A DNA stretch of 64,000 bases. It comes from Escherichia virus TH54. The stretch is taken from the sequence record MT446420.1. The stretch is one strand, 5' to 3'. The translations under genes were made by a program, and so were the position numbers. The notes under the pieces were generated by a model. That model searched no databases, was not told the DNA's origin, and was given only the letters and a program-made list of their open reading frames with translations. Shown here in pieces: positions 1 through 64,000 of this stretch (the first letter of the stretch is position 1; each line of letters opens with the position of its first letter).

Positions 1-298
1 CCGGAGCATCAAATAATAGTTTGGCTTCTTCTTTAGCAGACTCATCGCCTTCGAATTTAGCACCAGATAATTCATCGTCAGCATCAATAAGGTCAGTAAT
101 GCTCAGGCCTTCATTATCATCAGGCATAGGCATGTCAGCAAATGCTTTAAGTCCTGCTTCCAGGTCAGCCAACATATTATCAAAGGTTTTTGTTTTCTTA
201 ACATCAACGCCAAGTGATGCTGCGTATTCGGCTAATTTTTCTTTGGCTTCTTTTTTCTCGAGGACACGAATTTCCTCAATGTAGTTCTTGTCAATCAT
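1..298 (-). CDS. hypothetical acidic protein, N-terminal part; gene runs past the window start
   Basis: Open minus frame from ATG at 296-298 to position 2 (99 codons, MIDKNYIEEIRVLEKKEAK...); divergent from uvsW; absent from ORF track because no stop in window. Confidence 0.45.
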   Translation of the reverse strand, partial: MIDKNYIEEIRVLEKKEAKEKLAEYAASLGVDVKKTKTFDNMLADLEAGLKAFADMPMPDDNEGLSITDLIDADDELSGAKFEGDESAKEEAKLLFDAP

Positions 299-316
299 GA
301 TGAACCTCGGTTAGTG

Positions 317-324
317 TATAAATA
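317..324 (+). promoter_or_regulatory. T4-type late promoter core TATAAATA upstream of uvsW
   Basis: Exact TATAAATA about 29 nt upstream of the uvsW ATG; T4 late promoters are defined by this octamer. Confidence 0.5.
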
Positions 325-352
325 TAGATATATTTATTACCTTGGAATCATC

Positions 353-1852
353 ATGGATATTAAAATCAACTTTCTAAATTTTAGTCACGTGCATGTTGAA
401 TGTGAAGATGGAATCTTCTACGAACTCCGTGATTACTTCAGCTTCGAAGCTGAAAACTATCGCTTCAATCCAAAATTCAAGCAGGGAGTTTGGGACGGAC
501 GAATCCGCCTCCTGGATTACAATCGTAAATTACCATACGGTTTGGTTAATCAAATTAAAAAGTTCGCTGACCAGTTTGGCTATTCATTCTGGATTGACCC
601 ACAAATCACCGAGAAAGAAGAAATCTCTCGCGAAGAATTCGACAAATGGGTCGAGTCAAAAGAAATCTATTCAGGCAATACTAAGATAACTCCCCATTGG
701 TATCAATCTGACGCCGTATATGATGGTCTGGTCAACAGAAGAAAGATTCTGAACTTACCTACGTCTGCGGGTAAAAGCCTCATCCAGGCGCTTCTGGCGC
801 GATATTATCTCGAGAACTATGAAGGCAAGGTGCTTATCCTTGTTCCTACAACCGCGCTTGTTGACCAGATGATTAATGACTTTGTTGATTATCGGCTTTT
901 CCCTCGTGAAGCTTGTCTGGGTATTCGTTCCGGGACTAAACGCGATTCTGATGCGATGATTTATGTATCGACTTATCAGACGGCTGTAAAACAACCTAAA
1001 GAATGGTTTGAACAGTTCGGCCAGTTTATGAATGACGAATGTCACATGGCTACAGGTAAATCAATTTCGACGGTTATCGAAGGCCTTACGAATTGTATGT
1101 TTAAATTTGGTCTGTCAGGCTCACTCCGTGACGGCAAAGCCAACCTTATGCAATATATGGGTCTGTTTGGTGATATCTTTAAACCAGTATCAACATCTAA
1201 ATTGATGGAAGATGGACAGGTTACTGACCTTAAAATAAATAGTATTTTCCTTCGTTACCCTGATGAATTTACCGTTAAAATGAAAGGTAAAACTTATCAG
1301 GATGAAATCAAGGTAATTACAAAAGCTACACGCCGAAATAAATGGGTAACAAATCTTGCTCTCAAGCTTGCTAAAAAAGATGAAAACGTCTTTTTGATGT
1401 TTAAGAATATCGAGCACGGCAAATCGATGTTTGAAATGCTTAAGGAAGCTGGTCATGAGAAAGTGTATTATGTTTCCGGGGAAGTTGATACCGAAACCCG
1501 TAATGCTCTGAAGGTCATGGCAGAGAATGGAAAGGGAATTATTGTTGTAGCTTCATATGGTGTATTCTCGACGGGGATTTCCGTTAAAAACCTCCATCAC
1601 ATTATTTTCGCCCACCCGGTCAAGTCAAAGGTAATTGTACTTCAGACAATTGGTCGTGTACTTCGAAAACATGAATCTAAATCGACCGCAAACGTGTGGG
1701 ACATTGTGGATGATATGGGGGTCAAACCCAAATCAGCAAACGCTAAAAAGAAATATGTTCATATTAACTTTGCGCTTAAACATGCATTAGAACGTATTCA
1801 GCGGTATGCAGACGAACAATTCAATTATGTAATTAAACAGGTGGAAATATAA
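353..1852 (+). CDS. uvsW: UvsW SF2 DNA helicase (recombination/repair)
   Basis: Track ORF 314-1852; true start likely ATG 353 (MDIKINF...). Walker A LPTSAGKS and DECH motif; near-colinear with T4 UvsW from memory. Confidence 0.93.
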   Translation: MDIKINFLNFSHVHVECEDGIFYELRDYFSFEAENYRFNPKFKQGVWDGRIRLLDYNRKLPYGLVNQIKKFADQFGYSFWIDPQITEKEEISREEFDKWVESKEIYSGNTKITPHWYQSDAVYDGLVNRRKILNLPTSAGKSLIQALLARYYLENYEGKVLILVPTTALVDQMINDFVDYRLFPREACLGIRSGTKRDSDAMIYVSTYQTAVKQPKEWFEQFGQFMNDECHMATGKSISTVIEGLTNCMFKFGLSGSLRDGKANLMQYMGLFGDIFKPVSTSKLMEDGQVTDLKINSIFLRYPDEFTVKMKGKTYQDEIKVITKATRRNKWVTNLALKLAKKDENVFLMFKNIEHGKSMFEMLKEAGHEKVYYVSGEVDTETRNALKVMAENGKGIIVVASYGVFSTGISVKNLHHIIFAHPVKSKVIVLQTIGRVLRKHESKSTANVWDIVDDMGVKPKSANAKKKYVHINFALKHALERIQRYADEQFNYVIKQVEI

Positions 1853-2079
1853 TGAAATCCTTTGAAGAAATTATGTACGAAGCATCAATTGAAGGCTTTA
1901 TGGCTAAGATTGGTTCCTGTCAGACCATGGACGGTCTGAAGGAGTTGGAAGGCTATTATAAAAAACGCAGCAAAGAAGCTGAACTAAAAGATTCCGATGA
2001 TATCAGTGTTCGTGATGCTCTTGCCGGTAAACGCGCCGAGCTTGAGGATATGGACGAAGACGAAGACGAAGATTTCTAA
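1852..2079 (+). CDS. uvsW.1: UvsW.1 small acidic protein
   Basis: 75 aa ORF start-overlapping the uvsW stop; acidic DE-rich tail; same position as T4 uvsW.1. Confidence 0.8.
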   Translation: MKSFEEIMYEASIEGFMAKIGSCQTMDGLKELEGYYKKRSKEAELKDSDDISVRDALAGKRAELEDMDEDEDEDF

Positions 2080-2136
2080 ATAAAAAGGCCCCAACCAAAA
2101 GGAAGGGGCAAAACCAAAAATGGTTAACAACACTAG

Positions 2137-2304
2137 CTAAATTAAAAGTTGGGTCTCGTTCAGTTGCTCTTCTGTATTTTCCGTAACTGGCAAACTCTGA
2201 ACATAATTATAACAGGCGCCCGGATGCACCGGACCTTGGTCTGTATCCACAACCAATGCAGAATCGATTGGAGTTTTACAGACAACACAAATCTTATCTG
2301 ACAT
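2137..2304 (-). CDS. small Cys-containing protein (uvsY.-2 position)
   Basis: 55-codon minus ORF MSDKICVVCKTPIDSALVVDTDQGPVHPGACYNYV..., hand-translated; below the track length cutoff; CxxC...C spacing suggests a small zinc-ribbon-like fold. Confidence 0.4.
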   Translation of the reverse strand: MSDKICVVCKTPIDSALVVDTDQGPVHPGACYNYVQSLPVTENTEEQLNETQLLI

Positions 2305-2443
2305 GATTGTCTCCTCAGTTAAACTTACATATCTATTTAGTGCTCTTCATAATAGCAGCACGAGCTTTCATCTCATTAACAATTTCAGTTATTCGGTTTG
2401 CAGAGATAACCATCTCGTCGAGAATCTTACTAATATTTTTCAT

Positions 2444-2677
2444 TTAATTTTCCTTAAAGTATCTCATACCGGTGTCTATCCCCATATTGTGAGAATAGAA
2501 CGCATCATCGATGTATCCTGCAAATTTACCTTTAACATAGATAACATCTTCACCACAAGGGTGGTCAGCGCAGATATGAATATCTGCACGATTCAATTTC
2601 CATTCCTTCATCATATACTTAATTTCTTCTTCGAACTCTTCGTCTTGGTTAAACGCATCGTCGATAGAATATCGCAT
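2444..2677 (-). CDS. hypothetical protein (uvsY.-1 position)
   Basis: 77 aa ORF immediately downstream of uvsY with a 1-nt stop/start overlap. Confidence 0.6.
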   Translation of the reverse strand: MRYSIDDAFNQDEEFEEEIKYMMKEWKLNRADIHICADHPCGEDVIYVKGKFAGYIDDAFYSHNMGIDTGMRYFKEN

Positions 2678-3141
2678 TACTTGCCTGCCTCGAATTGTCT
2701 TATTTCTAACATATGTTTAAGTGCGAAACTTCGTGACTTAACACCATCTAATGCAGCGCTACAGAAGTCCTGGAGTAGTGCCCAATACTGAATTGAAGTA
2801 TCAATCTTCAGTATGTTTGAATCTGCGGCCATGACTGTTTTCAATTCTGACTTCTCGTATACATCCATGCATACTTCTTCCCCTGGGTCACCCCTTCCTG
2901 TATAATGGTCTAGCCGTTTTTTCAGTGCAGTTTTCTTCTGAATCTCAAGACGCATTATTTCTTTCTTGCAGTTGGTATACAATCTCAACCATTTGCTATG
3001 CAACAAAACGTTGTTTTGTGTTTCATATTGAAGTTGAGTACCATCAATTTTTAAATCTGCATCTAACTCATCCTGAAAGACTTCTAACTTATATTCAATC
3101 TCTGTTTTCATAATGTATCCAATGTAAGGGTCTAGAACCAT
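2677..3141 (-). CDS. uvsY: UvsY recombination mediator protein
   Basis: Translation aligns with T4 UvsY (TQLQYETQNNVLLHSKWL..., C-terminal KHMLEIRQFEAGK); the start may instead be ATG at 3111. Confidence 0.88.
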   Translation of the reverse strand: MVLDPYIGYIMKTEIEYKLEVFQDELDADLKIDGTQLQYETQNNVLLHSKWLRLYTNCKKEIMRLEIQKKTALKKRLDHYTGRGDPGEEVCMDVYEKSELKTVMAADSNILKIDTSIQYWALLQDFCSAALDGVKSRSFALKHMLEIRQFEAGK

Positions 3142-3164
3142 TATACAGCCATAAAATTAAAGCA

Positions 3165-3554
3165 TTAACCGTTTTGACTTAACTGAATCCTGATTTGTTC
3201 GAGGGTGTCAGGGTCATCAACAATGCTAAACTGAACCGTTACGATAATGGAGTTATCATCATACATAGGGACAACTGCAACCTGTAAATTGCTTATCCTT
3301 GGTTCGAAGTTCCGCACCGCGGAGACGATGTTGCGTTTAATGGTATCTGTGATTAATGGTGTGATATTCTCAAAAAGCTGATTACTTATATCACATCCAA
3401 ATTCAGGCATAAAAGGCCTTGACCCTTTTCTTGTGGTGATTATACTCAGAAGACTGTTCTTAACAGACCTTGCACCGGTTACTTTAGCAACGTCTTTATC
3501 CCAACTCATTGACAAGTCAGGAGACACATCGCTATACATTTTGTTTATATTCAT
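3165..3554 (-). CDS. 25: baseplate wedge protein gp25
   Basis: 129 aa, MNINKMYSD... matches T4 gp25 N-terminus and length; conserved position after gene 26. Confidence 0.9.
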   Translation of the reverse strand: MNINKMYSDVSPDLSMSWDKDVAKVTGARSVKNSLLSIITTRKGSRPFMPEFGCDISNQLFENITPLITDTIKRNIVSAVRNFEPRISNLQVAVVPMYDDNSIIVTVQFSIVDDPDTLEQIRIQLSQNG

Positions 3555-4178
3555 TTACATAAACTTAAAGAATTCTTTAAGCCCCTTAATTACATGGACA
3601 GAATGCGCTCCACACTCGCAAGAGATAGGAATAGCCATTTGGACTTGTGGCTTGAGAAGTTCTTCCGTTAGTGCATTTATATCATCGAGGGTAATTGCAT
3701 TGTACAGGTCCTCGATTTCGGCTTCATTTAAGTCATCAACAACGATGCGCTCACCGCCTTCCGTGATAATATATTCAATACAACAAGCAATCATTTTTCC
3801 TTTATCACCGTCTTCAAACAGCCCAGGATAACGGAATTTAATTTTAAATGCCCCGAAATCACGAATAACTTCAGACTCATCCACGATGCTTGCACGACTT
3901 ATAGTCACAGGAATATCTTGTTCCTTTCCGCACTCACATACCCATGTATGCTCGACGTTAACAGCTCCGAGACTATTTGCCCAGAGATTAATAAGAAGCA
4001 GCTCGGCTTCCTGTTTGTTTAACCCTTTAGCATCAGTGCATTTATTAAGCAGTTCAATTATTGCAGGTTCCATACGCTTTTCTAATTTTGCCTGAAGCAA
4101 ATCTTTGTATTCGCGCAAGGTAAAAGCCCTACAATTTATAGTTTTATTTTTAATTTGGACAATAAATTCATAAGTCAT
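3555..4178 (-). CDS. 26: baseplate hub subunit gp26
   Basis: Track ORF 3555-4211 begins at a TTG; ATG at 4178 with AAGGAG SD gives 207 aa, matching T4 gp26 (208 aa). Confidence 0.85.
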   Translation of the reverse strand: MTYEFIVQIKNKTINCRAFTLREYKDLLQAKLEKRMEPAIIELLNKCTDAKGLNKQEAELLLINLWANSLGAVNVEHTWVCECGKEQDIPVTISRASIVDESEVIRDFGAFKIKFRYPGLFEDGDKGKMIACCIEYIITEGGERIVVDDLNEAEIEDLYNAITLDDINALTEELLKPQVQMAIPISCECGAHSVHVIKGLKEFFKFM

Positions 4179-4195
4179 AATTTGCTCCTTTACTG

Positions 4196-4207
4196 TATTT
4201 ATAAATA
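4196..4207. promoter_or_regulatory. palindromic late-promoter core (TATTTATAAATA) between divergent genes 26 and 51
   Basis: TATAAATA readable on both strands; on the minus strand it lies just upstream of the AAGGAG SD of gene 26, on the plus strand about 25 nt before the gene 51 ATG. Confidence 0.5.
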
Positions 4208-4231
4208 TCAATAAAGATAAAAGGGGATTCT

Positions 4232-4984
4232 ATGGCCAATATCGTAAGATGCGAAATGCCAGACGGAGTTCATCGTTTCAAACCGTTTACAGTCGCTGAT
4301 TACCGTGATTTACTGCTTGTGCGAAACGACATGAACAACAAACCCGTCGAAGAACAAAAACAATTATTAGACGAACTGTTGGAAGATTATTTTGGAGAGT
4401 ATCCGAAAGCATGGAGGCCATACATATTCTTGAAGGTATTCACTTCCTCTATCGGTAAGACAAAAGTCCCGGTAGCGTTCGAATGTCAAAAATGTAAAAA
4501 GACAAAGCAGACTTTGTTTAATATGAGCCAAGGCCCATTGACAAATCCAACAATGGAAACCGCGGGGATAAAAATACAATTTAAGTTCCCCGAAGTGGAA
4601 TATAAAGATAAGTCGGAGCTTGTTCTAAACACCATCCAGACTGTCGAAGACTCAGAACAAAAATACAATTGGGAAGACCTTCCTGAAGAAACGAAGATGC
4701 AGGTTATTGACGCAATTGATATAGAGAGTCTCGAAGAGCTCCTTAAGAAAATGCATTCAGTTTATATTCCATTTACATATGGTTGCTGCGAAAAACACAA
4801 AACCGAATACACAGACCTGCTTGACGTCTTTAAGCTTATCCTTAACCCGGATGAAGTCTTTGTATTTTACCAAATTAACCACTTGCTGGTAAAGAACCAA
4901 TATTCGCTGGATAGCATCATGCACATGATTCCTATCGAACGAGGTATTGCTTTATCGTTAGTTGAAAAGGACTTGAAGAAATGA
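4232..4984 (+). CDS. 51: baseplate hub assembly protein gp51
   Basis: 250 aa; position and length as T4 gp51 (249 aa); ATGA overlap with gene 27 start. Confidence 0.85.
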
Positions 4985-6150
4985 CAGCTAAATCTATGCA
5001 GCGTGAAGGCTTTCCTAATATCAGCATACGCCTTTACGAAGATTATGATGCCTGGCTCGAACACCGTTTTGTAGAACTAGCTGCGACATTTACAACCATG
5101 ACCATGCGCGATTCCCTTTACGGAAGAAACGAAGGTCTGTTGCAATTCTACGACACAAAGAACTTACATACAAAAATGAACGGCGAGCAAATTATACAGG
5201 TCTCCGTTAAGAATGCCAACTCAGACCGAACCCAATCCAGAATATACGGGAGTAAACACTTTGCTGTTTCCGTGGATTCAAAGGGTGATAACATAATTAC
5301 AATTCAGCTGGCACCGATTCATGAAATCGAAGACCTGAAATTCAGCCGCATGTTTTACCCGAGTGTACAAGAAACATTAGTCGAAATGACCGGGGTAATT
5401 TATCAGGACAGACCTTTGCTTGCTCCTCCAATAAACGGTATAAACGTTTATGCTCCTAATGTTCCATGGTGCGATTCGATGAGCCAGTATATGGAATTCA
5501 TCAGGGAAGTTGGGCTTGCTGTTGAATCTGATAAATTTGTATTTGTATGGCAAGATATTGACGGCATAAGTATCCAGGATTATGAATGGTTAACTACACA
5601 AGAGCCGATTAATTTCGTGGTAGGTGAACCTCGATTGGTTGGGCAGTTTGTACAAAACCTCGAGACCCCGTTGGCCTTCGATTTTGAATGGTTAACAAAG
5701 GCGAACCAGCACACGAGAAAACCATATGAAAACGCGACCGTTTATGCGCACTCGTTCCTTGACAAGAATGCAACCAGAATAACTTTTGGTGAAGGACAAA
5801 ACAGCATTCTGGTATCTCGTTCAGGCGGCTATTCGGATTATACATACCGAAATGGTTTTGAGGAAGCACAGCGATTAATAACCATGTCACAATATGATGG
5901 TTATGCGCATTGCAAAACATACGGGAACTTTGAATTAACTCCGGGTGATAAGATAAATTTCTATGACCCAAAAAACCAATTCAAATATGATTTTTACGTA
6001 GACGAAGTTATTCATGAAGTGAGTAACAATACATCAATTACAAACCTCTATATGTTTACCAATGGTAAGCCTATCGAAGTTGAAGAACCACCGAAGGTTA
6101 AAAATGAACTTAAAACTGATTCTGCCGACGAAGAAAATACAGCTGGGTGA
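4981..6150 (+). CDS. 27: baseplate hub subunit gp27
   Basis: 389 aa; T4 gp27 is 391 aa; conserved order 51-27-28-29. Confidence 0.9.
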
Positions 6151-6622
6151 TAAAGAGATTCACGTTCCTAAGCTTGGCCTCAAGCATCACAATTTGATTA
6201 AAAACGAGCCTAACCCTTACGCTGCATTAAGAAAGATTATGCAATCGATATTCCCTAATCTTACAGCAGCTGAATCCGACTTTGTATCTTTACACCTCCT
6301 GGAATTTAATGGTAAGCTAAAAGACAAACGCGAGATTAATGGGTTTACATATAAGCTGGATGATGTTTATATCTGCCAGCGCCTTGAATTCTCTTATCAA
6401 GGAAAGACATTTAAATTCCGCTCTAATAAACCGTATGAAGAATTCGGACCAGTTGACAATCTTCTGGAGACCCTTTATCTCGGGGACGACGTTCCAGACT
6501 TTCTGGATATGCCTGCTTTTGTTGCTAAGTGGGCAGACGATATCACAAGCACATTAGCAATCCCGGGTCCGAATGGTCCTGTTAAGGGGTTACTGAAAAT
6601 AATGGAACTCCTAAATGAATAA
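6104..6622 (+). CDS. 28: baseplate hub distal subunit gp28
   Basis: Track ORF 6062-6622; ATG at 6104 ([11 protein letters not shown]) with SD gives 172 aa; overlaps the 3' end of gene 27 as in T4. Confidence 0.85.
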
Positions 6623-8360
6623 GAACTCCGAACAAACGAGCTTCAGACGCGGTGGACCGAATAAAAAGCTTATCGAAGAATTAGCACCACAAAGGAGGGC
6701 GGAAGCCCTCTCTGCTGAACAGAATGATGAACTATCTAATCTGAATACAACTCTTACAAATACTCAAGCAGCCACCGAACTTGTGTCGGAAACTATTGAG
6801 GATAAGAGCAATCAGATTATTGAGAATATCCAGACCAATAATGGAGTCCTGCAAGATATCAGTGCTGGGGTCGAACTGACGGCCGAAGCCACCGAGAAGA
6901 CGCAACAAGGGATTAAAAACCTCACGGATATTCTCTCGGATAAGCTCGACAAACTCAGCGCAATGATAAGTGGTAAACTAGGCGTCACGTCTCCTGTGGC
7001 TGGTTCTGAAAGCCTTAAACCTGTAGAGGATGCACTACCAGAGCCTGAAGAGAATAAGCCCACGGCGAGTGTTCCAGCGCTCATACCGCCTGAAGAACAA
7101 AAGCCCGACGCTGACTTCATTCCGGAACCAGAGCAACCAAAAAACGATGCAGAAGGCAAAGAGACTAATACCTGGTCACTTGGTGATAAGCTTGATACCC
7201 TTTCGAAGATAACCGAAAAAGGATTTAAGGCATCGATTTCTGTTGCTGACCGAATCTCCGGGATGTTGTTCAAATATACAATTACGGCAGCAGCCGAAGC
7301 AGCCAAGCTTGTTGGTGGATTATTGTTGTTGGTATTCGGTATCGATGCGATACGAGTTTACTTCCAATATTTCATGAAACAATTCGAAAAAGGATGGGCC
7401 GAATTTAATGATAAGTTCAAAGAATGGGGGCCGTTGCTCGAAGGACTAATGACTTGGGCTAAGAATGCTGAAGCGATGTTTAGTGAAAGGAACTGGTTAG
7501 GATTAGCTGAAGCTATTATCCGTGGAATGGTCAACTTAACGAAGAACATGGCTCAACTTCTTATGCTTGGGATTTCGAAACTGATTTCAGCTATCTTAAG
7601 CAAAATCCCTGGGATGGGCGATTTAGCAGATAATGTGGAAGCCTCGGCTTTGATGTCTTATCAGCAAAATACAGGGGCAACTTTGGATGATGAAGACCAA
7701 ACCAAGATAGCAAAATATCATGACAAACGTTCGGCCGAAGCAATGGAAGCTGCAGAGAAGATGAATAAGAAGTATAAGGATAAACCTGAACTAATTAATC
7801 AAGCCGAAAAATATGGTAACCTTACCAAGGAACAAGCCGACCAGCTTCGCGCGGGTGGTATTGACACAAGCTTCAGAGACCTTCCGGAAGAAGAACGTCT
7901 GGACTATTTCAAGAAGCGTGACAAAGCACAGGCTGATATTATTCGTTTGACCCAAACTGCCGACAACCTAATGAAGCCAGACGCAACCGATAAAAAGAAT
8001 GCGCTGGAAATGAGAGCTAACATTGAAAAACAATTAGCTGACCCTGCTATGGCGAAAGGTGGAGCTCCGAAAGACTTGAATATCCGCGCACTGTTGGAAA
8101 AACTCGATAAGTCTCTTGAGAAGTTTAAAGACGAGCCGAAGGTTAAACCACCTGATGTTAAGACTTCTCCGGATGCGCAACAAGCCGCGAAGGTTGACGA
8201 AGGCATGAAGGCCAAAGAAAATAAATACAAGGATGCACCAGCTCAGGCCCAAATTAACACGGTCAATAATATCCAGAAGACTTCCAGGACGCAATACAAT
8301 ATGCCTCCTCAAAGTTCAACCCCTGCCCCTGGCATGAGACAGGCTACCCGAATTAACTAA
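6615..8360 (+). CDS. 29: baseplate hub / tail tube length-determining protein gp29
   Basis: 581 aa (T4 gp29 about 590 aa); extended coiled-coil-like and Pro/Glu-rich segments typical of gp29. Confidence 0.9.
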   Translation: MNKNSEQTSFRRGGPNKKLIEELAPQRRAEALSAEQNDELSNLNTTLTNTQAATELVSETIEDKSNQIIENIQTNNGVLQDISAGVELTAEATEKTQQGIKNLTDILSDKLDKLSAMISGKLGVTSPVAGSESLKPVEDALPEPEENKPTASVPALIPPEEQKPDADFIPEPEQPKNDAEGKETNTWSLGDKLDTLSKITEKGFKASISVADRISGMLFKYTITAAAEAAKLVGGLLLLVFGIDAIRVYFQYFMKQFEKGWAEFNDKFKEWGPLLEGLMTWAKNAEAMFSERNWLGLAEAIIRGMVNLTKNMAQLLMLGISKLISAILSKIPGMGDLADNVEASALMSYQQNTGATLDDEDQTKIAKYHDKRSAEAMEAAEKMNKKYKDKPELINQAEKYGNLTKEQADQLRAGGIDTSFRDLPEEERLDYFKKRDKAQADIIRLTQTADNLMKPDATDKKNALEMRANIEKQLADPAMAKGGAPKDLNIRALLEKLDKSLEKFKDEPKVKPPDVKTSPDAQQAAKVDEGMKAKENKYKDAPAQAQINTVNNIQKTSRTQYNMPPQSSTPAPGMRQATRIN

Positions 8361-8368
8361 GGAATAAC

Positions 8369-9463
8369 ATGAAAGTAAAAGAACTCGATATTGATATTGC
8401 GGGTTTATTTAACGGAGGTTCTAAGACCTCCGCTGGGCAGTCAAAAGCTGCCCAGACTCAAGCTACTATTGTGGCGCAATATCCAGCAGAACGAGCTTCC
8501 GGTAATGATTCTTCAGATGATATGCGAGTTAATGACCTTTATAAGAATGGTCTGTTATTCACGGCATACAATTTCAGTTCAAGAACATCTCCGGAATTAC
8601 GCTCAGACCGGTCAAGCCAATTGACTTCATTAAAGAACGTTTCCAATGGTGCTTCATTTAACCCAGTTAAAAGTTTAACCTCTTTTGCTAAATCGAAATT
8701 AATCGGTTCAGGCTCAAGTGGCAAAAGTTTTGATTCGAACGCTGTTGCAAATATCCTGTTGCCTCGTTCGAAGTCTGATGTAGAATCCGTATCGCATCGA
8801 TTCAATGATGTTGGCGAATCTCTTATTACGAAAGGCGGTGGCTCAGCTACTGGTATTCTTAGTAATATCGCATCGACTGCAGTTTTCGGTGCGCTCGAAT
8901 CGGTTACAAACGGTGTAATGGCCGACCACGGCGAGCAGATTTACACAACGGCAAGAAGCATGTACGCTGGCCCGGATAACAGGACAAAAGTTTACACATG
9001 GGAAATGACTCCACGTTCAGCCCAGGACTTAATCCAGATAGTGAAGATATACGAGATTTTTAACTATTACTCCTATGGGGAAACTGGTAAAAGTTCGTTT
9101 GCTTCCGAGCTGAAAGAAAAAATCGATACATGGTATAAATCCACCTTCAAAAAGGAAGCAATCGATAACTTTGACGGCAAGTTGCTCGGTGAAGAGATAA
9201 CAAGCTTCCTAACGAACGTTCTGGTGGTCTCTAACCCTACCATTTGGTATATCCGCAACTTTGGCGATACAAGCTCGTATGATGGCCGTGGGGAGCTATT
9301 TGGGCCGTGTCAGATTCAGAGCATACGATTTGACAAATCGCCGGATGGTCATTTCGGTGGATTAGCTATTGCCCCTAACCTACCATCGACTTTTGTGCTT
9401 GAAATCACTTTCCGTGAAATCATTACGCTTAACCGTGGCTCGTTATATGCGGAGGGTTTCTAA
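8369..9463 (+). CDS. 48: baseplate tail tube junction protein gp48
   Basis: 364 aa, same length as T4 gp48; follows gene 29. Confidence 0.9.
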   Translation: MKVKELDIDIAGLFNGGSKTSAGQSKAAQTQATIVAQYPAERASGNDSSDDMRVNDLYKNGLLFTAYNFSSRTSPELRSDRSSQLTSLKNVSNGASFNPVKSLTSFAKSKLIGSGSSGKSFDSNAVANILLPRSKSDVESVSHRFNDVGESLITKGGGSATGILSNIASTAVFGALESVTNGVMADHGEQIYTTARSMYAGPDNRTKVYTWEMTPRSAQDLIQIVKIYEIFNYYSYGETGKSSFASELKEKIDTWYKSTFKKEAIDNFDGKLLGEEITSFLTNVLVVSNPTIWYIRNFGDTSSYDGRGELFGPCQIQSIRFDKSPDGHFGGLAIAPNLPSTFVLEITFREIITLNRGSLYAEGF

Positions 9464-10422
9464 TGTTTACTTTACAAGAATTCCAAACGCAGGCGATTAA
9501 TATCGACTTACAAAGGAATAACCTTTTTAGTGTGGTCTTCGCGACCACACCTTCCTCCAAATCTCAGAATCTTCTGGACCAGTTCGGCGGAGCATTATTT
9601 AGCAACCTTCCTGTTAACTCAGATTGGTTTGGTTTAACGCAAGGCGACTTAACTCAAGGGATAACAACTCTTGTTACTGCCGGAACACAAAAGCTTATTC
9701 GCAAATCAGGGATAAGCAAATATCTTATTGGGGCAATGAGTAACCGTGTTGTGCAATCATTATTGGGGGAATTTGAGGTTGGTACTTACCTGCTTGATTT
9801 CTTTAATATGGCTTATCCAACGGCTGGTCTATTAGTTCATTCTGTTAAGCTTCCGGATAACACGTTGAACTATGAAATGGACCTTAACCATAACGCGCCA
9901 AATATCAAGATAACAGGGAGAGAATATTCTCCGTTGGTATTGAGCTTTAGAATGGATTCAGAGGCGGGGAACTACAGAGCATTTAACGATTGGGTCAACT
10001 CTGTACAAGACCCGGTTACCCAGCTAAGGGCTTTGCCTGAAGATGTGGAAGCTGATATTCAGGTTAACCTTCACTCACGAAATGGTTTACCCCATACGGT
10101 TGTTATGTTAACTGGCTGTGTTCCTGTAAGTGTATCTGCACCTGAATTGAGTTATGAAGGGGATAATCAGATAGCTACATTTGATGTGACTTTTGCTTAT
10201 CGCGTTATGTCGACTGGTTCGGTGGGAAGAACTGCAGCATTAGAATGGTTGGAAGATAAGGTTATTAAGGGTGTATCTGGTATTAGTTCAGATAACAACT
10301 TGAACTCAGAAGTTGCCAAATTGAGCCGCTTGTCTGGTGCTCAATCTGGATTAACAAGTCTGTACAATACGTTCACTGGTTCTGGGAGAACAGTTTCTGG
10401 TGGAAGTCAACGTATATTATAA
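9463..10422 (+). CDS. 54: baseplate tail tube initiator gp54
   Basis: 319 aa (T4 gp54 320 aa); TAATG overlap with gene 48 stop. Confidence 0.9.
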   Translation: MFTLQEFQTQAINIDLQRNNLFSVVFATTPSSKSQNLLDQFGGALFSNLPVNSDWFGLTQGDLTQGITTLVTAGTQKLIRKSGISKYLIGAMSNRVVQSLLGEFEVGTYLLDFFNMAYPTAGLLVHSVKLPDNTLNYEMDLNHNAPNIKITGREYSPLVLSFRMDSEAGNYRAFNDWVNSVQDPVTQLRALPEDVEADIQVNLHSRNGLPHTVVMLTGCVPVSVSAPELSYEGDNQIATFDVTFAYRVMSTGSVGRTAALEWLEDKVIKGVSGISSDNNLNSEVAKLSRLSGAQSGLTSLYNTFTGSGRTVSGGSQRIL

Positions 10423-10423
10423 A

Positions 10424-10451
10424 AAGAAAGGGACCCGAAGGTCCCTTTTTA
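10424..10451. terminator. bidirectional hairpin terminator (GGGACC-CGAA-GGTCCC)
   Basis: Perfect GC stem with CGAA tetraloop flanked by A-run and T-run, between the convergent ends of gene 54 and the first minus-strand gene. Confidence 0.7.
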
Positions 10452-10739
10452 TTTGCGGAATGAAATGAAACCTGCTGCAGTCATTACAGCTTCTTTCTTA
10501 GCAAATACTGTAATTGCAATTGGTGCTTCAGATTCAAGTTGTCCAGTTACTACGCCATTAAAAATATTTTCTGTTTGTTCAGAATTTACAAAGTTTTCAA
10601 CAGGGCGAAGGTCAAACTTCTTATCTTCACCAAATACACGGCGTAATTCATTACCCACTGCGCTGTCAAACTCTTCTGAAGCCGGGATAACATTCTCAAC
10701 TACCAGTTCCTGGCCATTAAAGCGAAAAGATGATTTCAT
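10449..10739 (-). CDS. hypothetical protein (alt-downstream position)
   Basis: Track ORF 10449-10772; ATG at 10739 (MKSSFRFNG...) has a strong GAGGAAA SD. Confidence 0.6.
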   Translation of the reverse strand: MKSSFRFNGQELVVENVIPASEEFDSAVGNELRRVFGEDKKFDLRPVENFVNSEQTENIFNGVVTGQLESEAPIAITVFAKKEAVMTAAGFISFRK

Positions 10740-10805
10740 TTTGTTTTCCTCATGTGCAATTGATATGAACATTGTATCGCACTTCCTTGTGCTTGTAAAC
10801 CCCCC

Positions 10806-12866
10806 CTACGAAAGGAATTTAGGAGGAATAGCTTCCAAATTAATACAACTAGCAAGAATACCAAGACCTTGATTGACTTTCTTCGTCACCCCGGAGGATG
10901 CAAACGATGCAAAGTCAACAGATTCTACTGGCTCTTCTGATTCCTCGCCCTGATAAACGACAAGCTCACCAGTTTCCATCAACACATCACCATCATAGAT
11001 AACTGCATTTTCATCCAGTTGGTCAGTGGTCTGGATATCAGCTTCCAGCATTTTGACGTTCGCGTTTCCTTTATAAGAAGCATCCGTAATTTTGGTAATC
11101 TTAACTACAGTTCCACGTGGAAGAATAACTTCCTGCTCGGATGGGTTGCCTGACAATTCCCCAGGAACAATTACGTTAATTAAGTCTGCCCCAGAAATTT
11201 TCCAACCGACATGAATCATTGCGTTGTCTGGGTTTGCACCTGGGATATTTGGTAAAACAATTTCGTCATCAGCCTGGAAAGATGTCCCGTCGCGATAGTC
11301 CTGATGAACTGCGGCCATAGCAACGTTCGCCACCCAGCCACCAAAGATAATTGGTTTAAATGATGTTGATACATAGTTCCTAAAATAAAATAATTTCGAC
11401 TGTTTAATTTTATTAAATGTAGGAACGTTTAAATATTGACCACGCCAAAGAGTTGTATTAGGTGGCAACTTATGTCCAATTTCAAAGGCCGAATCCAATT
11501 CCTTAATTGTTTCGACAACTCTGTCTAGATTTAGGAATTCGGCGTCTTCTTCATAATAATTACCCATCAAATAATTATTAATATCGACATAGTTTGCTCC
11601 ACAATAATCTGCAATTGCTTCACGCTGGCCATAATGGAAACGGTTGTCAGTATACCCTGCTGTGAAATTAAGAGTATTTTCTGATGCTTCTTCTGCAAAG
11701 TCTTTAACTGCAACACGAATGGCGCTTGTGTATTCTTCTTCCCAGAGCGTGGCTGCATAAGTGGCTGCATCCAGGTTAGGAGGAGCATCATTCATTTTTC
11801 TTTCGATAAATGCGGCTTTGCGAAGGTTAAGAATCTCTGCACATGATTCGGCAAAAATCTGCATCTGCTTCATACTACCAACTGGAGCACGTTTAAGTTC
11901 GCGATGCATACGGTTAAAAATTGGGTCGGAGTCTTCAACACGAATTTCTTCTTTCCAAACACCATTTGCACGCATAGCCGTATCTGCTGCGCGCATACGA
12001 GCCATAGTATTCGTTTCGGAAGGTCGAACAAAAATTTCCAGTTCTTCATAATCATCGATAAGTTCTGCTGTAGCCGGTCGACTAAACTTAGCAGCTTCTG
12101 CATCAATTTCGTCCCAACCTTCTGGCACGGAATCACTTGGAGCGTACTGGGCTTGTGCAATAGCTCGGCGGCTGATTTTTGTTTTCTGTGCAACAGCAGC
12201 ATCGGTCTTTTTGTTTGCTGCGTCAATCAGAACTTCGGCTGCGATTTCTTGTTTGGAGACTTGCGCGCCTGTATCTTTATTGGTGAATACATCACCAACT
12301 TTAGTTTCAACTTTTTGATATTTCTCAGGGACTGGTGGCATACCATCAACCGAAAGCAGGTCAACACCCTTTTTGTACATAATTACATAAGCGTTCTTTT
12401 TACCGAGGCCGGAAGCATTCGGAAGAACATGATAACGCCCGCTGGTTTTCATTTGAATCAGTCGATTCATAATACGAATAACAGCTTGGTCTTGCCCTTT
12501 CATCTTTTTGGATGGGAAACGGAACAAGACTACATCAGGTTTGCCTAGTTTAATGCTTTCCCAGACTGTAACAAAAATCAGGTTAATCGCATCAAGAGGT
12601 TTTTCACCTAGACCACCCTTCAGAGGAACAGCATGGCCATGTGAAGTCCCGGATAACAGGAATACCTCGGCAATTGCATCGCCACGTTTATATTGTTTAA
12701 CTGTTTCTTTGCCCGTGAATTGCATCAAACGGGCCATAAGAGAATTGGTCCCAGGAACACCGAATTGCCAAACCTGCGGGACCTTGTATTTTGGATTCAT
12801 ATTAATGACAGGATAACCGAAGGCTTCGATATATTTGTCAAAGAGTTCATTTAATTGTTCAGACAT
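10806..12866 (-). CDS. alt: Alt ADP-ribosyltransferase (packaged RNA polymerase-modifying enzyme)
   Basis: 686 aa (T4 Alt 682 aa); shared blocks e.g. KVETKVGDVFTNKDTGAQVSK and KISRRAIAQAQ match T4 Alt from memory. Confidence 0.9.
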   Translation of the reverse strand: MSEQLNELFDKYIEAFGYPVINMNPKYKVPQVWQFGVPGTNSLMARLMQFTGKETVKQYKRGDAIAEVFLLSGTSHGHAVPLKGGLGEKPLDAINLIFVTVWESIKLGKPDVVLFRFPSKKMKGQDQAVIRIMNRLIQMKTSGRYHVLPNASGLGKKNAYVIMYKKGVDLLSVDGMPPVPEKYQKVETKVGDVFTNKDTGAQVSKQEIAAEVLIDAANKKTDAAVAQKTKISRRAIAQAQYAPSDSVPEGWDEIDAEAAKFSRPATAELIDDYEELEIFVRPSETNTMARMRAADTAMRANGVWKEEIRVEDSDPIFNRMHRELKRAPVGSMKQMQIFAESCAEILNLRKAAFIERKMNDAPPNLDAATYAATLWEEEYTSAIRVAVKDFAEEASENTLNFTAGYTDNRFHYGQREAIADYCGANYVDINNYLMGNYYEEDAEFLNLDRVVETIKELDSAFEIGHKLPPNTTLWRGQYLNVPTFNKIKQSKLFYFRNYVSTSFKPIIFGGWVANVAMAAVHQDYRDGTSFQADDEIVLPNIPGANPDNAMIHVGWKISGADLINVIVPGELSGNPSEQEVILPRGTVVKITKITDASYKGNANVKMLEADIQTTDQLDENAVIYDGDVLMETGELVVYQGEESEEPVESVDFASFASSGVTKKVNQGLGILASCINLEAIPPKFLS

Positions 12867-12891
12867 AATAGGTTCCTTATAAAATATTATG

Positions 12892-12899
12892 TATTTATA
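12892..12899 (-). promoter_or_regulatory. late promoter TATAAATA for alt
   Basis: Minus-strand TATAAATA about 25 nt upstream of the alt ATG; Alt is a late, virion-packaged protein in T4. Confidence 0.5.
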
Positions 12900-12901
12900 C
12901 T

Positions 12902-12924
12902 AAAAAAGGGCCGAAGCCCTTTTG
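12902..12924. terminator. hairpin terminator after DNA ligase gene
   Basis: AAAAAAGGGCCGAAGCCCTTTT: GC stem with CGAA loop flanked by A-run and T-run. Confidence 0.65.
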
Positions 12925-14466
12925 TTATTTTAACCCAGTCTTTGACCAGTCGCCAAATACATCTTCGAATGTGTCTGCATGGTCTTTATCGAAACGGAAC
13001 CCTTTGATAATCGGCAGGAACAATGCAACCGTATTATCTTTACGAGTCTCGGAAGTCACCCAACCATTACATTCACAGTCAGCAATCATTCCAACCAATT
13101 CACCTTTACGAGCTTTAACCATCAAGGCTTCACGGTCCATTTCATGACGCTTCTCAATCGGAATAGTAACCCATTTTTTGGTTTTCTTATCTTTGACTTG
13201 AGTTGTGTCTTTAAAACCAGAACCACAGTTATTCGTAATCTTACCACAAGAAGAACGAAGCACAACACCGCCAATCTTATTCGGGTCTTTATCGTGCTCG
13301 TAATATCCAATGATTTCCATTGCAATGTCAATTACTTCTTTGAACTTGTACAAGTTCTTGGAGCGCTTGTTTTCCCAAATCGATGCCATGTTCTTAAGGA
13401 TAATACCTTCAAGACCTTCATCCACATATTTCTTATAGATAACCTTCGCTTCATCGAGATTGTTAACAACATGGTTTTCAATCAGAATCATGCGGTCAAA
13501 ACCGTGCAGCACCACGTTATCTGCAATCATTTTTTCCAGAACAGCAAAACGCACATCGTATTTCAACGGATTGAGAATCTTAACATCAGAATAGACTTCA
13601 ATCAGCGGAACATAATCCCAAACCTGGAATTTCATGCAAGAAGCTTCTGCTGCAGAAATAGTTCCTTTCAATGATTTGTTTGCCAGACCATTTGAAAAGG
13701 TTCTTGATTCCGCGAATTCCGCGAATTCTTTTGCCTTACTAAGCTCAGGCATATCGTCAAAAAGGAAGCTCAAACCATCATTCTGGGGAGCTATTTTCTG
13801 TTCATGATATACTAACTCGCCGTCAATCAAAACGCCCTCAGGATGTCTCTCACGCGCTTCACGGGTAGCTTCAATCAATTCCTTTTTAAGGAGGTCAAGC
13901 TTGAGGTATTCGTTGCCAGCTCGGGATAACAATCGAACATCATCCAACTCATCGCCACGAACTTCTGCAAAACACCGAGCGCCGTCGGCTTTCAATTGTG
14001 CAAAGGCCGGGAACTTAATGTTCTTGGCAATACCTGCTTCATCATAAGAAGAAGCAAGCATCTGCGGTTGTTCAGGAATTAAACCTTTCCAAACCTTATT
14101 TGCAATCGATACGGATGCTCCGCATTCCAGGTCACGCATCATCACACGACGCAGAACTTCAACGTCAGCTTTTTTACCATCTGCAATGTAGCCAGATAAT
14201 TCCTCGATTGCCGCATTACCTGTTAATTTGCGACGGGCTAATGTGAATTCGATAAAGCCAAGCATATCATCGATATTCAACATACCAAAGCTTTGAGTCG
14301 TTGCCCCAGGTTTTGGCCATTTCTTGATATAGAACTGGATGCCTTTGGAATATGTCAAACGATACACGCGTTTAAGGGTTTCATTGTCAGAATACGATTC
14401 CAGAATAGCTTGTTTCTCTTTAGTGGAATCGGTTGCAGCAATTTCATTTAAAATATCTAAAATCAT
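12925..14466 (-). CDS. 30: ATP-dependent DNA ligase gp30
   Basis: 513 aa; N-terminus MILDILNEIAATDSTKEKQAILE and most internal blocks match T4 DNA ligase (487 aa) from memory. Confidence 0.93.
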   Translation of the reverse strand: MILDILNEIAATDSTKEKQAILESYSDNETLKRVYRLTYSKGIQFYIKKWPKPGATTQSFGMLNIDDMLGFIEFTLARRKLTGNAAIEELSGYIADGKKADVEVLRRVMMRDLECGASVSIANKVWKGLIPEQPQMLASSYDEAGIAKNIKFPAFAQLKADGARCFAEVRGDELDDVRLLSRAGNEYLKLDLLKKELIEATREARERHPEGVLIDGELVYHEQKIAPQNDGLSFLFDDMPELSKAKEFAEFAESRTFSNGLANKSLKGTISAAEASCMKFQVWDYVPLIEVYSDVKILNPLKYDVRFAVLEKMIADNVVLHGFDRMILIENHVVNNLDEAKVIYKKYVDEGLEGIILKNMASIWENKRSKNLYKFKEVIDIAMEIIGYYEHDKDPNKIGGVVLRSSCGKITNNCGSGFKDTTQVKDKKTKKWVTIPIEKRHEMDREALMVKARKGELVGMIADCECNGWVTSETRKDNTVALFLPIIKGFRFDKDHADTFEDVFGDWSKTGLK

Positions 14467-14476
14467 TAATCACCTC

Positions 14477-14758
14477 TTAGTCGTTGACTCTATTATATGC
14501 CACATCTTCCAAAAGCAAATCCAGACGCTTATGATAAGAGAACACAAATCTCATTCGCCCATCTGGTTTAAACTTAGACATAAAGTGAACATAGATAAAC
14601 CCTTGCTCAACACATTCACGCCAAACCGGATGGTCTTTGGCTGGGTTAATATCAAACGAGTAATCATGATTCACATGACGAATAAACTGATTAACATGAC
14701 CATAATCCATGGTAGTAGTAGGACCATAATCAGAAATAGTATGAACGACAAACATCAA
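14477..14758 (-). CDS. hypothetical protein (30.1 position)
   Basis: 93 aa ORF between ligase and the HAD-like gene; tightly packed. Confidence 0.55.
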   Translation of the reverse strand: MMFVVHTISDYGPTTTMDYGHVNQFIRHVNHDYSFDINPAKDHPVWRECVEQGFIYVHFMSKFKPDGRMRFVFSYHKRLDLLLEDVAYNRVND

Positions 14759-15579
14759 TTACCCCCTTGGCCGCCGGTCGGTTGATTGTACCAATATTCA
14801 ATACCAGTACCCACACGCTGGCCATATTGATATGGATATGCTGGATTATAACCAGGAGTCCATGGTTGACCTGGTTGCCAGCCTTGTTGCATTTGTTGTT
14901 GAAGACGGCGAGTTTCACGAAACAGCTCTTCCAGTTTACGGAGTTCATCTGGGGTGAATTCTGGTTTGACCGGTTCATCTTTGTGTTTCAGTTTAAGCTG
15001 TCCAGCAACATCGTCCCAATTAAAAACTTTGGAAGCTGTTTTAGGAATAGCATCACGTTCGCCGCGGGCCATCCAATAAACAGGAACCTCAAGAATTTCA
15101 CTTGCATGGTCGCAATGGTGTGCAAGGTCATCAATATAACAAATGACATTATATTTGTCTTTTGCCTTCTGAAATAACTCCTCTTTAGAGGCTGTATGAC
15201 CACACATCATCACTTCTTTAAATGCCCCAGGGAACAAAGCATTCAGGTTGAATTGACGATTCAGACGAGCATCAATAGAATCACCCAGGGCTGTTACAGC
15301 CACAAAATCATATTGCTCTTTGAGGTTATTAATAACCCTTAATGCATCCGCATAAGGAGACAAATAGCGAATAAAGTCCGAACAGTTATATTTTTCAATT
15401 AACTGCGCGCCTAACTCTTCATCACAATTGAAGAGTTTACCAGGGGTCACAAATTTTTCATCCTGAATCATCTTAAGGATGTGTTCCAGGGGTAAATTAT
15501 ATTTTTGAGCGAAATAAGGCAAGCCAGACTGCCATGACAAACATACGCCATCAATATCTGTTAAAATAACGGGTTTCAT
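14755..15579 (-). CDS. HAD-superfamily phosphatase-like protein with low-complexity Q/P/Y/G-rich C-terminal tail
   Basis: N-terminal MKPVILTDIDGV matches the DxDG(T/V) HAD catalytic motif; C-terminal 50 aa are QQQMQQGWQPGQPWTPGYNPAYPYQYG... Confidence 0.6.
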   Translation of the reverse strand: MKPVILTDIDGVCLSWQSGLPYFAQKYNLPLEHILKMIQDEKFVTPGKLFNCDEELGAQLIEKYNCSDFIRYLSPYADALRVINNLKEQYDFVAVTALGDSIDARLNRQFNLNALFPGAFKEVMMCGHTASKEELFQKAKDKYNVICYIDDLAHHCDHASEILEVPVYWMARGERDAIPKTASKVFNWDDVAGQLKLKHKDEPVKPEFTPDELRKLEELFRETRRLQQQMQQGWQPGQPWTPGYNPAYPYQYGQRVGTGIEYWYNQPTGGQGGN

Positions 15580-16034
15580 AATGCATCTCTCAATTGGTTA
15601 AGTATGTCAATAAATTCTTGTTCAGTCAATATTGTATCATGAACAGTAAGGTGGCTCGCCATCGAATGCTTTAAAACTTTGCCCTTTGTGGCTTGTAATG
15701 CGTCGCGGAATCCTTTGTTTTGGAGCGCTGCTTCAAAATATGCATTTGTATACAACTCTTTCCATGATGTAGAGTATCTTGAAAAGGGAATTCCAAGCCA
15801 GAAAAGCGTCCCACGGTCCGCAGCTCTTGCATAAGCTCTTCCACTTTGCTGGGCGGCCAATCCGGACATCCCAAATATACGTTTTTGTTGTTCAACATTT
15901 CTCACCTTGCATCCTTGTAGGAAGCCTTCAAGACCTCCAAACTGGATACCCTCCATAACAAAAGGCCATTTAGCAAAGTTACTTAATGCACATGATGGCC
16001 ACGGAAAATTACTTCTGATTTCTAACTCAGACAT
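15576..16034 (-). CDS. hypothetical protein (30.3 position)
   Basis: Track ORF 15576-16181; ATG at 16034 (MSELEIRSNFPWP...) avoids overlap with the upstream gene. Confidence 0.5.
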   Translation of the reverse strand: MSELEIRSNFPWPSCALSNFAKWPFVMEGIQFGGLEGFLQGCKVRNVEQQKRIFGMSGLAAQQSGRAYARAADRGTLFWLGIPFSRYSTSWKELYTNAYFEAALQNKGFRDALQATKGKVLKHSMASHLTVHDTILTEQEFIDILNQLRDAL

Positions 16035-16239
16035 CTTTGACACTGATAATCTTGGTTGCATACCACATGCCATGGTCTGGCAATCTTTCTTTAATTGACC
16101 GCCCGCGATATGTTTTTCGCATAACAACAGTTTTAATAGCATCTTCATCGCAAGCATATGGCGGGGATAAATCAATAACACGATAAGTCACTTCAACCAT
16201 TTCCAAGCCAAACAGCTTTTTAAATAATTTATTAATCAT
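16027..16239 (-). CDS. hypothetical small protein, tandem paralogue A
   Basis: 70 aa; about 50 percent identical to the adjacent 16249-16461 product (shared EMVEVTYRV...IISVKD). Confidence 0.6.
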   Translation of the reverse strand: MINKLFKKLFGLEMVEVTYRVIDLSPPYACDEDAIKTVVMRKTYRGRSIKERLPDHGMWYATKIISVKDV

Positions 16240-16248
16240 GAAGGTTCC

Positions 16249-16461
16249 TTAAATATCTTTGACACTGATAATCTCTACATCAGCCCAATGACCATAACCA
16301 GGTAGACGGTCTTTAATAGATAATCCGCCGTCAGATTTCAGCATTTTAATTGTTTTAGTATATGGTTCAATATTTCGGGCCCATGGACTTACGTCAGTCA
16401 CGCGATAAGTCACTTCAACCATTTCTGTGCCCAAAATCTTCTGAATCAATTTCTTAAACAT
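16249..16461 (-). CDS. hypothetical small protein, tandem paralogue B
   Basis: 70 aa; paralogue of 16027-16239; a 20-nt identical DNA stretch at the 3' ends. Confidence 0.6.
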   Translation of the reverse strand: MFKKLIQKILGTEMVEVTYRVTDVSPWARNIEPYTKTIKMLKSDGGLSIKDRLPGYGHWADVEIISVKDI

Positions 16462-16462
16462 A

Positions 16463-16657
16463 TTAGCCTCGCTTTAAACATTTGATTACAGACAACTCAC
16501 CACCCATGCGAAGGTCTTCAGTTCCATCAACCCACAAGACTAAATACGCTTCTTTAATTACAATACCACCGAATTTAAAAGCAGGCAGGACCTTTGAAAT
16601 CATTCCAGGAATACCCACACCTTTTAACTGAACAGTTTGTGATAAGAATAATTTCAT
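16463..16657 (-). CDS. hypothetical small protein
   Basis: 64 aa ORF tightly abutting neighbours. Confidence 0.45.
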   Translation of the reverse strand: MKLFLSQTVQLKGVGIPGMISKVLPAFKFGGIVIKEAYLVLWVDGTEDLRMGGELSVIKCLKRG

Positions 16658-16944
16658 TAGAACCTCGTCAGGAAACCGCGTGATTTAACATTTTTGCCAT
16701 TAATATCAGATGAATTAATTTCCCGCGCCGCAATTGGGTCAATATCAATGTCGCGTCTAAGCTTGGTGATTGCCAGAGTATCGCGTCCATTAACAGTCCT
16801 GAATTCTAGTGGACAAACTACATCAACATAGTTCTTAATGGAATCGTGTGTTGGTTCACACCCAGCAGGAACATTAGGGCCTTTTTTAGAGAAAACAACT
16901 TCACAGAAATTTTTACGCGTATCAAAGTAAGTAGTCATAAACAT
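16657..16944 (-). CDS. hypothetical protein
   Basis: Track ORF 16657-16998; ATG at 16944 preceded by GAGGAAAAT SD and a GGGGC-GAAA-GCCCC hairpin. Confidence 0.55.
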   Translation of the reverse strand: MFMTTYFDTRKNFCEVVFSKKGPNVPAGCEPTHDSIKNYVDVVCPLEFRTVNGRDTLAITKLRRDIDIDPIAAREINSSDINGKNVKSRGFLTRF

Positions 16945-16981
16945 AGTATTTTCCTCAAGGGGGCTTTCGCCCCATTTAAGA

Positions 16982-17347
16982 TTAGATATCAAATTCATTA
17001 AGAACTACATCAAAGATTGCTTCCAGGTGTTCAGGTTTTGCTTTATTGCTCAGGATGTGACGAATCCAAGTTTTAACCAGAAGCTTGCGATTAACACCAT
17101 TCCAGCAAGGATGAGTCCCTAAATCACGCTCACGGAAATCATCATCTAACGCGATTTTAAAAGTAGAACCTTCTTTAGTGATTGAAAGGGTGATACCATT
17201 TTCAAATCGCATATAAACATAATCAGGAGAAACCCAATGGTCAATTTCACATACCGAACCATTTTTATGTTCCCATAAGCTCATATACTCGTTAGAACCA
17301 ACTGCACCGATAGAAACATATTTGCGTTCAAAGTTGATGTAGTTCAT
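16982..17347 (-). CDS. hypothetical protein
   Basis: 121 aa; GGAGA SD; early promoter with inverted repeat upstream. Confidence 0.6.
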   Translation of the reverse strand: MNYINFERKYVSIGAVGSNEYMSLWEHKNGSVCEIDHWVSPDYVYMRFENGITLSITKEGSTFKIALDDDFRERDLGTHPCWNGVNRKLLVKTWIRHILSNKAKPEHLEAIFDVVLNEFDI

Positions 17348-17374
17348 TTTATTCTCCAGTTGTTTTCATTTGTT

Positions 17375-17414
17375 GGTACAGGTCTATAATATCATAACCT
17401 GTACCAAAGTAAAC
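17375..17414 (-). promoter_or_regulatory. early sigma70-type promoter within a perfect 8-bp inverted repeat (PeSL-like)
   Basis: Minus strand GTTTAC-N17-TATTAT; -10 lies in the loop of GGTACAGG...CCTGTACC. Confidence 0.55.
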
Positions 17415-17418
17415 TGTT

Positions 17419-17787
17419 TTATGCGACTTTAATCCAATTATCTAAATTTAATTCACCCTTAGCTTTCATTTTTTCAATCAAATCATCAGCAGTATTGCGA
17501 CCATTTTGATACCATGTAACATCTTCAGAATAACCAGTTTCTTCATCTTCATAGGTCTTACAACGAATCTTACCGGTTATGATAGTTTTCAGTTCGTAGG
17601 TATCACCAGTAAAAAAGTTTGTTACCATAATTTTCCAAGAGAAGTCATCAGAAGGACCTTCAGGAGTCATGCAACCAACAAATTCAAACTGTTCTTTATA
17701 CAAGTGCCATTGCATCTCTTTAGTTTCAATGGCTTTGTAACCGTCGTGGTCTTTACCTTTGATGTATGAGTTAAGATTGATTTTCAT
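17419..17787 (-). CDS. hypothetical protein
   Basis: 122 aa; GGAGA SD; preceded by a conserved leader repeat. Confidence 0.6.
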   Translation of the reverse strand: MKINLNSYIKGKDHDGYKAIETKEMQWHLYKEQFEFVGCMTPEGPSDDFSWKIMVTNFFTGDTYELKTIITGKIRCKTYEDEETGYSEDVTWYQNGRNTADDLIEKMKAKGELNLDNWIKVA

Positions 17788-17810
17788 TTTATTCTCCAGT
17801 GTTTTATTGT

Positions 17811-17834
17811 GTAACTCAGTATGGAATCATTATG
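17811..17834 (-). repeat. conserved promoter-leader element, copy 1 of 4 (GTAACTCAGTATGGAATCATTAT)
   Basis: Nearly identical 23-24 nt element also at 33977, 52283 and 56121, each just downstream of a TATAAT -10 and upstream of a CTGGAGA SD. Confidence 0.6.
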
Positions 17835-17869
17835 CACTGGGCAAATCCTGTTGTACACCTTTTATGGAA

Positions 17870-17895
17870 AAAAAAAGACTCCCGAAGGAGTCATT
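17870..17895 (-). terminator. hairpin terminator (GACTCC-CGAA-GGAGTC) followed by U-run
   Basis: Perfect stem with CGAA loop and a 9-nt T-run on the minus strand directly after an ORF stop. Confidence 0.65.
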
Positions 17896-18247
17896 TGATA
17901 ATTGTTTTATAGGTTACTTCAGCTGTATAGAAGTTTTTGGCTTTCATTACAATAGCTTCACCCTTTGGATTTGCCTCAATCCATTCTCTGGCGCGTTTAT
18001 GTGCTTCCAGTTCAGTAAGCAAACCAGAACGTTGACAGCCCCGGTCTTGTGTACCAGCTTCACTTAAGAAAGCGACAAGATAAATTGCATCGTCATACGG
18101 TTTCGCAGGTGGTGTGTATATCGGAGGGCTTGGTGGAACATATGCAGCAGGATGATGTTCCGGAATTGCATTGTATGGCTCCAGACCAGGCGCTGCATAC
18201 GATGCTCCACGCGGTGTAGTAAACGTGTGATTGTATCTATCGTTCAT
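17891..18247 (-). CDS. hypothetical protein with Pro-rich N-terminal region
   Basis: 118 aa; AGGAAAAT SD; terminator hairpin at its 3' end. Confidence 0.55.
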   Translation of the reverse strand: MNDRYNHTFTTPRGASYAAPGLEPYNAIPEHHPAAYVPPSPPIYTPPAKPYDDAIYLVAFLSEAGTQDRGCQRSGLLTELEAHKRAREWIEANPKGEAIVMKAKNFYTAEVTYKTIIK

Positions 18248-18261
18248 AATATTTTCCTAGA

Positions 18262-18285
18262 AAAAAAGGGCTCCAAAGAGCCCCT
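18262..18285 (-). terminator. hairpin terminator (GGGCTC-CAAAGA-GCCC) with U-run
   Basis: GC stem plus T-run on the minus strand just downstream of the small basic ORF. Confidence 0.6.
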
Positions 18286-18289
18286 GAAC

Positions 18290-18451
18290 TTATGCTTTCG
18301 GCTTACCAAAGCAAGCTGCATCGGCACGCAATACCGCACGAGCACGAGCCTGAAGTTTATCAGTCACCTGATTGATTCGCTTGTTGGACGCACGCTTGTA
18401 ACCAGCGCGTTTGGAGGAGCCATCAACAACTTTAACTTCTTTCTTAGCCAT
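18290..18451 (-). CDS. small highly basic protein (53 aa)
   Basis: Hand-translated MAKKEVKVVDGSSKRAGYKRASNKRINQVTDKLQARARAVLRADAACFGKPKA; ATG start, terminator immediately downstream; below track cutoff. Confidence 0.4.
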   Translation of the reverse strand: MAKKEVKVVDGSSKRAGYKRASNKRINQVTDKLQARARAVLRADAACFGKPKA

Positions 18452-18697
18452 ATTAAATTCTCTTTAAAATAGAATGCAGGACTTATTGACATTGCCTGCG
18501 CAAGCCCTCGAAGGGAACATAGGTTTTTGGATATTTAACGACCAGGATAACCATAAACCCGTCATCATTCACATTCAAGAGGTACACCATAAAACCGCCG
18601 GGGTCTTAAAACTATAATGATTCGCAAATCATTAATCAGACAGTTCGACGGCTCCTCGATTTTCTAGCCGCACTTAAGGTAGCGAATCACCTAAAAC

Positions 18698-18952
18698 TTA
18701 CTTCAGAGTAACGACAAAATGTCGAACAGCTTTACGCGCAGCAGATGCCAGCGGCTTAGCATATTTCAATTCATCTTTAGCTTCGAGTACAGCGCGAAGG
18801 TCGGTTTGTACCGGGTTAAGATGTTTGAAATACTGCAGAATTTCCAGTGCTTCGGCTTCAACATCAATAGATGCGCCGTAGTTTTCGTGACCGTTATTCC
18901 ATGCAGTGCGTTGCAGTTCAAGAGCGTGTTGTAATTGTTTGTTTAAAGACAT
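18698..18952 (-). CDS. rIII: rIII lysis-inhibition accessory protein (probable)
   Basis: Track ORF 18698-19087; internal ATG 18952 (MSLNKQLQHALELQ...) gives 84 aa, matching T4 rIII size (82 aa) and position next to gene 31. Confidence 0.6.
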   Translation of the reverse strand: MSLNKQLQHALELQRTAWNNGHENYGASIDVEAEALEILQYFKHLNPVQTDLRAVLEAKDELKYAKPLASAARKAVRHFVVTLK

Positions 18953-19109
18953 TTTAGAAGCCTCAATATGAGGTGAATATTTGGTGGACACGTTCTTCTG
19001 AATTTCACTTCCTTTCAGCAAGTCTCTCAGTTGTAGTCCACCGTTTAGGATTCTCCGGGTAACTAACTGGTCCGGCAGCCAATCCATATTATTATTTATA
19101 ACGCTAATT

Positions 19110-19457
19110 TTACTTATAAAGACAAGGAACAGCTTTATAATGACAGGTCACAAATTTCTGCTTAACTTCTTTAGCCTGCTTAAGTCCCAGAGCAACCAGA
19201 GGATGTGGAACGTTTGCAATCTTGCCAACCGGAAGAGGAGTCAAATCACCTACTTCACAGAAACCTTCAGGAACATCTGGGCCAATCGAAAATACTTCAC
19301 ACATCTCTGGGATTTCACCCTGATGGAGTTTTCCGATAACAATACCTGATGCCGTAGTTTCTTCATCACCAGCTTGCTTTGGCTCAGAAACCAAAATAAT
19401 ATATTCACCTACTGCTTTAATTGGTAATTCCATATTTAATCCATGTTGTTTGGTCAT
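19110..19457 (-). CDS. 31: co-chaperonin gp31 (GroES-like)
   Basis: [19 protein letters not shown]...[15 protein letters not shown] matches T4 gp31 closely from memory. Confidence 0.9.
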
Positions 19458-19488
19458 GTATTAATAATAACACGCATTGTTTGAAGCA

Positions 19489-19788
19489 TTAAAGGACAAG
19501 CAGAGTCTCGGTCTGCAGTCCATTCACGGAAATCAATTTATTGAAACAGAATGAACGCCATTCATTAAGCTTGGTATCAAATACCCGGATATAACTAACT
19601 GGTTCTTTACGAGCTTCTGGTCCAGGGGTCTGGATTTCTTTATATGGAAGCAGGTCCAGGTCGCGAGTACAAGTCATACGACGGATACTACCATCTGCTT
19701 TTTCAAACAGAACTTCGTGAAAGCCAACAGACAAAATAGTCTTGACTTTTTCGCGAAGGCGAATTGTTTCTTGTTCAGTTAAAATCAT
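19489..19788 (-). CDS. hypothetical protein (31.1 position)
   Basis: 99 aa ORF downstream of gene 31. Confidence 0.55.
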   Translation of the reverse strand: MILTEQETIRLREKVKTILSVGFHEVLFEKADGSIRRMTCTRDLDLLPYKEIQTPGPEARKEPVSYIRVFDTKLNEWRSFCFNKLISVNGLQTETLLVL

Positions 19789-19790
19789 AA

Positions 19791-20024
19791 TTATTCCAAA
19801 ACAGTTTTAATGGTTGTTGCATTACGCTCTTTTAAAGCACGCAATAGCCGTTGACAATTTTCAAGAATAGGTGCCGTTTTATATTTCGAATAAGCGTCAA
19901 CCCAATCAGATTTATAGTACGATTTCCAGCGAGAGAAGAAATACTTTTTGTATTCTACAGAAAAGGCGGTTAAACTTTCACCTTTTGAGTTTAGCCCTGA
20001 TATTTTAACCATACGAAATTTCAT
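19791..20024 (-). CDS. hypothetical protein (31.2 position)
   Basis: 77 aa ORF; ATGA overlap with the cd stop. Confidence 0.5.
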   Translation of the reverse strand: MKFRMVKISGLNSKGESLTAFSVEYKKYFFSRWKSYYKSDWVDAYSKYKTAPILENCQRLLRALKERNATTIKTVLE

Positions 20025-20605
20025 TATTCACCACAAAATTCGTTAATGTTTTCCCAGTTCAATTTGTCTAAACTACGCTTAGGCACATTGAACACCTCAA
20101 TTCCCGCATTCTTCAGGATATCATCCCAACCAGGAATATTCTTGTCATATGTTTCACAGTAAACCAATTTCTTGATTCCTGATTGAGAAATTGCTTTTGC
20201 GCAATCAGGACAAGGAGAAAGTGTCACATACATAGTGGCGCCTTCAATTGACGAACCCATCCTTGCTGCGAACAGAATCGCATTAAGCTCAGCATGGATT
20301 TCGTTGTTCTTTGACCAAGCAGAATGGGCTTCGCGATGGGCTTTCGCCAATACAAAACGGTCAACCTTACTGAATCTCACGCATTCTGGCTTATGACCAG
20401 GGACGAGAACAGGTTTAGGTTTATTCAGTAACCAACCTTGCTCTTCCGCATGCTCGCAACAGTTGACCCCGCCTGCAGGGGAACCATTATACCCTGTAGA
20501 AATAATGCGCCCATTCTTTTCAATAACAGCTCCCACTTTCCAGGAGCAACATTTGGATTCTTGAGATACAAGGTATGCGATTTGCAGAACAGTAGTTGGT
20601 TTCAT
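20024..20605 (-). CDS. cd: dCMP deaminase
   Basis: 193 aa; cytidine/dCMP deaminase zinc motifs CEHAE and PCPDC; same length as T4 Cd. Confidence 0.92.
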   Translation of the reverse strand: MKPTTVLQIAYLVSQESKCCSWKVGAVIEKNGRIISTGYNGSPAGGVNCCEHAEEQGWLLNKPKPVLVPGHKPECVRFSKVDRFVLAKAHREAHSAWSKNNEIHAELNAILFAARMGSSIEGATMYVTLSPCPDCAKAISQSGIKKLVYCETYDKNIPGWDDILKNAGIEVFNVPKRSLDKLNWENINEFCGE

Positions 20606-20941
20606 TTACATCACCACGAGATAATTGGTTTTAATAGTTTCAACACGATATAATTCATGTCGCAATTTAGTAATGCTCTTAACATGTGTTGTAATTATAC
20701 TATCACCGTCGCCGAAGCGTTTTTTCTTATCGTCAAAAATCACCCCAAACATTCGCTCACCAATTTCTACAGGAGCTTCTGTGATAACAACCGCATCATA
20801 ATTACTTGGGTGAATACTTTTAAACAGAGCATCATTCGCAAGCGTTACTTTGATAAATGCAGTTGTTTCTGGGTCCAACTTACGATGGTCACCTAAATCA
20901 TTTTTAAGTGATTCTTTGAAAATATCCATTAAATTCATCAT
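20606..20941 (-). CDS. hypothetical protein (cd.1 position)
   Basis: 111 aa ORF. Confidence 0.55.
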   Translation of the reverse strand: MMNLMDIFKESLKNDLGDHRKLDPETTAFIKVTLANDALFKSIHPSNYDAVVITEAPVEIGERMFGVIFDDKKKRFGDGDSIITTHVKSITKLRHELYRVETIKTNYLVVM

Positions 20942-21183
20942 TGAATATACACTCGCTGCGCTTCAACCAGACCATCAGAACCCAATTTCAGTTGGGTCAA
21001 CTGGTCACCACCTTTTAGGGTAATTTTCGGATTAATGACAATCATAAAACTGCGTGCAGATTCCTGAATAACTTGCAAAGTCGCAGCAGGGAATCGCTGC
21101 GATACTCGGTTAATCATCTCTTGAGCAAATGACTTCACTTTTTCGTGGAACTCTTCAACAGTAATTGGGGTTTCACTAAGCAT
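20938..21183 (-). CDS. hypothetical protein
   Basis: 81 aa ORF with 4-nt overlaps to both neighbours. Confidence 0.5.
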   Translation of the reverse strand: MLSETPITVEEFHEKVKSFAQEMINRVSQRFPAATLQVIQESARSFMIVINPKITLKGGDQLTQLKLGSDGLVEAQRVYIQ

Positions 21184-21725
21184 CAGATTGTCTCCTGTTT
21201 TACTTGTTTAACGATAGAAGCTTTTGTGATATCACCTTTGATAATATAACAATCTTCTGCAGTACCACGGTTTAACAGGCGTTCTGCTTCGTCTTCTGCA
21301 TATTCTTTTGACACATGACGAGAGTTAATCTCAATCTTGCCATTTTTAACCACAAGCAATTTCCAAACTGATGCAAGTTTCACTGGCACAGGTTCAACTG
21401 CTGGCTTAACACCAACTTCTGCCCGGATGAAATAATCAAATTCATCAGACAATGGACCAGCAGAAACAAACATTGCTCCATGATGCCTGTTCTGTGTGCC
21501 AGATATTTTTGCCAAATCCACAAAATCATTTTCATCAATCAAACGTATCTCACAAACTTTTCTTCCACCGCTCGCGGTATCAGGTACAATTTTCACTTCA
21601 AACGGAGTCATACCGATGTATTTGGCAATTTGGTAATTAGCTGCCCAGCCTCCGGCAATAAACTGTTTTTTGGCATTTTCAGATGCGAACTTGTAAAACT
21701 TGCCTTCTTCAAAGAAATTACTCAT
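21183..21725 (-). CDS. hypothetical protein, member of a small paralogous family (GKFY...AKKQFIAG)
   Basis: 180 aa; N-terminal GKFYKFASENAKKQFIAGGW resembles the N-terminus of the 34031-34402 product; early promoter upstream. Confidence 0.6.
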   Translation of the reverse strand: MSNFFEEGKFYKFASENAKKQFIAGGWAANYQIAKYIGMTPFEVKIVPDTASGGRKVCEIRLIDENDFVDLAKISGTQNRHHGAMFVSAGPLSDEFDYFIRAEVGVKPAVEPVPVKLASVWKLLVVKNGKIEINSRHVSKEYAEDEAERLLNRGTAEDCYIIKGDITKASIVKQVKQETI

Positions 21726-21785
21726 TTTGTTTTCCTCATGTGTTGATGAAATTCATTATACACCATCCGTGGTGAAAGTAAACAC

Positions 21786-22064
21786 TTAAATTGCTTCGGC
21801 AACTACCGTTTGTTTCTGGAAGTCCATTTTGCATGAAATAGCCAAAATGTGGTTATCAATTTTAAACGGAACAATTGCAAATGCTGCACCAGGTGTGAGT
21901 TGAACAGTGATTGCATCAACTGCATCCGGGAACATGATTTCCAGAATAGCAGACAAACGACCATGCACCTTTAGTTCAGTCGACACGTCGACGCTTTCGT
22001 ATAGATAATCAGATACAATCTGACTAAAAACTACTTTAACAATTTCAGAATATGTAGGAAACAT
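21786..22064 (-). CDS. hypothetical protein
   Basis: 92 aa ORF. Confidence 0.5.
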   Translation of the reverse strand: MFPTYSEIVKVVFSQIVSDYLYESVDVSTELKVHGRLSAILEIMFPDAVDAITVQLTPGAAFAIVPFKIDNHILAISCKMDFQKQTVVAEAI

Positions 22065-22136
22065 TTCTTTTCTCGCTTAGTTATTGGGGTTATCCAAAGG
22101 ACCTAGACCCCATTATAACATAAAATTTTTAAAGCG

Positions 22137-22352
22137 TTAATGGACGGTATGCACCTTGACATTAACAATAAATCGGTCAATGACTTCAGTCAACGGAACG
22201 AATTCAACATAATATTCGCCCTTGTAACGTTCGTTGATGTCATTACGCAGTGCAGCCAGGTTGTTGATAAGAGCAGGAGACATATTCTGCCCTACCAGTT
22301 TCTGAAGCTCTTTATAAGCTTCTTCTTCAACTTCATGGTGTTTGTTATACAT
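22137..22352 (-). CDS. hypothetical protein
   Basis: Track ORF 22137-22421; ATG 22352 (MYNKHHEVEEE...) avoids a long out-of-frame overlap with the upstream gene. Confidence 0.45.
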   Translation of the reverse strand: MYNKHHEVEEEAYKELQKLVGQNMSPALINNLAALRNDINERYKGEYYVEFVPLTEVIDRFIVNVKVHTVH

Positions 22353-22542
22353 AATGTTCTTCCAAGAAGGCCAAGAGTTCTGGAGCGGATTTAAAGATAC
22401 CGCCATCGACCTTGTCTTCATCTTTATAGTCCATTACATCCAGACCAATACGTCCATCTGTTAAAGGCCATACGCTGAAAAAGTATTCGTAACGTTTTTC
22501 AATTTCTTCGATTGTACGAAAAATCTTTTCGATATTATTCAT
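22345..22542 (-). CDS. hypothetical protein
   Basis: 65 aa ORF. Confidence 0.5.
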   Translation of the reverse strand: MNNIEKIFRTIEEIEKRYEYFFSVWPLTDGRIGLDVMDYKDEDKVDGGIFKSAPELLAFLEEHYV

Positions 22543-22731
22543 AGGTTTTCCATGGTAATGGGATTTTAGTTTGCTTTACTGTTAATTCAATACCCGGGTT
22601 CTTGGCTTTTAATTTAAGGCATTCTTCCCAGGCTTTAGATTGACTAGTGAATACACAGAACTGCCCATTGTTAGTTCCAACTAAACCGCCGTCCACGTGA
22701 ACAACGGCCCAGGTTTCATGATGCCAGGCCA

Positions 22732-22732
<1 letters not shown>
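22535..22732 (-). CDS. hypothetical protein
   Basis: Track ORF 22535-22762; internal ATG 22732 abuts the pseT stop. Confidence 0.45.
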
Positions 22733-23950
<1,218 letters not shown>

Positions 23951-23954
<4 letters not shown>

Positions 23955-24433
23955 ACACCAAGCTCCTTATAAAGTTCTTCGCGACAGGTTTTAAGGATTT
24001 TACCAGTTTCATAAGCTGCACTTTCAGAAACATCACCAAGTGCAGCAGCAGATTGCATTTGACCATGGCGTTTAGCCGCGTATTCAAAACTTTTCACCAA
24101 TTCACGAATACGTTCTTTTTCATTGTACTCTTCAATGAATTCAGGGTATTCCCAAACAGGTCGCATCATACGATACCAATGCTGAATAGTAATATAATTA
24201 CTTCCATCCAGATTAATAATTTGTGAAGGCTTAATAGCACCCGGAGCATAAAAAGTTACCTGTCTTACTACATCAATACCGTCCACCATAGCCCAAGCAA
24301 AATCAAAAGTTGCCTTCTTTTCAATTGGTGTACTTGCACAGGACCCTAATTTTAAGAGCTTTTGTAATGCAGGGGATTTAACACCTGAAATGTATTCAGG
24401 ATTAGCTACAAAAGAATTGTCACGTAAAGTCAT
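23951..24433 (-). CDS. hypothetical protein with its own early promoter
   Basis: Track ORF 23951-24469; ATG 24433/24439 follows GAGGAA SD and a GTGTACA-N17-TATAAT promoter. Confidence 0.55.
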
Positions 24434-24467
24434 AGTCATTTCCTCAAATTTTATAATCCGTAGGAGC

Positions 24468-24496
24468 ATTATACTCTGCTCCCATGAGTTTGTACA
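24468..24496 (-). promoter_or_regulatory. early sigma70-type promoter (TGTACA-N17-TATAAT)
   Basis: Minus-strand -35 and -10 hexamers with 17-nt spacer; short inverted repeat GAGCA...TGCTC around the -10. Confidence 0.55.
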
Positions 24497-24600
24497 CTAC
24501 TTTCCAAAAATACCATGCATGCACATGCTAAACACGATTCCAAAACAAAAACATGCAGCACCAAATCGAAAGATATCCCATCCGTCAGTACACGCTTCAA

Positions 24601-24891
24601 TCATTTGCAACGCTCCTCTTTTAGTTCAGAACGATAATAACATAACATACCTTTTTGGTCATGTACATACCTTTTTACATCGTTCAGCCAGATTCTAAAT
24701 TCTTGCGATGCTTCAAAAGGCATACCAACCCAGGCCTGACCATCAATTACCTTAACTTCCCATTGCTGCTTATAATCAGTCAATGCAACAGGCCAATTAG
24801 GATGAACTTGGATTGTGGGCTCCACAACGGGCTTCTGGGCGCATGAAACGAGTCCAATAGCCAAACATACTGCCATGATAGATTTCATCAT
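24601..24891 (-). CDS. o-spanin (outer-membrane lipoprotein, Rz1-like)
   Basis: N-terminal signal peptide with lipobox LVSC (MKSIMAVCLAIGLVSCAQ); 96 aa; 4-nt overlap with the upstream i-spanin. Confidence 0.7.
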   Translation of the reverse strand: MMKSIMAVCLAIGLVSCAQKPVVEPTIQVHPNWPVALTDYKQQWEVKVIDGQAWVGMPFEASQEFRIWLNDVKRYVHDQKGMLCYYRSELKEERCK

Positions 24892-25241
24892 TTGGTGAGC
24901 TCCTGGAAGTCCTGAGCAAACTTATCAAAGGACTGATTAATCTGTTTTTCAACTAATTTAGGCTTCGCTGCCACAACCTTAGTACGTTTTGCATCCGCAC
25001 GGAGTTTATCATTTTCCTTCTGCAGAAGTTCAACATATTCCTGACGCTCCTGGTCAAGGAGATTAATTTGATTAATCTGGTCTTTTACTGATTGCAGATT
25101 TTTCGCATTATCTTCTGCAACTTTGGTGACTTCCGCCACCGCTGTCTTGAGATTATCTACTTTTGCTTTTAGATAGAAACCACTACCAGCAGTTACTACC
25201 AGGGCTAGCATAAGCCCTGCGGTGAGATTACTTATTTGCAT
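24888..25241 (-). CDS. i-spanin (inner-membrane, Rz-like)
   Basis: N-terminal transmembrane helix followed by coiled-coil-like periplasmic domain; 117 aa; paired with the o-spanin. Confidence 0.7.
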   Translation of the reverse strand: MQISNLTAGLMLALVVTAGSGFYLKAKVDNLKTAVAEVTKVAEDNAKNLQSVKDQINQINLLDQERQEYVELLQKENDKLRADAKRTKVVAAKPKLVEKQINQSFDKFAQDFQELTK

Positions 25242-25735
25242 AACTTGATGATTACCTCAACAATATCATCCTGGGATAAACCATTCAGGAGGATGTGATT
25301 TGTACTGTCCGACGCTGAAATGCGGAACTGATTACCAACTTCATCCGCCATATCATCCTGGGTTAACACTGGGTGTTTAATCCCCAGGCGGTGTTGAAGT
25401 GTCAGGGGTTCAACCACAACATAACAAACACATCCATTGATATGTACATTAGGTTGGGTCTGGTTAATGAACACTTCTGCATCATATTTAACCAAATGGT
25501 TCTTTAAGAAGTCAACCATTTCAGGAACAGATTCATGCAGTGCTTCTTTCCGCTCTTCTGATTTTTTATCACGATATTCTTTTTGTTTTGCCTTCAACTT
25601 TTTATTGGAGGCGAGTTTTTTCCGCAGGTCAGTCATGAGACCAATTTTCTTGGTCCCTTTATAGACATAAATTCCGTCATGGCGGTCACCATATTCATTG
25701 ACAATCATTTCGTTTGAAATCAGTTGCATATCCAT
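25232..25735 (-). CDS. alc: Alc-like host transcription termination/shutoff protein (probable)
   Basis: Track ORF 25232-25837; ATG 25735 with GAGGAAAATATT SD gives 167 aa, equal to T4 Alc, at the T4 alc position; identity by position and size only. Confidence 0.5.
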   Translation of the reverse strand: MDMQLISNEMIVNEYGDRHDGIYVYKGTKKIGLMTDLRKKLASNKKLKAKQKEYRDKKSEERKEALHESVPEMVDFLKNHLVKYDAEVFINQTQPNVHINGCVCYVVVEPLTLQHRLGIKHPVLTQDDMADEVGNQFRISASDSTNHILLNGLSQDDIVEVIIKLCK

Positions 25736-25748
25736 AATATTTTCCTCA

Positions 25749-25982
25749 TTAGTAGCGGTTGTAACCTCTAGGACCAAAAGAGTTGGCACCCAGGCGCTCA
25801 TCTTTCTTTTTGGCTTTTGCTCTAAACCCAGAATCACTTGTTTGAGCTTTCAATTCTTTTAACAATTTGGCCTTCAGGTCAGTAATGAAACCAATCCGGC
25901 GGTCTCCCTTGTAGACATAGATTCCATCATTTCTGTCACCATATGCCTGTGTAACTCTGTCATTTGTAATTAAGTTTAACAT
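25749..25982 (-). CDS. truncated paralogue of the alc N-terminal region
   Basis: 77 aa; AYGDRNDGIYVYKGDRRIGFITDLKAKL parallels EYGDRHDGIYVYKGTKKIGLMTDLRKKL in the adjacent alc-like protein. Confidence 0.5.
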   Translation of the reverse strand: MLNLITNDRVTQAYGDRNDGIYVYKGDRRIGFITDLKAKLLKELKAQTSDSGFRAKAKKKDERLGANSFGPRGYNRY

Positions 25983-26053
25983 GTTTTGGTCCTCATCAGT
26001 AGTTGATGGAACCATTATGTATAGAAAGGAGGGGCTTGTACACCCCTTTTTTA

Positions 26054-27190
26054 TTATTCAGGAAGGATTACTTCCGCCTGGTAGTCCAACGGAATGTAAA
26101 GTTTATGATTTTTAAGGAAAACTTTATTGATTTGAGCAATCGTTTGTTCAGTTTCCTGTGGGCGTTGATAGGTGTTCATTAATACGGAGAACAATCCCGG
26201 GTATGGTTTACACAACTCTTGACCTTTAATCGCAAACTCGCGACGGTCTTTTCCTGCTAACTGTTTTTGTGCATCAAGCAACAGTCCAAGAGTGTTGGAC
26301 AGATAATCCAGATGTACAATGGTAAAGGCATTAACTTTTTCACGGGCGTAATCATCACCAGTAAACATGGCAATAACATCATCAGCCCCGCCAGCAACAA
26401 CAACTTCAAACAGACGCTCATTATTATTAATGGAGTCTTTGGTATGATGTAGAGCACAATACCATTCTGTTTTCAGCTTGAACTTCTGACCACTCGCCAG
26501 CTCATAGACGAAGCCTTCAATCTCTTTCATACCACGAACATTCTCAATGCTCGCCGGGTCATATGCTTCAACCAGGAAAGGACGGAGCGCAGCATCTTTG
26601 AACAATTCAGGATAAGGAATATATTCACCAGTTTCATTATGACGAACGTTCAGCAAAATCAGGTCACGTTCCTGATAAGGAAGAACAATGCGATTGGTTG
26701 GTGCAACATATTCCATATTGCAAGTATATCCAGCTTCAGTGATTTCAGTCACACGCGCCCTGAACGCTTCACGATGAGGTTGTTTAAACACCTGCAGAGC
26801 TTCTGCAGCTTGTGAGCTTTTGATTGACCCTTTGGATTTAAAGGCGATATTGGTCTGGTCCATATAAGTGGAAACCAAACTACCATCAGCTTTTGCAGTA
26901 ACCAGGACAACTTCATCAAGGTTAAGGTCCATGGTCATTGGGTTCTCACCCAGATTAAAAAATTTTTCCATAGGACGAGCAGCAATGCGAACTGGACCAT
27001 TGTCATCCATTTCAAACATAATGCCACGACACTCTAAAGCATCATCAAGGAGCCAATCGCTATAGGAAGCATAGTTATAGCTAAAGATGCGGAACTTAGT
27101 TTCAAATGGAGAAACAAAATCCGTATAGAAAAACTTACCTTTATCAGATTCGGCGCAAAGCTTCATTAAGTTATCATATAATTCAATCAT
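26054..27190 (-). CDS. rnlA: RNA ligase 1
   Basis: 378 aa; matches T4 Rnl1 blocks (IFSYNYASYSDWLL, ALECRGIMFEMD, KADGSLVSTY with lysine nucleotidyltransferase motif). Confidence 0.92.
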   Translation of the reverse strand: MIELYDNLMKLCAESDKGKFFYTDFVSPFETKFRIFSYNYASYSDWLLDDALECRGIMFEMDDNGPVRIAARPMEKFFNLGENPMTMDLNLDEVVLVTAKADGSLVSTYMDQTNIAFKSKGSIKSSQAAEALQVFKQPHREAFRARVTEITEAGYTCNMEYVAPTNRIVLPYQERDLILLNVRHNETGEYIPYPELFKDAALRPFLVEAYDPASIENVRGMKEIEGFVYELASGQKFKLKTEWYCALHHTKDSINNNERLFEVVVAGGADDVIAMFTGDDYAREKVNAFTIVHLDYLSNTLGLLLDAQKQLAGKDRREFAIKGQELCKPYPGLFSVLMNTYQRPQETEQTIAQINKVFLKNHKLYIPLDYQAEVILPE

Positions 27191-27597
27191 TTCTTCACCT
27201 TATGTTGGTAATTCCACGGGGGATTAAAAAGCTTGATGAACATCGGCTCTTCCAGAGACATAGTTTCGACTGACATCGTGCCAAGCTCATTGGTCATTGA
27301 CAGATTGAAACATTGTCGTGCATAGAATACCACCTTTTTGCCTTCTTGTAAAGCTTCATGTATCATCCGGGATTTGTTTGAATCACTCGTCTGTTCGATT
27401 CGGTTAATTGCAGTCCGGTAATAGTTGATACGCTTCTTAAGGTTGTTCGTCTTACCAATATACACTAGTTCATCATCAACTGAAATAGCATAGATAACAT
27501 TTTTCTTGTTTGCGAGAGTAAGGATAGGGATTTTACCATCGACTAACTCCAACTCCGCGTATTTTATAAAACTGTATTCGTCAGCGATTTGTTTCAT
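27187..27597 (-). CDS. denA: endonuclease II (GIY-YIG family)
   Basis: Track start is a TTG; ATG 27597 gives 136 aa as in T4 DenA; GIY-YIG-like VYIGKT...RINYY and close match to T4 DenA. Confidence 0.85.
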   Translation of the reverse strand: MKQIADEYSFIKYAELELVDGKIPILTLANKKNVIYAISVDDELVYIGKTNNLKKRINYYRTAINRIEQTSDSNKSRMIHEALQEGKKVVFYARQCFNLSMTNELGTMSVETMSLEEPMFIKLFNPPWNYQHKVKK

Positions 27598-27601
27598 AGA
27601 C

Positions 27602-27625
27602 AAAAAGGGCCGAAGCCCTTTCCTT
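27602..27625 (-). terminator. hairpin terminator after nrdB
   Basis: GGGCC-GAAG-CCC stem-loop followed by a T-run on the minus strand right at the nrdB stop. Confidence 0.6.
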
Positions 27626-28802
27626 ATAGATATTTACGGAAACCAGCAAGAACGTTCTCATCGACGTCATTGTCAATCTGGGCTACCAGGTAAGCAGACA
27701 ACTCAACTTCTTGCGGTGCTGATTGCACATTATCAGAGTTAAGATATTCGCGAATCCATGGAATCGGGTGCTTAGTAGATTCTAACACGATTTCACACGG
27801 TAGACCGCATTGCTTCATACGAGAAACCGTCAGGTAATCGATGAACCGGTTAAGAATCTCGACGCTCAACCCAGGGAGTCCACCATCTTTAAACAGATGT
27901 ACGGCCCATTCTTTTTCCTGGCGATTAACTTCCATGAAAATGGCTGCGGCTTCTGCTTCACATTCATGTGCGATTTTAACCCATTCGTCACCGTCAGTAC
28001 CAGTCTGCAACTGACGAAGAATATATTGGGTCCCCTTAAGGTGGAGCTGTTCATCACGGGCGATGAACTTCATTATCTTCGCATTGCCTTCCATGATTTC
28101 CATGTTCTTATGGAAGTTGAAAGTACAAGCAAAAGATACATAAAAACGAATGGCTTCCAGGGCATTAATGACATGCAGGCAGAGATAAAGAGACTTCATC
28201 AATGCTCGTTTGGCGATAGATTCTTGTTTGATAGCTCGTTCCAAACGTTCGTCCGCTTCGGGAGTTTCTTTGGCCAGTTCAACAAAAGCAATCTGGTTTT
28301 GCCATTGACGAGTTTTATTCAGAACATCATCATAGTAATGACCGATGGATTCTGCGCGCTTCATGATTGCATCATCTAACAGGATTTCGTCGAATACCTT
28401 CGCCGGGTCCGTATAAAGATTTCGCATTATGTGCGTATAAGAACGAGAGTGAATTGTCTCGCTGAATGTCCAGGTCTGAATCCATGTATCAAGACTTGGG
28501 TCAGAAACTAATGCGGCTAATGCTGCAGCTGGAGCACGACCCTGGATACTATCCAGAAGTGATTGGTATTTCAGGTTGTTGGTAAAAATATTTTGTTGAT
28601 GTTCAGGAAGCTTATTAAATTGGGCTCCGTCCATCATCAGGTTTACTTCCTCTGGACGCCAGAAGAATGATAATTGCTTTTCTGTTAATTCTTCGAAAAC
28701 TTTATGACGCTGGATATCATAACGGGCAATCCCCAATCCTGAACCAAAAAACATAGGCTCGGCTAAAACATCCACCGGAGTGGTATTAAAAACTGTACTC
28801 AT
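27624..28802 (-). CDS. nrdB: ribonucleotide reductase small subunit (class Ia, beta)
   Basis: 392 aa continuous ORF with R2-type diiron/tyrosyl radical architecture; no intron interruption. Confidence 0.93.
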   Translation of the reverse strand: MSTVFNTTPVDVLAEPMFFGSGLGIARYDIQRHKVFEELTEKQLSFFWRPEEVNLMMDGAQFNKLPEHQQNIFTNNLKYQSLLDSIQGRAPAAALAALVSDPSLDTWIQTWTFSETIHSRSYTHIMRNLYTDPAKVFDEILLDDAIMKRAESIGHYYDDVLNKTRQWQNQIAFVELAKETPEADERLERAIKQESIAKRALMKSLYLCLHVINALEAIRFYVSFACTFNFHKNMEIMEGNAKIMKFIARDEQLHLKGTQYILRQLQTGTDGDEWVKIAHECEAEAAAIFMEVNRQEKEWAVHLFKDGGLPGLSVEILNRFIDYLTVSRMKQCGLPCEIVLESTKHPIPWIREYLNSDNVQSAPQEVELSAYLVAQIDNDVDENVLAGFRKYL

Positions 28803-28840
28803 TTTATTTCCTCAATAGCTCATCCATGAGCATAATTATA

Positions 28841-31096
28841 TCAAAGTTTACAGGCGGAGCAGTCTTCTGCTTTAGGAGCTTCGATTTCGTAATCGTCTGT
28901 ACCGGAACCATCTCTAGTGTTATGATAATAAAGGTTTTTTCCACCAAAATACCAGAAGTACATCAAGTCGTCAAGCATAACTGACATCGGAACTTTTCCT
29001 TTCGGATAATTCTGCGGGTCATAATACGTGTTTGCTGATGCTGACTGACAAATCCATTTCAACATAATCGCGACTTGTGTCAGATAAGGTTTGTTACCTT
29101 GCTTAGCTAGCACCCATGCGTAATCGTACAATCCTTTATTGTGCTCAATATTGGGCACGACTTGATTAAAGGAACCCTCTTTTGACTCTTTAATAGAGAC
29201 TGGTCCACGCGGAGGTTCGATACCGTTTGTACTGTTAGAAACTTGGGAAGATGACTCGCAAGGCATAAGTGCTGATAATGTGCTATTACGGATGCCATGT
29301 TCAACCAGGTCTTCCCGCAACTGCGCCCAGTCACAAACGTAGTTTGGAGCTGCGATTTGGTCAATCTTTTTATTGTACCAGTCGATAGGTAATTCGCCTC
29401 GAGCCCAACGAGTGTCTGAATAATATTCGCAAGGTCCTTTTTCTTTGGCGAGCTTGATTGATGCACGGATAAGGCCATATTGTAATCTCTCGAACAGTTC
29501 ATGCGTTAAATCGTTTGCATCAGCGTAGGAAGCGAAATTGCTTGCCAGCCATGCAGCATAGTTAGTAACCCCAACACCCAGGTTGCGGCGTTTTTTGGCT
29601 TTCAGAGCTTCTTTAACCGGATAACCCTGATAGTCCAACAAGTTGTCAAGAGCACGAACTTGAACTTCAGCCAGCTCGTTAATCTTATCTTGGTCCTGCC
29701 AGTCAAAACTATCCAAAACAAATGCAGACAATGTACACAATCCGATTTCAGCGTCTTCGCTGTTCACATCAGTAGTCGGGATTGCAATTTCGCAGCAAAG
29801 GTTTGATTGACGAATCGGAGCCTTATCACGGATGAACGGAGTATAGTCATTCACGTTATCGACGAACTGCGGATAAACCCTGGCCGTACCGGAACGTTCG
29901 GTCATGAATAATTCGAATACATCTTTTGCTTTGATACGTTTCTTGCGAACTGTCGGGTCTTTTTCTAAGGCTTCATATAACTCGCGGAATTTATCCGGGT
30001 TATCAAAATATGAATAATACAATTCACCGCCAGCTTCGTGCGGGCTAAACAGAGTGATGTAATCATTCTTAGCCAGACGTTCCATCATCAGGTTATTCAG
30101 CTGGACACCATAGTCCATATGTCTGATGCGGTTTTCTTCAACGCCCTTGTTGTTCTTCAGAACGAGTAAATTTTCAACTTCCAAATGCCAAATAGGATAA
30201 TAAGCAGTAGCAGCGCCGCCACGGATTCCACCTTGTGAACAGGATTTAACAGCCGTTTGGAAATGTTTCCAGAACGGAATAACACCAGTATGCTTGACTT
30301 CACCCATACCAATTTTCGAACCTTCAGCACGAATCATGCCAACGTTGATACCGATACCTGCACGCTTACTGATATATTCGATGATTGAATTAGCAGTCTT
30401 ATTAATTGACTTCAGGGAGTCAGCCGCTTCGATAACCACGCATGAACTGAACTGCCTGGTAGGTGTTCTGGCGCCCGCCATGATAGGCGTGGGCAACGAA
30501 ACCTGTCGCGTAGATACTGCATCATAAAAACGGCAAACGTGCTTCAGACGGTCCGTTGGTTCATCCTGGTGCAGTGCCATGCCGATGGCCATGATAGCGA
30601 ACTGCGGAGTCTCGTAGATTTTACCAGTGGTTTTATCTTTAACCAGGTATTTCTCTTTAAGCTGCATCGCGCCTGCATAAGTCAGGTCAAAATCGCGTTC
30701 GTGCTTAATACGAGATTCCAGATAAGTAATCTCTTCAGCCGAGTAGCTTGACAACAGCTCCGGGTCATATTTGCCTTCATTAACACAATAAGAAATCTGG
30801 TCAATAAAAGAACGTGGCTCAAACTGGCCATAAACATCTTTACGCAGAGCAAACATCGTAGCCTTCGCTGCAACGTATTGGTAATCTGGTTCTTCAACCG
30901 AGATAAGCCCAGCAGACACTTTGATGATAACCGTCTGAATATCGCGAGTAGTCATACCATCGCGCAGGTGTGGTTTGATTGTTTCGTATAATTCATACGG
31001 GTCGATATTGGTTCCTTCACATGACCAGGAAAGAACTTTAATAATTTTCTGGCCATCAAAATCTTGAGATACGCCACTACTTTTTTGTACTTGCAT
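28841..31096 (-). CDS. nrdA: ribonucleotide reductase large subunit (class Ia, alpha)
   Basis: Track ORF 28841-31234; ATG 31096 (MQVQKSSG...) with GAGGAAAAC SD gives 751 aa (T4 NrdA 754); C-terminal CSACKL-like tail. Confidence 0.93.
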   Translation of the reverse strand: MQVQKSSGVSQDFDGQKIIKVLSWSCEGTNIDPYELYETIKPHLRDGMTTRDIQTVIIKVSAGLISVEEPDYQYVAAKATMFALRKDVYGQFEPRSFIDQISYCVNEGKYDPELLSSYSAEEITYLESRIKHERDFDLTYAGAMQLKEKYLVKDKTTGKIYETPQFAIMAIGMALHQDEPTDRLKHVCRFYDAVSTRQVSLPTPIMAGARTPTRQFSSCVVIEAADSLKSINKTANSIIEYISKRAGIGINVGMIRAEGSKIGMGEVKHTGVIPFWKHFQTAVKSCSQGGIRGGAATAYYPIWHLEVENLLVLKNNKGVEENRIRHMDYGVQLNNLMMERLAKNDYITLFSPHEAGGELYYSYFDNPDKFRELYEALEKDPTVRKKRIKAKDVFELFMTERSGTARVYPQFVDNVNDYTPFIRDKAPIRQSNLCCEIAIPTTDVNSEDAEIGLCTLSAFVLDSFDWQDQDKINELAEVQVRALDNLLDYQGYPVKEALKAKKRRNLGVGVTNYAAWLASNFASYADANDLTHELFERLQYGLIRASIKLAKEKGPCEYYSDTRWARGELPIDWYNKKIDQIAAPNYVCDWAQLREDLVEHGIRNSTLSALMPCESSSQVSNSTNGIEPPRGPVSIKESKEGSFNQVVPNIEHNKGLYDYAWVLAKQGNKPYLTQVAIMLKWICQSASANTYYDPQNYPKGKVPMSVMLDDLMYFWYFGGKNLYYHNTRDGSGTDDYEIEAPKAEDCSACKL

Positions 31097-31116
31097 GTTT
31101 TCCTCTGTTATAAAAT

Positions 31117-31144
31117 GGGTCATGCTTATAATAACACATGACCC
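31117..31144 (-). promoter_or_regulatory. perfect 8-bp stem-loop in the nrdA leader
   Basis: GGGTCATG-N12-CATGACCC between the upstream ORF stop and the nrdA SD. Confidence 0.4.
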
Positions 31145-31160
31145 TGAAGCGGAATCGTAT

Positions 31161-31460
31161 TTATGCGCCCAAATCCTCGAGCGAAAAGGTGTCTTTGAAA
31201 AGTTTGTTAACGACCAGAGCGATGATATCCCCATGACATGCTTTTGGTTTGCATGTACAAGCTAATCGCATTCCACGAAGGGTTTCAAGGTGTTCTCTTT
31301 TGATTTCACCCGATTTAATCTTTGCTATGAAATATTCTTTAAAGTTCTTTATGTTTTCTTCTCGGGTACCATCTTTATATGGGTTTCCCCACATGGTACC
31401 CCGTTGAATATTCACATCAAAGTCGGATTGATATTTGTTAACAACCCGACAGGCTTTCAT
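31161..31460 (-). CDS. hypothetical protein with WGNPY and CHGD motifs (nrdA.1 position)
   Basis: 99 aa; motifs RGTMWGNPY and CTCKPKACHGD. Confidence 0.55.
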   Translation of the reverse strand: MKACRVVNKYQSDFDVNIQRGTMWGNPYKDGTREENIKNFKEYFIAKIKSGEIKREHLETLRGMRLACTCKPKACHGDIIALVVNKLFKDTFSLEDLGA

Positions 31461-31521
31461 AGTAGGAAGTTAAGCCCGACCATTACGACCAAAAATATAA
31501 CACCGGCAATTTGAATTTTCA

Positions 31522-33183
<1,662 letters not shown>

Positions 33184-33187
<4 letters not shown>

Positions 33188-33525
33188 TTTAATTCCTTAA
33201 CTGTCTTTTTAATGGCAGTAAAATCTTTACGAATATCGAGAACCAATTTGTAAAGATGTTTAATTGTATCTGTATCAAAATATGATACAGCGCAACGTGA
33301 TTGGCGAATATCTTCTAATGAATATTTGCTTTCACTTGTACCATATCCAATGATACCACTAATGCACTTGTCATTAAGCGTATATTTCTGTGGACCATCA
33401 ATATTATTTTTAGGATAGATGTAAAGGCTCCAATCAAATTTTTGTTCAAGCGTATTAACCTTAACTTCAAGAATCAGTTCAGGATGTGCATCATCTTTAG
33501 CAAAACAAGTGTATTCAGTAAGCAT
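33184..33525 (-). CDS. hypothetical protein
   Basis: 113 aa ORF. Confidence 0.55.
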
Positions 33526-33708
33526 TATATTTTCCTCAAATATTTTTTAACCATGTAATATTGAAATTCAAACATTCTGGAATCAATTACCCAAATCTGA
33601 CGTCTAGAACACTCATTCAAACGCACCGCAGAACATCCAGAGGAAAGGAATGAATACTGTTCCTTTTCTGTATCAGAAAGGCATGTTCTTAAAAAGCGGA
33701 AAAATAAA

Positions 33709-33957
33709 TCATGCATTTTTATTTGCCTTAGCAACTTTCCAGTCAGCTTTAAATTGGTCAACGTCAGAGTGATGAATCCAGAAACCAGATGAGCTGCCAT
33801 CTTCATAAAGAGGACAACCATCGCACTCATCTTTCCAACCCATCGCGCATAAAGTTTCTTCGGCTTTTTCCAGAGCTTCTGGATTGTTACCCTGGATTGT
33901 AAAGTACCATTTGCCTTTAACTTCTGAATCTTTGATGCTCTCACGTTGTAATTTCAT
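33709..33957 (-). CDS. hypothetical Cys-containing small protein
   Basis: 82 aa; GGAGAATAAA SD and conserved leader repeat upstream; CAMGWKDECDGCP motif. Confidence 0.55.
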   Translation of the reverse strand: MKLQRESIKDSEVKGKWYFTIQGNNPEALEKAEETLCAMGWKDECDGCPLYEDGSSSGFWIHHSDVDQFKADWKVAKANKNA

Positions 33958-33976
33958 TTTATTCTCCAGTTATTTG

Positions 33977-34000
33977 GTAACTCAGTATGGGACCATTATG
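33977..34000 (-). repeat. conserved promoter-leader element, copy 2 of 4
   Basis: GTAACTCAGTATGGGACCATTAT, one mismatch versus the other copies. Confidence 0.6.
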
Positions 34001-34030
34001 TCATAGCCCCATTTGATTGTACACTACTTT

Positions 34031-34402
34031 TTACTGAATATCAAAAGTTGCTTTAATCAGTGCAATGACTTCCGCCGCATTTTTATGATTTACCTGCACA
34101 TAAATGGTTTGGGTATCAACAGCAGGAGCATCGCCATCAACTTCCAGGAAGTGGCAGAATTCCCATTCACCAAGTTCAAAGTACTCATCATCATCACCCA
34201 TACTATTCAGGATGGTGCCATCTTTCATTTTAACTTTTTCAACAAAATAATCACCTTCAATATAACACATATCCAGGACTTTGAAGGAATTGCCATGTTG
34301 TTCCATCAACTTGGCTATGCACGAATTATCATCAGGACTACCAGCGATGAATTGTTTTTTAGCAGCAGGGTCTAATACGTAAAATTTACCAGTTTCCATC
34401 AT
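34031..34402 (-). CDS. hypothetical acidic protein, GKFY...AKKQFIAG family
   Basis: 123 aa; paralogous to 34749-35111 (shared GDDDEYFEL...EF block) and N-terminally to 21183-21725. Confidence 0.55.
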   Translation of the reverse strand: MMETGKFYVLDPAAKKQFIAGSPDDNSCIAKLMEQHGNSFKVLDMCYIEGDYFVEKVKMKDGTILNSMGDDDEYFELGEWEFCHFLEVDGDAPAVDTQTIYVQVNHKNAAEVIALIKATFDIQ

Positions 34403-34458
34403 TTTAATTTCCTCATTTCAGTTGGGAACATATTAGCATTTTCCCGTTGGTTTGTATA

Positions 34459-34686
34459 CTAAGCTTCAATCAAATTCATATAAAATTCAGCGTCTTCCGG
34501 GTGCATCCCTTCGCAATATTCATTTTGCATAAAGCGGGTAAGGTCTTCAAGAGGACCTTGAACTTCAATTTGAATACTAAAGAATTGGGTATCTTTAATG
34601 TAAGTCATACACAAAGAAGGATACCGATTACGAATAACTTCGTAAGTGTATTCAAAATCAACGATATCAATATTAACTTTAGCCAT
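34459..34686 (-). CDS. hypothetical protein
   Basis: 75 aa ORF with early promoter upstream. Confidence 0.55.
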
Positions 34687-34710
34687 TTTATTTTCCTCAT
34701 GTAGTTGATA

Positions 34711-34746
34711 GGTCTATAATAACATAATCATAGACCCGTTGTAAAC
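34711..34746 (-). promoter_or_regulatory. early promoter with the -10 inside a 7-bp inverted repeat (PeSL-like)
   Basis: Minus strand GTTTAC-N17-TATTAT; GGTCTAT...ATAGACC flanks the -10. Confidence 0.5.
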
Positions 34747-34748
34747 TG

Positions 34749-35111
34749 CTATTTGAAAGCTTTTTGTAGAAGTTCAATGATTTGGTCGACGTTATTAGCA
34801 TCCACAACACAATTAATAGAAACCGCCCCCGAAGGTGTTTTTGCATAATTGGAGTATTCACGGAAGCAATAAAACTCTTCTTCACTAAGTTCAAAATAAT
34901 CATCACCCATGCCATCATCATTATAGATTGCACCATTAGCACAAATGATTTCGGTTACATAATCATAGCCGTCTGCACTTGATATTGATTTAACTTCAAA
35001 CCAACCGCCATTTTCTTGGATGATGTCGACCATACTAGCATTCGATGAACTAATATCAATGAAAGATTTAATACGATGTGGATTGAACTCATATTTTTTG
35101 CCGATTTCCAT
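34749..35111 (-). CDS. hypothetical acidic protein, paralogue of 34031-34402
   Basis: 120 aa; shared GMGDDYFELSEEEFYCF-type block. Confidence 0.55.
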   Translation of the reverse strand: MEIGKKYEFNPHRIKSFIDISSSNASMVDIIQENGGWFEVKSISSADGYDYVTEIICANGAIYNDDGMGDDYFELSEEEFYCFREYSNYAKTPSGAVSINCVVDANNVDQIIELLQKAFK

Positions 35112-35195
35112 TTTTATTTCCTCAGTTGTTATCAGTAGTTGATGGAATCATTATGCCTTAGCTCAAAGGACTTGTACACTACTTTTTGAAAATAA

Positions 35196-35220
35196 AAAAG
35201 GGACCCGAAGGTCCCCTATA
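35196..35220 (-). terminator. hairpin terminator after gene 32 (GGGACC-CGAA-GGTCCC)
   Basis: Perfect stem with CGAA loop followed by T-run on the minus strand immediately after the gene 32 stop. Confidence 0.7.
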
Positions 35221-36132
35221 TTAAAGGCCAGCCAGCAGGTCGTCGAGACCATCATCGGAAGGCTCTGGAGTGCTTGGAGCAGTCGCAGTGCGTTCAGACT
35301 TAGCAGGTTTGCTGGAAGCGAAATCTTCCATATCTTTATCAAAATCGTCCAGGTCAGCGCCCAGTTTATCAGCTTGTGCAGCAGCTTTAGAAGCAGCACC
35401 GCCGAGAGCAGCTGTACCCATTACTTTAGAGAATTTCTTCTGATTCTCTTCAAGGGATTTAAATACCAGCAATTCATTCAGGTCAGACATTTCGTCCCAA
35501 AGTTTTTTCTGGAATGCTTCATCATTGATACCAGCGATTTCAGACTGGTTCATGAATTTGGAATCATCGTAGTTTTTATAACCGGAAACCAGTTTAGATT
35601 TCAGTACAAAGTTTGCACCTTCAAAAGGACAAGTTACATCAATAGCTGTTTCGCCCATATCAACATCGACTTCAACCATCTGGTTGATTTTGTCCATGAT
35701 TTTCTTGCCGAAGCGATATTTGAATACTTGACCTTCGTTAGACGGAACAGCAGGGTCTTTAATGACCAGGATGTTAGCCCAGTAAGAAGTATTACGCTTC
35801 AGTTTACGATATTCGGATTCGTTTGTGTTGTACAGGTCATTCTTATTCATGTACGCACACACAGGGCAGTTTTCATAATCGCCGTGGGTAGAAGTACAGT
35901 TTTCAATATACCATTGACCGCCATTTTTAAAGCCGTGGTTAACGAGCTTGATGAACGGAGATGGATTTTCTTCATTCTTGGAAGGCAGGAAACGAATAAC
36001 CGCAGAACCGACGCCATCAGTATCTTTCAGTTTCCATTCTTTTTTATCGTCAGAAGAGAAACCAGAACCACCTTTCAGAGCGTTAAGGGAAGCAGCCAGG
36101 TCAGCAGGGTTTTTACGTTTAAACATAGACAT
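35221..36132 (-). CDS. 32: single-stranded DNA-binding protein gp32
   Basis: 303 aa; matches T4 gp32 throughout ([19 protein letters not shown], zinc-binding region, acidic C-terminal tail). Confidence 0.93.
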
Positions 36133-36192
36133 ATGATTTTCCTTAGATTATTTGATTTTTAGCAGTTGTTTTGATTACGTATTAATTATACT

Positions 36193-36861
36193 TCAAAGTG
36201 CTTGAAGCGTTATTTGACAGTTTTTAACGGTCTCGATGAACAATTTACGAGCTTCAAGAGAATCGATATTTAAGATTTTCTTATAGGCATTTAGTTTGGT
36301 TGAATACTTTTCCCAAACCAAGTCGTTAGTCTGTTCATCATGTTTATTTATAATATCTAAAAATGAATCAAGCAAACAAAACGTTTCAAATGAGATAACA
36401 TTCGATTGGAGAAGTTTGAAAATATAACTTGTGTTTACTTTAGTATTATACTCGAAAATCTCTTGAAGCGATTTGACTTCGACTTTCTTACTGAAGTAAT
36501 AGATATTCTTTATATCATCTTCGTATACTTGTTTAATTCTTTTAAGTCTGCCAATGTATTCACGATAAAATATCAGAGCATCGGCATCGCTTATATCACC
36601 TATCCATGCATCCTGGTTCGCGACCAGGTTTGACATGAATATTAACGTTAATTCTTTGAGAGTGTACTTATCGCTAAGCTTTTCGAAAAAATACTTATCG
36701 CGACGTTTTTGATAAGCACTATCGGAGATTCGCATGGTCCAGTTATATTTGATAATATCATAACGACCCGAAAAATGCTGTTTGATGGATAAGTACAGTT
36801 GGTATACTGATTTACCATTTATATATCGGTTGTTATTTGGAGGCATGCGAATCGTAATCAT
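36193..36861 (-). CDS. 59: helicase loader gp59
   Basis: 222 aa; near-colinear with T4 gp59 (YQKRRDKYFF, LVANQDAWIGDISDADAL). Confidence 0.9.
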   Translation of the reverse strand: MITIRMPPNNNRYINGKSVYQLYLSIKQHFSGRYDIIKYNWTMRISDSAYQKRRDKYFFEKLSDKYTLKELTLIFMSNLVANQDAWIGDISDADALIFYREYIGRLKRIKQVYEDDIKNIYYFSKKVEVKSLQEIFEYNTKVNTSYIFKLLQSNVISFETFCLLDSFLDIINKHDEQTNDLVWEKYSTKLNAYKKILNIDSLEARKLFIETVKNCQITLQAL

Positions 36862-37178
36862 AACAAAAAGTCCAGCGTATTAGTTTTCTGTGTACGAGAC
36901 ATACTCGGACGAAGCAGGTTATCATCATAGGCTTCGTTCATAATCTTATCAATGATTCCCGCAGGAATGTATCGCGCAAAATTACCTTCAGGAATTCCAC
37001 GTTCTTCCAACCAGGCAGTCGCAGCTTCCAGATAAGACATTTCAGTTGACTCAACCATGGCTTCAATATCAAGCCCGTTTTGCTGCTTACTAATCGCCCC
37101 GGAAGGCGATTCAGTTTTCTGTGTATCGAAATTAACTAAAGAGGACATCATAGAGCTCCACAGCTTCGGTTTTTTCAT
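36858..37178 (-). CDS. 33: late-transcription accessory protein gp33 (start uncertain)
   Basis: Track ORF 36858-37244 overlaps dsbA; C-terminal YLEAATAWLEERGIPE...TLDFLL fits gp33; size about 100-106 aa. Confidence 0.6.
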   Translation of the reverse strand: MKKPKLWSSMMSSLVNFDTQKTESPSGAISKQQNGLDIEAMVESTEMSYLEAATAWLEERGIPEGNFARYIPAGIIDKIMNEAYDDNLLRPSMSRTQKTNTLDFLL

Positions 37179-37401
37179 CTTCAAAACGTTCACGAGTGCC
37201 TTTATGATACAGGCCGAGCTGTGTATTGAACATCTTACCGTCAACGCCTAATTCAGTTTTTGCCTTATCTTTAAGGTCTTTAATTTCGTCTGCATATGCT
37301 TCCATTTTTAATTTGGTATCGGAAGCAGCTTTAATCAGCTTGGCCAGTTCAGCGCCATGAGTATCAGGACAAAATTCAACTTTCACTTTTTTCTCTTTCA
37401 T
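37132..37401 (-). CDS. dsbA: dsDNA-binding protein DsbA
   Basis: 89 aa, same length and position as T4 DsbA. Confidence 0.7.
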   Translation of the reverse strand: MKEKKVKVEFCPDTHGAELAKLIKAASDTKLKMEAYADEIKDLKDKAKTELGVDGKMFNTQLGLYHKGTRERFEDEKTEAVELYDVLFS

Positions 37402-37409
37402 AATATACC

Positions 37410-38354
37410 TTAATAAAATTCAGCAATATTTGCAGTTAGTTTAGACAGACCAGACTTAACAAAGTAAGGATAAACTTTACTTTTGGCTGGGATAACGTAA
37501 TTATTATATCGTTCTAAGATTGAAGCGGATATTTCCGTTGGAATAAAGTCCATATCAATCAACAATTGGTTTTCACAGAATCTATTATATTGCTCTTCTG
37601 TTAAAAGCGTTTTCAAAACGTCATGGTCGTAATAGTTGAGTGCAATTTGTTCAAGCTCACCTGCGCGGGTCGGCGGAGTACGTTCACCTTCTTCATGAGT
37701 GTAATAAAAATCACCGCGAACTTTGATGCTCGACACGTTATCTTTTTTGTCGCCTTTGACAACCTTGGTCACGCAATCCATAAGAGCATCACCTGATTTA
37801 GTTTTGACATATTTTTTCTGCATCGGTGACCATTGTTTCACCCCAGGGAATTTATGCAGCTGGGTAAAGTCACCATCCGAAGAAACAATCATAACCGGAT
37901 GCCCGAGACTGGTGAGCAACTTCGTTAATACTGCAATATGGTCGTCGGCCTCAATTTTATCCATATTCATCACGATGTAAGGCATGTGTTTTTCCATTTC
38001 ATCAATGATGATGTGCATGGCAGCATGTAGGCCTTCCCAATCAAATTGTGACTCTTCACGGGCTTTTGCACGGTTTTTCTTATAATAATAAGATTTCGTG
38101 CGGCGCCAATAACCATTTTTCGAATTATCAACACAAATAATTGGGACTGTATAACCAAGCTTTTTAAACTGTACAATGTTTTTTCTGATAGAGTTCAGAA
38201 CCAGATGTCTGGTCATTGCGGTTGTCACCTTAGGGAAGCCTGCGTCTTTACCGAATTCCTGGAAGGCTGCTGCCATGATAAGCTGGCTAAAATCGAGTAA
38301 GAGAAAACCATCTTTTTGACGGTCTTCTTCAGGGAGTAAAAAATCTAAATTCAT
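37410..38354 (-). CDS. rnh: RNase H (5'-3' exonuclease, FEN-1 family)
   Basis: 314 aa; matches T4 RNase H blocks (GYWRR, YYKKNR.KAREES, SSDGDFTQLHK). Confidence 0.9.
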   Translation of the reverse strand: MNLDFLLPEEDRQKDGFLLLDFSQLIMAAAFQEFGKDAGFPKVTTAMTRHLVLNSIRKNIVQFKKLGYTVPIICVDNSKNGYWRRTKSYYYKKNRAKAREESQFDWEGLHAAMHIIIDEMEKHMPYIVMNMDKIEADDHIAVLTKLLTSLGHPVMIVSSDGDFTQLHKFPGVKQWSPMQKKYVKTKSGDALMDCVTKVVKGDKKDNVSSIKVRGDFYYTHEEGERTPPTRAGELEQIALNYYDHDVLKTLLTEEQYNRFCENQLLIDMDFIPTEISASILERYNNYVIPAKSKVYPYFVKSGLSKLTANIAEFY

Positions 38355-38411
38355 ATGAACCTCTGTTCAATTAGTTGACTCGATTATATTAGCATAAAAT
38401 TTTTAAAGCAA

Positions 38412-38419
38412 TATAAATA
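38412..38419 (+). promoter_or_regulatory. late promoter TATAAATA for gene 34
   Basis: Exact TATAAATA about 31 nt upstream of the gene 34 ATG. Confidence 0.6.
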
Positions 38420-38449
38420 CACGTATACCAATCAATAAGGATAAAGCAC

Positions 38450-41400
38450 ATGGCCGATATTTTAAAACCAGCATTCAGAGCAACATCCGGTCTCGATGCT
38501 GCTGGTGAGAAAGTCATTAATGTCGCGAAAGCTGATTTCTCAGTTTTGTCAGACGGCGTAAACGTAGACTTCTTTATAGAAGAAAACACAATTCAACAAT
38601 ATGATGCAACACGCGGATATAAGAAAGATTTTGCAGTTATCTATGATAACCGTATTTGGGTTTCCCAACGTGAAATCGCAGAACCAGCTGGCCCGTTTGT
38701 TCAGCAATATTGGACCGCAACCCGTACTGACCCGAAATGGGAAACTGTTGCATCACCAACTCGTCAGCTTCGCTCCGGTGAATTTATCGCCGTCGACTCA
38801 GCTGCAAGCTTTACCACATTTACATTGCCTCCGAACCCGACTGATGGTGATACCATCGTTATTAAAGATATCGGCGGTAATACCGGTTATAATGAAATTA
38901 AAGTTCAATCGAGTAATGTGCCTGGTCAAGGTAACCAAAAGATTGTCCGTTTCGGTAACCAATTTACTGAAGTATTAATCAGTAAGCCGTTCTCTTATAA
39001 TATGCTTATTTTCTCCAACCGCTTATGGCAGTTCTGGGAAGCAGGTAACGAAGAACGCGGAATAAGAATTGAACCAAGCTCTGGTAAATATCGAACTCAA
39101 GCATCAGATTTTATTATGCGTCATTATACGACTGCAGAAAAAATTACATTTGTTCTTCCTAAGTATGCTAACCAAGGCGATATTGTCAAATCAGTGGATA
39201 TAGATGGATTAGGGCCATTATACCACCTGGATGTTGAAACGTTTGACGAGTCAAGCTCTCTGGGTAAACAGGGCCAGCACAGTATGGAATTCCGTACTAC
39301 TGGTGATGGTTTCTTCGTTTATAATGCCACCGAAAAGCTGTGGGTACCCTGGGACGGTGATAATAAAACTCGCTTGCGCGTAATTCGTGACAGTGTGAAA
39401 TTGCTGCCAAATGAAAGTATCATCGTGTTTGGTAATGATAACAGCACTTCACAGACAATTAACATCGACCTTCCGACGGGTGTTCGTTCTGGGGACGTAG
39501 TTAAGATTGCTCTGAACTATCTTCGCAAGGCACAGACTGTTAATATTAAAGCTTCGGCTACTGATAAAATCGCATCTTCTGTTCAGCTGCTTCAGTTCCC
39601 GAAACGTTCGGAATACCCACCGGATACTGAATGGGTGCTGGTTGACTCTTTGACTTTCAACGGTAACATAAGTTATACTCCGGTTATCGAATTAAGTTAT
39701 CTTGAAGATACAGTTAATAACGTTAACTACTGGGTTGTTGCTCAGAACGTTCCGACTGTTGAACGTGTTGACTCGAAAGATGATTTGACTCGTGCTCGTT
39801 TAGGTGTTATTGCACTGGCTAACCAGGCTCAGGCCAACGTTGACCATGAAAATAACCCTGAAAAAGAATTAGCGATTACCCCACAGACTTTAGCTAACCG
39901 TGTGGCCACTGAATCACGTCGTGGTATTGCGCGAATTGCTAACACCGCCCAGGTGAATCAGGATACGACTTTTGCTTTCCAGGACGACATCATCGTCTCT
40001 CCGAAAAAGTTAAACGAACGTACAGCCACAGAAACAAGACGTGGGCTTGCAGAAATCGCCACACAGCAAGAAACTGATGCAGGCACAGATGATACTACCA
40101 TCATCACTCCGCGTAAGCTACAAGCTCGTCAGGGCTCAGAAAGCCTATCTGGTATCGTTAAGTATGTTTCTACTACCGGGACTACTCCAGCGGCAAGCCG
40201 TATAACTGTTGGTACCAACGTTTATAACAAAAATACAACTACTTTGGTAATTTCTCCTAAAGCTTTGGACCAATATAAAGCTGACCAAAACAACCAAGGC
40301 GCTGTATATCTGGCCACACAGGCAGAAGTTAATGCGGGGGCAACAAATACAGGATTCAGTAACTCGGTCGTGACTCCGGAAACATTAGGTGCACGTAGGG
40401 CAACAGATGCAAACCATGGTTTAATCGAGATTGCAACTCAAGCAGAAGTTAATACAGGAACTGATTATACCAGAGCTGTAACTCCTAAAACGTTAAATGA
40501 CCGTAAAGCAACAGAATCATTATCCGGCATAGCCGAGATTGCTACGCAATCAGAATTTGATACTGGTACAGATGATACTCGTATCGCAACGCCATTAAAA
40601 ATTAAAACTAGACTGAATGATACTGCTCGTACTTCTGTTATTGCAGCAAGTGGTTTAGTAGAAACAGGGACGCTCTGGGACCATTATACGCTGAATATTC
40701 TTGAAGCAAATGAGACTCAACGTGGCACTGCAAGACTGGCTACTCAACTTGAAGTTAATACCGGTACTGACGATAAAACAATCGTTACTCCGCTTAAGTT
40801 GATGTCGAAAAAAGCTACAGAAGGCACCGAAGGTATTGTTCGCATCGCTACTCGCGCAGAAACTATCGCAGGGACAAGTTCAGTTCTGGCTGTTTCTCCT
40901 GTTAGTCTGAAATGGATTGCACAGTCCGAACCAACATGGGCGGCAACCACAACGACACGCGGCTTTGCTAAAATGTCTGAAGGCGCAATTACTTTTGTTG
41001 GTAATGCAACCGCAGGTTCGACCCAGGCTCTTGACCTGTACGAGAAAAATAGTTATGCTATCTCTCCGTATGAGTTAAACAAAACCCTTGGTAATTTCCT
41101 GCCACGTCTGGCTAAAGCAGCAGACTCGGATAAACTGGATAACCTGGATAGCACGCAGTTTATTCGTCGTGATATTGACCAAACTGTTTCTGGTTCATTA
41201 ACCTTACAGAAAAACCTTAGAGTTGAAGGTGATTTTGCTTGTGTTAAAACCGGTGAATTTGGTGGTTCATTGGCTGCTAACTCCACATTTACTCTACGTA
41301 ATACAGGAACTCCGACCCGTATCGTTTTCGAAAAAGGTCCTGCATCAGGTGCAAACCCGGTTCAGTCAATGAGCATCCGTGTATGGGGCAACCAGTATGG

Positions 41401-42349
41401 CGGCGGTTCGGACACGACTCGTTCTACCGTGTTTGAAGTCGGTGATGAAACATCTAATCACTTTTATTCGCAACGGAATAATCTTGGTAATATTACTTTT
41501 AGCATCAACGGTACAGTTCAACCGATTAACGTTAATGCATCCGGAACATTGAATGTTAATGGCACGGCAACATTTGGACGTTCGGTGACAGCACAGGGTG
41601 AATTCATATCTTATAGTTCAAACGCATTTAGAGCAATTAGCGGTAATTACGGATTCTTTATTCGTAACGATAATGCTAATATCTATTTTATGCTAACTAA
41701 TTTGGGTGACCAGACAGGTGGTTTTAATGGATTGCGCCCTATCGCGATAAATAATGCCTCCGGTTTAGTAACTATTGGCGAAGGATTAATTATTGCTAAA
41801 GGAGCTACTATTAACTCCGGTGGTTTAACTGTTAACTCAAGAATTCGTTCTCAAGGTACTAAACCTGCTGACCTTTATTCTAGAAAACCTGATGCAGATA
41901 ATACAGGCTTCTGGTCTGTTGAAGTTAATGATTCAGCTACCTATAATCAGTTCCCTGGTTATTTCAAAATGGTTGAAAAAACCAACGAAGTAACTGGTCT
42001 GCCTTATTTGGAGCGCGGTGAAGAAGTTAAATCACCGGGTACATTGACTCAGTTTGGTAACACGCTGAATTCACTTTATCAAGATTGGATTACATATCCG
42101 AATACTGCTAATGCCAGCACGACCCGCTGGACCCGTACATGGCAGCAGAACAAAAACGCATGGTCTGGTTTTGTTCAGGTCTTTGATGGTGGTAACCCGC
42201 CGCAGCCGTCGGATATTGGTGCATTGCCCGCTGATAACGCTTCGATGAGTAACCTGACTATCAGGGATTGGTTAAGAATCGGTAACGTACGTATTGTTCC
42301 GGACCCAGTAACCAAATCCGTTAAATTCGAATGGATTGATACACCATAA
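38450..42349 (+). CDS. 34: long tail fibre proximal subunit gp34
   Basis: 1299 aa; extensive colinearity with T4 gp34 (1289 aa), including the repeated ATQxEVNxGTDD motif series. Confidence 0.95.
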   Translation: MADILKPAFRATSGLDAAGEKVINVAKADFSVLSDGVNVDFFIEENTIQQYDATRGYKKDFAVIYDNRIWVSQREIAEPAGPFVQQYWTATRTDPKWETVASPTRQLRSGEFIAVDSAASFTTFTLPPNPTDGDTIVIKDIGGNTGYNEIKVQSSNVPGQGNQKIVRFGNQFTEVLISKPFSYNMLIFSNRLWQFWEAGNEERGIRIEPSSGKYRTQASDFIMRHYTTAEKITFVLPKYANQGDIVKSVDIDGLGPLYHLDVETFDESSSLGKQGQHSMEFRTTGDGFFVYNATEKLWVPWDGDNKTRLRVIRDSVKLLPNESIIVFGNDNSTSQTINIDLPTGVRSGDVVKIALNYLRKAQTVNIKASATDKIASSVQLLQFPKRSEYPPDTEWVLVDSLTFNGNISYTPVIELSYLEDTVNNVNYWVVAQNVPTVERVDSKDDLTRARLGVIALANQAQANVDHENNPEKELAITPQTLANRVATESRRGIARIANTAQVNQDTTFAFQDDIIVSPKKLNERTATETRRGLAEIATQQETDAGTDDTTIITPRKLQARQGSESLSGIVKYVSTTGTTPAASRITVGTNVYNKNTTTLVISPKALDQYKADQNNQGAVYLATQAEVNAGATNTGFSNSVVTPETLGARRATDANHGLIEIATQAEVNTGTDYTRAVTPKTLNDRKATESLSGIAEIATQSEFDTGTDDTRIATPLKIKTRLNDTARTSVIAASGLVETGTLWDHYTLNILEANETQRGTARLATQLEVNTGTDDKTIVTPLKLMSKKATEGTEGIVRIATRAETIAGTSSVLAVSPVSLKWIAQSEPTWAATTTTRGFAKMSEGAITFVGNATAGSTQALDLYEKNSYAISPYELNKTLGNFLPRLAKAADSDKLDNLDSTQFIRRDIDQTVSGSLTLQKNLRVEGDFACVKTGEFGGSLAANSTFTLRNTGTPTRIVFEKGPASGANPVQSMSIRVWGNQYGGGSDTTRSTVFEVGDETSNHFYSQRNNLGNITFSINGTVQPINVNASGTLNVNGTATFGRSVTAQGEFISYSSNAFRAISGNYGFFIRNDNANIYFMLTNLGDQTGGFNGLRPIAINNASGLVTIGEGLIIAKGATINSGGLTVNSRIRSQGTKPADLYSRKPDADNTGFWSVEVNDSATYNQFPGYFKMVEKTNEVTGLPYLERGEEVKSPGTLTQFGNTLNSLYQDWITYPNTANASTTRWTRTWQQNKNAWSGFVQVFDGGNPPQPSDIGALPADNASMSNLTIRDWLRIGNVRIVPDPVTKSVKFEWIDTP

Positions 42350-42357
42350 GAGGTATT

Positions 42358-43494
42358 ATGGAAAGATTGATGGCAGAATTTGGACAGGGATATGTCCAAG
42401 TTCCCGTGCTTTCTGAAAATAACGCAGTAAGATATAAATTGTCGATTGCAGGGACTTGTACCAAATCGCCAAACTATCCCTACGTTAAGTTTCAAGATGA
42501 GGCCTTCGGGCCTCAAAACTTCCAGAATGGATTAAACCTTATTGAGATTGACCCTGTAACAAATACAATCACTGCAACTAAAAACTATGGCTTCACAAAA
42601 GACTATGATATTATTTCTCAGGCCTTTGTGACTTATATTAATTCCATCCCGGCGGGTAGGATTGTTTGTTTGATATCACAGGGGAAATTGAATGCTTCCC
42701 AAACTTTAATTGATTGGTTCAGAACACATGGCTCGACTGCATTTCCAGATAAGTGGCTGATTGACCAAGTTGATACTTCGTATTCGGCATTTTATATAAC
42801 TGGTCGAAATGCAATCGTTAAAGAGCATGTGCTGTATAACGATGGGGTAACTGTTGAGGATGTATTGACTCCATTGGAAATGGTGTATGACGACTTCGCT
42901 GATGTGGGTGGCACAGGATTTCCTCTGCGCGTCGTGGAAGACGAAAACACATATTACAGTAATAGTACACAAGAAATAAAACGTTTCCCTACAAACTCTC
43001 CTATCACTCCTGCGGCCGATTATAATATGGCTCCGGGTGATACTTTTTACCTGAAGTTTCAGCTGACATATGACCAGGCACTTAAAGACCTCGGAACAAC
43101 TCAGATGTCTGTTCGATTCTTTAATGGACAGACTATGATTCAGTCAAACGATTATGATATTCCTGCTACGGGTCAAGCAAGCCCTCCGGCTGGTGCATGG
43201 ATGACGTTTGAACGTTACGTTGTTGTTCCACCTGGTGCAGATGGATTTACATTATATGCAAGGAAGACCGTGGCTGCTGGACAAGGTGGAGTAAGGAATA
43301 TTTTCTTTACAGAAATCGCTCGCCAAGAAACACAGGCTAAATCCGCAGAAATCGGTGTTAACGGCATAAGAATGGTTGTTGCTGGAGAACCCGGTAATAT
43401 GGGTAATGTTATTGCTCAATTGAATGATAAAAATGCAACAAGGTCCAGTCAGTCTGGATTTGTATTTGCCGCGGAATTCCGTGAAAAAGAATAA
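42358..43494 (+). CDS. 35: long tail fibre hinge protein gp35
   Basis: 378 aa (T4 gp35 372 aa); conserved order 34-35-36-37. Confidence 0.9.
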   Translation: MERLMAEFGQGYVQVPVLSENNAVRYKLSIAGTCTKSPNYPYVKFQDEAFGPQNFQNGLNLIEIDPVTNTITATKNYGFTKDYDIISQAFVTYINSIPAGRIVCLISQGKLNASQTLIDWFRTHGSTAFPDKWLIDQVDTSYSAFYITGRNAIVKEHVLYNDGVTVEDVLTPLEMVYDDFADVGGTGFPLRVVEDENTYYSNSTQEIKRFPTNSPITPAADYNMAPGDTFYLKFQLTYDQALKDLGTTQMSVRFFNGQTMIQSNDYDIPATGQASPPAGAWMTFERYVVVPPGADGFTLYARKTVAAGQGGVRNIFFTEIARQETQAKSAEIGVNGIRMVVAGEPGNMGNVIAQLNDKNATRSSQSGFVFAAEFREKE

Positions 43495-43516
43495 GGACCT
43501 TCGGGTCCTTTTTTCG
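43494..43516 (+). terminator. hairpin terminator after gene 35
   Basis: AGGACC-TTCG-GGTCCT followed by TTTTTT on the plus strand. Confidence 0.65.
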
Positions 43517-43517
43517 T

Positions 43518-43525
43518 TATAAATA
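43518..43525 (+). promoter_or_regulatory. late promoter TATAAATA for gene 36
   Basis: Exact TATAAATA about 26 nt upstream of the gene 36 ATG. Confidence 0.6.
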
Positions 43526-43550
43526 CTCCTATCTAATAAGGGGAACTAAT

Positions 43551-44216
43551 ATGGCCGATTTAAGAGTAGGCTCAACGACTGGCGGGTCAGTAATATGGCA
43601 CCAGGGTAATTTTCCGTTGACGCCGGTAAGCAATGATTTATTTTACAAAACATATAAAGTATATACAGAATTCAATAAACCACAAGCAGCAGATAATGAC
43701 TTTGTTTCTAAAGCAGCAGGTGGTACTTATGCAAGTCAGGTAACATTTAACCAGGGTATTCAAGTTCCTTATGCAGTTAATAATACCAATAAATCGGGTA
43801 TTTTTCCAGGGACAGGCGACGCCGCGACTTTTGATACAGCAAATATAGATATTGTATCTTGGTATGGGATTGGATTTAAATCCTCACAAGGCTCTGCACT
43901 ACGAACCGTAGTTATTAATACAAGAAATGGTGATATTAGCACAAAGGGTGTTGTTTCTGCGGCAGGTCAGGTTCGCACAGATATGAATGCGCCAATTGCG
44001 GCAAATGACTTAACACGCAAAGACTATGTTGATGGATTAATAAATACAGTCACAGCTAATGCTGACTCCCGAGTTCTCCGCAAAGGGGATACTATGACGG
44101 GTTTGCTGACAGCACCTAATTTCGTTTCTCAGAATAAAGGCTCGGCGGATAACCATGTTGCCCGTATTGACCAAGTTGTTCTCAGAGGCACATCAGAAGA
44201 TTTTGGATATTATTAA
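43551..44216 (+). CDS. 36: long tail fibre distal connector gp36
   Basis: 221 aa, same length as T4 gp36. Confidence 0.9.
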
Positions 44217-44224
44217 GAGGCACT

Positions 44225-47200
44225 ATGGCTACTTTAAAATCGATACAATTTAAAAGAAGTAAAATAGCAGGAGCCAAGCCTACTGCAGCTCAGTTAGATG
44301 AAGGTGAACTGGCAATTAACTTAAAAGATAAACTTATTTTTACTAAAGATGATGTTGGTAATATTATCGACCTTGGATTTGCTAAAGGTGGTACAGTTGA
44401 TGGCAATGTTACTATTAACGGCCTTTTAACTCTTAAAGGTGATTACACTCAAACTGGTGGAATGCAAGTAACAGGGGATATTTACTCTGGAGCTGGGATG
44501 AGTGCAGCTGTTTACCGCGCAAGAAATGGTTCTTTTTATTCTCGTGCGCAAAATGACACGTCTAATGCCCACTTGTGGTTTGAAAATACAAATGGTTCTG
44601 AACGAGGAGTGCTATATGCCAAACCACAACTTGAAAATGAAGGCACTATTACCATGCGCGTTCGTCAAGGTACAGCAGCAGGTGCCGGCAATATAGAATT
44701 CCATTTTATTTCTTCTGGTGGTGGTATTTTTCAGGCCCCTATTTTAAAGGCTACTACGTCAATTAACGCGCCTACTATTAGTGTCAATAGTATAAGCCAT
44801 GATTCTAAATCGTTCGGTACCTACGACAGCCAATCTTTGGTTAATTATGTTTATCCAGGTACAGGCGAAACGAATGGTGTAAACTATCTTCGTAAAGTTC
44901 GTGCCAAATCCGGCGGCACTATGTGGCATGAGCTTTGTACTGCTCAATTAGGCCAAGCTGATGAAATGTCTTGGTGGACAGGCAATACTCCACAGTCAAA
45001 GCAATACGGTATTCGAAATGATGGCCGAATGATAGGTAGAAACAGTCTCGCATTAGGTACTATGACTACTGATTTTCCATCTAGTGATTATGGTAATGTC
45101 GGGGCACTTGGAGATGTGTTCCTTGCTTTAGGCGATAATGGCACAGGTTTACGTTATCAAAAAACTGGTGTATATGATTTAGTTGGTTCTGGATTATCCG
45201 TTGCATCTATTACTCCCGATAGTTTCCGTAGTACTCGTAAAGGTTTATTTGGACGTTCAGAAGACCAAGGCGCAACTTGGATTATGCCGGGCACAAATGC
45301 CGCATTTTTATCAGTTCAAACACAGGCTGATGCGAATAATGCAGGTGATGGTCAGACGCATATTGGCTATAACTCCGGTGGAAAAATGTCGCACTATTTC
45401 CGCGGTAAAGGTCAAACCAATATTAACACTCAAGAAGGCATGGAACTTAACCCAGGTATTCTTAAACTGGTAACTGGCGCAAATAATGTAATGTTTTATG
45501 CCGATGGTGGTATTACTTCCACTAAACAGTTATCGATTTATAATGGTGTTTATCTTGCGGCTAATAACTCAACAGCAGGTTTGACTTTTTCAGCAACTAC
45601 CACGATTGATGGCACCAAACAAATTCTTTGGGAAGGTGGCACTCGTTCAGGGCAGAATAAGAGTTATGTAACTGCTAAAGCATGGGGTAATGCTAATAAT
45701 GCGACTGGTGATAAATCTCGTGAAACTGTGTTTGAAGTTGGCGATGGACAAGGATATCATTTTTATTCACAACGTGTGGCTCCTGCTTCAGGCTCAACAA
45801 CAGGCCCAATTCAATTCCGTATTGCTGGTGCTTTATTAACTTCTGGTGGTATTACATCGTCTGGTTCTATTGTTACAGAATCAAGTCTAGTTGCTAATAA
45901 CGGATTGTCTGTAAATGGTCAAGCCAAATTTGGCGGAACCGCTGATGCATTGAGAATTTGGAACGCCGAGTATGGTGCTATTTTCCGCCGTTCGGAAGCA
46001 TCACTGCATATTATCCCGACTCCTAAAGATGCAGGTGAATCTGGTGGAATAAGTAATCTTCGCCCATTAAGTATCAGCCTTAATAATGGTATGGTGCAAA
46101 TGCGTCATTCCGTTACATTAGGTGACGATGGCGTTGGCGGCAATATGATTACTGTGGATAACGACAATAAACTTGTTGTTTTGACTTCTAATTCACGTAT
46201 AAGTCCAAATTTCCGTATGCAAATAGGCCAGTCATCTTATATTGATGCTGAATGCACTGACGCGGTTCGTTCAGCTGGGGCTGGTTCATTTGCTTCACAG
46301 AATAATGAAAACGTTCGTGCGCCATTCTATATGAATATTACTAGAACTGATACTAGTACTTATGTTCCTATTTTAAAACAACGTTATGTTCAAGGAAATA
46401 GCTGTTATTCTTTAGGAACTTTAATTAATGGTGGTAACTTTAGAGTCCATTATCATGAAGGTGGTGACGGCTCGACAACCGGTGCAGCTGTTGCTGATTA
46501 CGGATGGGAATTTGGTAGAGATGGTTCTTTTAGAACGCCTAATAAACTAGTAGTTAATAGCGTCACAATTGGCACTGATGGCAATATCACGGGCGGTTCT
46601 GGTAATTTTGCTAACTTGAACACTACTTTAGACCGTAAAGTTAATGTTGGCACTTGGTCTGGTAGTTCAACTGCAGGTTGGTATAAATTTGCTACTGTAA
46701 CTATGCCACAGTCAGTATCAACCGCTCAATTTAAGATTATAGGTGGTAATGGATACAATGTAAATTCACCAGAACAGGCTACAATTACTGAAGTAGTTCT
46801 TCGTACCAGCAATAACAATCCTAAAGGTATTAACGCAACTTTATGGGGCCGCACGGGTAATGGATTTACTAATATAGCAACAATTAATACCTCCGGTGAT
46901 GATTATGATGTTTATCTGTATGCTGGGACTTATGCAGACAAACTTATAGTTGAATATGACGCCACAGAAAATACCAGTAATATTTCGGTAATTGGACTTA
47001 ATGGTGGGTATCAAACACCTGTAGCAGAATTACCTACCGGCCATCTGCGTGGACAAGTGTATATGATGTACTCTGATGCTCAGATACCTTATCCGGTTGG
47101 TGCCCCGATTCCATGGCCAAGTGATTCAGTTCCTGCTGGATTTGCTTTAATGGAAGGTCAGACCTTTGATACTGCAGCTTATCCTAAGCTTGCTGTTGCA

Positions 47201-47845
47201 TATCCTACAGGTACTATTCCGGATATGCGTGGGCAGACTATCAAGGGTAAGCCAAGCGGTCGCGCAGTGTTGAGTGCAGAAGCTGATGGTATTAAGTCTC
47301 ATAACCATGGCGCATCTGCTTCAAGTACTGACTTGGGTACTAAAACCACATCAAGCTTCGACTATGGTACTAAAACATCTTCAAGCTTTGATTATGGTAC
47401 TAAGACCAGCAATACAACAGGTAACCATAACCATACAGTAAGTGGTACTACCAGTTCAGCCGGTGCTCACCAGCACGCTCGTTCAGGTCCGCAGCTTTCT
47501 AACGGTATATCTACTAATATTTTCCCTGATGGGTACAGTGATGTTGGAACCAACTACAACTCAAAATTTAGTGGAACAGTTATAGGTAGCTCGGTGCCGT
47601 GTATCATTGGTAAAACATCAAATGATGGTGCTCATACTCACACTTGGTCAGGTACTACTAGCACTACAGGTAACCATGCTCATACTGTAGGTATTGGTGC
47701 TCATACCCATACGGTAGGTATCGGTGCTCACACTCATACTGTAGCGATTGGTTCTCACGGACATACTATCACTGTAAATAATACAGGTAATACAGAAAAC
47801 ACGGTTAAAAACATCGCTTTTAACTATATCGTTCGCTTAGCATAA
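44225..47845 (+). CDS. 37: long tail fibre distal subunit gp37 (receptor-recognising tip with His-box repeats)
   Basis: 1206 aa; C-terminal His-x-His repeats (GAHTHTVGI x3, GNHNHTV, GAHQHA) as in the iron-coordinating needle of T4 gp37; longer than T4 gp37 (1026 aa). Confidence 0.92.
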
Positions 47846-47866
47846 GGAGAGGGGCTTCGGCCCCTT
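47846..47866 (+). terminator. hairpin (GGGGC-TTCG-GCCCC) between genes 37 and 38
   Basis: GC stem with TTCG tetraloop and short T-run immediately after the gp37 stop. Confidence 0.5.
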
Positions 47867-47872
47867 TTGAAT

Positions 47873-48418
47873 ATGAAAATTTATCATTTTTATTTTGACA
47901 CAAAAGAATTTTACAAAGAAGAAAATTATAAACCAATTAAAGGATTGGGTCTTCCTGCACATTCAACAACTAAAAAACCTTTAGAACCTAAAGAAGGATA
48001 TGCGGTTGTATTTGATGAACGCGTTCAAGATTGGATTTATGAAGAAGACCATCGCGGTAAGAAAGCATGGACTTTTAATAAAGAAGAAATCTTAATAGGC
48101 GAAATAGGAAGCCCAGTTGGTATAACTTTCGATAAACCTGGTGAGTTTGATTTATGGACAGACAATGGTTGGAAGGAAGACGAAACATATAAACGAGTAA
48201 TGATTCGTAATAGAAAAATTGAAGAGTTATACAAAGAATTCCAAGTATTGAGTAATATGGTTGGAGCCTCAGTCGCCGATAAGAAAGAAAAATTCTATCA
48301 CCAGAATCTTAAACGTTTCTTTGCTCTTTTAGAAAAACACGAACACCTTGGTGGTGAATTCCCGGCTTGGCCAGAGAAAGAGAAAAAATCATTCTTCAAA
48401 AGATTGTTTAAAAAATAG
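47873..48418 (+). CDS. 38: tail fibre assembly chaperone gp38 (T4-type)
   Basis: Track ORF begins at TTG 47867; ATG 47873 gives MKIYHFYFDTKEFYKEENYKP..., near-identical to T4 gp38 from memory. Confidence 0.88.
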   Translation: MKIYHFYFDTKEFYKEENYKPIKGLGLPAHSTTKKPLEPKEGYAVVFDERVQDWIYEEDHRGKKAWTFNKEEILIGEIGSPVGITFDKPGEFDLWTDNGWKEDETYKRVMIRNRKIEELYKEFQVLSNMVGASVADKKEKFYHQNLKRFFALLEKHEHLGGEFPAWPEKEKKSFFKRLFKK

Positions 48419-48432
48419 TAGCACAAAAGCAT

Positions 48433-48440
48433 TATAAATA
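48433..48440 (+). promoter_or_regulatory. late promoter TATAAATA for holin gene t
   Basis: Exact TATAAATA about 19 nt upstream of the t ATG. Confidence 0.55.
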
Positions 48441-48458
48441 TCTTTAAAGGAGAAAAGT

Positions 48459-49112
48459 ATGGAACCAAAAGTAGGAATATCAATACCCGACCTACTTTTT
48501 GGACTTCTTGATAGAATTTTTAAAGATAATGCGACCGGGAAAGTTGTTTTTTCCCGGGTACTAGTTATTGTTCTATTATTTTTAATGGCGGTAATCTGGT
48601 ATAAAGGTGATGCAATTTTAGATGCGTACAGGGATGCTTCATACGCCTCGTACACTGAAATGATAAGGCAAGACCAGGATAACAGATTTAAAATTGCAGC
48701 TATCGAGCAAATCCAGATAGTCCACTCGTCAAGTGGGGCAGACTTTACAGCAATATATTCTTTTAGACCAACTAACCTTAACTACTTCGTGGATATGGTG
48801 GGATACGAGGGGATATTACCTGATACAGTCGATGAAAAAAACTTGGGTGGGTTTCCAATAGATAAGACTTCAGCGGAATATTTGGCGGGGGTTAATGGTA
48901 ATTATTTCGAATCCAGTACGGAATCTGTATTCTTACCAACAAAGAAAAAAAGCAGCTTCACATATATGTTCAGCTGCCCATTCTTTAATTTGGAAAACGT
49001 TTACGCAGGTACAGTCTCACTGTACTGGTATAAGCAAAAACCCGACCTTGGTTTTGATAGGCTTTCTGCTATGTGTGGACAAGCAGGTCGTACGCTCGGG
49101 CGTACACGTTAG
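48459..49112 (+). CDS. t: holin T
   Basis: 217 aa; N-terminal LLFGLLDRIFKDNATGKV, single transmembrane domain and large periplasmic domain as in T4 T. Confidence 0.9.
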   Translation: MEPKVGISIPDLLFGLLDRIFKDNATGKVVFSRVLVIVLLFLMAVIWYKGDAILDAYRDASYASYTEMIRQDQDNRFKIAAIEQIQIVHSSSGADFTAIYSFRPTNLNYFVDMVGYEGILPDTVDEKNLGGFPIDKTSAEYLAGVNGNYFESSTESVFLPTKKKSSFTYMFSCPFFNLENVYAGTVSLYWYKQKPDLGFDRLSAMCGQAGRTLGRTR

Positions 49113-49384
49113 AATCCGGAGGTATACATCATAAGATAACGGTGTATATCTTCGAATCCTTCGTTAAATTGTTCAATGATTTGTTCAATTTCATCTTCAG
49201 ATAAACTTTTAAACAACTTGTTAAACGATACATTGTTCAACTCATTCCCATTCTCATTTCTCAATCCCAACTCATTCAAAAACGCGATAAACACATCACG
49301 CTTCATCGTAATATCTTCCCGGTCGGTTTTAATCAAAATTGAAGTTATAGTAACAATTTCAGAAACGATTTCAAATTTAGTCAT
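49109..49384 (-). CDS. asiA: anti-sigma70 factor AsiA
   Basis: 91 aa; FIAFLNELG and EQFNEGFEDIHRYLMMYT blocks match T4 AsiA. Confidence 0.88.
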   Translation of the reverse strand: MTKFEIVSEIVTITSILIKTDREDITMKRDVFIAFLNELGLRNENGNELNNVSFNKLFKSLSEDEIEQIIEQFNEGFEDIHRYLMMYTSGF

Positions 49385-49442
49385 TTTAATTTACTCAAGT
49401 ATTCAATAAGACATTCAATTGTTCAGTAAGAATATTATACTA

Positions 49443-49607
49443 TTATTCCTCTGGGTTGTACACATGATTTTCCATCTGTACAACATATTCCTGATACATC
49501 TGTTCAACTGGTTCCTGAAACTTAAAATCTGCTCCAAGGAATTCACCAAAGCAATCATGCTCGCGTGCACGCTGACCAGTGATGGTGTTCTCTAAGTTAT
49601 GACTCAT
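49443..49607 (-). CDS. hypothetical small protein (54 aa)
   Basis: Hand-translated MSHNLENTITGQRAREHDCFGEFLGADFKFQEPVEQMYQEY...; GAGGAA SD; ATGA overlap with the upstream gene stop. Confidence 0.4.
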   Translation of the reverse strand: MSHNLENTITGQRAREHDCFGEFLGADFKFQEPVEQMYQEYVVQMENHVYNPEE

Positions 49608-49894
49608 AGTGATTCCTCGATGTAATCTTCTAAACCAAAATCATCAATTTCTTCTTGAATTTCTCTTAATACTTGTTCTTCATCTAGACCAGGACCAAAA
49701 ATCACTTTAGCGTAGCCGGGTCGTTCACTAGAGAATCGAATTGTATATTCCGGTTGAATATAGCCAAAGCTGCTATCCAAATCACAAAGAATTTCTGCAT
49801 AGATTTCGGCTGGAACTGAAGCACTGATTTTAAAAAGCTCATCAATAAGAATAACCAATTCAGTTGCTTGATATGTATGGAGTTTAGTAATCAT
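49604..49894 (-). CDS. arn: Arn-like anti-restriction protein (probable)
   Basis: 96 aa strongly acidic protein at the T4 arn position between asiA and motA; assignment by position, size and composition only. Confidence 0.45.
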   Translation of the reverse strand: MITKLHTYQATELVILIDELFKISASVPAEIYAEILCDLDSSFGYIQPEYTIRFSSERPGYAKVIFGPGLDEEQVLREIQEEIDDFGLEDYIEESL

Positions 49895-49983
49895 AGCCTT
49901 TACCCTTATGTTTCTGTTTGCGATTGGACTCTTTAAAATTTTTCTTCTTGTCCTTATGGACAGATGCCTTATTGAAATCGTGT

Positions 49984-50265
49984 TTAGCTACCAGATTGTT
50001 CATGCAATTTCCTTAATTGATATTCCAAAGAGCCAATAATTTCTTTATTAGTAGCAATATACATATCACGCAAGAATGGCTTTAGGCCTTCCATATTTCC
50101 ATGAATTGTCTTGGAACTAATATTCTTTATATATTCATGGTCTAATGCATCCCAGGCCGGTTGGTTGACATAAGTTCCCCAGTTGTCTTCCAGCATAACA
50201 TTCAGACGTTTAATATGGTTAATATGGGCTTCGATTGCATCAATCTGGAGTTGTTTAAGATTCAT
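49984..50265 (-). CDS. hypothetical protein
   Basis: 93 aa ORF in the arn-motA variable cluster. Confidence 0.5.
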   Translation of the reverse strand: MNLKQLQIDAIEAHINHIKRLNVMLEDNWGTYVNQPAWDALDHEYIKNISSKTIHGNMEGLKPFLRDMYIATNKEIIGSLEYQLRKLHEQSGS

Positions 50266-50753
50266 TAGTAAAGGTCCTCAGAGTAAAGTTCTTTTTCACT
50301 ACCACCACGTTCAATACGCACTTGATTTGCATAAGTCGCAATAATCATTGCTTCTTCACGGGTCCAGTAATTGCTGTATTGGTCAATGAATCCTTGATTA
50401 TCACCACAAACATGGTCTGATACAAGTTTATCACTTACCTGGTCAAGCACTTCTGCCATATCTTTTGAATAATGTCTGGCGCCAGGAATAACCAAAGTCC
50501 CGCCATCTTTTAATCTAAAGCGGTTGGCAGCGCATACAATTCGTCGCTGATATTTTTCATTGTTGTTCCAATGAGCAATCTGCCAACAGATTTCTGGGAC
50601 TTCTTCTAAAACATCTTCTTCTGTATATTCTGTATAGTCGCCGGATGCCTGTAATTTAGCTGCTAGACTTTCAGGTGTCTCACGAGAAAGAGCTTTATCC
50701 AATAAAGCCATACGGTCTTTAAAAGATAATTCTTTACCTTTTAATGGATTCAT
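50265..50753 (-). CDS. hypothetical protein
   Basis: 162 aa ORF; contains [22 protein letters not shown] segment; no confident family assignment. Confidence 0.55.
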
Positions 50754-51097
50754 TTGATAATCACCTTATAACCATTATATTTCACGAATTCATGAATTTT
50801 ATCACCAATACCAATCAACTCGCCTTTATCAGAAGAAGCCAATTTGATATCAACTGTTTGACATACACCAAATGAAGTTATGGATACTTTTTCTATAGTA
50901 ATAATCTCAAGAAAACGTGATAACTGCATACCAAACTCAAGAGGAATATTATCAATTTGGAGATGAAGGTTATAAATTACCTTAATACCATTCACCAGGG
51001 CACAACGTTCATCCCAAGCGTTACGTTGCTCTTCAATCAATTTAAGGGAATGGCCTTCGCCATCCCAATTTAGTTCCATAGGAATCATTTGAACCAA
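50750..51097 (-). CDS. hypothetical protein
   Basis: 115 aa ORF; 4-nt overlap with the downstream gene. Confidence 0.55.
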
Positions 51098-51417
51098 CCT
51101 TTAACACGTTGCCACAGACTTTTCTGTTGAGCTTTATTAACACCAATTGAGCGAATAACTGGTTGTGATTCCAGGTATTCTTTATAGTCAGCTTTATAGA
51201 CTTCATATGCTGCTGGAACAAAGGCGCCAATCGCTGCCATGAAGTTCTTGCGCGCGCCAAATGGAGCTACTGCATCGTCCTGGCGATGGATAAGATACTG
51301 ACCAGCTTTGACCTTGACAATAGTCCCAAGGTAAGCGCCATGATACCAAACATCCCAACCCTCTTGAGTAGGTTCTACGCAAGCACGCAATTCATTAACA
51401 ATATTCAGCTTATTCAT
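51085..51417 (-). CDS. hypothetical protein
   Basis: 110 aa ORF. Confidence 0.55.
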   Translation of the reverse strand: MNKLNIVNELRACVEPTQEGWDVWYHGAYLGTIVKVKAGQYLIHRQDDAVAPFGARKNFMAAIGAFVPAAYEVYKADYKEYLESQPVIRSIGVNKAQQKSLWQRVKGWFK

Positions 51418-51424
51418 AATTTCC

Positions 51425-52033
51425 TCACTTTAAGATGTTAATAACATGTTGAATGTTTTCAGTTGACATATGATTGTCAATGTAGGTATTCAATCCACCT
51501 ACTTTAACGCTAAATCCCACGTCTGTAAACTGTTTTACTATCTTTTGTTCAGTATTATACGCATGCACACGAATCTGACCATCACGACGTACATCAATCT
51601 GTTTTAATGTCTTGATACGCTTGAACTTCACAATCAGATTGCTACGGTCTTCTGAAATGCTCTTAAAGTCAATACCAATAGACAATAATTGCTCTTTGAT
51701 ATATTCTGCAGTCGCTTCCATTTCATCAGTCACACCGCGTTTTGTTCTTGTCTTCTTCACTTCCAGAAGGTCTGGATTATTTTCATTCGCCCACAGTTCT
51801 GCTGCATCCAGAATAAGGTCAACACCTTTTTCTGTAACCATCAAACCATCACCAGAAGCTTCAACATAGTTGTTATTCAACAATGTCTGCACGCTATCAA
51901 TTGACGTGTTCTGCTGGTCTAAAACAACCTCTGGACGCACGAAGTTGTTTTTGTATACAAACACCAGAGCATTGACATCAGTCTCATGTAGGGCGTTCTG
52001 GGAGCATTTAACGATATAATTTAACTTGTTCAC
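51425..52033 (-). CDS. motA: MotA middle-transcription activator
   Basis: 202 aa (T4 MotA 211 aa); GDGLMVTEKG and C-terminal TDVGFSVKVGGLNTYID blocks resemble T4 MotA. Confidence 0.8.
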   Translation of the reverse strand: MNKLNYIVKCSQNALHETDVNALVFVYKNNFVRPEVVLDQQNTSIDSVQTLLNNNYVEASGDGLMVTEKGVDLILDAAELWANENNPDLLEVKKTRTKRGVTDEMEATAEYIKEQLLSIGIDFKSISEDRSNLIVKFKRIKTLKQIDVRRDGQIRVHAYNTEQKIVKQFTDVGFSVKVGGLNTYIDNHMSTENIQHVINILK

Positions 52034-52035
52034 AA

Positions 52036-52263
52036 TTATCCCTTAATAGATTTCATATAATTTGACGCATATGATTGTACCACAGTACGTTTCATATGGG
52101 AAGTAGAAACAATCACATCAATCGCTTGTTTACGTTCTTCTTTAGAGTTTGCCAGTTTGAACATGTCAAAGTAATAATAACAAGCTTCTTTGTTAGATTT
52201 GAATTTGGCGTTGATGTATTCTTGACCTTCATTCTGTTGTGCAGTAAACATTTTATTCTCCAA
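52036..52263 (-). CDS. hypothetical protein (motA.1 position)
   Basis: 75 aa ORF preceded by conserved leader repeat and GGAGA SD. Confidence 0.55.
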   Translation of the reverse strand: MENKMFTAQQNEGQEYINAKFKSNKEACYYYFDMFKLANSKEERKQAIDVIVSTSHMKRTVVQSYASNYMKSIKG

Positions 52264-52282
52264 AATTTTTATGATTCAGTGT

Positions 52283-52306
52283 GTAACTCAGTATGGAATC
52301 ATTATG
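52283..52306 (-). repeat. conserved promoter-leader element, copy 3 of 4
   Basis: GTAACTCAGTATGGAATCATTAT, identical core to copies at 17811 and 56121. Confidence 0.6.
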
Positions 52307-52344
52307 CATCGGGTCAAGGGACTTGTACACTACTTTTTAAAATA

Positions 52345-52366
52345 AAAAAGGACCCCGAAGGGCCCT
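52345..52366 (-). terminator. imperfect hairpin terminator with U-run
   Basis: GGGCCC-TTCG-GGGTCC followed by TTTTTT on the minus strand. Confidence 0.5.
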
Positions 52367-52463
52367 AGTCTTTATCTATCTTATTACCAATAAACATACC
52401 AACAATCACACCCGCGATTGCCGCGAAAATACAAAGCAATGCAAACTCAACTCCAAAACTCAT
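52365..52463 (-). CDS. small hydrophobic peptide (32 aa)
   Basis: Hand-translated MSFGVEFALLCIFAAIAGVIVGMFIGNKIDKD; GGAGG SD; ATGA overlap with the gp52 stop. Confidence 0.4.
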   Translation of the reverse strand: MSFGVEFALLCIFAAIAGVIVGMFIGNKIDKD

Positions 52464-53839
52464 AGAGCCTCCAAATCATTAAGGTATTCAGTTTTAACAT
52501 CAGTTGTCTTCCAGTACTCATGCTCGGCTTTCTTAGCCTTTGCTTCGTCTGCAAGCTTCTTGGCTTCATCAGAGGTCATATGGTAGATGTTCATCGCCAC
52601 TAACTTCTCTGCATAATCGCCATATATTTCACTCGCCTGGAGCTCCTCAATCAACTTCTTACGAGGTTTCCCCTGGATAACAACCTTACCATCAATCACT
52701 TCTTTAATAAAGAAGACTTTTGCCCGGGCTAGTTTAAACGCGGCTTCAGTTTCTTTAATCTTACTGTCAATTCGCACTTGAACATAAGTCTTACGGACAT
52801 CAACGAAATCGCGAATCAGGTCAAGCGTGTTGGTGTATTCAGCCAGTTTGCCTTTATGATTAAGCACCGTTAAGTTCTGGGAGAGCTTCTCAATCAGACC
52901 AAAGTCTTTCATGATTTTCTCATGATTTTCTTCTTCAGTGCCATCCAACTTGTATTCCTTACGGAATTTAATCTTAAACCCAAAACCATGCTCGCCACAG
53001 TTATCTTTCCAGGTGATAAAACCTTTCTCTTCCAGCGGGTCCAGGATTTTACTTGTATACTTTTCCAGGTTCCATTGGACTGGAATTTCAGTAATTTCCA
53101 TTTGAGTTCTGGAAGTCATTTTGTACGTGCCATGAAGCTCATACTTACCAGGCTCTTCCAGCTCAACAACTTTACCACGGAATTCTGGATATTTTACTTT
53201 CGGAGCAACCGGCTCACGACCTTCCACGATAGCTTTAACAGCTTCCTTGACGTCCTGGAACGAATGAGGAAGAATATCAGTAGCAAAGCCAACAGCAATC
53301 CCAGAAGTGGCGTTAAGTAATACAGTAGGAATAACAGGAAGATAAAAAGCAGGAGGCTTATGTTCTTCATCAGGATGGACCGGAGCATATTCTGTATCCT
53401 TAAACAAGTTGTAAAAGTTCTTTGAAACCCTTGCGAATACATAACGAGCTGATGATGCTTCTGGCACCATTCTGGAACCAAAGTTACCTTGCCCATCAAA
53501 CATAGGATATTCATTTTTATATGTTGCGACCAAACCAGAAGTTGCTTCTTCCGCTGATGCTTCACCATGGTGATAACCATAATCAGCTACGCCACCTGCG
53601 ATGGATGCAACCTTATGGAATTTATTCTTATCACCACGTGCCAGGTCTAATGCTCTCGCCATAACAAATCTGTGAACCGGTTTAAAACCATCAATCATGT
53701 TTGGGATGGCACGACCTTCCACAGTGTAGATAGCATATGACAATGCTTCCACATCAATAATGTCTTTTAGACTGCGTGGGTTAAGGGACCCCATGGAATC
53801 ACTGAACTGTTTGGACATCATACTTAAAACGTCAGACAT
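52460..53839 (-). CDS. 52: DNA topoisomerase II medium subunit gp52
   Basis: 459 aa (T4 gp52 442 aa); GyrA-like breakage-reunion domain. Confidence 0.92.
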   Translation of the reverse strand: MSDVLSMMSKQFSDSMGSLNPRSLKDIIDVEALSYAIYTVEGRAIPNMIDGFKPVHRFVMARALDLARGDKNKFHKVASIAGGVADYGYHHGEASAEEATSGLVATYKNEYPMFDGQGNFGSRMVPEASSARYVFARVSKNFYNLFKDTEYAPVHPDEEHKPPAFYLPVIPTVLLNATSGIAVGFATDILPHSFQDVKEAVKAIVEGREPVAPKVKYPEFRGKVVELEEPGKYELHGTYKMTSRTQMEITEIPVQWNLEKYTSKILDPLEEKGFITWKDNCGEHGFGFKIKFRKEYKLDGTEEENHEKIMKDFGLIEKLSQNLTVLNHKGKLAEYTNTLDLIRDFVDVRKTYVQVRIDSKIKETEAAFKLARAKVFFIKEVIDGKVVIQGKPRKKLIEELQASEIYGDYAEKLVAMNIYHMTSDEAKKLADEAKAKKAEHEYWKTTDVKTEYLNDLEAL

Positions 53840-53847
53840 ATATCACC

Positions 53848-53988
53848 TTACCAGATTAACGAATGTACTGCCATTATAGCATCAGAAATAAAAAGCACAA
53901 CCTGCACTAATGCAAACACAATTCCATAATACAGCGCCACCAATAAGGCAGCAAGGGCTAACGAGTAGCCCAAGATTTTCTTAATCAT
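53848..53988 (-). CDS. small membrane protein (46 aa)
   Basis: Hand-translated MIKKILGYSLALAALLVALYYGIVFALVQVVLFISDAIMAVHSLIW; predicted transmembrane. Confidence 0.4.
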   Translation of the reverse strand: MIKKILGYSLALAALLVALYYGIVFALVQVVLFISDAIMAVHSLIW

Positions 53989-54148
53989 TGCTCACCGCGG
54001 AAACCATAAATTTAACAAAGGCATCAACTACAAACCATCCACACAAGAAATAAACAAACCACATAGGCGGGATGAAGACACCTGCGACAAAAAGAGTTAC
54101 TAAAACAATGACCGCCACTAGATAAATGAATGAAAAGACTGATGTCAT
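53981..54148 (-). CDS. small membrane protein (ac position)
   Basis: Track ORF 53981-54169 begins at TTG; ATG 54148 with GAGGAAAATAT SD gives 55 aa hydrophobic protein; T4 ac occupies this position. Confidence 0.45.
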   Translation of the reverse strand: MTSVFSFIYLVAVIVLVTLFVAGVFIPPMWFVYFLCGWFVVDAFVKFMVSAVSND

Positions 54149-54155
54149 ATTTTCC

Positions 54156-54236
54156 TCAAGGGCGTCCAAAGACGCCAGTTAATTTAAGATTATGACGATG
54201 CCATTGCATCACATGTTCGTTATGGAAATTACTCAT
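54156..54236 (-). CDS. stp: Stp peptide (activator of host PrrC anticodon nuclease)
   Basis: Hand-translated 26-aa [26 protein letters not shown], near-identical to T4 Stp as remembered; located between ndd and ac as in T4; below track cutoff. Confidence 0.8.
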
Positions 54237-54237
54237 A

Positions 54238-54687
54238 TTAATAGCTCTGCAGAATGAATTTAAAGTTATCAGCAAGCATGCGATTCATTTCTGAAAGGGT
54301 CTGGCAATCAGAACTATGTGAGCGAGTGAACGCCATCGCAATTTGACCTTTACCATAACCAGTTGTCAAAGGTTTCATTTTAGAAACTGGAACAAACAGG
54401 ACTTCATAGATAACCCCATTGTTCGCCATTGTGCGAGACAGTTGAGAACGTTGTTTGCGGATGTGACTTAATACAGTGTCAAACCCTTGTTGCGAGCGTT
54501 GGTTACCAACATAAAAACGTGCGGCAACAATACGTGATTCGCCTTCACCTTTGACCATGAAATAAAAACCTGGTTGGGTGATAGCTTCTTTAGTCGGGCG
54601 ACCTGCAACATAATTACCATTATGGATGTAAGCAACAGTAGTAGCGCCAGCATTCAGTACGTCACGACGGGTCATATAAGTAGACAT
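54238..54687 (-). CDS. ndd: Ndd nucleoid disruption protein
   Basis: 149 aa (T4 Ndd 151 aa); [28 protein letters not shown] and [11 protein letters not shown] blocks match T4 Ndd from memory. Confidence 0.65.
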
Positions 54688-54725
54688 ATTAATTTCCTCA
54701 GTAAGTTAAAGTTTTGTGCTCCAGT

Positions 54726-54760
54726 GGGGTCATTATACTCTGACCCCAAGAGTTTGTATA
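54726..54760 (-). promoter_or_regulatory. early promoter for ndd with the -10 inside a 7-bp inverted repeat
   Basis: Minus strand TATACA-N17-TATAAT; GGGGTCA...TGACCCC flanks the -10. Confidence 0.5.
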
Positions 54761-55102
54761 CTATTTTTGAAGTTTTTCTAAAATAAATTCGGGGGTGTAA
54801 CAAGTAGCGTTATACACCTTATTCAGGTTTATCAAAGCATATCCATAGGTATTACGTAATTCTTTAATAACATTTTCATAGCTTACATAGTAAGCATTGC
54901 GATAGTCGGGGTCCATGCACATACGGAATTTAATAAATCTGTAAAAACCTGTATCAGGGTCCTGAACAAAAACAAAATCTGCGCTCATTACAGTTTTTAA
55001 ATGTAACCCTGGAATCTGCCCTTGATTACATAAAGCTGCATCTTGGAGACTAAGGTTCTTAAAGAACATAACATTGGCATTACCAAAAAATAATTTAGAC
55101 AT
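54761..55102 (-). CDS. hypothetical protein (ndd.1 position)
   Basis: 113 aa ORF. Confidence 0.5.
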   Translation of the reverse strand: MSKLFFGNANVMFFKNLSLQDAALCNQGQIPGLHLKTVMSADFVFVQDPDTGFYRFIKFRMCMDPDYRNAYYVSYENVIKELRNTYGYALINLNKVYNATCYTPEFILEKLQK

Positions 55103-55117
55103 AATGATTTCCTCAAT

Positions 55118-55363
55118 TTATTCAGGGTCTACTGCGCCATCCCACAAGTCAACTTCTTCTGATGATTCCATCAGTTCATCAACTGTGAAGCACTCAGTAT
55201 TATTTTCAATTGCAAAGCGCTTCTGATAAAAAGGATAATCCAAACAGTTTTCAGTGCGTACGGGGCGCTCACTGTTATCCATTAAAGGCGAAATGCGAAT
55301 CAGTTGTTGACCATCACCCAGGACAAATTTTTCACCAACTGCAATGTCTTTAAAAAGTTTCAT
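55118..55363 (-). CDS. hypothetical acidic protein
   Basis: 81 aa ORF. Confidence 0.5.
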   Translation of the reverse strand: MKLFKDIAVGEKFVLGDGQQLIRISPLMDNSERPVRTENCLDYPFYQKRFAIENNTECFTVDELMESSEEVDLWDGAVDPE

Positions 55364-55566
55364 TGCTTAGCTCCATTCCAAATTACATCAACAACAGACT
55401 TCAAACCATTATCCTGGATTTGTGTGAACACTTCAGCAGCAATCCAGAACTGGAAACCAATCATTGCAATGGCACCAATGAAAATCAGGATAATCATCGC
55501 CACAATAAACTTGAACATAAAGTCAAAGCGACGATTGGATTTCTGAAATTGTGAATTGTAATTCAT
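55360..55566 (-). CDS. hypothetical membrane protein
   Basis: Track ORF 55360-55614; ATG 55566 with GAGGATAAT SD; one predicted transmembrane helix. Confidence 0.5.
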   Translation of the reverse strand: MNYNSQFQKSNRRFDFMFKFIVAMIILIFIGAIAMIGFQFWIAAEVFTQIQDNGLKSVVDVIWNGAKQ

Positions 55567-55576
55567 AATATTATCC

Positions 55577-55693
55577 TCAAAAGAAATAGTTAAAGTAAAC
55601 GCGCACATGGTCAATCATAAAAACAATTGGGAAAATGCTCAGGACAACAAACAGTACAAACATGTTCCAAATGGCTTTAAGTAACTTTTTCAT
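55577..55693 (-). CDS. small hydrophobic peptide (38 aa)
   Basis: Hand-translated MKKLLKAIWNMFVLFVVLSIFPIVFMIDHVRVYFNYFF; GGAGA SD and early promoter upstream. Confidence 0.35.
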   Translation of the reverse strand: MKKLLKAIWNMFVLFVVLSIFPIVFMIDHVRVYFNYFF

Positions 55694-55838
55694 AATCATC
55701 TCCAGTAGTTGATAGGTTCATTATACTACAACCACCGGAGATGTACACTCTTTTATGCAAGTTTCATTAATAATAAACTAAAACAAACGCAAATTACTGG
55801 GATACACAACATCCAGATAAGGCACCAGGTTTTGCTGC

Positions 55839-56105
55839 TCAAAATATCACCTCTTTGATTTCAATCAATCCTCTGTACAATGCGGTGCGAAGGTCATAAA
55901 GAATATCTATGCCATCAACATTATCCAGCTTGCCATCAATAAGCTTTTTCAAATCTTCCTTTGACGCAACTAGTGGGCGAAGAAATTTACAATCAGAAAG
56001 AGACAATTCTGTGGTAACATCATCACCATCACCTGACGCATCATACATAGCGGCAACAACCATACCTGTAATTTTGTGTTTGGCGTAGTATAATTTAATA
56101 TCCAT
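55839..56105 (-). CDS. hypothetical protein
   Basis: Track ORF 55839-56168; ATG 56105 follows conserved leader repeat and GGAGA SD. Confidence 0.5.
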   Translation of the reverse strand: MDIKLYYAKHKITGMVVAAMYDASGDGDDVTTELSLSDCKFLRPLVASKEDLKKLIDGKLDNVDGIDILYDLRTALYRGLIEIKEVIF

Positions 56106-56120
56106 TTGTTTCTCCAGTTG

Positions 56121-56144
56121 GTAACTCAGTATGGAATCATTATA
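56121..56144 (-). repeat. conserved promoter-leader element, copy 4 of 4
   Basis: GTAACTCAGTATGGAATCATTAT. Confidence 0.6.
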
Positions 56145-56178
56145 CATAGACGCCATACTGATGTACACTACTTTTTAA

Positions 56179-56454
56179 TTAATTGTGCATTTGTTCTTTA
56201 ACTTCTTTGTATGCGCCAACTGCATTCACGACACCGGTAAAATCTGCTGTTCCACGATAGAGATAGAAAGCGATTTCAGTCAGGTGGTAGACTTCAAATT
56301 CTGAAAGATAAACGATAACGTCATAATATGCAACTTGACCCTGGACTTCGTTGAATACTACATCAAAAATTTCATGAGTTGGAAAATTGATGTTGTTGTT
56401 TTTGAGTGCTTGAATAAGAATTTGTTTGATGTTGTGAGTAGTAACTTGTTCCAT
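56179..56454 (-). CDS. hypothetical protein
   Basis: Track ORF 56179-56544; ATG 56454 with GAGGA SD. Confidence 0.5.
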   Translation of the reverse strand: MEQVTTHNIKQILIQALKNNNINFPTHEIFDVVFNEVQGQVAYYDVIVYLSEFEVYHLTEIAFYLYRGTADFTGVVNAVGAYKEVKEQMHN

Positions 56455-56501
56455 GATAATGTCCTCATTTGTTGGTGTGAGGACATTATTACATAGTTGG
56501 T

Positions 56502-57095
56502 TCAGCTTGTAAACCGGTGATAGGGAAATTTTTCTTCTGAACAAGAACGGAGGTACCAGCCATCCCCTTGTGACTTCTGCACAAGACCAGACTCAGGAAC
56601 AAAAGCCCCAGGCCCAGCAAGGAATTTTGGTTTAAATCTATAACCTTTGATAGTCTCTTTTACATTAAACATAATCATAAGGTCAGCAAGCTTGTGTTGC
56701 ATAAAAGGACCAAGATTAATCCCGTAACCATGTGGATAATCGCCATGACTACCAGTATGCACGGATATCCATTTGGAACCAGACTGGTGGGTCTTGACTT
56801 CGATTCTTACCCCTTCCTTCGAAACTACATCAAATGCAAAGGAATAGGGATTATCGTAATCTTCATCACCGCCGCATAAAAAGCCGGAGGTCCATTTAGC
56901 AATAGCTTGTTCTGCCATTGTAGCCACCATACATCTTTGCATGACTTGCTCACGGTCTTGACCTGGGTCTTTACGCAATGAATACCTGGCTGTGTCTACA
57001 ATCTTTTGCAGGGATTCAGGGGTTAAATCTTCTTTTGTATAAAGAAAGGAGGGCATCTTTTTCAGATGCTCCCATGTTTTACTCTTCTGAATCAT
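56502..57095 (-). CDS. denB: DenB endonuclease IV (probable, by position and size)
   Basis: 197 aa ORF at the T4 denB position between the ndd cluster and rIIB; GAGG SD; sequence identity not verified. Confidence 0.4.
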   Translation of the reverse strand: MIQKSKTWEHLKKMPSFLYTKEDLTPESLQKIVDTARYSLRKDPGQDREQVMQRCMVATMAEQAIAKWTSGFLCGGDEDYDNPYSFAFDVVSKEGVRIEVKTHQSGSKWISVHTGSHGDYPHGYGINLGPFMQHKLADLMIMFNVKETIKGYRFKPKFLAGPGAFVPESGLVQKSQGDGWYLRSCSEEKFPYHRFTS

Positions 57096-57348
57096 CTTTT
57101 ACCTCATCGATGCCGACGATTCCCCGGATATGAAGCTCGCCATAGTACAAACGGTCATTAGCATCAAATGTATCAGAATCCGGGTCAGGGAATTCCCCAA
57201 CAACTACTTCATCACATTCCAACCAGCCATAGTGAACATCACCTTCATGCTTGATGAGCTTACCACAGTAAACTATTCCTGCGTAATGGTGACCCCGGAG
57301 ATTTGAAACTTTGATGTCACGGTCTGACACATTGAAATGCTTAATCAT
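57079..57348 (-). CDS. hypothetical protein
   Basis: 89 aa acidic ORF. Confidence 0.5.
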   Translation of the reverse strand: MIKHFNVSDRDIKVSNLRGHHYAGIVYCGKLIKHEGDVHYGWLECDEVVVGEFPDPDSDTFDANDRLYYGELHIRGIVGIDEVKDDSEE

Positions 57349-57351
57349 AAT

Positions 57352-57561
57352 TTATTCACCAAAATAAGAGATACGAATTGCCAGTACATGAGCATAAGCG
57401 CTCATTGCATCTAACTGGGCATTCAAAAGACCTTGCTGACGAGCATCGAGAGTTTCAAAAACTCCACCCTTAATAAACTCTTCAAGAGCATTAATTTTCA
57501 AAACCAGCTGGTCATATTCTTCAACTACACGTGCTTGGAAACCTAACATTTCTTTAGACAT
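57352..57561 (-). CDS. hypothetical protein
   Basis: 69 aa ORF; 8-nt overlap with the HNH-AP2 gene. Confidence 0.5.
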   Translation of the reverse strand: MSKEMLGFQARVVEEYDQLVLKINALEEFIKGGVFETLDARQQGLLNAQLDAMSAYAHVLAIRISYFGE

Positions 57562-58045
57562 TGTGTTCTTCCATATATTTTAATCGAGCTTCATTTGCTT
57601 CTTCTGGAGTTGCAAAAGCTCCGACTTGAATTTGTTTTTTATTTCGCATAATAGTGGCTCGCCATGGTTTATTCAAAGCTCGTTTATCAAACGAGACTCC
57701 TTTAAATCCAGACTTGTTGTTATTATACGGGCGCTTATTTAAAGCATTCTCGCCTGGACTAACCCATCTGCAGTTATCGGGAGAGTACCCTTTATCGTTA
57801 TCTGTTCGGTCAAGTTGATGTTTGTCAGTGGGTCGTGGCCCCATATCTGTATAAAATCTTTCAAAATCATGCAGCCATTCATCGCAAACAGTGATACCCC
57901 GACCGCCATATCGAGAATAACTAATATGTGTTGGATTGCAACACCGAGCTTTCATGCCAATCCATACAATGTATTCAGGCGTGTGACCTAGCCCGTGGAC
58001 AATACCACGAGCCGAGCCATCTTTAGCAATTGTTTGTTTAATCAT
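57554..58045 (-). CDS. HNH-AP2 family homing-endonuclease-like protein
   Basis: 163 aa; C-terminal AP2 DNA-binding signature SGFKGVSFDKR...WRATI...IQVGAFATPEEANEARLKY; upstream HNH-like DNDKGYSPDNCRWVSPGENALNK; N-terminal YIVWIGMKARCCNP...YGGRGI motif. Confidence 0.7.
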   Translation of the reverse strand: MIKQTIAKDGSARGIVHGLGHTPEYIVWIGMKARCCNPTHISYSRYGGRGITVCDEWLHDFERFYTDMGPRPTDKHQLDRTDNDKGYSPDNCRWVSPGENALNKRPYNNNKSGFKGVSFDKRALNKPWRATIMRNKKQIQVGAFATPEEANEARLKYMEEHNV

Positions 58046-59018
58046 TGAAACGTTCGGTCACATCTTCAAGAACCAGGTAACCGCAAACCCTCATCTTACT
58101 ATCGGAATAATCCACCGGGATACTTACAACATCGCGCGGGTGAACTTTACATGATACGATGCGCCCATCACCATGACCAAAACCGCTTCCGATATAGCCT
58201 TTAGAGCAAACATGTAACCCGGTTGAACAGGTCTGTTCGTCATTGTCATTCACACGAGAGCGTGGCATTTTAACATATTGGCCAGGGCTGTTGTCGAATG
58301 TGTTTGAGTGACAATCTTTGTAGGTTGAACGAACCATTTTCCATGCGATGAAATAACCGTCTTCGGTGATTTCGATATCGTTCGCAACCAGGAAGTCAAA
58401 CAAACGCTGTACAGCTTTCTCACTCGGGTTCTCAAGGAGATTCTCGAGGAATGGCAGATAGAATTCAAAGTCTTCGCCATTTTGCATTGAATCAATGATA
58501 CGAGTAACCAGGCCAGAGCGCAGTTCAATTCCCTGATAGAACAGGCTACCACCTTCAATACGCACATCGCCTTTCACATATTTTTGTACTGCAGCTTTGA
58601 TTGAGATAAACTCGATAGCATCATCAAAACGAGATTCAATCAATGCCTGAATAATATCATTAAAGTGTTTATGGTCTTTTGTTGCGTTCCAGACCGTACG
58701 ACCTTCGGTGATGGAAACGAATTTGCTTGATGCATTCCATACGATTTCCGGGCGGCTTCCGCCAATTGTATCTTCAACAACCGGGACTTCAACCGTTACT
58801 GTCACCGGAGCATTAATCGCCACACCAACAGCTGCTTTCAGTGATGCAGAAATGGTTTTAGATAATTTTGATTCTTTATCATTTTTCAAAACACGGCGAA
58901 TGGTGTCAACCGATACACCGAAATTATCTGCTAGTTCCTGTTGGGTATAATTACCAGTTTTATAAAGAGAAACTACCTGGTTTTGGTCAAATTTGGATAA
59001 AGCTTTAATATTAAACAT
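58038..59018 (-). CDS. rIIB: rIIB protector-from-exclusion protein
   Basis: 326 aa; near-colinear with T4 rIIB (GNYTQQELAD, GDVRIEGGSLFYQ, FDFLVANDIEITEDGYF). Confidence 0.9.
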   Translation of the reverse strand: MFNIKALSKFDQNQVVSLYKTGNYTQQELADNFGVSVDTIRRVLKNDKESKLSKTISASLKAAVGVAINAPVTVTVEVPVVEDTIGGSRPEIVWNASSKFVSITEGRTVWNATKDHKHFNDIIQALIESRFDDAIEFISIKAAVQKYVKGDVRIEGGSLFYQGIELRSGLVTRIIDSMQNGEDFEFYLPFLENLLENPSEKAVQRLFDFLVANDIEITEDGYFIAWKMVRSTYKDCHSNTFDNSPGQYVKMPRSRVNDNDEQTCSTGLHVCSKGYIGSGFGHGDGRIVSCKVHPRDVVSIPVDYSDSKMRVCGYLVLEDVTERFND

Positions 59019-59019
59019 A

Positions 59020-61254
59020 TTATTCCTTATTGGCCGCTTCCACGGCCTTCATGATTTGAGCAACGTTCTGTACTTGTTCAGTTGACATGGCGTTACGGTT
59101 ATATAAAAAGTGTGAAACAATCGGGTGATTCTTTTCAAATTCAAAAACCATTTTATCGCTTGTTACCGAAGCGTTTTTGGTCAGGTCGTCATAAATCTTA
59201 TTACAAAGGACCAGAGTTTCCTGCATGGTCTTATCAACTGTTCCACTGTTATATGCATTATAAGCAAAGAACTTATTGAACTGCATTAGTTCAGCATAGT
59301 CAGTGTTCACATCTTTCTGAACATCTTTTGCATAAAAATACTTGAACATAAAATTCAATTCTGCATATTCAGACAGGATAGGAATATAATAACGCGAACG
59401 GCTTGAAGCGGCAATGTACTGGTCCGCATCAACTGAATCAATCAATTCCACATAACGATTGACTGCAGCTTCAATCAGACAATCACACTGCGCCAGCTTG
59501 GTAACCTTTTTCTGAAGCTGCGGGCGAATAACACAGAATTCATTGATTTCCAACAGGTTTGCCAGTTTGCACAATGTCTGGGTCCCGAAGTTCGTGACGC
59601 CATAATCCTGATTCAACGGGGAAATGCTGCTGCGGTTAATGAATACAGCATAACCATCGATTTCCTCTGCATCAGCTGCACACGTAAATTCTTCAACAGC
59701 CTGCCAGCGACCATTGGTTTTAGTCCAACGAATCACCGATGGAGTCTTTGACTTAACACGCTCTTTCGGGTCCGCAACCGGAATCCAGTCTTTTACAAGG
59801 GCGGTCAGTTCAGACGTACGATAGATATTAACTGTATCGCCTTTAAATCGTTCTTGAAGTTGAACCATCAGACGTGTTTGAATTTCGCTGGTTGGGTCAA
59901 CGAACAATAGACTACTACCTTGTACAGTCGGAACTTTACCAGATGCTTTGAGCTTTTTGGCTTTCGCGCTGGTGTCATACAGCATTGAACTGATACCACG
60001 AATCATCGCAATTCGCCCTTTAGCATCGTCAATAACAATATTCAAGGTATCATTATGAATACCAAACATGCTTGTCAGGCTTGCAGTATTCGTGTTCGAG
60101 CTTGAGTTACGCAGACGTTTCAGACGGGTAGTGCTATAGATATCATAGACAACCCCGGCATTAATAAGGTCTTTGTCCAGCTCGAACATTTCGTACATCT
60201 GGTTAAAAGTCAATTGTGATTTTGTAAATTTCGTTTCAGCATTACGAGCTTTCAGAAAATTACGAGCTTCATAACTCAGACTCTGCAATTCGCGATACGT
60301 ATGGCGGATACATTCTGATTCCTGCCATTTCTTACAATCATCTTCCATGACCTTCTTATCAAGCGATTCAATACGTTCAACGATATTTGCGACCGTACGT
60401 TTGTCCAGTGATAATGCTTCGCGAGAAGGTGCAATATCCAACGAACCCATCGGGAACTTAATAAAGACAACATCATTTTTGGCAGTCATCCAGGTTTTCT
60501 TTGTATAACCGTCACCAATCGGATAAACAATACCGCCGTAAATTGCATAAAGTCCATAACGTTCTGGGCTGCTATAATCAATACGCGCTGGAGCATAATA
60601 ATCATCAAATTCTGGGAAGTAATTAATTTCGCCTACGCCTTGCACTTCAGCCAGTCCAGCAAATGGACGCATGATATACGCAATCTCGTAGCGGAACTTA
60701 CCAAAATCATTACTATCAACCGGGACAACAACTTCAATCCCTGTGCGGTCACCAGGTTTCATTGGTTCGCTAAAGGTTGGCTTAATCTGTGGACCATCGC
60801 CATCCATATAAGCGACATAACCGTTAACTTGACCATCATGATATGAAATCAGGCTAAACGTCTCGGTATAACTGAACGGAGATTTAGAACCCAGGCCAAA
60901 GCCACCAATAAAATCGTTGGATTCAGCCTTGGATGATGCAAAGAAACTGTTATACAGACCTGGAGTATTTTCATCACCACGAATCTGGAAATCACTCATA
61001 CCCGGACCAAAGTCACGACATACAAAACGTGGGTCCAGTTCACCAGGAGCTTGCACAATGAATTTATCCTGACAACCATTGAGCATATGAGCATCAATCA
61101 TATTGGTAATCAGCTCACGAACAACCGCGCGCACCTTGTTTGTATAAAGGTCGCTGGTCAGAATCTTAAACACCTTTGGAGATGCCTGGATTGTGAATGC
61201 TGATGCCTTGGCACCATTACCAAGGATTGTTTCCTTTTCAGTTTCTAAAATCAT
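59020..61254 (-). CDS. rIIA: rIIA protector-from-exclusion protein (GHKL-like ATPase)
   Basis: 744 aa (T4 rIIA 725 aa); conserved order rIIB-rIIA. Confidence 0.92.
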   Translation of the reverse strand: MILETEKETILGNGAKASAFTIQASPKVFKILTSDLYTNKVRAVVRELITNMIDAHMLNGCQDKFIVQAPGELDPRFVCRDFGPGMSDFQIRGDENTPGLYNSFFASSKAESNDFIGGFGLGSKSPFSYTETFSLISYHDGQVNGYVAYMDGDGPQIKPTFSEPMKPGDRTGIEVVVPVDSNDFGKFRYEIAYIMRPFAGLAEVQGVGEINYFPEFDDYYAPARIDYSSPERYGLYAIYGGIVYPIGDGYTKKTWMTAKNDVVFIKFPMGSLDIAPSREALSLDKRTVANIVERIESLDKKVMEDDCKKWQESECIRHTYRELQSLSYEARNFLKARNAETKFTKSQLTFNQMYEMFELDKDLINAGVVYDIYSTTRLKRLRNSSSNTNTASLTSMFGIHNDTLNIVIDDAKGRIAMIRGISSMLYDTSAKAKKLKASGKVPTVQGSSLLFVDPTSEIQTRLMVQLQERFKGDTVNIYRTSELTALVKDWIPVADPKERVKSKTPSVIRWTKTNGRWQAVEEFTCAADAEEIDGYAVFINRSSISPLNQDYGVTNFGTQTLCKLANLLEINEFCVIRPQLQKKVTKLAQCDCLIEAAVNRYVELIDSVDADQYIAASSRSRYYIPILSEYAELNFMFKYFYAKDVQKDVNTDYAELMQFNKFFAYNAYNSGTVDKTMQETLVLCNKIYDDLTKNASVTSDKMVFEFEKNHPIVSHFLYNRNAMSTEQVQNVAQIMKAVEAANKE

Positions 61255-61261
61255 GTTTTTC

Positions 61262-61444
61262 TCACTTTATGTTACGTTTGATTAATTCTGCAACTTCAAG
61301 AAGTTCATCCTTTGTTGCGGCGTCTGAAGCTATTTTAATACGGATTTCTTTGAAGCGTTCTTTAAACTCTTCAGCTTCTCTTATATCAAAAAATCGTTGG
61401 ATAACACGGTACTCTTTATGGATAGCCTTATCAAACAGTTCCAT
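61262..61444 (-). CDS. hypothetical protein (rIIA.1 position)
   Basis: Track ORF 61262-61471; internal ATG 61444 avoids overlap with the upstream gene. Confidence 0.5.
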   Translation of the reverse strand: MELFDKAIHKEYRVIQRFFDIREAEEFKERFKEIRIKIASDAATKDELLEVAELIKRNIK

Positions 61445-61445
61445 A

Positions 61446-61730
61446 TTAACTTTGAAGTTCGTCATTTCCAATCTCCTGTAATATTTTTCTCATACTACGC
61501 ATGGTAGCTTTATGTTCTTGGTCATGGTATATCAATGCAAGGAGTGCTTCAATTCGCTCCTCAGGGACCTTCTGGCCAGCCTTAATGCTCATGGCTGTTG
61601 TTCTTACAGCTAACAAGTAACTTCGCTTCCTGTCGTTATCTGGGAGCCCCTGCACCTTCCTTAGACCTGCTTCCATAATACACCGTGCAACATTTTGCAG
61701 ATTAACTAAACTTCCGTCAGACATAATCAT
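61446..61730 (-). CDS. hypothetical protein
   Basis: 94 aa; GAGGTGAAAAT SD and TGTACA-N17-TAAGAT promoter upstream. Confidence 0.55.
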   Translation of the reverse strand: MIMSDGSLVNLQNVARCIMEAGLRKVQGLPDNDRKRSYLLAVRTTAMSIKAGQKVPEERIEALLALIYHDQEHKATMRSMRKILQEIGNDELQS

Positions 61731-61781
61731 ATTTTCACCTCAAAGACATCTTAACACAATTTTTGTGGCTTGTACATAATA

Positions 61782-61808
61782 AAAAGGTCTCCCGAAGGAG
61801 ACCAAATT
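61782..61808 (-). terminator. hairpin terminator (GGTCTCC-CGAA-GGAGACC)
   Basis: Perfect 7-bp stem with CGAA loop followed by a T-run on the minus strand. Confidence 0.65.
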
Positions 61809-61961
61809 TTATTCTACTTTATAGACTTGACCATACGCCATGAAAGTTTCACCTTCCCAGGTTTCGCACGTGATTGTTACAAATTCTGCAAACAAAGGTT
61901 TTTTCTCTGCCCAGAGAAAACCATATTCACCGGTAGCGAGTGTAATCCAGTATTTAGTCAT
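61809..61961 (-). CDS. hypothetical small protein
   Basis: Track ORF 61809-61997; ATG 61961 with GGAGACAAT SD gives 50 aa. Confidence 0.45.
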   Translation of the reverse strand: MTKYWITLATGEYGFLWAEKKPLFAEFVTITCETWEGETFMAYGQVYKVE

Positions 61962-62001
61962 ATTGTCTCCTAGTAGCGGGAGAATATTCTCCCACATCTA
62001 T

Positions 62002-63834
62002 TTATAGCGTCGCATTCATCCAATCTTTACGCTGTTGGGAATCTTTACCGAATAGCATTTCGAACAGTTCTTTCCAGTTGTCGGGCAATTGAACAACTTC
62101 GAATACCGGCTCGAGCAATACGCGTTTGTACTCGGAATCTTCCAGAGAGCCAAGCCCCTTGATATATCGGATGGTGTGCTTCGGAAGTTTATCCTTAGCT
62201 TCTTCATAATCAGGAAGAGAATAGAACCATTCTTGTTTATCTTTGAGCTGCGCAATAATAACAGGAGTTTTCACAAAGCGAATTCGTCCTTCATGGAACA
62301 GCTCTGGCCAGTTACTGAAAAACGCCAATAACGATGGATAGATACTACCGACACCATCCACATCCGCATCTGTCATGATAGCAATGTTTCGGTAATTCAT
62401 ATTCTCGGCCGGTTGTCCAATCGTTAATCCAGTAATTGCACACACATCAAAGGCTTCAGCGTTCTTCATAACGTCAATAGCTTTCAGGCCCCATGTGTTT
62501 TTAAACTTGCCCCGTAATGGATAAGCACCCTGCAATTCACGGTCGCGAACCTTGATAAATGGGCCAGTTGCAGAATCCCCTTCGGTCAGGAATAGAGTCG
62601 TTTCCAACTTATCATTGCCCCATTCGTTGGCCTTGATATGCTTTTGTACCTTGGCCTTTGAAGCTTTCTTATTTGCCTTAGTCTCTGCTGCTTTCTCTGC
62701 AGCCAATTTACGGGCTAATGCAGCTTCAACAATCGGCATAATCAGCGGTTCATTTTTCAGAATAGCTTGCGCGATTTTCTTAGCATCAATCTTAATGTGA
62801 TTTCGGATTTCACCAGCCGGAGAAGTCAATCGCTCCTTGGTTTGGGAATCAAATCGCATGTTGCTCATATCGCGGATGAACATAAGCATGGTGAGACATT
62901 CTTTAACTCGTGCCTTGGTCACCTCAATGCCTTTATATTTGCGCTTAATCGCCGGCTGAAGGTGTTCACAGATATCATCCATAACACATTCAACGTGGTG
63001 TCCGCCATTCTTTGTATGAATGTTGTTGACATAAGTCAACTGACGGAAACCGTCTGGGCTGGTCGTAAAGGCCATCGATACTGTATCAGTTTCCTGGATA
63101 ACAACTTCGGTTCCGAATTGCTTGGAGAACTTCTTGAAGTTGCCATCAACCTTTTTACCATTAAAGGTGAACTGAATATCCGGATAAACAACAGCAAGAG
63201 TCTGCAGACGGTCCAATGTAATATCCAGATAAATCTGGGACAGACTATTTTCTTCAAAGTGACTAAAATCTGGAATAAATATAACAGTCGTACCTTTACC
63301 CTTTGATTTCTTAGTCGACCAACATTTGTTTTCCATACCGTTGGAGCAGTTAACAGTAATTTCGTTCGCCCCATCAGCGGTAATCCCGGTGAACAATACG
63401 GAGAAAATATTGGTCAGAGAAGACCCGACGCCATTCATCCCGCCAGTTTTACGTTCAGCATCATCGCCGAAGTTGCCACCTGCTTTTGGAATAGTCCATG
63501 CTGCAACAGGGCCAGGGATTTGTTCACCGTTTTGGTCTGTAACCATTGCCTGTGGAATACCACGGCCATTATCAGAAACCGAAATCTGATTATCTTTAAT
63601 TTGGACATCAATTTTATTGGCAAATTTAAAACTGGTGCGAATTGCTTCATCAACAGAGTTATCAATAATTTCATCAATCAGTTTTACAATACCAGGAACA
63701 TAGCTTACGGACTTATATTCACCAAACAAGAATCGCTCATGCGCTTCATTTGAACTGGAACCAATATACATCCCGGAACGTTTTTTGATATGCTCGACGT
63801 CCGAGAGTACTTTAATTTCATTATTAATCATCAT
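62002..63834 (-). CDS. 39: DNA topoisomerase II large subunit (GyrB-like; single gene covering T4 39 + 60)
   Basis: 610 aa continuous ORF with GHKL ATPase N-terminus and TOPRIM region; T4 splits this into gene 39 (516 aa) plus gene 60. Confidence 0.9.
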   Translation of the reverse strand: MMINNEIKVLSDVEHIKKRSGMYIGSSSNEAHERFLFGEYKSVSYVPGIVKLIDEIIDNSVDEAIRTSFKFANKIDVQIKDNQISVSDNGRGIPQAMVTDQNGEQIPGPVAAWTIPKAGGNFGDDAERKTGGMNGVGSSLTNIFSVLFTGITADGANEITVNCSNGMENKCWSTKKSKGKGTTVIFIPDFSHFEENSLSQIYLDITLDRLQTLAVVYPDIQFTFNGKKVDGNFKKFSKQFGTEVVIQETDTVSMAFTTSPDGFRQLTYVNNIHTKNGGHHVECVMDDICEHLQPAIKRKYKGIEVTKARVKECLTMLMFIRDMSNMRFDSQTKERLTSPAGEIRNHIKIDAKKIAQAILKNEPLIMPIVEAALARKLAAEKAAETKANKKASKAKVQKHIKANEWGNDKLETTLFLTEGDSATGPFIKVRDRELQGAYPLRGKFKNTWGLKAIDVMKNAEAFDVCAITGLTIGQPAENMNYRNIAIMTDADVDGVGSIYPSLLAFFSNWPELFHEGRIRFVKTPVIIAQLKDKQEWFYSLPDYEEAKDKLPKHTIRYIKGLGSLEDSEYKRVLLEPVFEVVQLPDNWKELFEMLFGKDSQQRKDWMNATL

Positions 63835-63879
63835 CTTTCCTCTTGTGTATGGAGGTATTATAAGTCACATATTTTAAAG

Positions 63880-63899
63880 CAAAAAGGCCCGAAGGCCTT
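63880..63899 (-). terminator. hairpin terminator (AGGCC-TTCG-GGCCT) with U-run
   Basis: Stem-loop immediately after the stop of the partial upstream gene, followed by TTTTT on the minus strand. Confidence 0.5.
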
Positions 63900-64000
63900 A
63901 TTCAAATCGGATGGTTGAATTCTTGAACAACAATCCAGAACAAACAGTTCCTTCAACTTTCTTACCAGTTGGACCCACTGCTGTAAAACCAGTATGCTGG
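63898..64000 (-). CDS. 3' end of a minus-strand gene that begins beyond the window end
   Basis: Open frame ...GFTAVGPTGKKVEGTVCSGLLFKNSTIRFE then stop at 63898-63900, followed by a terminator; partial. Confidence 0.35.
   Translation of the reverse strand, partial: QHTGFTAVGPTGKKVEGTVCSGLLFKNSTIRFE

What the first reader, a model, noticed from the sequence alone, without database searches (positions are those of the whole stretch)
49884..51417. arn-motA island of four unassigned early genes
Between the arn-like gene and motA lie four tightly coupled ORFs (93, 162, 115 and 110 aa) with no confident family assignment from sequence inspection. The neighbourhood (asiA, arn, motA, alc, ndd, stp) is enriched for host-takeover and anti-restriction functions. 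A 39-codon lysine-rich ORF (49884-50003) also spans the short gap upstream of arn, overlapping both neighbours.
Basis: inference. Interest (0 to 1): 0.5.

Follow-up and report, generated by a model that had tools for sequence, protein, structure and literature searches.

The report
T-even phage arn operon, variant form
The four "unassigned" genes are this phage's copy of the conserved arn.4-arn.3-arn.2 gene set of T4-like phages plus one lineage-specific insert, and Arn.3 begins with a two-helix segment that resembles the antitoxin of a bacterial anti-T4 defence, which gives a testable idea of its function.

Summary
The ORFs are real. With the neighbouring small ORFs they form a gap-free, translationally coupled chain on the minus strand, from motA to the asiA.1-like gene. 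One start needs correcting: the "115 aa" ORF starts at the ATG at 51088 and is 112 aa.

"No family assignment" is only partly right:
- The 110, 162 and 93 aa proteins are orthologues of T4 Arn.4, Arn.3 (74% identity) and Arn.2. Arn.4 and Arn.2 each occur in about 1,000 phage records. Their function was still called unknown in a 2026 preprint.
- The 112 aa protein has no T4 counterpart and occurs in only 49 records (Dhakavirus and Gaprivervirus).
- The 39-codon ORF is Pfam DUF7230. It is the most widespread element (1,222 records) and is about 92% identical to an ORF not annotated in the T4 RefSeq record.

New lead: Arn.3 residues 9-35 match the N-terminal helices of CmdA, the antitoxin of the anti-T-even CmdTAC system (PADLOC E 1.7e-8; BLASTP E 9e-9). 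A conserved, enzyme-like core follows, and it has no relative among solved structures.

I propose antitoxin mimicry, at about 0.3 probability. Published plaquing data fit only weakly: both CmdTAC-resistant phages carry the CmdA-like allele, but so do two sensitive ones.

The parts
51425..52033 (-). motA (202 aa, GTG start). It is the upstream neighbour and is probably co-transcribed with the island.
   Evidence: Pfam MotA_activ 4.7e-12 and MotCF 3.1e-9; phrog_1345 5.7e-72. 33% identity to T4 MotA. Only 7 nt separate its stop from the arn.4 start.
51085..51417 (-). arn.4 orthologue (110 aa; precomputed Pfam label PF26821).
   Evidence: The C-terminal 60 aa are 78% identical to T4 Arn.4 (E 2e-34). 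phrog_1594 2.6e-52. 1,002 phage records match, 996 of them over at least 80% of the length. 54 protein clusters, all 107-114 aa except T4's 68 aa. Synonymous to non-synonymous changes against SP18 are 10:1. The AlphaFold model has low confidence (pLDDT 64).
50750..51088 (-). o112: lineage-restricted 112-aa gene inserted at the arn.4/arn.3 junction. The true start is the ATG at 51088, not the TTG at 51097.
   Evidence: phrog_14178 3.1e-68, aligned from residue 4 of the 115-aa version. No T4 counterpart. Only 6 clusters among 5.8 billion proteins. Found in 49 phage records; in the Gaprivervirus and Dhakavirus records whose annotation names the neighbours it lies between arn.4 and arn.3. Its first 20 aa ([20 protein letters not shown]) recur as the N-terminus of long Arn.3 forms P0021, P0030, P0037 and P0088. 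Synonymous to non-synonymous changes are 11:5.
50265..50753 (-). arn.3 orthologue (162 aa; precomputed Pfam label PF26092).
   Evidence: 74% identity to T4 Arn.3, E 1e-80. phrog_839 1.2e-72. 365 homologues found. AlphaFold model has mean pLDDT 88.5. Synonymous to non-synonymous changes are 34:3.
50649..50729 (-). Arn.3 residues 9-35: a two-helix module similar to the N-terminus of the CmdA antitoxin.
   Evidence: PADLOC PD-T4-9_B E 1.7e-8, profile positions 2-28 of 77. BLASTP against a genuine CmdA from an E. coli P2-like prophage gives 22/45 identities, E 9e-9. That CmdA matches PD-T4-9_B over its full length (128 bits). tblastn of CmdA against the whole window finds only this site (E 7.5e-7). 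The model places helices at residues 11-23 and 27-36.
50268..50591 (-). Arn.3 core domain (about residues 55-162), with the motifs [26 protein letters not shown] and a C-terminal SEDLY.
49984..50265 (-). arn.2 orthologue (93 aa).
   Evidence: 38% identity to T4 Arn.2 over the full length, E 4e-20. phrog_1844 1.7e-40. 942 phage records. No PDB relative by sequence.
49884..50003 (-). o39: a 39-aa lysine-rich protein of Pfam family DUF7230. It overlaps arn.2 by 20 nt and the arn-like gene by 11 nt.
   Evidence: Pfam DUF7230 5.9e-13, 49.2 bits against a cut-off of 27. phrog_1359 4.9e-23. 1,222 phage records, about 92% amino-acid identity in Tequatrovirus records including a T4 isolate (OL964735). 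The frame is intact with synonymous variation in all 14 genomes compared. It is not among the features annotated in T4 NC_000866.4 but is annotated in T2.
49604..49894 (-). arn-like gene (96 aa, strongly acidic). It is the downstream neighbour of the island.
   Evidence: phrog_8202 1.5e-39 and phrog_3151 (inhibitor of McrBC) 7e-6. 29% identity to T4 Arn, E 3e-6. Its only PDB sequence hit is T4 Arn 3WX4, E 0.038, over residues 13-93.
49443..49607 (-). asiA.1-like gene (54 aa), the last member of the coupled chain.
   Evidence: phrog_5245 3.5e-32. Its N-terminal 29 aa are 45% identical to T4 AsiA.1. It forms an ATGA overlap with the arn-like stop.
52036..52263 (-). o75: a small gene directly upstream of motA, probably the first gene of the transcription unit.
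   Evidence: phrog_17275 9.6e-53. A 2-nt gap separates it from motA. A terminator-like hairpin (52366-52349) and promoter-like sites (52329-52290) lie just upstream.

Best explanation
SHOWN. The island is this Gaprivervirus-type phage's version of the T-even 'arn operon'. The minus-strand order is o75-motA-arn.4-o112-arn.3-arn.2-o39(DUF7230)-arn-like-asiA.1-like. From motA onwards no gap exceeds 7 nt, and the protein-coding genes are under purifying selection. Compared with T4 and T2:
- it lacks arn.1 and the 70-nt spacer after arn.2;
- it keeps the unannotated 39-aa gene;
- it has a full-length arn.4;
- it carries an extra 112-aa gene at the arn.4/arn.3 junction.

INFERRED mechanism, which I commit to. 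The operon supplies small accessory host-takeover or counter-defence proteins soon after infection, and Arn.3 is its best-defined member. Arn.3 has two modules:
1. An N-terminal helical hairpin homologous to the toxin-facing N-terminus of CmdA, the antitoxin of the anti-T-even CmdTAC toxin-antitoxin-chaperone system.
2. A flexible linker leading to a compact, highly conserved, enzyme-like core.

Arn.3 lacks CmdA's chaperone-addiction tail and its LAA degron. I propose that the hairpin docks onto CmdT-family mRNA ADP-ribosyltransferase toxins, or a related toxin, after infection has destroyed the cell's own antitoxin. Arn.3 would then act as a protease-resistant antitoxin mimic. The core domain would either only stabilise it or act enzymatically on the toxin or its product.

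I estimate about 0.3 for this specific mechanism and about 0.5 for a counter-defence role of any kind. The roles of Arn.2, Arn.4, o112 and o39 remain unassigned. They most likely act as small binding proteins, which is inference only.
For: Identity and synteny with the T4 arn genes. Coupling. Purifying selection. Breadth of conservation.

T2 arn.4-arn.3-arn.2-arn.1-arn is a single transcript whose last gene inhibits McrBC, and the other functions are stated to be unknown (bioRxiv 10.64898/2026.06.19.733364).

CmdA link:
- PADLOC PD-T4-9_B E 1.7e-8.
- Pairwise BLASTP E 9e-9 against a genuine CmdA that ends in LAA and lies between an ART-like gene and a SecB homologue in a P2-like prophage.
- All ten long Arn.3 forms tested hit the same HMM over the same N-terminal 25-33 residues, at 16-46 bits.
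- CmdA is described as two N-terminal helices followed by a disordered tail (PMC11618068). The Arn.3 model has helices at 11-23 and 27-36, followed by a low-confidence linker.
- The hairpin is present in the E. coli T-even forms and several metagenomic ones, and absent from the Klebsiella, Citrobacter and Serratia forms and the about 90-aa stand-alone forms.
- CmdTAC specifically restricts T-even phages.
- Both CmdTAC-resistant BASEL phages (Bas35, Bas38) carry a CmdA-like allele. All nine phages with the T4-type allele, which has a proline in helix 1 and the weakest HMM score, are sensitive.

The core fold also occurs as a module in large polyvalent proteins of uncultured phages. From my own knowledge, not checked here, that protein class is rich in conflict domains.
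Against: Bas36 and Bas46 carry CmdA-like alleles yet are restricted about 100,000-fold by ECOR22 CmdTAC. The allele is therefore not sufficient, and the association is not significant (Fisher p = 0.077). It is also confounded by phylogeny.

In the published selection, T4 escaped CmdTAC only through alt.-3 mutations, not through arn.3 (PMC11618068).

The similarity covers only about 30-45 residues. DNA identity is 52% with third codon positions randomised, so the relationship is old and says nothing about present function.

The core domain is far more conserved than the hairpin and exists without it. The primary function of Arn.3 is therefore probably independent of CmdA mimicry.

No binding, structural or genetic test of Arn.3 against CmdT was possible here. 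The polyvalent-protein matches are weak (E 3e-3 to 5e-2, query TM about 0.32).
Confidence: 0.4

Rival explanations
1. Arn.3 is primarily an enzyme or ligand-binding protein of host takeover or nucleic-acid/nucleotide metabolism. The resemblance to CmdA reflects old shared ancestry of a generic two-helix adaptor: either the P2-prophage antitoxin borrowed a phage N-terminus, or the reverse. There is no antitoxin mimicry today.
For: The core domain carries invariant Arg-His, Gln-Gly-Phe-x-Asp, Arg, Gln and Ser-Glu positions and exists on its own as about 90-aa proteins in many phages and metagenomes. Two sensitive phages carry the CmdA-like allele. T4 escape mutants map to alt.-3. Third codon positions between cmdA and arn.3 are randomised.
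Against: No known enzyme fold or family matches the core, so there is no positive evidence for any particular activity. The hairpin is retained under selection in many T-even lineages and scores up to 45.6 bits against the CmdA model. This explanation leaves that retention unexplained.
Confidence: 0.35
2. The island encodes regulators of the phage's own gene-expression programme: small factors that bind RNA polymerase, sigma, the ribosome or RNA. On this reading it is an extension of the flanking asiA/motA transcription-takeover module rather than a counter-defence set.
For: The genes are flanked by and coupled to motA, and are followed by asiA.1-like and asiA. o39 is a 39-aa, very basic peptide (13 Lys/Arg of 39) conserved in 1,222 phage records, as expected for a nucleic-acid or ribosome binder. 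Arn.4 ends in a conserved basic amphipathic segment.
Against: No similarity to any known transcription or translation factor. The only characterised gene of the T2/T4 transcript, arn, is an anti-restriction protein. The Arn.3 hairpin points to a defence component.
Confidence: 0.2
3. Some of the ORFs, especially the 39-codon ORF and the 112-aa ORF, are not genes. They would be chance frames or by-products of conserved RNA or regulatory sequence.
For: o39 is very short, overlaps both neighbours and is missing from the T4 RefSeq annotation. o112 has only 6 homologue clusters.
Against: o39 passes the Pfam DUF7230 threshold. Its frame is intact in all 14 genomes compared, its codons vary synonymously (for example CTG/TTA/CTT/CTC at Leu4), and it has its own Shine-Dalgarno motif. 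o112 keeps its frame and length across 48 of 49 phage records down to 60% identity and shows 11 synonymous to 5 non-synonymous changes.
Confidence: 0.03

Closest known systems
The arn operon of phages T4 and T2 (arn.4-arn.3-arn.2-arn.1-arn, between motA and asiA.1/asiA)
   Same: Same position, strand and order. Arn.3 is 74% identical, the Arn.4 C-terminal half 78%, and Arn.2 38%. The 39-aa DUF7230 gene overlaps the start of arn in the same way. Functions other than Arn's are unknown in both.
   Different: - No arn.1 and no 70-nt arn.2/arn.1 spacer.
- The ArcZ pairing site CCAGGGAAAT of T2 reads TTAAGGAAAT here.
- An extra 112-aa gene lies between arn.4 and arn.3.
- arn.4 is full length (110 aa) whereas T4 and T2 have 68 aa.
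- The gap after motA is 7 nt instead of about 130 nt.
- The arn homologue is only 29% identical.
CmdA, the antitoxin of the CmdTAC (PD-T4-9) toxin-antitoxin-chaperone defence of E. coli
   Same: The N-terminal two-helix module: LSFxxRMALLxKALxxxxPESLxxKL, 22/45 identities, E 9e-9, with HMM positions 2-28 matched. Both belong to the conflict between E. coli and T-even phages.
   Different: - Arn.3 has no disordered chaperone-addiction tail and no LAA degron; it ends in an invariant SEDLY.
- It carries a 110-aa globular core instead.
- It is phage-encoded and not next to an ADP-ribosyltransferase or a SecB-like gene.
- No CmdT homologue occurs in the window.
T4 Dmd (phage antitoxin that neutralises the host toxins RnlA and LsoA). 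Comparison from my own knowledge, not tested here.
   Same: The proposed logic is the same. A T-even phage supplies a stable substitute for a labile host antitoxin that disappears after infection.
   Different: As far as I know Dmd shows no sequence similarity to the host antitoxins, whereas the Arn.3 hairpin is recognisably homologous to CmdA. Dmd is a small single-domain protein, whereas Arn.3 adds a conserved enzyme-like core. No activity of Arn.3 has been shown.
T4 Arn (anti-McrBC DNA mimic, PDB 3WX4)
   Same: The 96-aa neighbour (49604-49894) aligns with Arn over its whole length and is strongly acidic (about 21 Asp/Glu against 6 Lys/Arg, counted by eye). It also occupies Arn's position.
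   Different: Only 29% identity. PHROGs places it in a separate family of unknown function (phrog_8202). The close relatives SP18 and UPEC01 lack it entirely. Inhibition of McrBC is untested.

Membership tests
T4 Arn.3 family (phrog_839; precomputed Pfam label PF26092) | Full-length sequence homology to T4 Arn.3, including the conserved core motifs | tested here: met
   74% identity over 152 aa, E 1e-80. phrog_839 1.2e-72. All 16 invariant columns are present. PF26092 itself is not in the local Pfam copy, so the label rests on precomputed annotation of the homologues.
T4 Arn.3 family (phrog_839; precomputed Pfam label PF26092) | Position between arn.4 and arn.2 in the motA-asiA interval | tested here: met
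   The only difference is the inserted 112-aa gene upstream.
T4 Arn.2 family (phrog_1844) | Sequence homology to T4 Arn.2 and a position immediately downstream of arn.3 | tested here: met
   38% identity over 98 aa, E 4e-20. phrog_1844 1.7e-40. TAATG junction with arn.3.
T4 Arn.4 family (phrog_1594; precomputed Pfam label PF26821) | Sequence homology to Arn.4 and a position directly downstream of motA | tested here: met
   78% identity to T4 Arn.4 over its 60 C-terminal residues. 65-99% identity over the full length to about 50 clusters labelled PF26821. phrog_1594 2.6e-52.
Pfam DUF7230 (PF23876) | Score above Pfam's gathering threshold | tested here: met
   49.2 bits against a cut-off of 27, E 5.9e-13, profile positions 4-37 of 42.
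Arn, inhibitor of McrBC (phrog_3151; PDB 3WX4), for the 96-aa neighbour | Significant sequence similarity to T4 Arn | tested here: inconclusive
   BLASTP E 3e-6 in a 9-protein comparison. phrog_3151 7e-6, but the best PHROG is the separate phrog_8202. PDB phmmer E 0.038.
Arn, inhibitor of McrBC (phrog_3151; PDB 3WX4), for the 96-aa neighbour | DNA-mimic dimer that binds McrB and blocks restriction of hydroxymethylcytosine DNA | not testable with these tools
   Only the strongly acidic composition can be read from the sequence.
CmdA antitoxin of CmdTAC (PADLOC PD-T4-9_B) | N-terminal pair of alpha-helices (the toxin-facing module) | tested here: met
   HMM positions 2-28 matched at E 1.7e-8. 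BLASTP E 9e-9. Helices at 11-23 and 27-36 in the model.
CmdA antitoxin of CmdTAC (PADLOC PD-T4-9_B) | Long disordered C-terminal chaperone-addiction domain ending in a ClpXP degron (LAA) | tested here: not met
   HMM positions 29-77 are unmatched. A folded core with pLDDT 94-98 replaces them. The C-terminus is an invariant SEDLY.
CmdA antitoxin of CmdTAC (PADLOC PD-T4-9_B) | Encoded between a CmdT ADP-ribosyltransferase gene and a SecB-like CmdC gene | tested here: not met
   The neighbours are o112 and arn.2. tblastn of CmdT against the whole window finds nothing below E 6. The genuine locus is shown.
Phage-encoded antitoxin mimics (functional class, for example T4 Dmd) | Binds and neutralises a host toxin during infection | not testable with these tools
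   Indirect test only. The Arn.3 allele was compared with published efficiency of plating on cmdTAC for 13 T-even phages. Resistant phages: 2 of 2 carry the CmdA-like allele. Sensitive phages: 2 of 11 do. Fisher p = 0.077.

The most novel reading that the evidence does not exclude
Arn.3, a conserved T4 gene that has had no assigned function, is a chimeric counter-defence protein. Its hairpin, homologous to the CmdA antitoxin, targets the protein to CmdT-family mRNA ADP-ribosyltransferase toxins (or another toxin that uses this antitoxin module). The hairpin is fused to a structurally new, enzyme-like core domain that also circulates as a stand-alone phage protein and inside polyvalent proteins. 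Allelic variation in the hairpin (T4-type with a proline against CmdA-like) would then contribute to which T-even phages escape which CmdTAC variants.
Probability: 0.25. Interest if true: 0.75.

Novelty: new member of a known kind. Interest (0 to 1): 0.5.

Why it matters
The arn.1-arn.4 genes are among the model-phage T4 genes that still have no assigned function. A 2026 study of the T2 arn transcript could only say it is 'conceivable' that they act in counter-defence.

This work adds three things:
- Arn.3 starts with a module homologous to the antitoxin of CmdTAC, a defence that specifically restricts T-even phages. That turns a vague guess into a direct experiment: does Arn.3 or its hairpin bind and neutralise CmdT?
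- It explains a natural allele split among T-even phages.
- It flags a highly conserved core domain with no relative among solved structures, and a 39-aa gene conserved in more than 1,200 phage genomes but missing from the T4 reference annotation.

If the mimicry idea fails, the locus remains an ordinary variant of a known conserved operon.

Tried and rejected
- Pfam, NCBIfam and PDB sequence or profile searches for all island proteins gave nothing except DUF7230 for o39 and sub-threshold noise.
- The Arn.4 structure prediction was too uncertain (pLDDT 64) to justify a fold search.
- An exhaustive HMMER search with the Arn.3 N-terminal 50 aa against 1.8 billion representatives returned five hits: three Arn.3 fragments and two long proteins of over 1,100 aa (one repetitive, one with no matched stretch). 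The query is too short for that database size.
- tblastn of the hairpin against plasmids found no match.
- A CmdT-like toxin encoded by the phage itself was looked for in the window and not found.
- Recent horizontal transfer between cmdA and arn.3 is rejected: 52% nucleotide identity, with only 8 of 29 third positions identical.
- A simple 'CmdA-like allele means CmdTAC resistance' rule looked perfect after seven phages. It was then broken by Bas46 and Bas36.
- A MotA-box middle promoter directly upstream of arn.4 was looked for and not found. The only TGCTT nearby lies inside arn.4.
- A global RNA-duplex scan of ArcZ against the operon was uninformative, because long spurious duplexes dominated. 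Only the direct comparison of the published 10-nt site is used.
Full report
**What the window is.** The 3.2 kb around the finding matches T4-like phages of the genus Gaprivervirus: TH57 at 97.8%, SP18 at 94% and VR20 at 91% identity (taxonomy). The locus lies after gp37, a 183-aa gp38-like ORF and a holin on the plus strand. On the minus strand it runs between gp52/motA and asiA, as in T4.

**Observation.** All the ORFs described exist. The coupling is real. From motA (51425-52033) down to a 54-aa asiA.1-like gene (49443-49607) no gap exceeds 7 nt. Five of the seven junctions overlap by 1 to 20 nt, three of them as ATGA. Each start has a Shine-Dalgarno-like motif.

One coordinate needs correcting. 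The "115 aa" ORF begins at the ATG at 51088 (112 aa), in an ATGA overlap with the preceding stop. The PHROG profile alignment and the SP18 annotation agree on this.

The frames are under purifying selection. Synonymous to non-synonymous codon changes against SP18 are 10:1 for arn.4, 34:3 for arn.3 and 11:5 for the 112-aa gene.

**Identity of the four genes.** BLASTP against the T4 proteins of the same interval gives:
- 110 aa = Arn.4 (78% identity over T4's 60 C-terminal residues, E 2e-34)
- 162 aa = Arn.3 (74%, E 1e-80)
- 93 aa = Arn.2 (38%, E 4e-20)
- 112 aa = no T4 counterpart

Each has a strong PHROG of unknown function. The homologues of Arn.3 and Arn.4 carry the precomputed Pfam labels PF26092 and PF26821. 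These families are newer than the local Pfam copy, which explains the empty local Pfam scan.

Arn.4 and Arn.2 occur in 1,002 and 942 phage records. The 112-aa gene is narrow: six clusters among 5.8 billion proteins, and 49 phage records, almost all Gaprivervirus or Dhakavirus. Where the annotation names its neighbours, it sits between arn.4 and arn.3.

Its first 20 residues ([20 protein letters not shown]) reappear as the N-terminus of longer Arn.3 proteins in other phages, for example P0021, P0030, P0037 (Serratia X20) and P0088 (Pectobacterium PM2). This suggests that the gene body was inserted into the 5' end of an ancestral arn.3, which then re-initiated (inference). BASEL phage Bas35 carries an unrelated 51-aa gene at the same junction, so this is an insertion hot spot.

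**The 39-codon ORF.** It passes the Pfam DUF7230 threshold (49.2 bits against 27). It is the most widespread element of the locus: 1,222 phage records, including phages of Klebsiella, Proteus, Edwardsiella and Aeromonas. It is about 92% identical to the T4 version, while the flanking Arn and Arn.2 are only 29% and 38% identical.

In 14 genomes the frame is intact with synonymous codon variation. Where an arn gene follows (12 of the 14), its last codons overlap the arn start. It is absent from the T4 RefSeq feature table but annotated in T2. I could not assign a function. It is very basic: 13 Lys/Arg of 39 residues.

**What is known.** A full-text search for arn.1 to arn.4 found one relevant paper: a June 2026 preprint on T2 (10.64898/2026.06.19.733364). 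It reports the following:
- arn.4-arn.3-arn.2-arn.1-arn is one abundant middle transcript.
- The host sRNA ArcZ pairs with the 3' end of arn.2. This protects the transcript from RNase E cleavage in the 70-nt spacer before arn.1.
- The functions of arn.1 to arn.4 "remain unknown", although a counter-defence role is "conceivable".

In T2 the pairing site is CCAGGGAAAT, exactly complementary to ArcZ AUUUCCCUGG. In this window the corresponding sequence is TTAAGGAAAT, and both the spacer and arn.1 are absent. That regulatory device is therefore probably not conserved here.

**Arn.3 anatomy.** An alignment of 35 diverse homologues shows a core of about 110 aa with 16 invariant positions. They fall in the motifs [26 protein letters not shown] and a C-terminal SEDLY. 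That pattern is typical of an active site or a tight ligand site (inference).

AlphaFold2 gives a confident model, with mean pLDDT 88.5 and 94-98 across residues 51-140. It has two N-terminal helices (11-23 and 27-36), a low-confidence linker, and then an alpha/beta core.

**The CmdA lead.** Scanning PADLOC gave one hit. Arn.3 residues 9-35 match positions 2-28 of the 77-position PD-T4-9_B model (E 1.7e-8).

PD-T4-9 is CmdTAC, a toxin-antitoxin-chaperone system from a P2-like prophage. It restricts T-even phages through the mRNA ADP-ribosyltransferase CmdT (PMC9519451, PMC11618068). A published cloning primer let me locate a cmdTAC locus in E. coli N2250. Its middle gene encodes a 77-aa protein ending in LAA, and this protein matches PD-T4-9_B over its full length (128 bits). 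That protein is CmdA.

CmdA and the window's Arn.3 align as LSFEQRMALLNKALQQYNPESLYEKL against [26 protein letters not shown] (22/45 identities, E 9e-9). A six-frame search of the whole window with CmdA finds only this site.

All ten long Arn.3 forms tested hit the same model over the same region, at 16 to 46 bits. T4's allele scores lowest.

CmdA is described as two N-terminal helices followed by a disordered, chaperone-bound, ClpXP-degraded tail. Arn.3 keeps the helices and replaces the tail with its folded core. The hairpin is absent from the Klebsiella, Citrobacter and Serratia forms and from the stand-alone forms. Nucleotide identity across the shared segment is 52%, with third codon positions randomised, so the relationship is old. 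Neither CmdTAC paper mentions the arn genes.

**Testing the obvious hypothesis.** If the hairpin mimics the antitoxin, the Arn.3 allele might track sensitivity to CmdTAC. The Nature paper's source data give efficiency of plating for 12 BASEL T-even phages plus T2, T4 and T6. I retrieved arn.3 from 11 of those BASEL phages and from T4 and T2.

Two allele types exist:
- A T4 type, MNPFINRLKMLNVPL..., with a proline in helix 1.
- A CmdA-like type, MKTFKERLxLLDxAL....

| Allele | Phages | Outcome on cmdTAC |
|---|---|---|
| T4 type | T4, T2, Bas39-45 except Bas38 (nine phages) | all restricted 10^3- to 10^6-fold |
| CmdA-like | Bas35 (EOP 0.85), Bas38 (EOP 0.32) | resistant |
| CmdA-like | Bas36, Bas46 | restricted about 10^5-fold |

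. The association is not significant (Fisher p = 0.077) and is confounded by relatedness. At best the allele is necessary and not sufficient. T4 escape mutants in the published selection mapped to alt.-3, not arn.3. I therefore hold antitoxin mimicry at about 0.25-0.3.

**Neighbours.**
- The 96-aa "arn-like" gene is a diverged, strongly acidic Arn relative. It is 29% identical to T4 Arn, and T4 Arn (3WX4) is its only PDB hit. The close relatives SP18 and UPEC01 lack it.
- Upstream, a 75-aa gene (phrog_17275) abuts motA. It follows a terminator-like hairpin and promoter-like sites near 52300-52366, which is probably the start of the transcription unit (inference).

**Verdict.** This is a real, conserved, translationally coupled accessory operon. 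It is a variant member of the known T-even arn operon, not a set of orphan genes. Its functions remain unproven. The most useful outcome is a specific, testable hypothesis for Arn.3, together with an honest negative-leaning comparative test. Two annotation points also emerge: the conserved 39-aa gene, and the truncated arn.4 of T4 and T2.

Noticed in passing
window 49884-50003; T4 locus L003 between arn (2313-2591) and arn.1 (2675-2806): The 39-aa DUF7230 gene is not among the features annotated in the T4 RefSeq record NC_000866.4. In T4 it starts inside the 3' end of the annotated arn.1 in another frame. It is conserved in 1,222 phage records and is annotated in T2 (EcT2_00260).
   Followed up: partly
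T4 locus L003 3628-3834; T2 locus L015 2311-2517; window 51085-51417: T4 and T2 arn.4 are annotated at 68 aa and lack the N-terminal half. That half is the most conserved part of the family (MNKLxIxNELRxCxEPTQEGWDxWYHGAYLGTIVKVKAG). All other clusters are 107-114 aa. The roughly 130-nt 'gap' after motA in T4 and T2 may be a decayed 5' part of arn.4.
   Followed up: partly
window 49984-50025 (3' end of arn.2); T2 locus L015 about 1486-1570: The published ArcZ pairing site of T2 arn.2 (CCAGGGAAAT) reads TTAAGGAAAT here. The 70-nt spacer carrying the proposed RNase E site, and arn.1 itself, are absent. The ArcZ/RNase E control described for T2 is therefore probably not conserved in this phage.
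   Followed up: partly
window 50750-51088; Bas35 locus L006 4841-4996; UPEC01 locus L002 2530-2706: The gene junctions around arn.4 are insertion hot spots. This phage has the 112-aa gene between arn.4 and arn.3. Bas35 has an unrelated 51-aa gene at the same place. UPEC01 has an extra 58-aa gene between motA and arn.4. The first 20 aa of the 112-aa protein equal the N-terminus of long Arn.3 forms in other genera.
   Followed up: partly
SP18 locus L001 844-1117; UPEC01 locus L002 843-1116: The close relatives SP18 and UPEC01 lack the arn-like gene altogether. Their 39-aa ORF then overlaps the asiA.1-like start instead, and its C-terminal third changes (…TEMQSKRKQKHKGNHYES).
   Followed up: no
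window 52036-52263: A 75-aa gene (phrog_17275) sits directly upstream of motA with a 2-nt gap. T4 has a different gene near this position, the 49-aa hydrophobic motA.1. A terminator-like hairpin at 52366-52349 and promoter-like sites at 52329-52290 precede it.
   Followed up: no
Arn.3 core, window 50268-50591: Foldseek against predicted viral structures places the Arn.3 core fold inside several 'large polyvalent protein' entries of uncultured phages (767-1,354 aa) and in a 291-aa Erwinia phage PhiEaH1 protein. The scores for the polyvalent proteins are weak (E 3e-3 to 5e-2).
   Followed up: no
PMC11618068 source data; BASEL loci L006, L008, L019, L016: Among the T-even phages tested on cmdTAC, only Bas35 and Bas38 plate well. 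Both carry the CmdA-like Arn.3 allele, but so do the sensitive Bas36 and Bas46. Bas38 also plated poorly on the empty-vector control (2.8e6), so its EOP is less reliable.
   Followed up: yes

What the first reader, a model, noticed from the sequence alone, without database searches (positions are those of the whole stretch)
54156..54236. stp peptide gene missed by the ORF track; stp-pseT-rnlA tRNA-repair module is present
A 26-codon ORF between ndd and the ac-position gene encodes [26 protein letters not shown], which matches T4 Stp as I remember it. In T4, Stp inhibits the host Prr restriction system and thereby unleashes the PrrC anticodon nuclease; polynucleotide kinase (pseT, 22732-23634) and RNA ligase 1 (rnlA, 26054-27190) repair the cleaved tRNA-Lys. 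All three components are in this window.
Basis: partly seen in the sequence, partly recalled or inferred. Interest (0 to 1): 0.5.

Follow-up and report, generated by a model that had tools for sequence, protein, structure and literature searches.

The report
Stp peptide gene, already known
The 26-codon reading frame is a genuine copy of the phage T4 stp gene, which encodes a tiny peptide that blocks one class of bacterial DNA-cutting enzymes and can trip a tRNA-cutting alarm; the two phage tRNA-repair enzymes are also in the window, and all of this is ordinary for a T4-like phage and already named in reference genomes.

Summary
Observation confirmed. Window 54156..54236 (minus strand) encodes [26 protein letters not shown]. 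It matches T4 Stp at 20 of 26 residues and passes Pfam PF08133 (55 bits, cut-off 25). It lies directly after ndd, as in T4.

The identical peptide occurs in 39 phage records. RefSeq entries for JS98 and VR25 already name it 'activator of host PrrC lysyl-tRNA endonuclease'. Most gene callers miss it: 21 of 34 annotated records have no feature there. Synonymous-only variation within each allele shows the peptide is under purifying selection.

pseT (22732..23637) and rnlA (26054..27190) are full-length orthologues of T4 Pnk and Rnl1.

Three qualifications:
- This 'WH' allele differs from T4 at residues 12, 13 and 15. These lie in the N-terminal 18-residue region where T4 loss-of-function mutations map, so equal activity is unproven.
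- prrC is in only 6 of 5,426 complete E. coli genomes, while the linked type IC hsdR is in 1,241. Anti-restriction is the more likely everyday role.
- The three genes are dispersed over about 31 kb and are not an operon.

Novelty: already known. Interest: low.

In passing, Stp-core peptides also occur, mostly unnamed, in Kagunavirus and Webervirus siphoviruses.

The parts
54156..54236 (-). stp: 26 codons plus a TGA stop, encoding [26 protein letters not shown] (the 'WH' allele of Stp)
   Evidence: Translation. Pfam PF08133 at 55.3 bits and PHROG 6763. 20/26 identical to T4 Stp. Identical peptide named Stp in RefSeq VR25 and JS98. Window against JS98: 6 synonymous and 0 nonsynonymous differences.
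54161..54176 (-). RNA hairpin inside the last codons of stp (GGCGUC-UUUG-GACGCC), followed by the stp stop codon and the ribosome-binding site and ATG of the next gene (TGAGGAAAATATG)
   Evidence: Picked up by the terminator-like scan. The fold of this stretch is -14.1 kcal/mol with z = -2.6. T4 has the same stem with a UUCG loop. The hairpin is absent from the siphovirus copies. Its function was not tested.
54238..54687 (-). ndd (nucleoid disruption protein, 149 aa), immediately upstream of stp; its stop codon lies 1 nt before the stp ATG
   Evidence: Pfam PF06591 E = 5e-69. 61% amino-acid identity to T4 Ndd.
54732..54760 (-). sigma-70-like promoter match (TATACA-17-TATAAT) upstream of ndd; a candidate early promoter for the ndd-stp transcript
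   Evidence: Consensus scan only. The number of matches in the region was not above the shuffled expectation, so this is weak evidence.
53981..54148 (-). 55-aa hydrophobic protein in the position that T4 ac occupies; not homologous to T4 Ac
   Evidence: No BLASTP alignment to T4 Ac. PHROG 9347, function unknown. A strong GAGG ribosome-binding site overlaps the stp stop codon.
53848..53988 (-). gene 52.1 homologue (46 aa, membrane protein)
   Evidence: Pfam DUF7396 E = 1.9e-19. VR25 annotation.
52460..53839 (-). gene 52, topoisomerase II medium subunit (synteny anchor)
   Evidence: Pfam PF00521 E = 4e-77. VR25 and T4 annotation.
22732..23637 (-). pseT: polynucleotide 5'-kinase / 3'-phosphatase (301 aa from the first ATG; the second ATG, at 23634, corresponds to the T4 start)
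   Evidence: Aligns with T4 Pnk (1ltq) over residues 1-301, E = 1.3e-162. P-loop GCPGSGKST and the phosphatase motif DLDGT are present. Pfam HAD_PNKP plus AAA_33. PHROG 505.
26054..27190 (-). rnlA (gene 63): RNA ligase 1 (378 aa)
   Evidence: Aligns with T4 Rnl1 (2c5u) over residues 2-375, E = 1.1e-120. The KxDG adenylylation motif (KADG) is present. Pfam RNA_lig_T4_1 plus T4_Rnl1_C. PHROG 562.

Best explanation
This is the stp gene of a T4-like phage of the Gaprivervirus/Dhakavirus group; the window's nearest relatives are VR7 and VR25, at 97% nucleotide identity over window 53800-54750.

What is shown:
- The gene encodes a 26-residue peptide that belongs to the Stp family.
- It sits directly behind ndd.
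- It evolves under purifying selection on the amino-acid sequence.

What is inferred from T4 genetics and biochemistry:
- The gene is probably transcribed early together with ndd. It has no good ribosome-binding site of its own and its ATG lies one base after the ndd stop codon, so translation is probably coupled to ndd.
- The peptide binds host type IC restriction-modification complexes (the EcoprrI / EcoR124I family) and inhibits their restriction activity.
- In the rare hosts where the anticodon nuclease PrrC is docked on that complex, the same binding unmasks PrrC, which cuts tRNA-Lys 5' of the wobble base.
- The phage's polynucleotide kinase/phosphatase (pseT) and RNA ligase 1 (rnlA), both intact in this window, then repair the tRNA, so infection proceeds.

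The three genes are dispersed early genes and not an operon.
For: Identity and family:
- It passes Pfam PF08133 at 55.3 bits against a cut-off of 25 and PHROG 6763 at E = 2e-19.
- Synteny with T4, VR25 and JS98 holds.
- RefSeq names the identical peptide 'activator of host PrrC lysyl-tRNA endonuclease' in VR25 and JS98.

Translation and selection:
- Window against JS98 shows 6 synonymous and 0 nonsynonymous differences.
- T4 against the siphovirus RP180 copy shows 9.5 synonymous and 2.5 nonsynonymous differences.
- Across 25 copies, codons 1-11 carry only synonymous variation.
- The siphovirus copies keep the peptide but lose both the RNA hairpin and the ndd context.

Repair enzymes:
- Both align end to end with the solved T4 proteins and retain their catalytic motifs.

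Mechanism, from the literature:
- PMC3014915 sections 30-35 and PMC12707154.

Target availability:
- A type IC hsdR close to that of the prr locus is in 1,241 of 5,426 complete E. coli genomes.
Against: - No experiment exists for this allele.
- It differs from T4 at residues 12, 13 and 15. These lie inside the N-terminal 18 residues said to be almost invariant among T4 relatives, and two of the three lie within residues 4-14, where most T4 loss-of-function mutations map (PMC3014915 section 31).
- It scores 20 bits lower than T4 Stp against the Pfam profile.
- There is no clear Shine-Dalgarno sequence upstream.
- prrC is present in only 6 of 5,426 complete E. coli genomes, so the PrrC branch of the mechanism would rarely operate.
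- How Stp inhibits EcoprrI is itself still unknown (PMC12707154).
Confidence: 0.82

Rival explanations
1. It is a true Stp homologue, but the 'WH' allele (W12, H13, H15, L19, T20, P26) is a specificity variant. It would inhibit a different set of type I enzymes than T4 Stp does, or inhibit restriction without triggering PrrC.
For: - Two discrete alleles exist. Each is invariant at the protein level within its own clade despite many synonymous changes (window against JS98: Sd 6, Nd 0). Between the alleles, nonsynonymous changes dominate (window against T4: Nd 9.3, Sd 5.7).
- A crude McDonald-Kreitman-style table gives fixed N7/S1 against polymorphic N9/S16, Fisher p = 0.017.
- Three of the six differences fall in the N-terminal 18 residues that carry both Stp activities (PMC3014915 section 31).
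Against: - The changes at residues 12 and 13 are conservative (aromatic F to W, Y to H).
- W12/H13 also occur in the distant Webervirus peptides, and H15 occurs alongside F12/Y13 in L013 and L027. These positions therefore look tolerant.
- In T4, most residues needed for PrrC activation are also needed for EcoprrI inhibition (PMC3014915), so uncoupling the two is not easy.
- The gene has only 26 codons, the test is crude, and the sample is small and phylogenetically structured.
- With prrC this rare, and Pnk and Rnl1 present, there is little pressure to escape PrrC.
Confidence: 0.13
2. The stretch is conserved as an RNA or translational element rather than as a peptide. It would act through the hairpin plus a coupling ramp that delivers ribosomes from ndd to the variable downstream membrane-protein gene.
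For: - The 3' end of the frame forms a stable hairpin.
- Hairpin, stop codon, ribosome-binding site and ATG (TGAGGAAAATATG) are conserved in all T4-like copies, although the downstream gene belongs to at least four unrelated types.
- stp is 81% identical to T4 at the nucleotide level, against about 69% for the alignable 285 nt of ndd.
Against: - Variation within alleles is almost purely synonymous.
- Kagunavirus copies keep 24 of 24 residues with 9-10 synonymous changes, no hairpin, a different upstream context and their own GGAG ribosome-binding site.
- T4 genetics shows the peptide itself is necessary and sufficient (PMC3014915 section 31).
- An RNA role for the hairpin can coexist with coding.
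Confidence: 0.03
3. It is a chance short ORF with no function.
For: Short ORFs are abundant: 41 frames of at least 20 aa overlap 53000..55500.
Against: - Profile E-values are 4e-15 and 2e-19.
- The identical peptide occurs in 39 phage records.
- The position is conserved across related phages.
- The selection signature indicates a coding sequence.
Confidence: 0.01

Closest known systems
Phage T4 Stp (NP_049878, 26 aa; Pfam PF08133 Nuclease_act)
   Same: Same length and the same position after ndd. Residues 1-11, 14, 16-18 and 21-25 are identical. The same 3' hairpin stem is present, and so is the same TGAGGAAAATATG junction to the next gene.
   Different: Six substitutions: F12W, Y13H, N15H, T19L, K20T, Q26P. 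The ndd stop codon is separated from the stp ATG by 1 nt here, whereas the two overlap in T4. The hairpin loop is UUUG here and UUCG in T4. The downstream gene is not ac.
Stp of JS98 (YP_001595386) and VR25 (YP_009210023), RefSeq 'activator of host PrrC lysyl-tRNA endonuclease'
   Same: The peptide is identical at 26 of 26 residues. VR25 has the same local gene order and 97% nucleotide identity over the 951-nt stretch compared, window 53800-54750.
   Different: JS98 has a 167-nt spacer between ndd and stp and a different downstream gene. The window differs from VR25 by one synonymous base in stp.
Kagunavirus (Guernseyvirinae) Stp copies, e.g. Raoultella phage RP180
   Same: The same family, at 70 bits against PF08133. 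The N-terminal 11 residues are identical to the window's.
   Different: These carry the T4-type allele ending in GK (25 aa). They are in a siphovirus of about 44 kb, placed after the lysis cassette, with their own GGAG ribosome-binding site. They have no hairpin and are unannotated in RP180.
Webervirus (Drexlerviridae) 35-aa peptides, PHROG 28068
   Same: They share the core SNFHNEHVM-x-WH, including the window's W12 and H13. They just pass PF08133, at 26.8 bits.
   Different: They have a 9-residue N-terminal extension and an unrelated C-terminal half. They are annotated only as hypothetical proteins.
Other anti-restriction proteins that trip 'guard' defences (Ocr with PARIS; Ronin with HsdMS)
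   Same: The logic is the same: a phage inhibitor of type I restriction is sensed, and an abortive-infection effector is released (bioRxiv 10.1101/2023.04.06.535777).
   Different: The proteins and effectors are unrelated. This is an analogy only, and nothing in the window bears on it.

Membership tests
Stp / Pfam PF08133 'Anticodon nuclease activator' | Scores above the curated family threshold | tested here: met
   55.3 bits against a cut-off of 25, E = 4.4e-15, covering profile positions 1-25 of 26. PHROG 6763 E = 2e-19.
Stp / Pfam PF08133 'Anticodon nuclease activator' | Very short free-standing peptide (25-29 aa) that begins [11 protein letters not shown] | tested here: met
   26 aa, with residues 1-11 identical to T4 Stp.
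Stp / Pfam PF08133 'Anticodon nuclease activator' | Position in T4-like genomes: directly downstream of ndd, and upstream of the ac slot, 52.1 and gene 52 | tested here: met
   Window ORFs compared with T4, VR25, fFiEco06 and JS98.
Stp / Pfam PF08133 'Anticodon nuclease activator' | N-terminal 18 residues conserved. These carry both activities; T4 loss-of-function mutations cluster at residues 4-14. | tested here: inconclusive
   15 of 18 residues are identical; the changes are F12W, Y13H and N15H. The list of individual essential residues (Penner et al. 1995) is not in the paper library. W12/H13 and H15 also occur in other natural homologues, which suggests tolerance.
Stp / Pfam PF08133 'Anticodon nuclease activator' | The sequence evolves as a translated peptide | tested here: met
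   Window against JS98: Sd 6, Nd 0. T4 against RP180: Sd 9.5, Nd 2.5. Only synonymous variation in codons 1-11 across 25 copies.
Stp / Pfam PF08133 'Anticodon nuclease activator' | Inhibits type IC restriction (EcoprrI, EcoR124I) and activates latent PrrC | not testable with these tools
   This needs plating and tRNA-cleavage assays. The peptide is below the 30-aa minimum of the structure tool, and complexes cannot be modelled here.
T4 polynucleotide kinase/phosphatase (PseT) | Two-domain enzyme: an N-terminal P-loop kinase plus a C-terminal HAD phosphatase with a DxDxT motif | tested here: met
   End-to-end alignment with 1ltq, E = 1.3e-162. GCPGSGKST and DLDGT are present. Pfam AAA_33 plus HAD_PNKP.
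T4 RNA ligase 1 (Rnl1, gene 63) | Nucleotidyltransferase domain with the KxDG lysine motif, plus the Rnl1-specific C-terminal domain | tested here: met
   Alignment with 2c5u residues 2-375, E = 1.1e-120. KADG aligns with the T4 KEDG motif. Pfam RNA_lig_T4_1 plus T4_Rnl1_C.
Stp-PrrC-Pnk-Rnl1 conflict as a working system | The host carries prrC embedded in a type IC hsd locus | tested here: inconclusive
   The host of this phage is unknown. Megablast finds prrC in 6 of 5,426 complete E. coli genomes, and the linked type IC hsdR in 1,241 of 5,426. Diverged prrC homologues would be missed at this sensitivity.

The most novel reading that the evidence does not exclude
The 'WH' allele of Stp (fixed in Gaprivervirus/Dhakavirus phages) is an adaptively diverged specificity variant. 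Its substitutions at residues 12, 13, 15, 19 and 20 would retarget the peptide to other type I restriction complexes, or would uncouple restriction inhibition from PrrC triggering. Together with the unnamed Stp-core peptides in Kagunavirus and Webervirus siphoviruses, it would then define a broader family of mini anti-restriction peptides with tunable specificity.
Probability: 0.13. Interest if true: 0.45.

Novelty: already known. Interest (0 to 1): 0.12.

Why it matters
For annotating this window, the gene should be called stp. Standard ORF thresholds miss it, as they do in most deposited relatives. There is no new biology in that: the Stp / PrrC / Pnk / Rnl1 conflict is a textbook case, and the identical peptide is already named in RefSeq.

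Three side results give modest added value:
- The natural allele here varies inside the region thought to be almost invariant. That makes it a ready-made probe for the still unknown way Stp inhibits type IC enzymes.
- In complete E. coli genomes the type IC target is common (about 23%) and PrrC is very rare (about 0.1%). This favours anti-restriction as the everyday role of Stp.
- Stp-core peptides exist, largely unnamed, in siphoviruses, which makes an anti-restriction role easier to understand if, as is usual for such phages, their DNA is not modified (an assumption that was not checked here).

Tried and rejected
I used tblastn against the phage collection and degenerate DNA patterns instead.
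- The primary mutagenesis paper (Penner et al. 1995, PMID 7791212) is not held. Residue-level requirements therefore come only from the 2010 review.
- The first literature search failed on a two-letter term.
- A 2026 Druantia preprint that matched 'stp' by word start contains no Stp.
- There are no tRNA genes and no Rfam families in the window, so no phage tRNA-Lys or known RNA element is involved.
- A scan of 185,579 bacterial and archaeal genomes for the NFHNEHVM core gave one hit, in an actinobacterial MAG. It is not an Stp-like ORF, and about 2 hits are expected by chance by my own arithmetic. I found no prophage or bacterial copies.
- Two further viral-contig hits, L023 and L025, were chance matches inside other reading frames.
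- The 39-aa TTG-start version of the ORF was rejected. Its extra 13 codons overlap the ndd coding sequence in another frame and have no counterpart in homologues.
- Plus-strand ORFs over the locus (54130..54195 and 54192..54257, 21 aa each) have nothing to support them.
- The idea that the downstream gene is ac was rejected.
- The promoter scan found no more matches than shuffled sequence gives, so the promoter assignment is weak.
It was validated only afterwards, by 97% identity to plasmid genes annotated 'anticodon nuclease' within an hsdM-hsdS-prrC-hsdR locus.

Full report
**What is in the sequence**

On the minus strand, window 54236..54156 reads ATG, 25 further codons and TGA, and translates to [26 protein letters not shown]. 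The mechanical ORF list gives a longer 39-aa frame from a TTG at 54275. Those extra codons lie inside the ndd coding sequence in another frame, and every homologue starts at the ATG. The ndd stop codon (54240..54238) is one base upstream of the stp ATG. No clear Shine-Dalgarno sequence precedes it. Translational coupling to ndd is my inference from this arrangement.

**Is it Stp?**

I took T4 Stp from the T4 RefSeq record rather than from memory. It is [26 protein letters not shown].

- The window peptide matches it at 20 of 26 positions. Residues 1-11 are identical, and the changes are F12W, Y13H, N15H, T19L, K20T and Q26P.
- It passes the curated threshold of Pfam PF08133, 'Anticodon nuclease activator family' (55.3 bits, cut-off 25, E = 4.4e-15). 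It also matches PHROG 6763, 'activator of host PrrC lysyl-tRNA endonuclease' (E = 2e-19).
- The gene order gp52 / 52.1 / small membrane protein / stp / ndd is that of T4.
- The window is a Gaprivervirus-type T4-like phage. The stretch 53800-54750 is 97.3% identical to VR7 and VR25.
- RefSeq annotates the identical 26-aa peptide as 'activator of host PrrC lysyl-tRNA endonuclease' in VR25 and in JS98.

The gene is real and already known.

**Is it routinely missed?**

Yes. The exact peptide occurs in 39 phage records, and 42 records match at E <= 1e-7. Of the 34 that carry any annotation:

- 21 have no feature at that place;
- 6 call it a hypothetical protein;
- 2 name it (RefSeq VR25 and JS98);
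- in the other 5, only a neighbouring or unrelated gene is listed under the match.

**Is the peptide translated and selected?**

- The window and JS98 copies differ at 6 synonymous and 0 nonsynonymous sites.
- T4 and the copy in the siphovirus RP180 differ at 9.5 synonymous and 2.5 nonsynonymous sites. The nonsynonymous changes fall at the C-terminal residue.
- Across 25 copies, codons 1-11 show only synonymous polymorphism.
- The siphovirus copies keep the peptide while losing the ndd context and the RNA hairpin, and they have their own GGAG ribosome-binding site.

This rules out both a chance ORF and a purely RNA-level explanation.

**The two repair enzymes**

- The 22732..23637 product aligns end to end with T4 polynucleotide kinase (1ltq, E = 1.3e-162). 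The P-loop GCPGSGKST and the phosphatase motif DLDGT are present.
- The 26054..27190 product aligns with T4 RNA ligase 1 (2c5u, residues 2-375, E = 1.1e-120). KADG sits at the adenylylation motif, and the Rnl1-specific C-terminal domain is present.

All three components are present and look intact. They are dispersed: stp lies 27-31 kb from the other two, as in T4. 'Module' is therefore a functional label, not a genomic one.

**Mechanism (from the literature, not tested here)**

- Stp is necessary and sufficient to activate the latent tRNA-Lys anticodon nuclease PrrC.
- It also relieves restriction by the type IC enzymes EcoprrI and EcoR124I, but not by the type IA enzymes.
- Pnk and Rnl1 heal and seal the cut tRNA.
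- Loss-of-function mutations cluster at residues 4-14. The N-terminal 18 residues were reported as almost invariant in eight T4 relatives, and deleting the last 8 codons has only a moderate effect (PMC3014915 sections 30-35).
- A 2025 review states that how Stp inhibits EcoprrI is still unknown (PMC12707154).

**Qualification 1: the allele**

The copies I collected fall into two discrete protein alleles. One is the T4 type (..QFYRNNLKTKGVFGRQ). The other is the 'WH' type found here (..[16 protein letters not shown]).

- Three of the six differences lie inside the critical N-terminal 18 residues. The WH allele scores 20 bits lower than T4 Stp against the Pfam profile.
- Each allele is frozen within its own clade. 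Between the alleles, nonsynonymous changes dominate (window against T4: Nd 9.3, Sd 5.7).
- A crude McDonald-Kreitman-style count gives fixed N7/S1 against polymorphic N9/S16, p = 0.017. With only 24 codons compared and related sequences, I treat this as a hint only.
- Against a functional shift, F to W and Y to H are conservative changes. W12/H13 recur in the distant Webervirus peptides, and H15 occurs with F12/Y13 in two siphovirus copies.

I put about 13% on a real change of specificity.

**Qualification 2: the host side**

It was validated afterwards, by 97% identity to plasmid genes annotated 'anticodon nuclease'. These lie in an hsdM-hsdS-prrC-hsdR locus on a plasmid that also carries phage-type genes (terminase, phd/doc).

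- Megablast finds that prrC in 6 of 5,426 complete E. coli genomes.
- The adjoining type IC hsdR is found at >= 80% coverage in 1,241 of 5,426.

In most encounters, then, Stp would meet a type IC enzyme with no PrrC attached. Anti-restriction is the more plausible everyday role, and the PrrC branch is a rare liability covered by Pnk and Rnl1. Diverged prrC homologues would escape this search.

**Local anatomy**

- The last codons of stp form a hairpin, GGCGUC-UUUG-GACGCC. T4 has the same stem with a UUCG loop.
- The stop codon is followed by GGAAAATATG, which supplies the ribosome-binding site and start of the next gene.
- This junction is conserved in all T4-like copies, but the gene that follows belongs to at least four unrelated types of small hydrophobic protein.
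- The window's 55-aa version has no similarity to T4 Ac.
- A sigma-70-like match lies upstream of ndd (54760..54732). The scan found no more matches than shuffled sequence gives.
- There are no tRNA genes and no Rfam families in the window.

**Seen in passing: Stp beyond T4-like phages**

- Kagunavirus siphoviruses of about 44 kb, such as Raoultella phage RP180 (where it is unannotated), carry a 25-aa T4-type Stp after the lysis cassette. In one metagenomic contig it is fused in frame to the downstream PHROG 2180 protein.
- Webervirus (Drexlerviridae) phages carry a 35-aa peptide with the Stp core behind a 9-residue extension. It just passes the Pfam threshold, at 26.8 bits, and is filed as PHROG 28068, 'unknown function'.
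- tblastn lists 171 Klebsiella and 133 Salmonella phage records among the matches.
- A scan of representative bacterial and archaeal genomes found no Stp-like ORF.
- I did not find this distribution described in the papers I searched. That is not proof that it is unpublished.

**Verdict**

The finding is already known and ordinary for this kind of phage, so interest is low (0.12). The main residual uncertainty is whether the WH allele behaves exactly like T4 Stp.

Noticed in passing
L019 12484-12561 (Raoultella phage RP180, MK737937 43056-43130); also L014, L016, L017, L027: Kagunavirus siphoviruses of about 44 kb carry a 25-aa T4-type Stp ([25 protein letters not shown]). It sits just after the lysis cassette and has its own GGAG ribosome-binding site. 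It is unannotated in RP180. Compared with T4 it shows 9.5 synonymous and 2.5 nonsynonymous differences, so it is under strong purifying selection.
   Followed up: partly
L013 226-450: In one metagenomic Kagunavirus-like contig, Stp is fused in frame to the small downstream protein (PHROG 2180, function unknown), giving a 74-aa product. In the relatives the two genes only overlap, by ATGA.
   Followed up: partly
L024 ~4720-4827, L026, L028; L031 1474-1581 (Klebsiella phage PhiKpNIH-10, QHB49645): Webervirus (Drexlerviridae) phages encode a 35-aa peptide, [35 protein letters not shown]. It has the Stp core, including the window's W12/H13, behind a 9-residue extension. It just passes Pfam PF08133 (26.8 bits) and is PHROG 28068, 'unknown function'. 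Many Klebsiella and Salmonella phage records have such matches.
   Followed up: partly
window 53981-54160; compare L004, L005, L008, L018: The stp stop codon plus GGAAAATATG (ribosome-binding site and start of the next gene) is conserved in all T4-like copies. The gene that follows is one of at least four unrelated types of small hydrophobic protein. The 'ac slot' therefore looks like a swap point, and the window's 55-aa version is not homologous to T4 Ac.
   Followed up: partly
window 54161-54176 (minus strand): A six-base-pair GC-rich hairpin lies inside the last codons of stp. Its loop is UUUG here and UUCG (the very stable tetraloop) in T4, JS98 and most other copies. Its role, for example in mRNA stability or processing, was not tested.
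   Followed up: partly
L033 (E. coli plasmid CP057689, 24453-37640); E. coli genome collection: prrC is found in only 6 of 5,426 complete E. coli genomes, whereas the linked type IC hsdR is in 1,241. One prr locus sits on a plasmid that also carries phage-type genes (terminase, late-promoter activator, phd/doc). The first ~268 nt of the prr-linked hsdR are not shared with most other type IC hsdR genes.
   Followed up: partly
window 25749-26015 and 25232-25735 (minus strand): Directly upstream of alc (167 aa from its internal ATG) lies a 77-88-aa ORF. Its first ~60 residues are 45% identical to the N-terminus of Alc (E = 1e-16), so it is a partial paralogue of the host-transcription inhibitor. 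RefSeq VR25 annotates both.
   Followed up: partly
window ~22535-22762, compared with L032 23116-23841 (VR25): VR25 has a MobE-like homing endonuclease gene on the opposite strand that overlaps the 3' end of pseT. The window shows no such ORF there and has a 75-aa minus-strand ORF instead. The tRNA-repair gene thus neighbours a mobile-endonuclease insertion site that differs between close relatives.
   Followed up: no
L029 1334-1500 (JS98): In JS98 the identical stp is separated from ndd by a 167-nt spacer, whereas in the window and T4 the two genes abut or overlap. Translational coupling to ndd therefore cannot be universal.
   Followed up: no

Follow-up and report, generated by a model that had tools for sequence, protein, structure and literature searches.

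Freestanding homing endonuclease genes (HEGs) of phage T4, the Seg and Mob genes, are small genes wedged between conserved genes, sporadic in distribution and associated with co-conversion of their flanks; the Seg products belong to the GIY-YIG enzymes and the Mob products to the canonical HNH enzymes, and no T4 Seg or Mob HEG is known at the rIIB-denB.1 junction. A further layout is that of the IPA-HNH HEGs, in which an HNH-like N-domain invisible to the Pfam HNH_3 model is joined to an AP2 domain, as in ICP1 gp59, gp115/116 and gp209; the study that classed them as HEGs found no such genes in T4 and did not discuss catalytic residues (Barth et al. 2023, PMC10448857). An HNH_3-AP2 class was described by Magnani et al. 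2004, as cited in PMC2248197. The restriction enzyme PacI, whose type forms group 20 of the His-Me finger nucleases in Jablonska et al. 2017, works without the catalytic His, a Tyr in an omega-loop between strands taking over its role, and uses one metal whose ligands are one Asp and one Asn (PMC5714182, PMC4081073). CasPR repressors, which are encoded in acr loci of Bacillota prophages and require their CapR domain, act without cutting (bioRxiv 10.64898/2026.02.23.707548).

The stretch analysed here (the window) comprises 64,000 nucleotides of Escherichia virus TH54 (MT446420.1). Megablast of positions 56400-59100, which matched 44 phage records, gave Gapriverviruses (Straboviridae, Tevenvirinae) as the closest nucleotide relatives, with phages 212, MN01, DCP80, VR7, CJ20 and SP18 at 92-97% identity, and the window belongs to the VR7/SP18 group of that genus. 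Directly downstream of rIIB lies a gene for a 163-aa protein that a preliminary description, made from the sequence alone, had likened to HNH-AP2 homing endonucleases. The list of open reading frames bears out its extent and both of its 8-nt overlaps, one between its ATG and the rIIB stop (ATGATTAA) and the other between its stop and the ATG of the denB.1-like gene. Its embedding in the rIIB operon likewise held, with rIIA and rIIB upstream on the same strand and denB.1, a DUF7418 gene and denB downstream (Table 1).

Table 1. Coordinates of the gene, its domains and its neighbours in the window
Feature	Position	Strand	Details
Freestanding homing-endonuclease-type gene	57554..58045	minus	163 aa, ATG start; PHROG 374 E 7.9e-59
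Inserted segment, 502 bp	57550..58051		41-bp spacer there in HEG-less relatives; multiple alignment of 5 HEG+ and 6 HEG- phages
N-terminal nuclease-like domain, residues 17-105	57731..57997	minus	three helices with W..M..RC...YGGRGI.VC..W, then beta-beta-alpha
Beta-beta-alpha-metal core, residues 77-103	57737..57817	minus	predicted E77-80, E92-95, H97-102, and alignment to Pfam-positive HNH_3-AP2 proteins
Core codons	D79 57809-57811; R80 57806-57808; Y87 57785-57787; N91 57773-57775; N103 57737-57739	minus	N100 also in core
AP2 DNA-binding domain, residues 112-161	57563..57712	minus	three-stranded sheet and helix
Last 80 nt of rIIB common to HEG-less alleles	58052..58131	minus	co-segregates with the insert
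rIIB, 326 aa	58038..59018	minus	PHROG 609 E 9.5e-104
rIIA, 744 aa	59020..61254	minus	upstream on same strand
denB.1 homologue, 69 aa	57352..57561	minus	PF21825, Pfam E 2.2e-19; downstream of HEG
DUF7418 protein gene	57079..57348		between denB and denB.1
DenB endonuclease IV	56502..57095		PHROG 1360 E 4e-80

The gene is already present in GenBank in identical form. Unannotated ORFs of MN01 and DCP80 share 100% aa identity with the 163-aa protein, and VR7 gp292 (YP_004063973.1), named "HNH endonuclease" in RefSeq, shares 98.8%. The copies in VR7, MN01, DCP80 and 212 agree with that of the window in site and in 8-nt overlaps (98.8–100% aa identity), but their records offer an automatic name or "hypothetical protein" only, and the copy in 212 is frameshifted. 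Pattern scans near the gene for a dedicated promoter or terminator performed no better than shuffled sequences, and no strong ribosome-binding site was found for it.

The YGGRGI motif (residues 46-51) and the AP2-type C-terminus noted in the preliminary description were both confirmed. Pfam recognized AP2 only (E 2e-4, below the gathering score), with no HNH family at E ≤ 1, and no NCBIfam, Pfam or PADLOC model matched the N-domain, whereas PHROGs assigned the whole protein to phrog_374, "HNH endonuclease" (E 7.9e-59). The N-terminal half has a beta-beta-alpha-metal (His-Me finger) fold with conserved Asp/Asn at the metal-ligand positions, and its best structural match, with the preceding helical part included, is PacI. 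Sequence searches of the PDB with the protein and with a 40-sequence profile returned AP2 domains only, apart from noise (NEDD4, SusG), and no match to PacI. The suggested HNH-AP2 architecture therefore stands as regards the AP2 domain, the fold and the PHROG assignment, but not as regards a Pfam HNH_3 match or the catalytic His.

This layout, in which AP2 is preceded by an N-domain that escapes Pfam HNH_3 and that more sensitive profiles detect, is that of the IPA-HNH proteins. ICP1 gp59 shares 27% identity with the 163-aa protein over 115 residues (pairwise E 3e-6); both genes are freestanding beside conserved genes, and both products have W..M..RC, VC.EW, LD[RK] and Y.P..CR, although gp59, at 272 aa, is extended at its N-terminus, contains no YGGRGI and shows Lys (LDK) at the place of Arg80 (LDR) in the 163-aa protein. 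Canonical HNN/HNH_3-AP2 proteins (CHB7 gp26, VLCpiS13a) have the same domain order and align over the beta-beta-alpha core and AP2 at ∼32% identity overall, but they pass Pfam HNH_3 and keep the catalytic His, in contrast to the Arg and the different N-terminal elaboration seen here. We consider it likely that the gene is a further member of the HNH-like/AP2 (HNH-AP2 or "IPA-HNH") freestanding HEGs.

Homologues of the 163-aa protein numbered 6,743 at E ≤ 1e-5 in a large-database search, and a full scan with the 94-aa N-domain alone matched 111,181 cluster representatives (50% identity) at E ≤ 1e-3, of which 80,863 also passed E ≤ 1e-10, a very large His-less family that standard domain libraries miss. 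Longer members have a CapR-like N-terminus (CxCxxC...CxC); this zinc-finger motif is absent from the 163-aa protein, in which just 16 residues precede the His-Me domain. Many members contain two to four tandem copies of the whole His-less domain per polypeptide, often with an HTH-like module after each and CapR-like zinc modules before, and the conserved D/R/Y/N/N set is gone from one copy in 55 of 140 two-copy proteins.

The preliminary description had also pointed to DRTD (residues 79-82) as a substitution of the first His of the HNH motif, and had taken it as a possible sign of a degenerate derivative. The substitution is real, because R80 occupies the general-base position of HNH enzymes and falls on the His of CHB7 gp26 (HNH_3 E 2.5e-8) and VLCpiS13a (E 2.3e-17), two phage proteins with a Pfam-recognized HNH_3 domain that also carry AP2; D79-R80 align with their D-H, and N91, N100 and N103 with conserved Asn residues. 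Degeneration by loss of the His, on the other hand, found no support. Across 434 domain copies extracted from 270 family members, position 80 is Arg in 424 and His in none, so that Arg80 does not reflect decay of this copy, and copy-specific decay of the HNH motif was ruled out. The other key residues are conserved as well, with Tyr at position 87 in 410 of the 434 copies, Asn at position 91 in 433, Asp or Glu at position 79 in 374 and Asn at position 103 in 377; the complete signature [DE]-R...Y...N...[QN]xxN is found in ∼80%.

Tyr87 (94% conserved) lies in the loop between the two core strands, and the conserved D/E79, loop Y87, N91 and N103 are consistent with the PacI pattern. Given this loop position and the PacI precedent, we propose that the 163-aa protein has a PacI-type active site, with Tyr87 as the putative counterpart of the PacI Tyr by loop position and conservation. 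PacI (PDB 3m7k/3ldy) is the closest fold and has a comparable His-less HNH domain, but this restriction enzyme is a homodimer that recognizes an 8-bp palindrome, contains two Cys4 zinc sites and lacks AP2, and there is no match at the sequence level. Its two Cys4 sites are not reproduced in the family, where only three Cys are conserved (C35, C54 and C92, at 98%, 87% and 81%) with no evident fourth ligand; a structural zinc site formed by C35/C54/H76/C92 was considered and dropped, the co-variation table over the family giving it no clear support.

We infer DNA cleavage by the 163-aa protein; our literature search found no report of cleavage by any member of the His-less family. More tentatively, the whole N-domain family may consist of working homing endonucleases that use a PacI-type Tyr mechanism in place of the HNH His, an extension about which we remain rather doubtful. 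If it is true, the His-less family would form a distinct class of homing nuclease, the rIIB-linked clade of T4-like coliphages described below would be the most tractable system for proof and target mapping, and that clade may also help explain the tandem-domain arrays.

A serious rival, though we regard it as unlikely, is that the protein binds DNA without cutting it: the His-less domain and AP2 would together regulate genes of the phage, a competitor or the host, or act on them as a roadblock, as shown for CasPR proteins and for PLE CapR, and the cassette would spread by ordinary recombination. The general-base His is missing from all 434 copies, and His-Me folds without catalysis exist, as in SMAD MH1 (PMC5714182); lost catalysis should, however, relax the ligand and Tyr positions, and D/E79, Y87, N91 and N103 are kept at 86–99.8%. 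Tandem arrays of two to four domain copies are unusual for a catalytic module, but one copy in such arrays often loses the conserved set while another keeps it.

The same rival draws on the CasPR repressors (CapR and AP2), since these phage AP2 proteins, akin to the DNA-binding modules of HEGs, have been demonstrated to bind within genes and silence their transcription (bioRxiv 10.64898/2026.02.23.707548), and since longer members of the present family also have a CapR-like N-terminus. The 163-aa protein, in contrast, has no CapR domain, and its gene is part of an rII operon, not of an anti-CRISPR (acr) locus, in a coliphage that is T4-like and virulent. Judging from the published numbering, only ∼80 residues separate the CapR cysteines from the AP2 arginines of CasPRIB1, too few to accommodate the N-domain. 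Queries derived from the CasPRIB1 primers gave no relevant match in the phage collection or IMG/VR, and no Listeria phage appears among the 1,242 tblastn hits listed for a CapR-containing family member.

The preliminary description had suggested comparing the rIIB-denB interval across relatives, and a presence/absence polymorphism was indeed found there. We aligned the junctions of five HEG+ and six HEG- alleles, the latter (SP18, CJ20, PSD2001, UPEC01, DK-13 and Yersinia phage P8) consisting of rIIB, a short spacer and denB.1. The 502 bp of the insert stand in place of 41 bp of the HEG-less alleles, within which lie the final two codons and the stop of rIIB, the hairpin GGGGC-TTCG-GCCCC and a ribosome-binding site (GAGG). 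RIIB ends in ...ERFND* in the window and in ...EQF* in HEG-less alleles, the insertion having remodelled its last codons. In HEG-less phages denB.1 starts at an inner ATG (equivalent to 57549-57547) behind the hairpin and the GAGG Shine-Dalgarno sequence; in the window it is extended by four codons into the 3' end of the HEG.

The insert is carried by four of ∼28 distinct sequenced relatives (VR7, MN01, DCP80 and 212), and a tblastn search found copies with >60% identity only in these and in Morganella phage MP1. It is identical to the window at 502/502 positions in MN01 and DCP80 and at 498/502 in VR7, whereas the flanks differ from these phages at 80–105 of 1,674 bp (92–96% identity), a contrast supported by Fisher tests (p 8e-10, 1e-10 and 2e-8). 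In principle, a useful cassette spread by ordinary recombination could show the same high identity.

The insert did not arrive alone. The adjoining 80 bp of rIIB match HEG+ phages at 77–80 of 80 positions and HEG- phages at 64–71, with fixed differences between the two groups at 58056, 58059, 58105 and 58106, while rIIB positions 58372-58780 are identical to HEG-less CJ20 at 406 of 409 positions and to VR7 at 378 of 406. Because its HEG-proximal part is VR7-like and its distal part CJ20-like, rIIB is a mosaic whose proximal end came with the insert. This mosaic appears to be the footprint of gene conversion, and the 80-bp segment may represent a co-conversion tract and/or an altered target half-site. 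Over the wider interval 58372-59400 (rIIB/rIIA), the window is ∼99% identical to HEG-less CJ20, PSD2001 and DK-13.

The copy in phage 212 (L010:1455-1941) is 95.8% identical to the others, and a 2-bp insertion after the equivalent of 57897 breaks its frame; it is a decaying HEG. Its annotated ORF covers the C-terminal 106 aa only. The locus thus combines several HEG hallmarks, namely sporadic occurrence at one precise site, greater similarity of the insert than of its flanks, co-conversion and a decayed copy, and it shares the lifestyle of the T4 Seg and Mob genes. We therefore read the gene as probably a freestanding HNH-like and AP2 HEG that is active now or was very recently, homing into the rIIB/denB.1 junction of T4-like phages.

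It is very improbable that the copy in the window is a decaying remnant, once active and now non-functional. The HEG life cycle does predict decay after fixation, as has already befallen phage 212, and the residue after R80 is Thr, compared with Ile in at least 90% of 40 aligned homologues. The ORF is nonetheless full length with all invariant family residues present, and it is nucleotide-identical in three independent isolates whose backbones are 4–6% apart.

The nearest relatives of the HEG outside the genus share 70% aa identity with it in Morganella phage MP1 and 63–65% in three metagenomic T4-like contigs, and all four copies lie directly after rIIB and overlap its end; the paper on MP1 makes no mention of its homologue. 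Among the five T4-like lineages, aa identity is 57–70% for the HEG product, 38–56% for RIIB, 26–45% for DenB and 30–37% for RIIA. The insertion point in all five follows a conserved C-terminal segment of RIIB, VHPRDVVSIPVDY..SKMR.CGY.VL.DVT. Repeated homing into a conserved target would fit this rIIB-linked clade, and long-term retention of the gene under selection may also play a part. The good conservation of this clade, with intact genes in five lineages, is what would be expected of a useful gene, and hence of a protein that only binds DNA; the patchy occurrence, the existence of a pseudogene copy and the niches in an intron and an intein described below are, by contrast, hallmarks of selfish elements.

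The position of the HEG is fixed relative to rIIB and not to denB, the intervening genes being different in MP1 and L018. This bears on another alternative, in which the protein is an active nuclease with a main role other than homing, either cutting competitor genomes (marker exclusion) or processing DNA beside DenB, and its own spread is a by-product. The gene is two genes away from denB, in an operon whose functions relate to exclusion and the nucleoid, and bioinformatics cannot separate homing from domesticated roles (Barth et al. 2023, PMC10448857). We nevertheless hold this alternative to be improbable, given the lack of a fixed position relative to denB, the ∼24 of 28 close relatives that do without the HEG, and the co-conversion-like tract and altered flanking bases, which point to cleavage at its own empty site.

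Other members of the family occupy niches typical of HEGs. The Streptococcus phage (prophage) Javan129 encodes a 230-aa member, 48% identical to the 163-aa protein, between two lysin fragments (L016:2797-3489), with a CapR-like module, the His-less domain and AP2. It is flanked on either side by matches to group I introns (Rfam RF00028) of 32.8 bits and E 1e-5, short of the gathering score of 50, and is probably an endonuclease encoded by an intron within a split lysin gene. In the Salmonella Jerseyvirus vB_SenS_Psm147, an intein (C...HN/C) interrupts the product of the DNA polymerase gene (L008:654-3752) and encloses, in another reading frame, a 247-aa member (L008:2087-2830; phrog_374 E 1e-47) with a CapR-like zinc module and YGARGI...MDRIDTDGNYEPGN. 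It is a "hidden" out-of-frame HEG over the intein ORF, reminiscent of ShiLan/Pacc40 (PMC11855218). The member in Staphylococcus phage K was considered as an intron-encoded case and rejected, being a freestanding gene, and ICP1 gp59 adjoins the ICP1 DNA polymerase gene.

Under the homing reading, the HEG would share the transcript of the rII operon, and coupling to the rIIB stop, with which it overlaps, would give low-level translation. In a mixed infection, the protein would bind the HEG-less allele, that is, the conserved rIIB 3' end and the 41-bp spacer. The spacer hairpin is a plausible AP2 site because it is the only GC-rich element in the HEG-less target; its folding in HEG-less alleles is no better than that of shuffled sequence (z −0.23), and we therefore treat it only as a GC-rich candidate site. 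The N-terminal His-Me finger domain would then nick or cut nearby, with Asp79 and Asn103 (or Asn100) as ligands of a single metal, the loop Tyr87 in the role of the missing His and Arg80 stabilizing the phosphate. Recombinational repair from the HEG+ genome would copy the 502-bp insert together with at least ∼80 bp of adjacent rIIB. The resulting HEG+ allele would be immune to cutting, since it has lost the spacer half-site and differs by fixed substitutions in the rIIB half, both of which are observed.

For the genome itself, this is an annotation of the usual sort, adding one selfish endonuclease gene to those of T-even-type phages. Beyond it, an HNH-like/AP2 HEG lineage is tied to the rIIB 3' end in at least five T4-like lineages, and the locus offers a clean natural example of a seemingly recent homing event, with a mosaic rIIB, an 80-bp putative co-conversion tract and a decayed copy. 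At the family level, the His is missing throughout the sample, with Arg in its place in nearly all copies, while the loop Tyr and the metal ligands are kept. If His-less proteins do cut DNA, the PacI-like route would be new ground for homing endonucleases, and it is directly testable in easily grown coliphages.

Further variation was seen around the locus. Downstream of denB, a 121-aa ORF (56179-56544, minus strand) belongs to phrog_17571 (E 5e-60), of unknown function; its VR7 homologue, which starts later and has 91 aa, bears the annotation [quoted passage not shown], and PHROG searches of the 121-aa ORF returned unknown-function families only, with no nuclease signal. At the HTH-containing 5' end of rIIB (58790-59016), the window is ∼65% identical to VR7/SP18 and ∼99% identical to CJ20 over the first ∼230 nt, and two rIIB N-terminal alleles (HTH_7-like, Pfam E 2.8e-6) circulate in the genus. 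The DUF7418 slot is a second variable cassette of the operon: Yersinia phage P8 and DK-13 carry there a divergent 106-aa allele of phrog_2237, with ∼70% DNA identity compared to 93–96% in the neighbouring genes.
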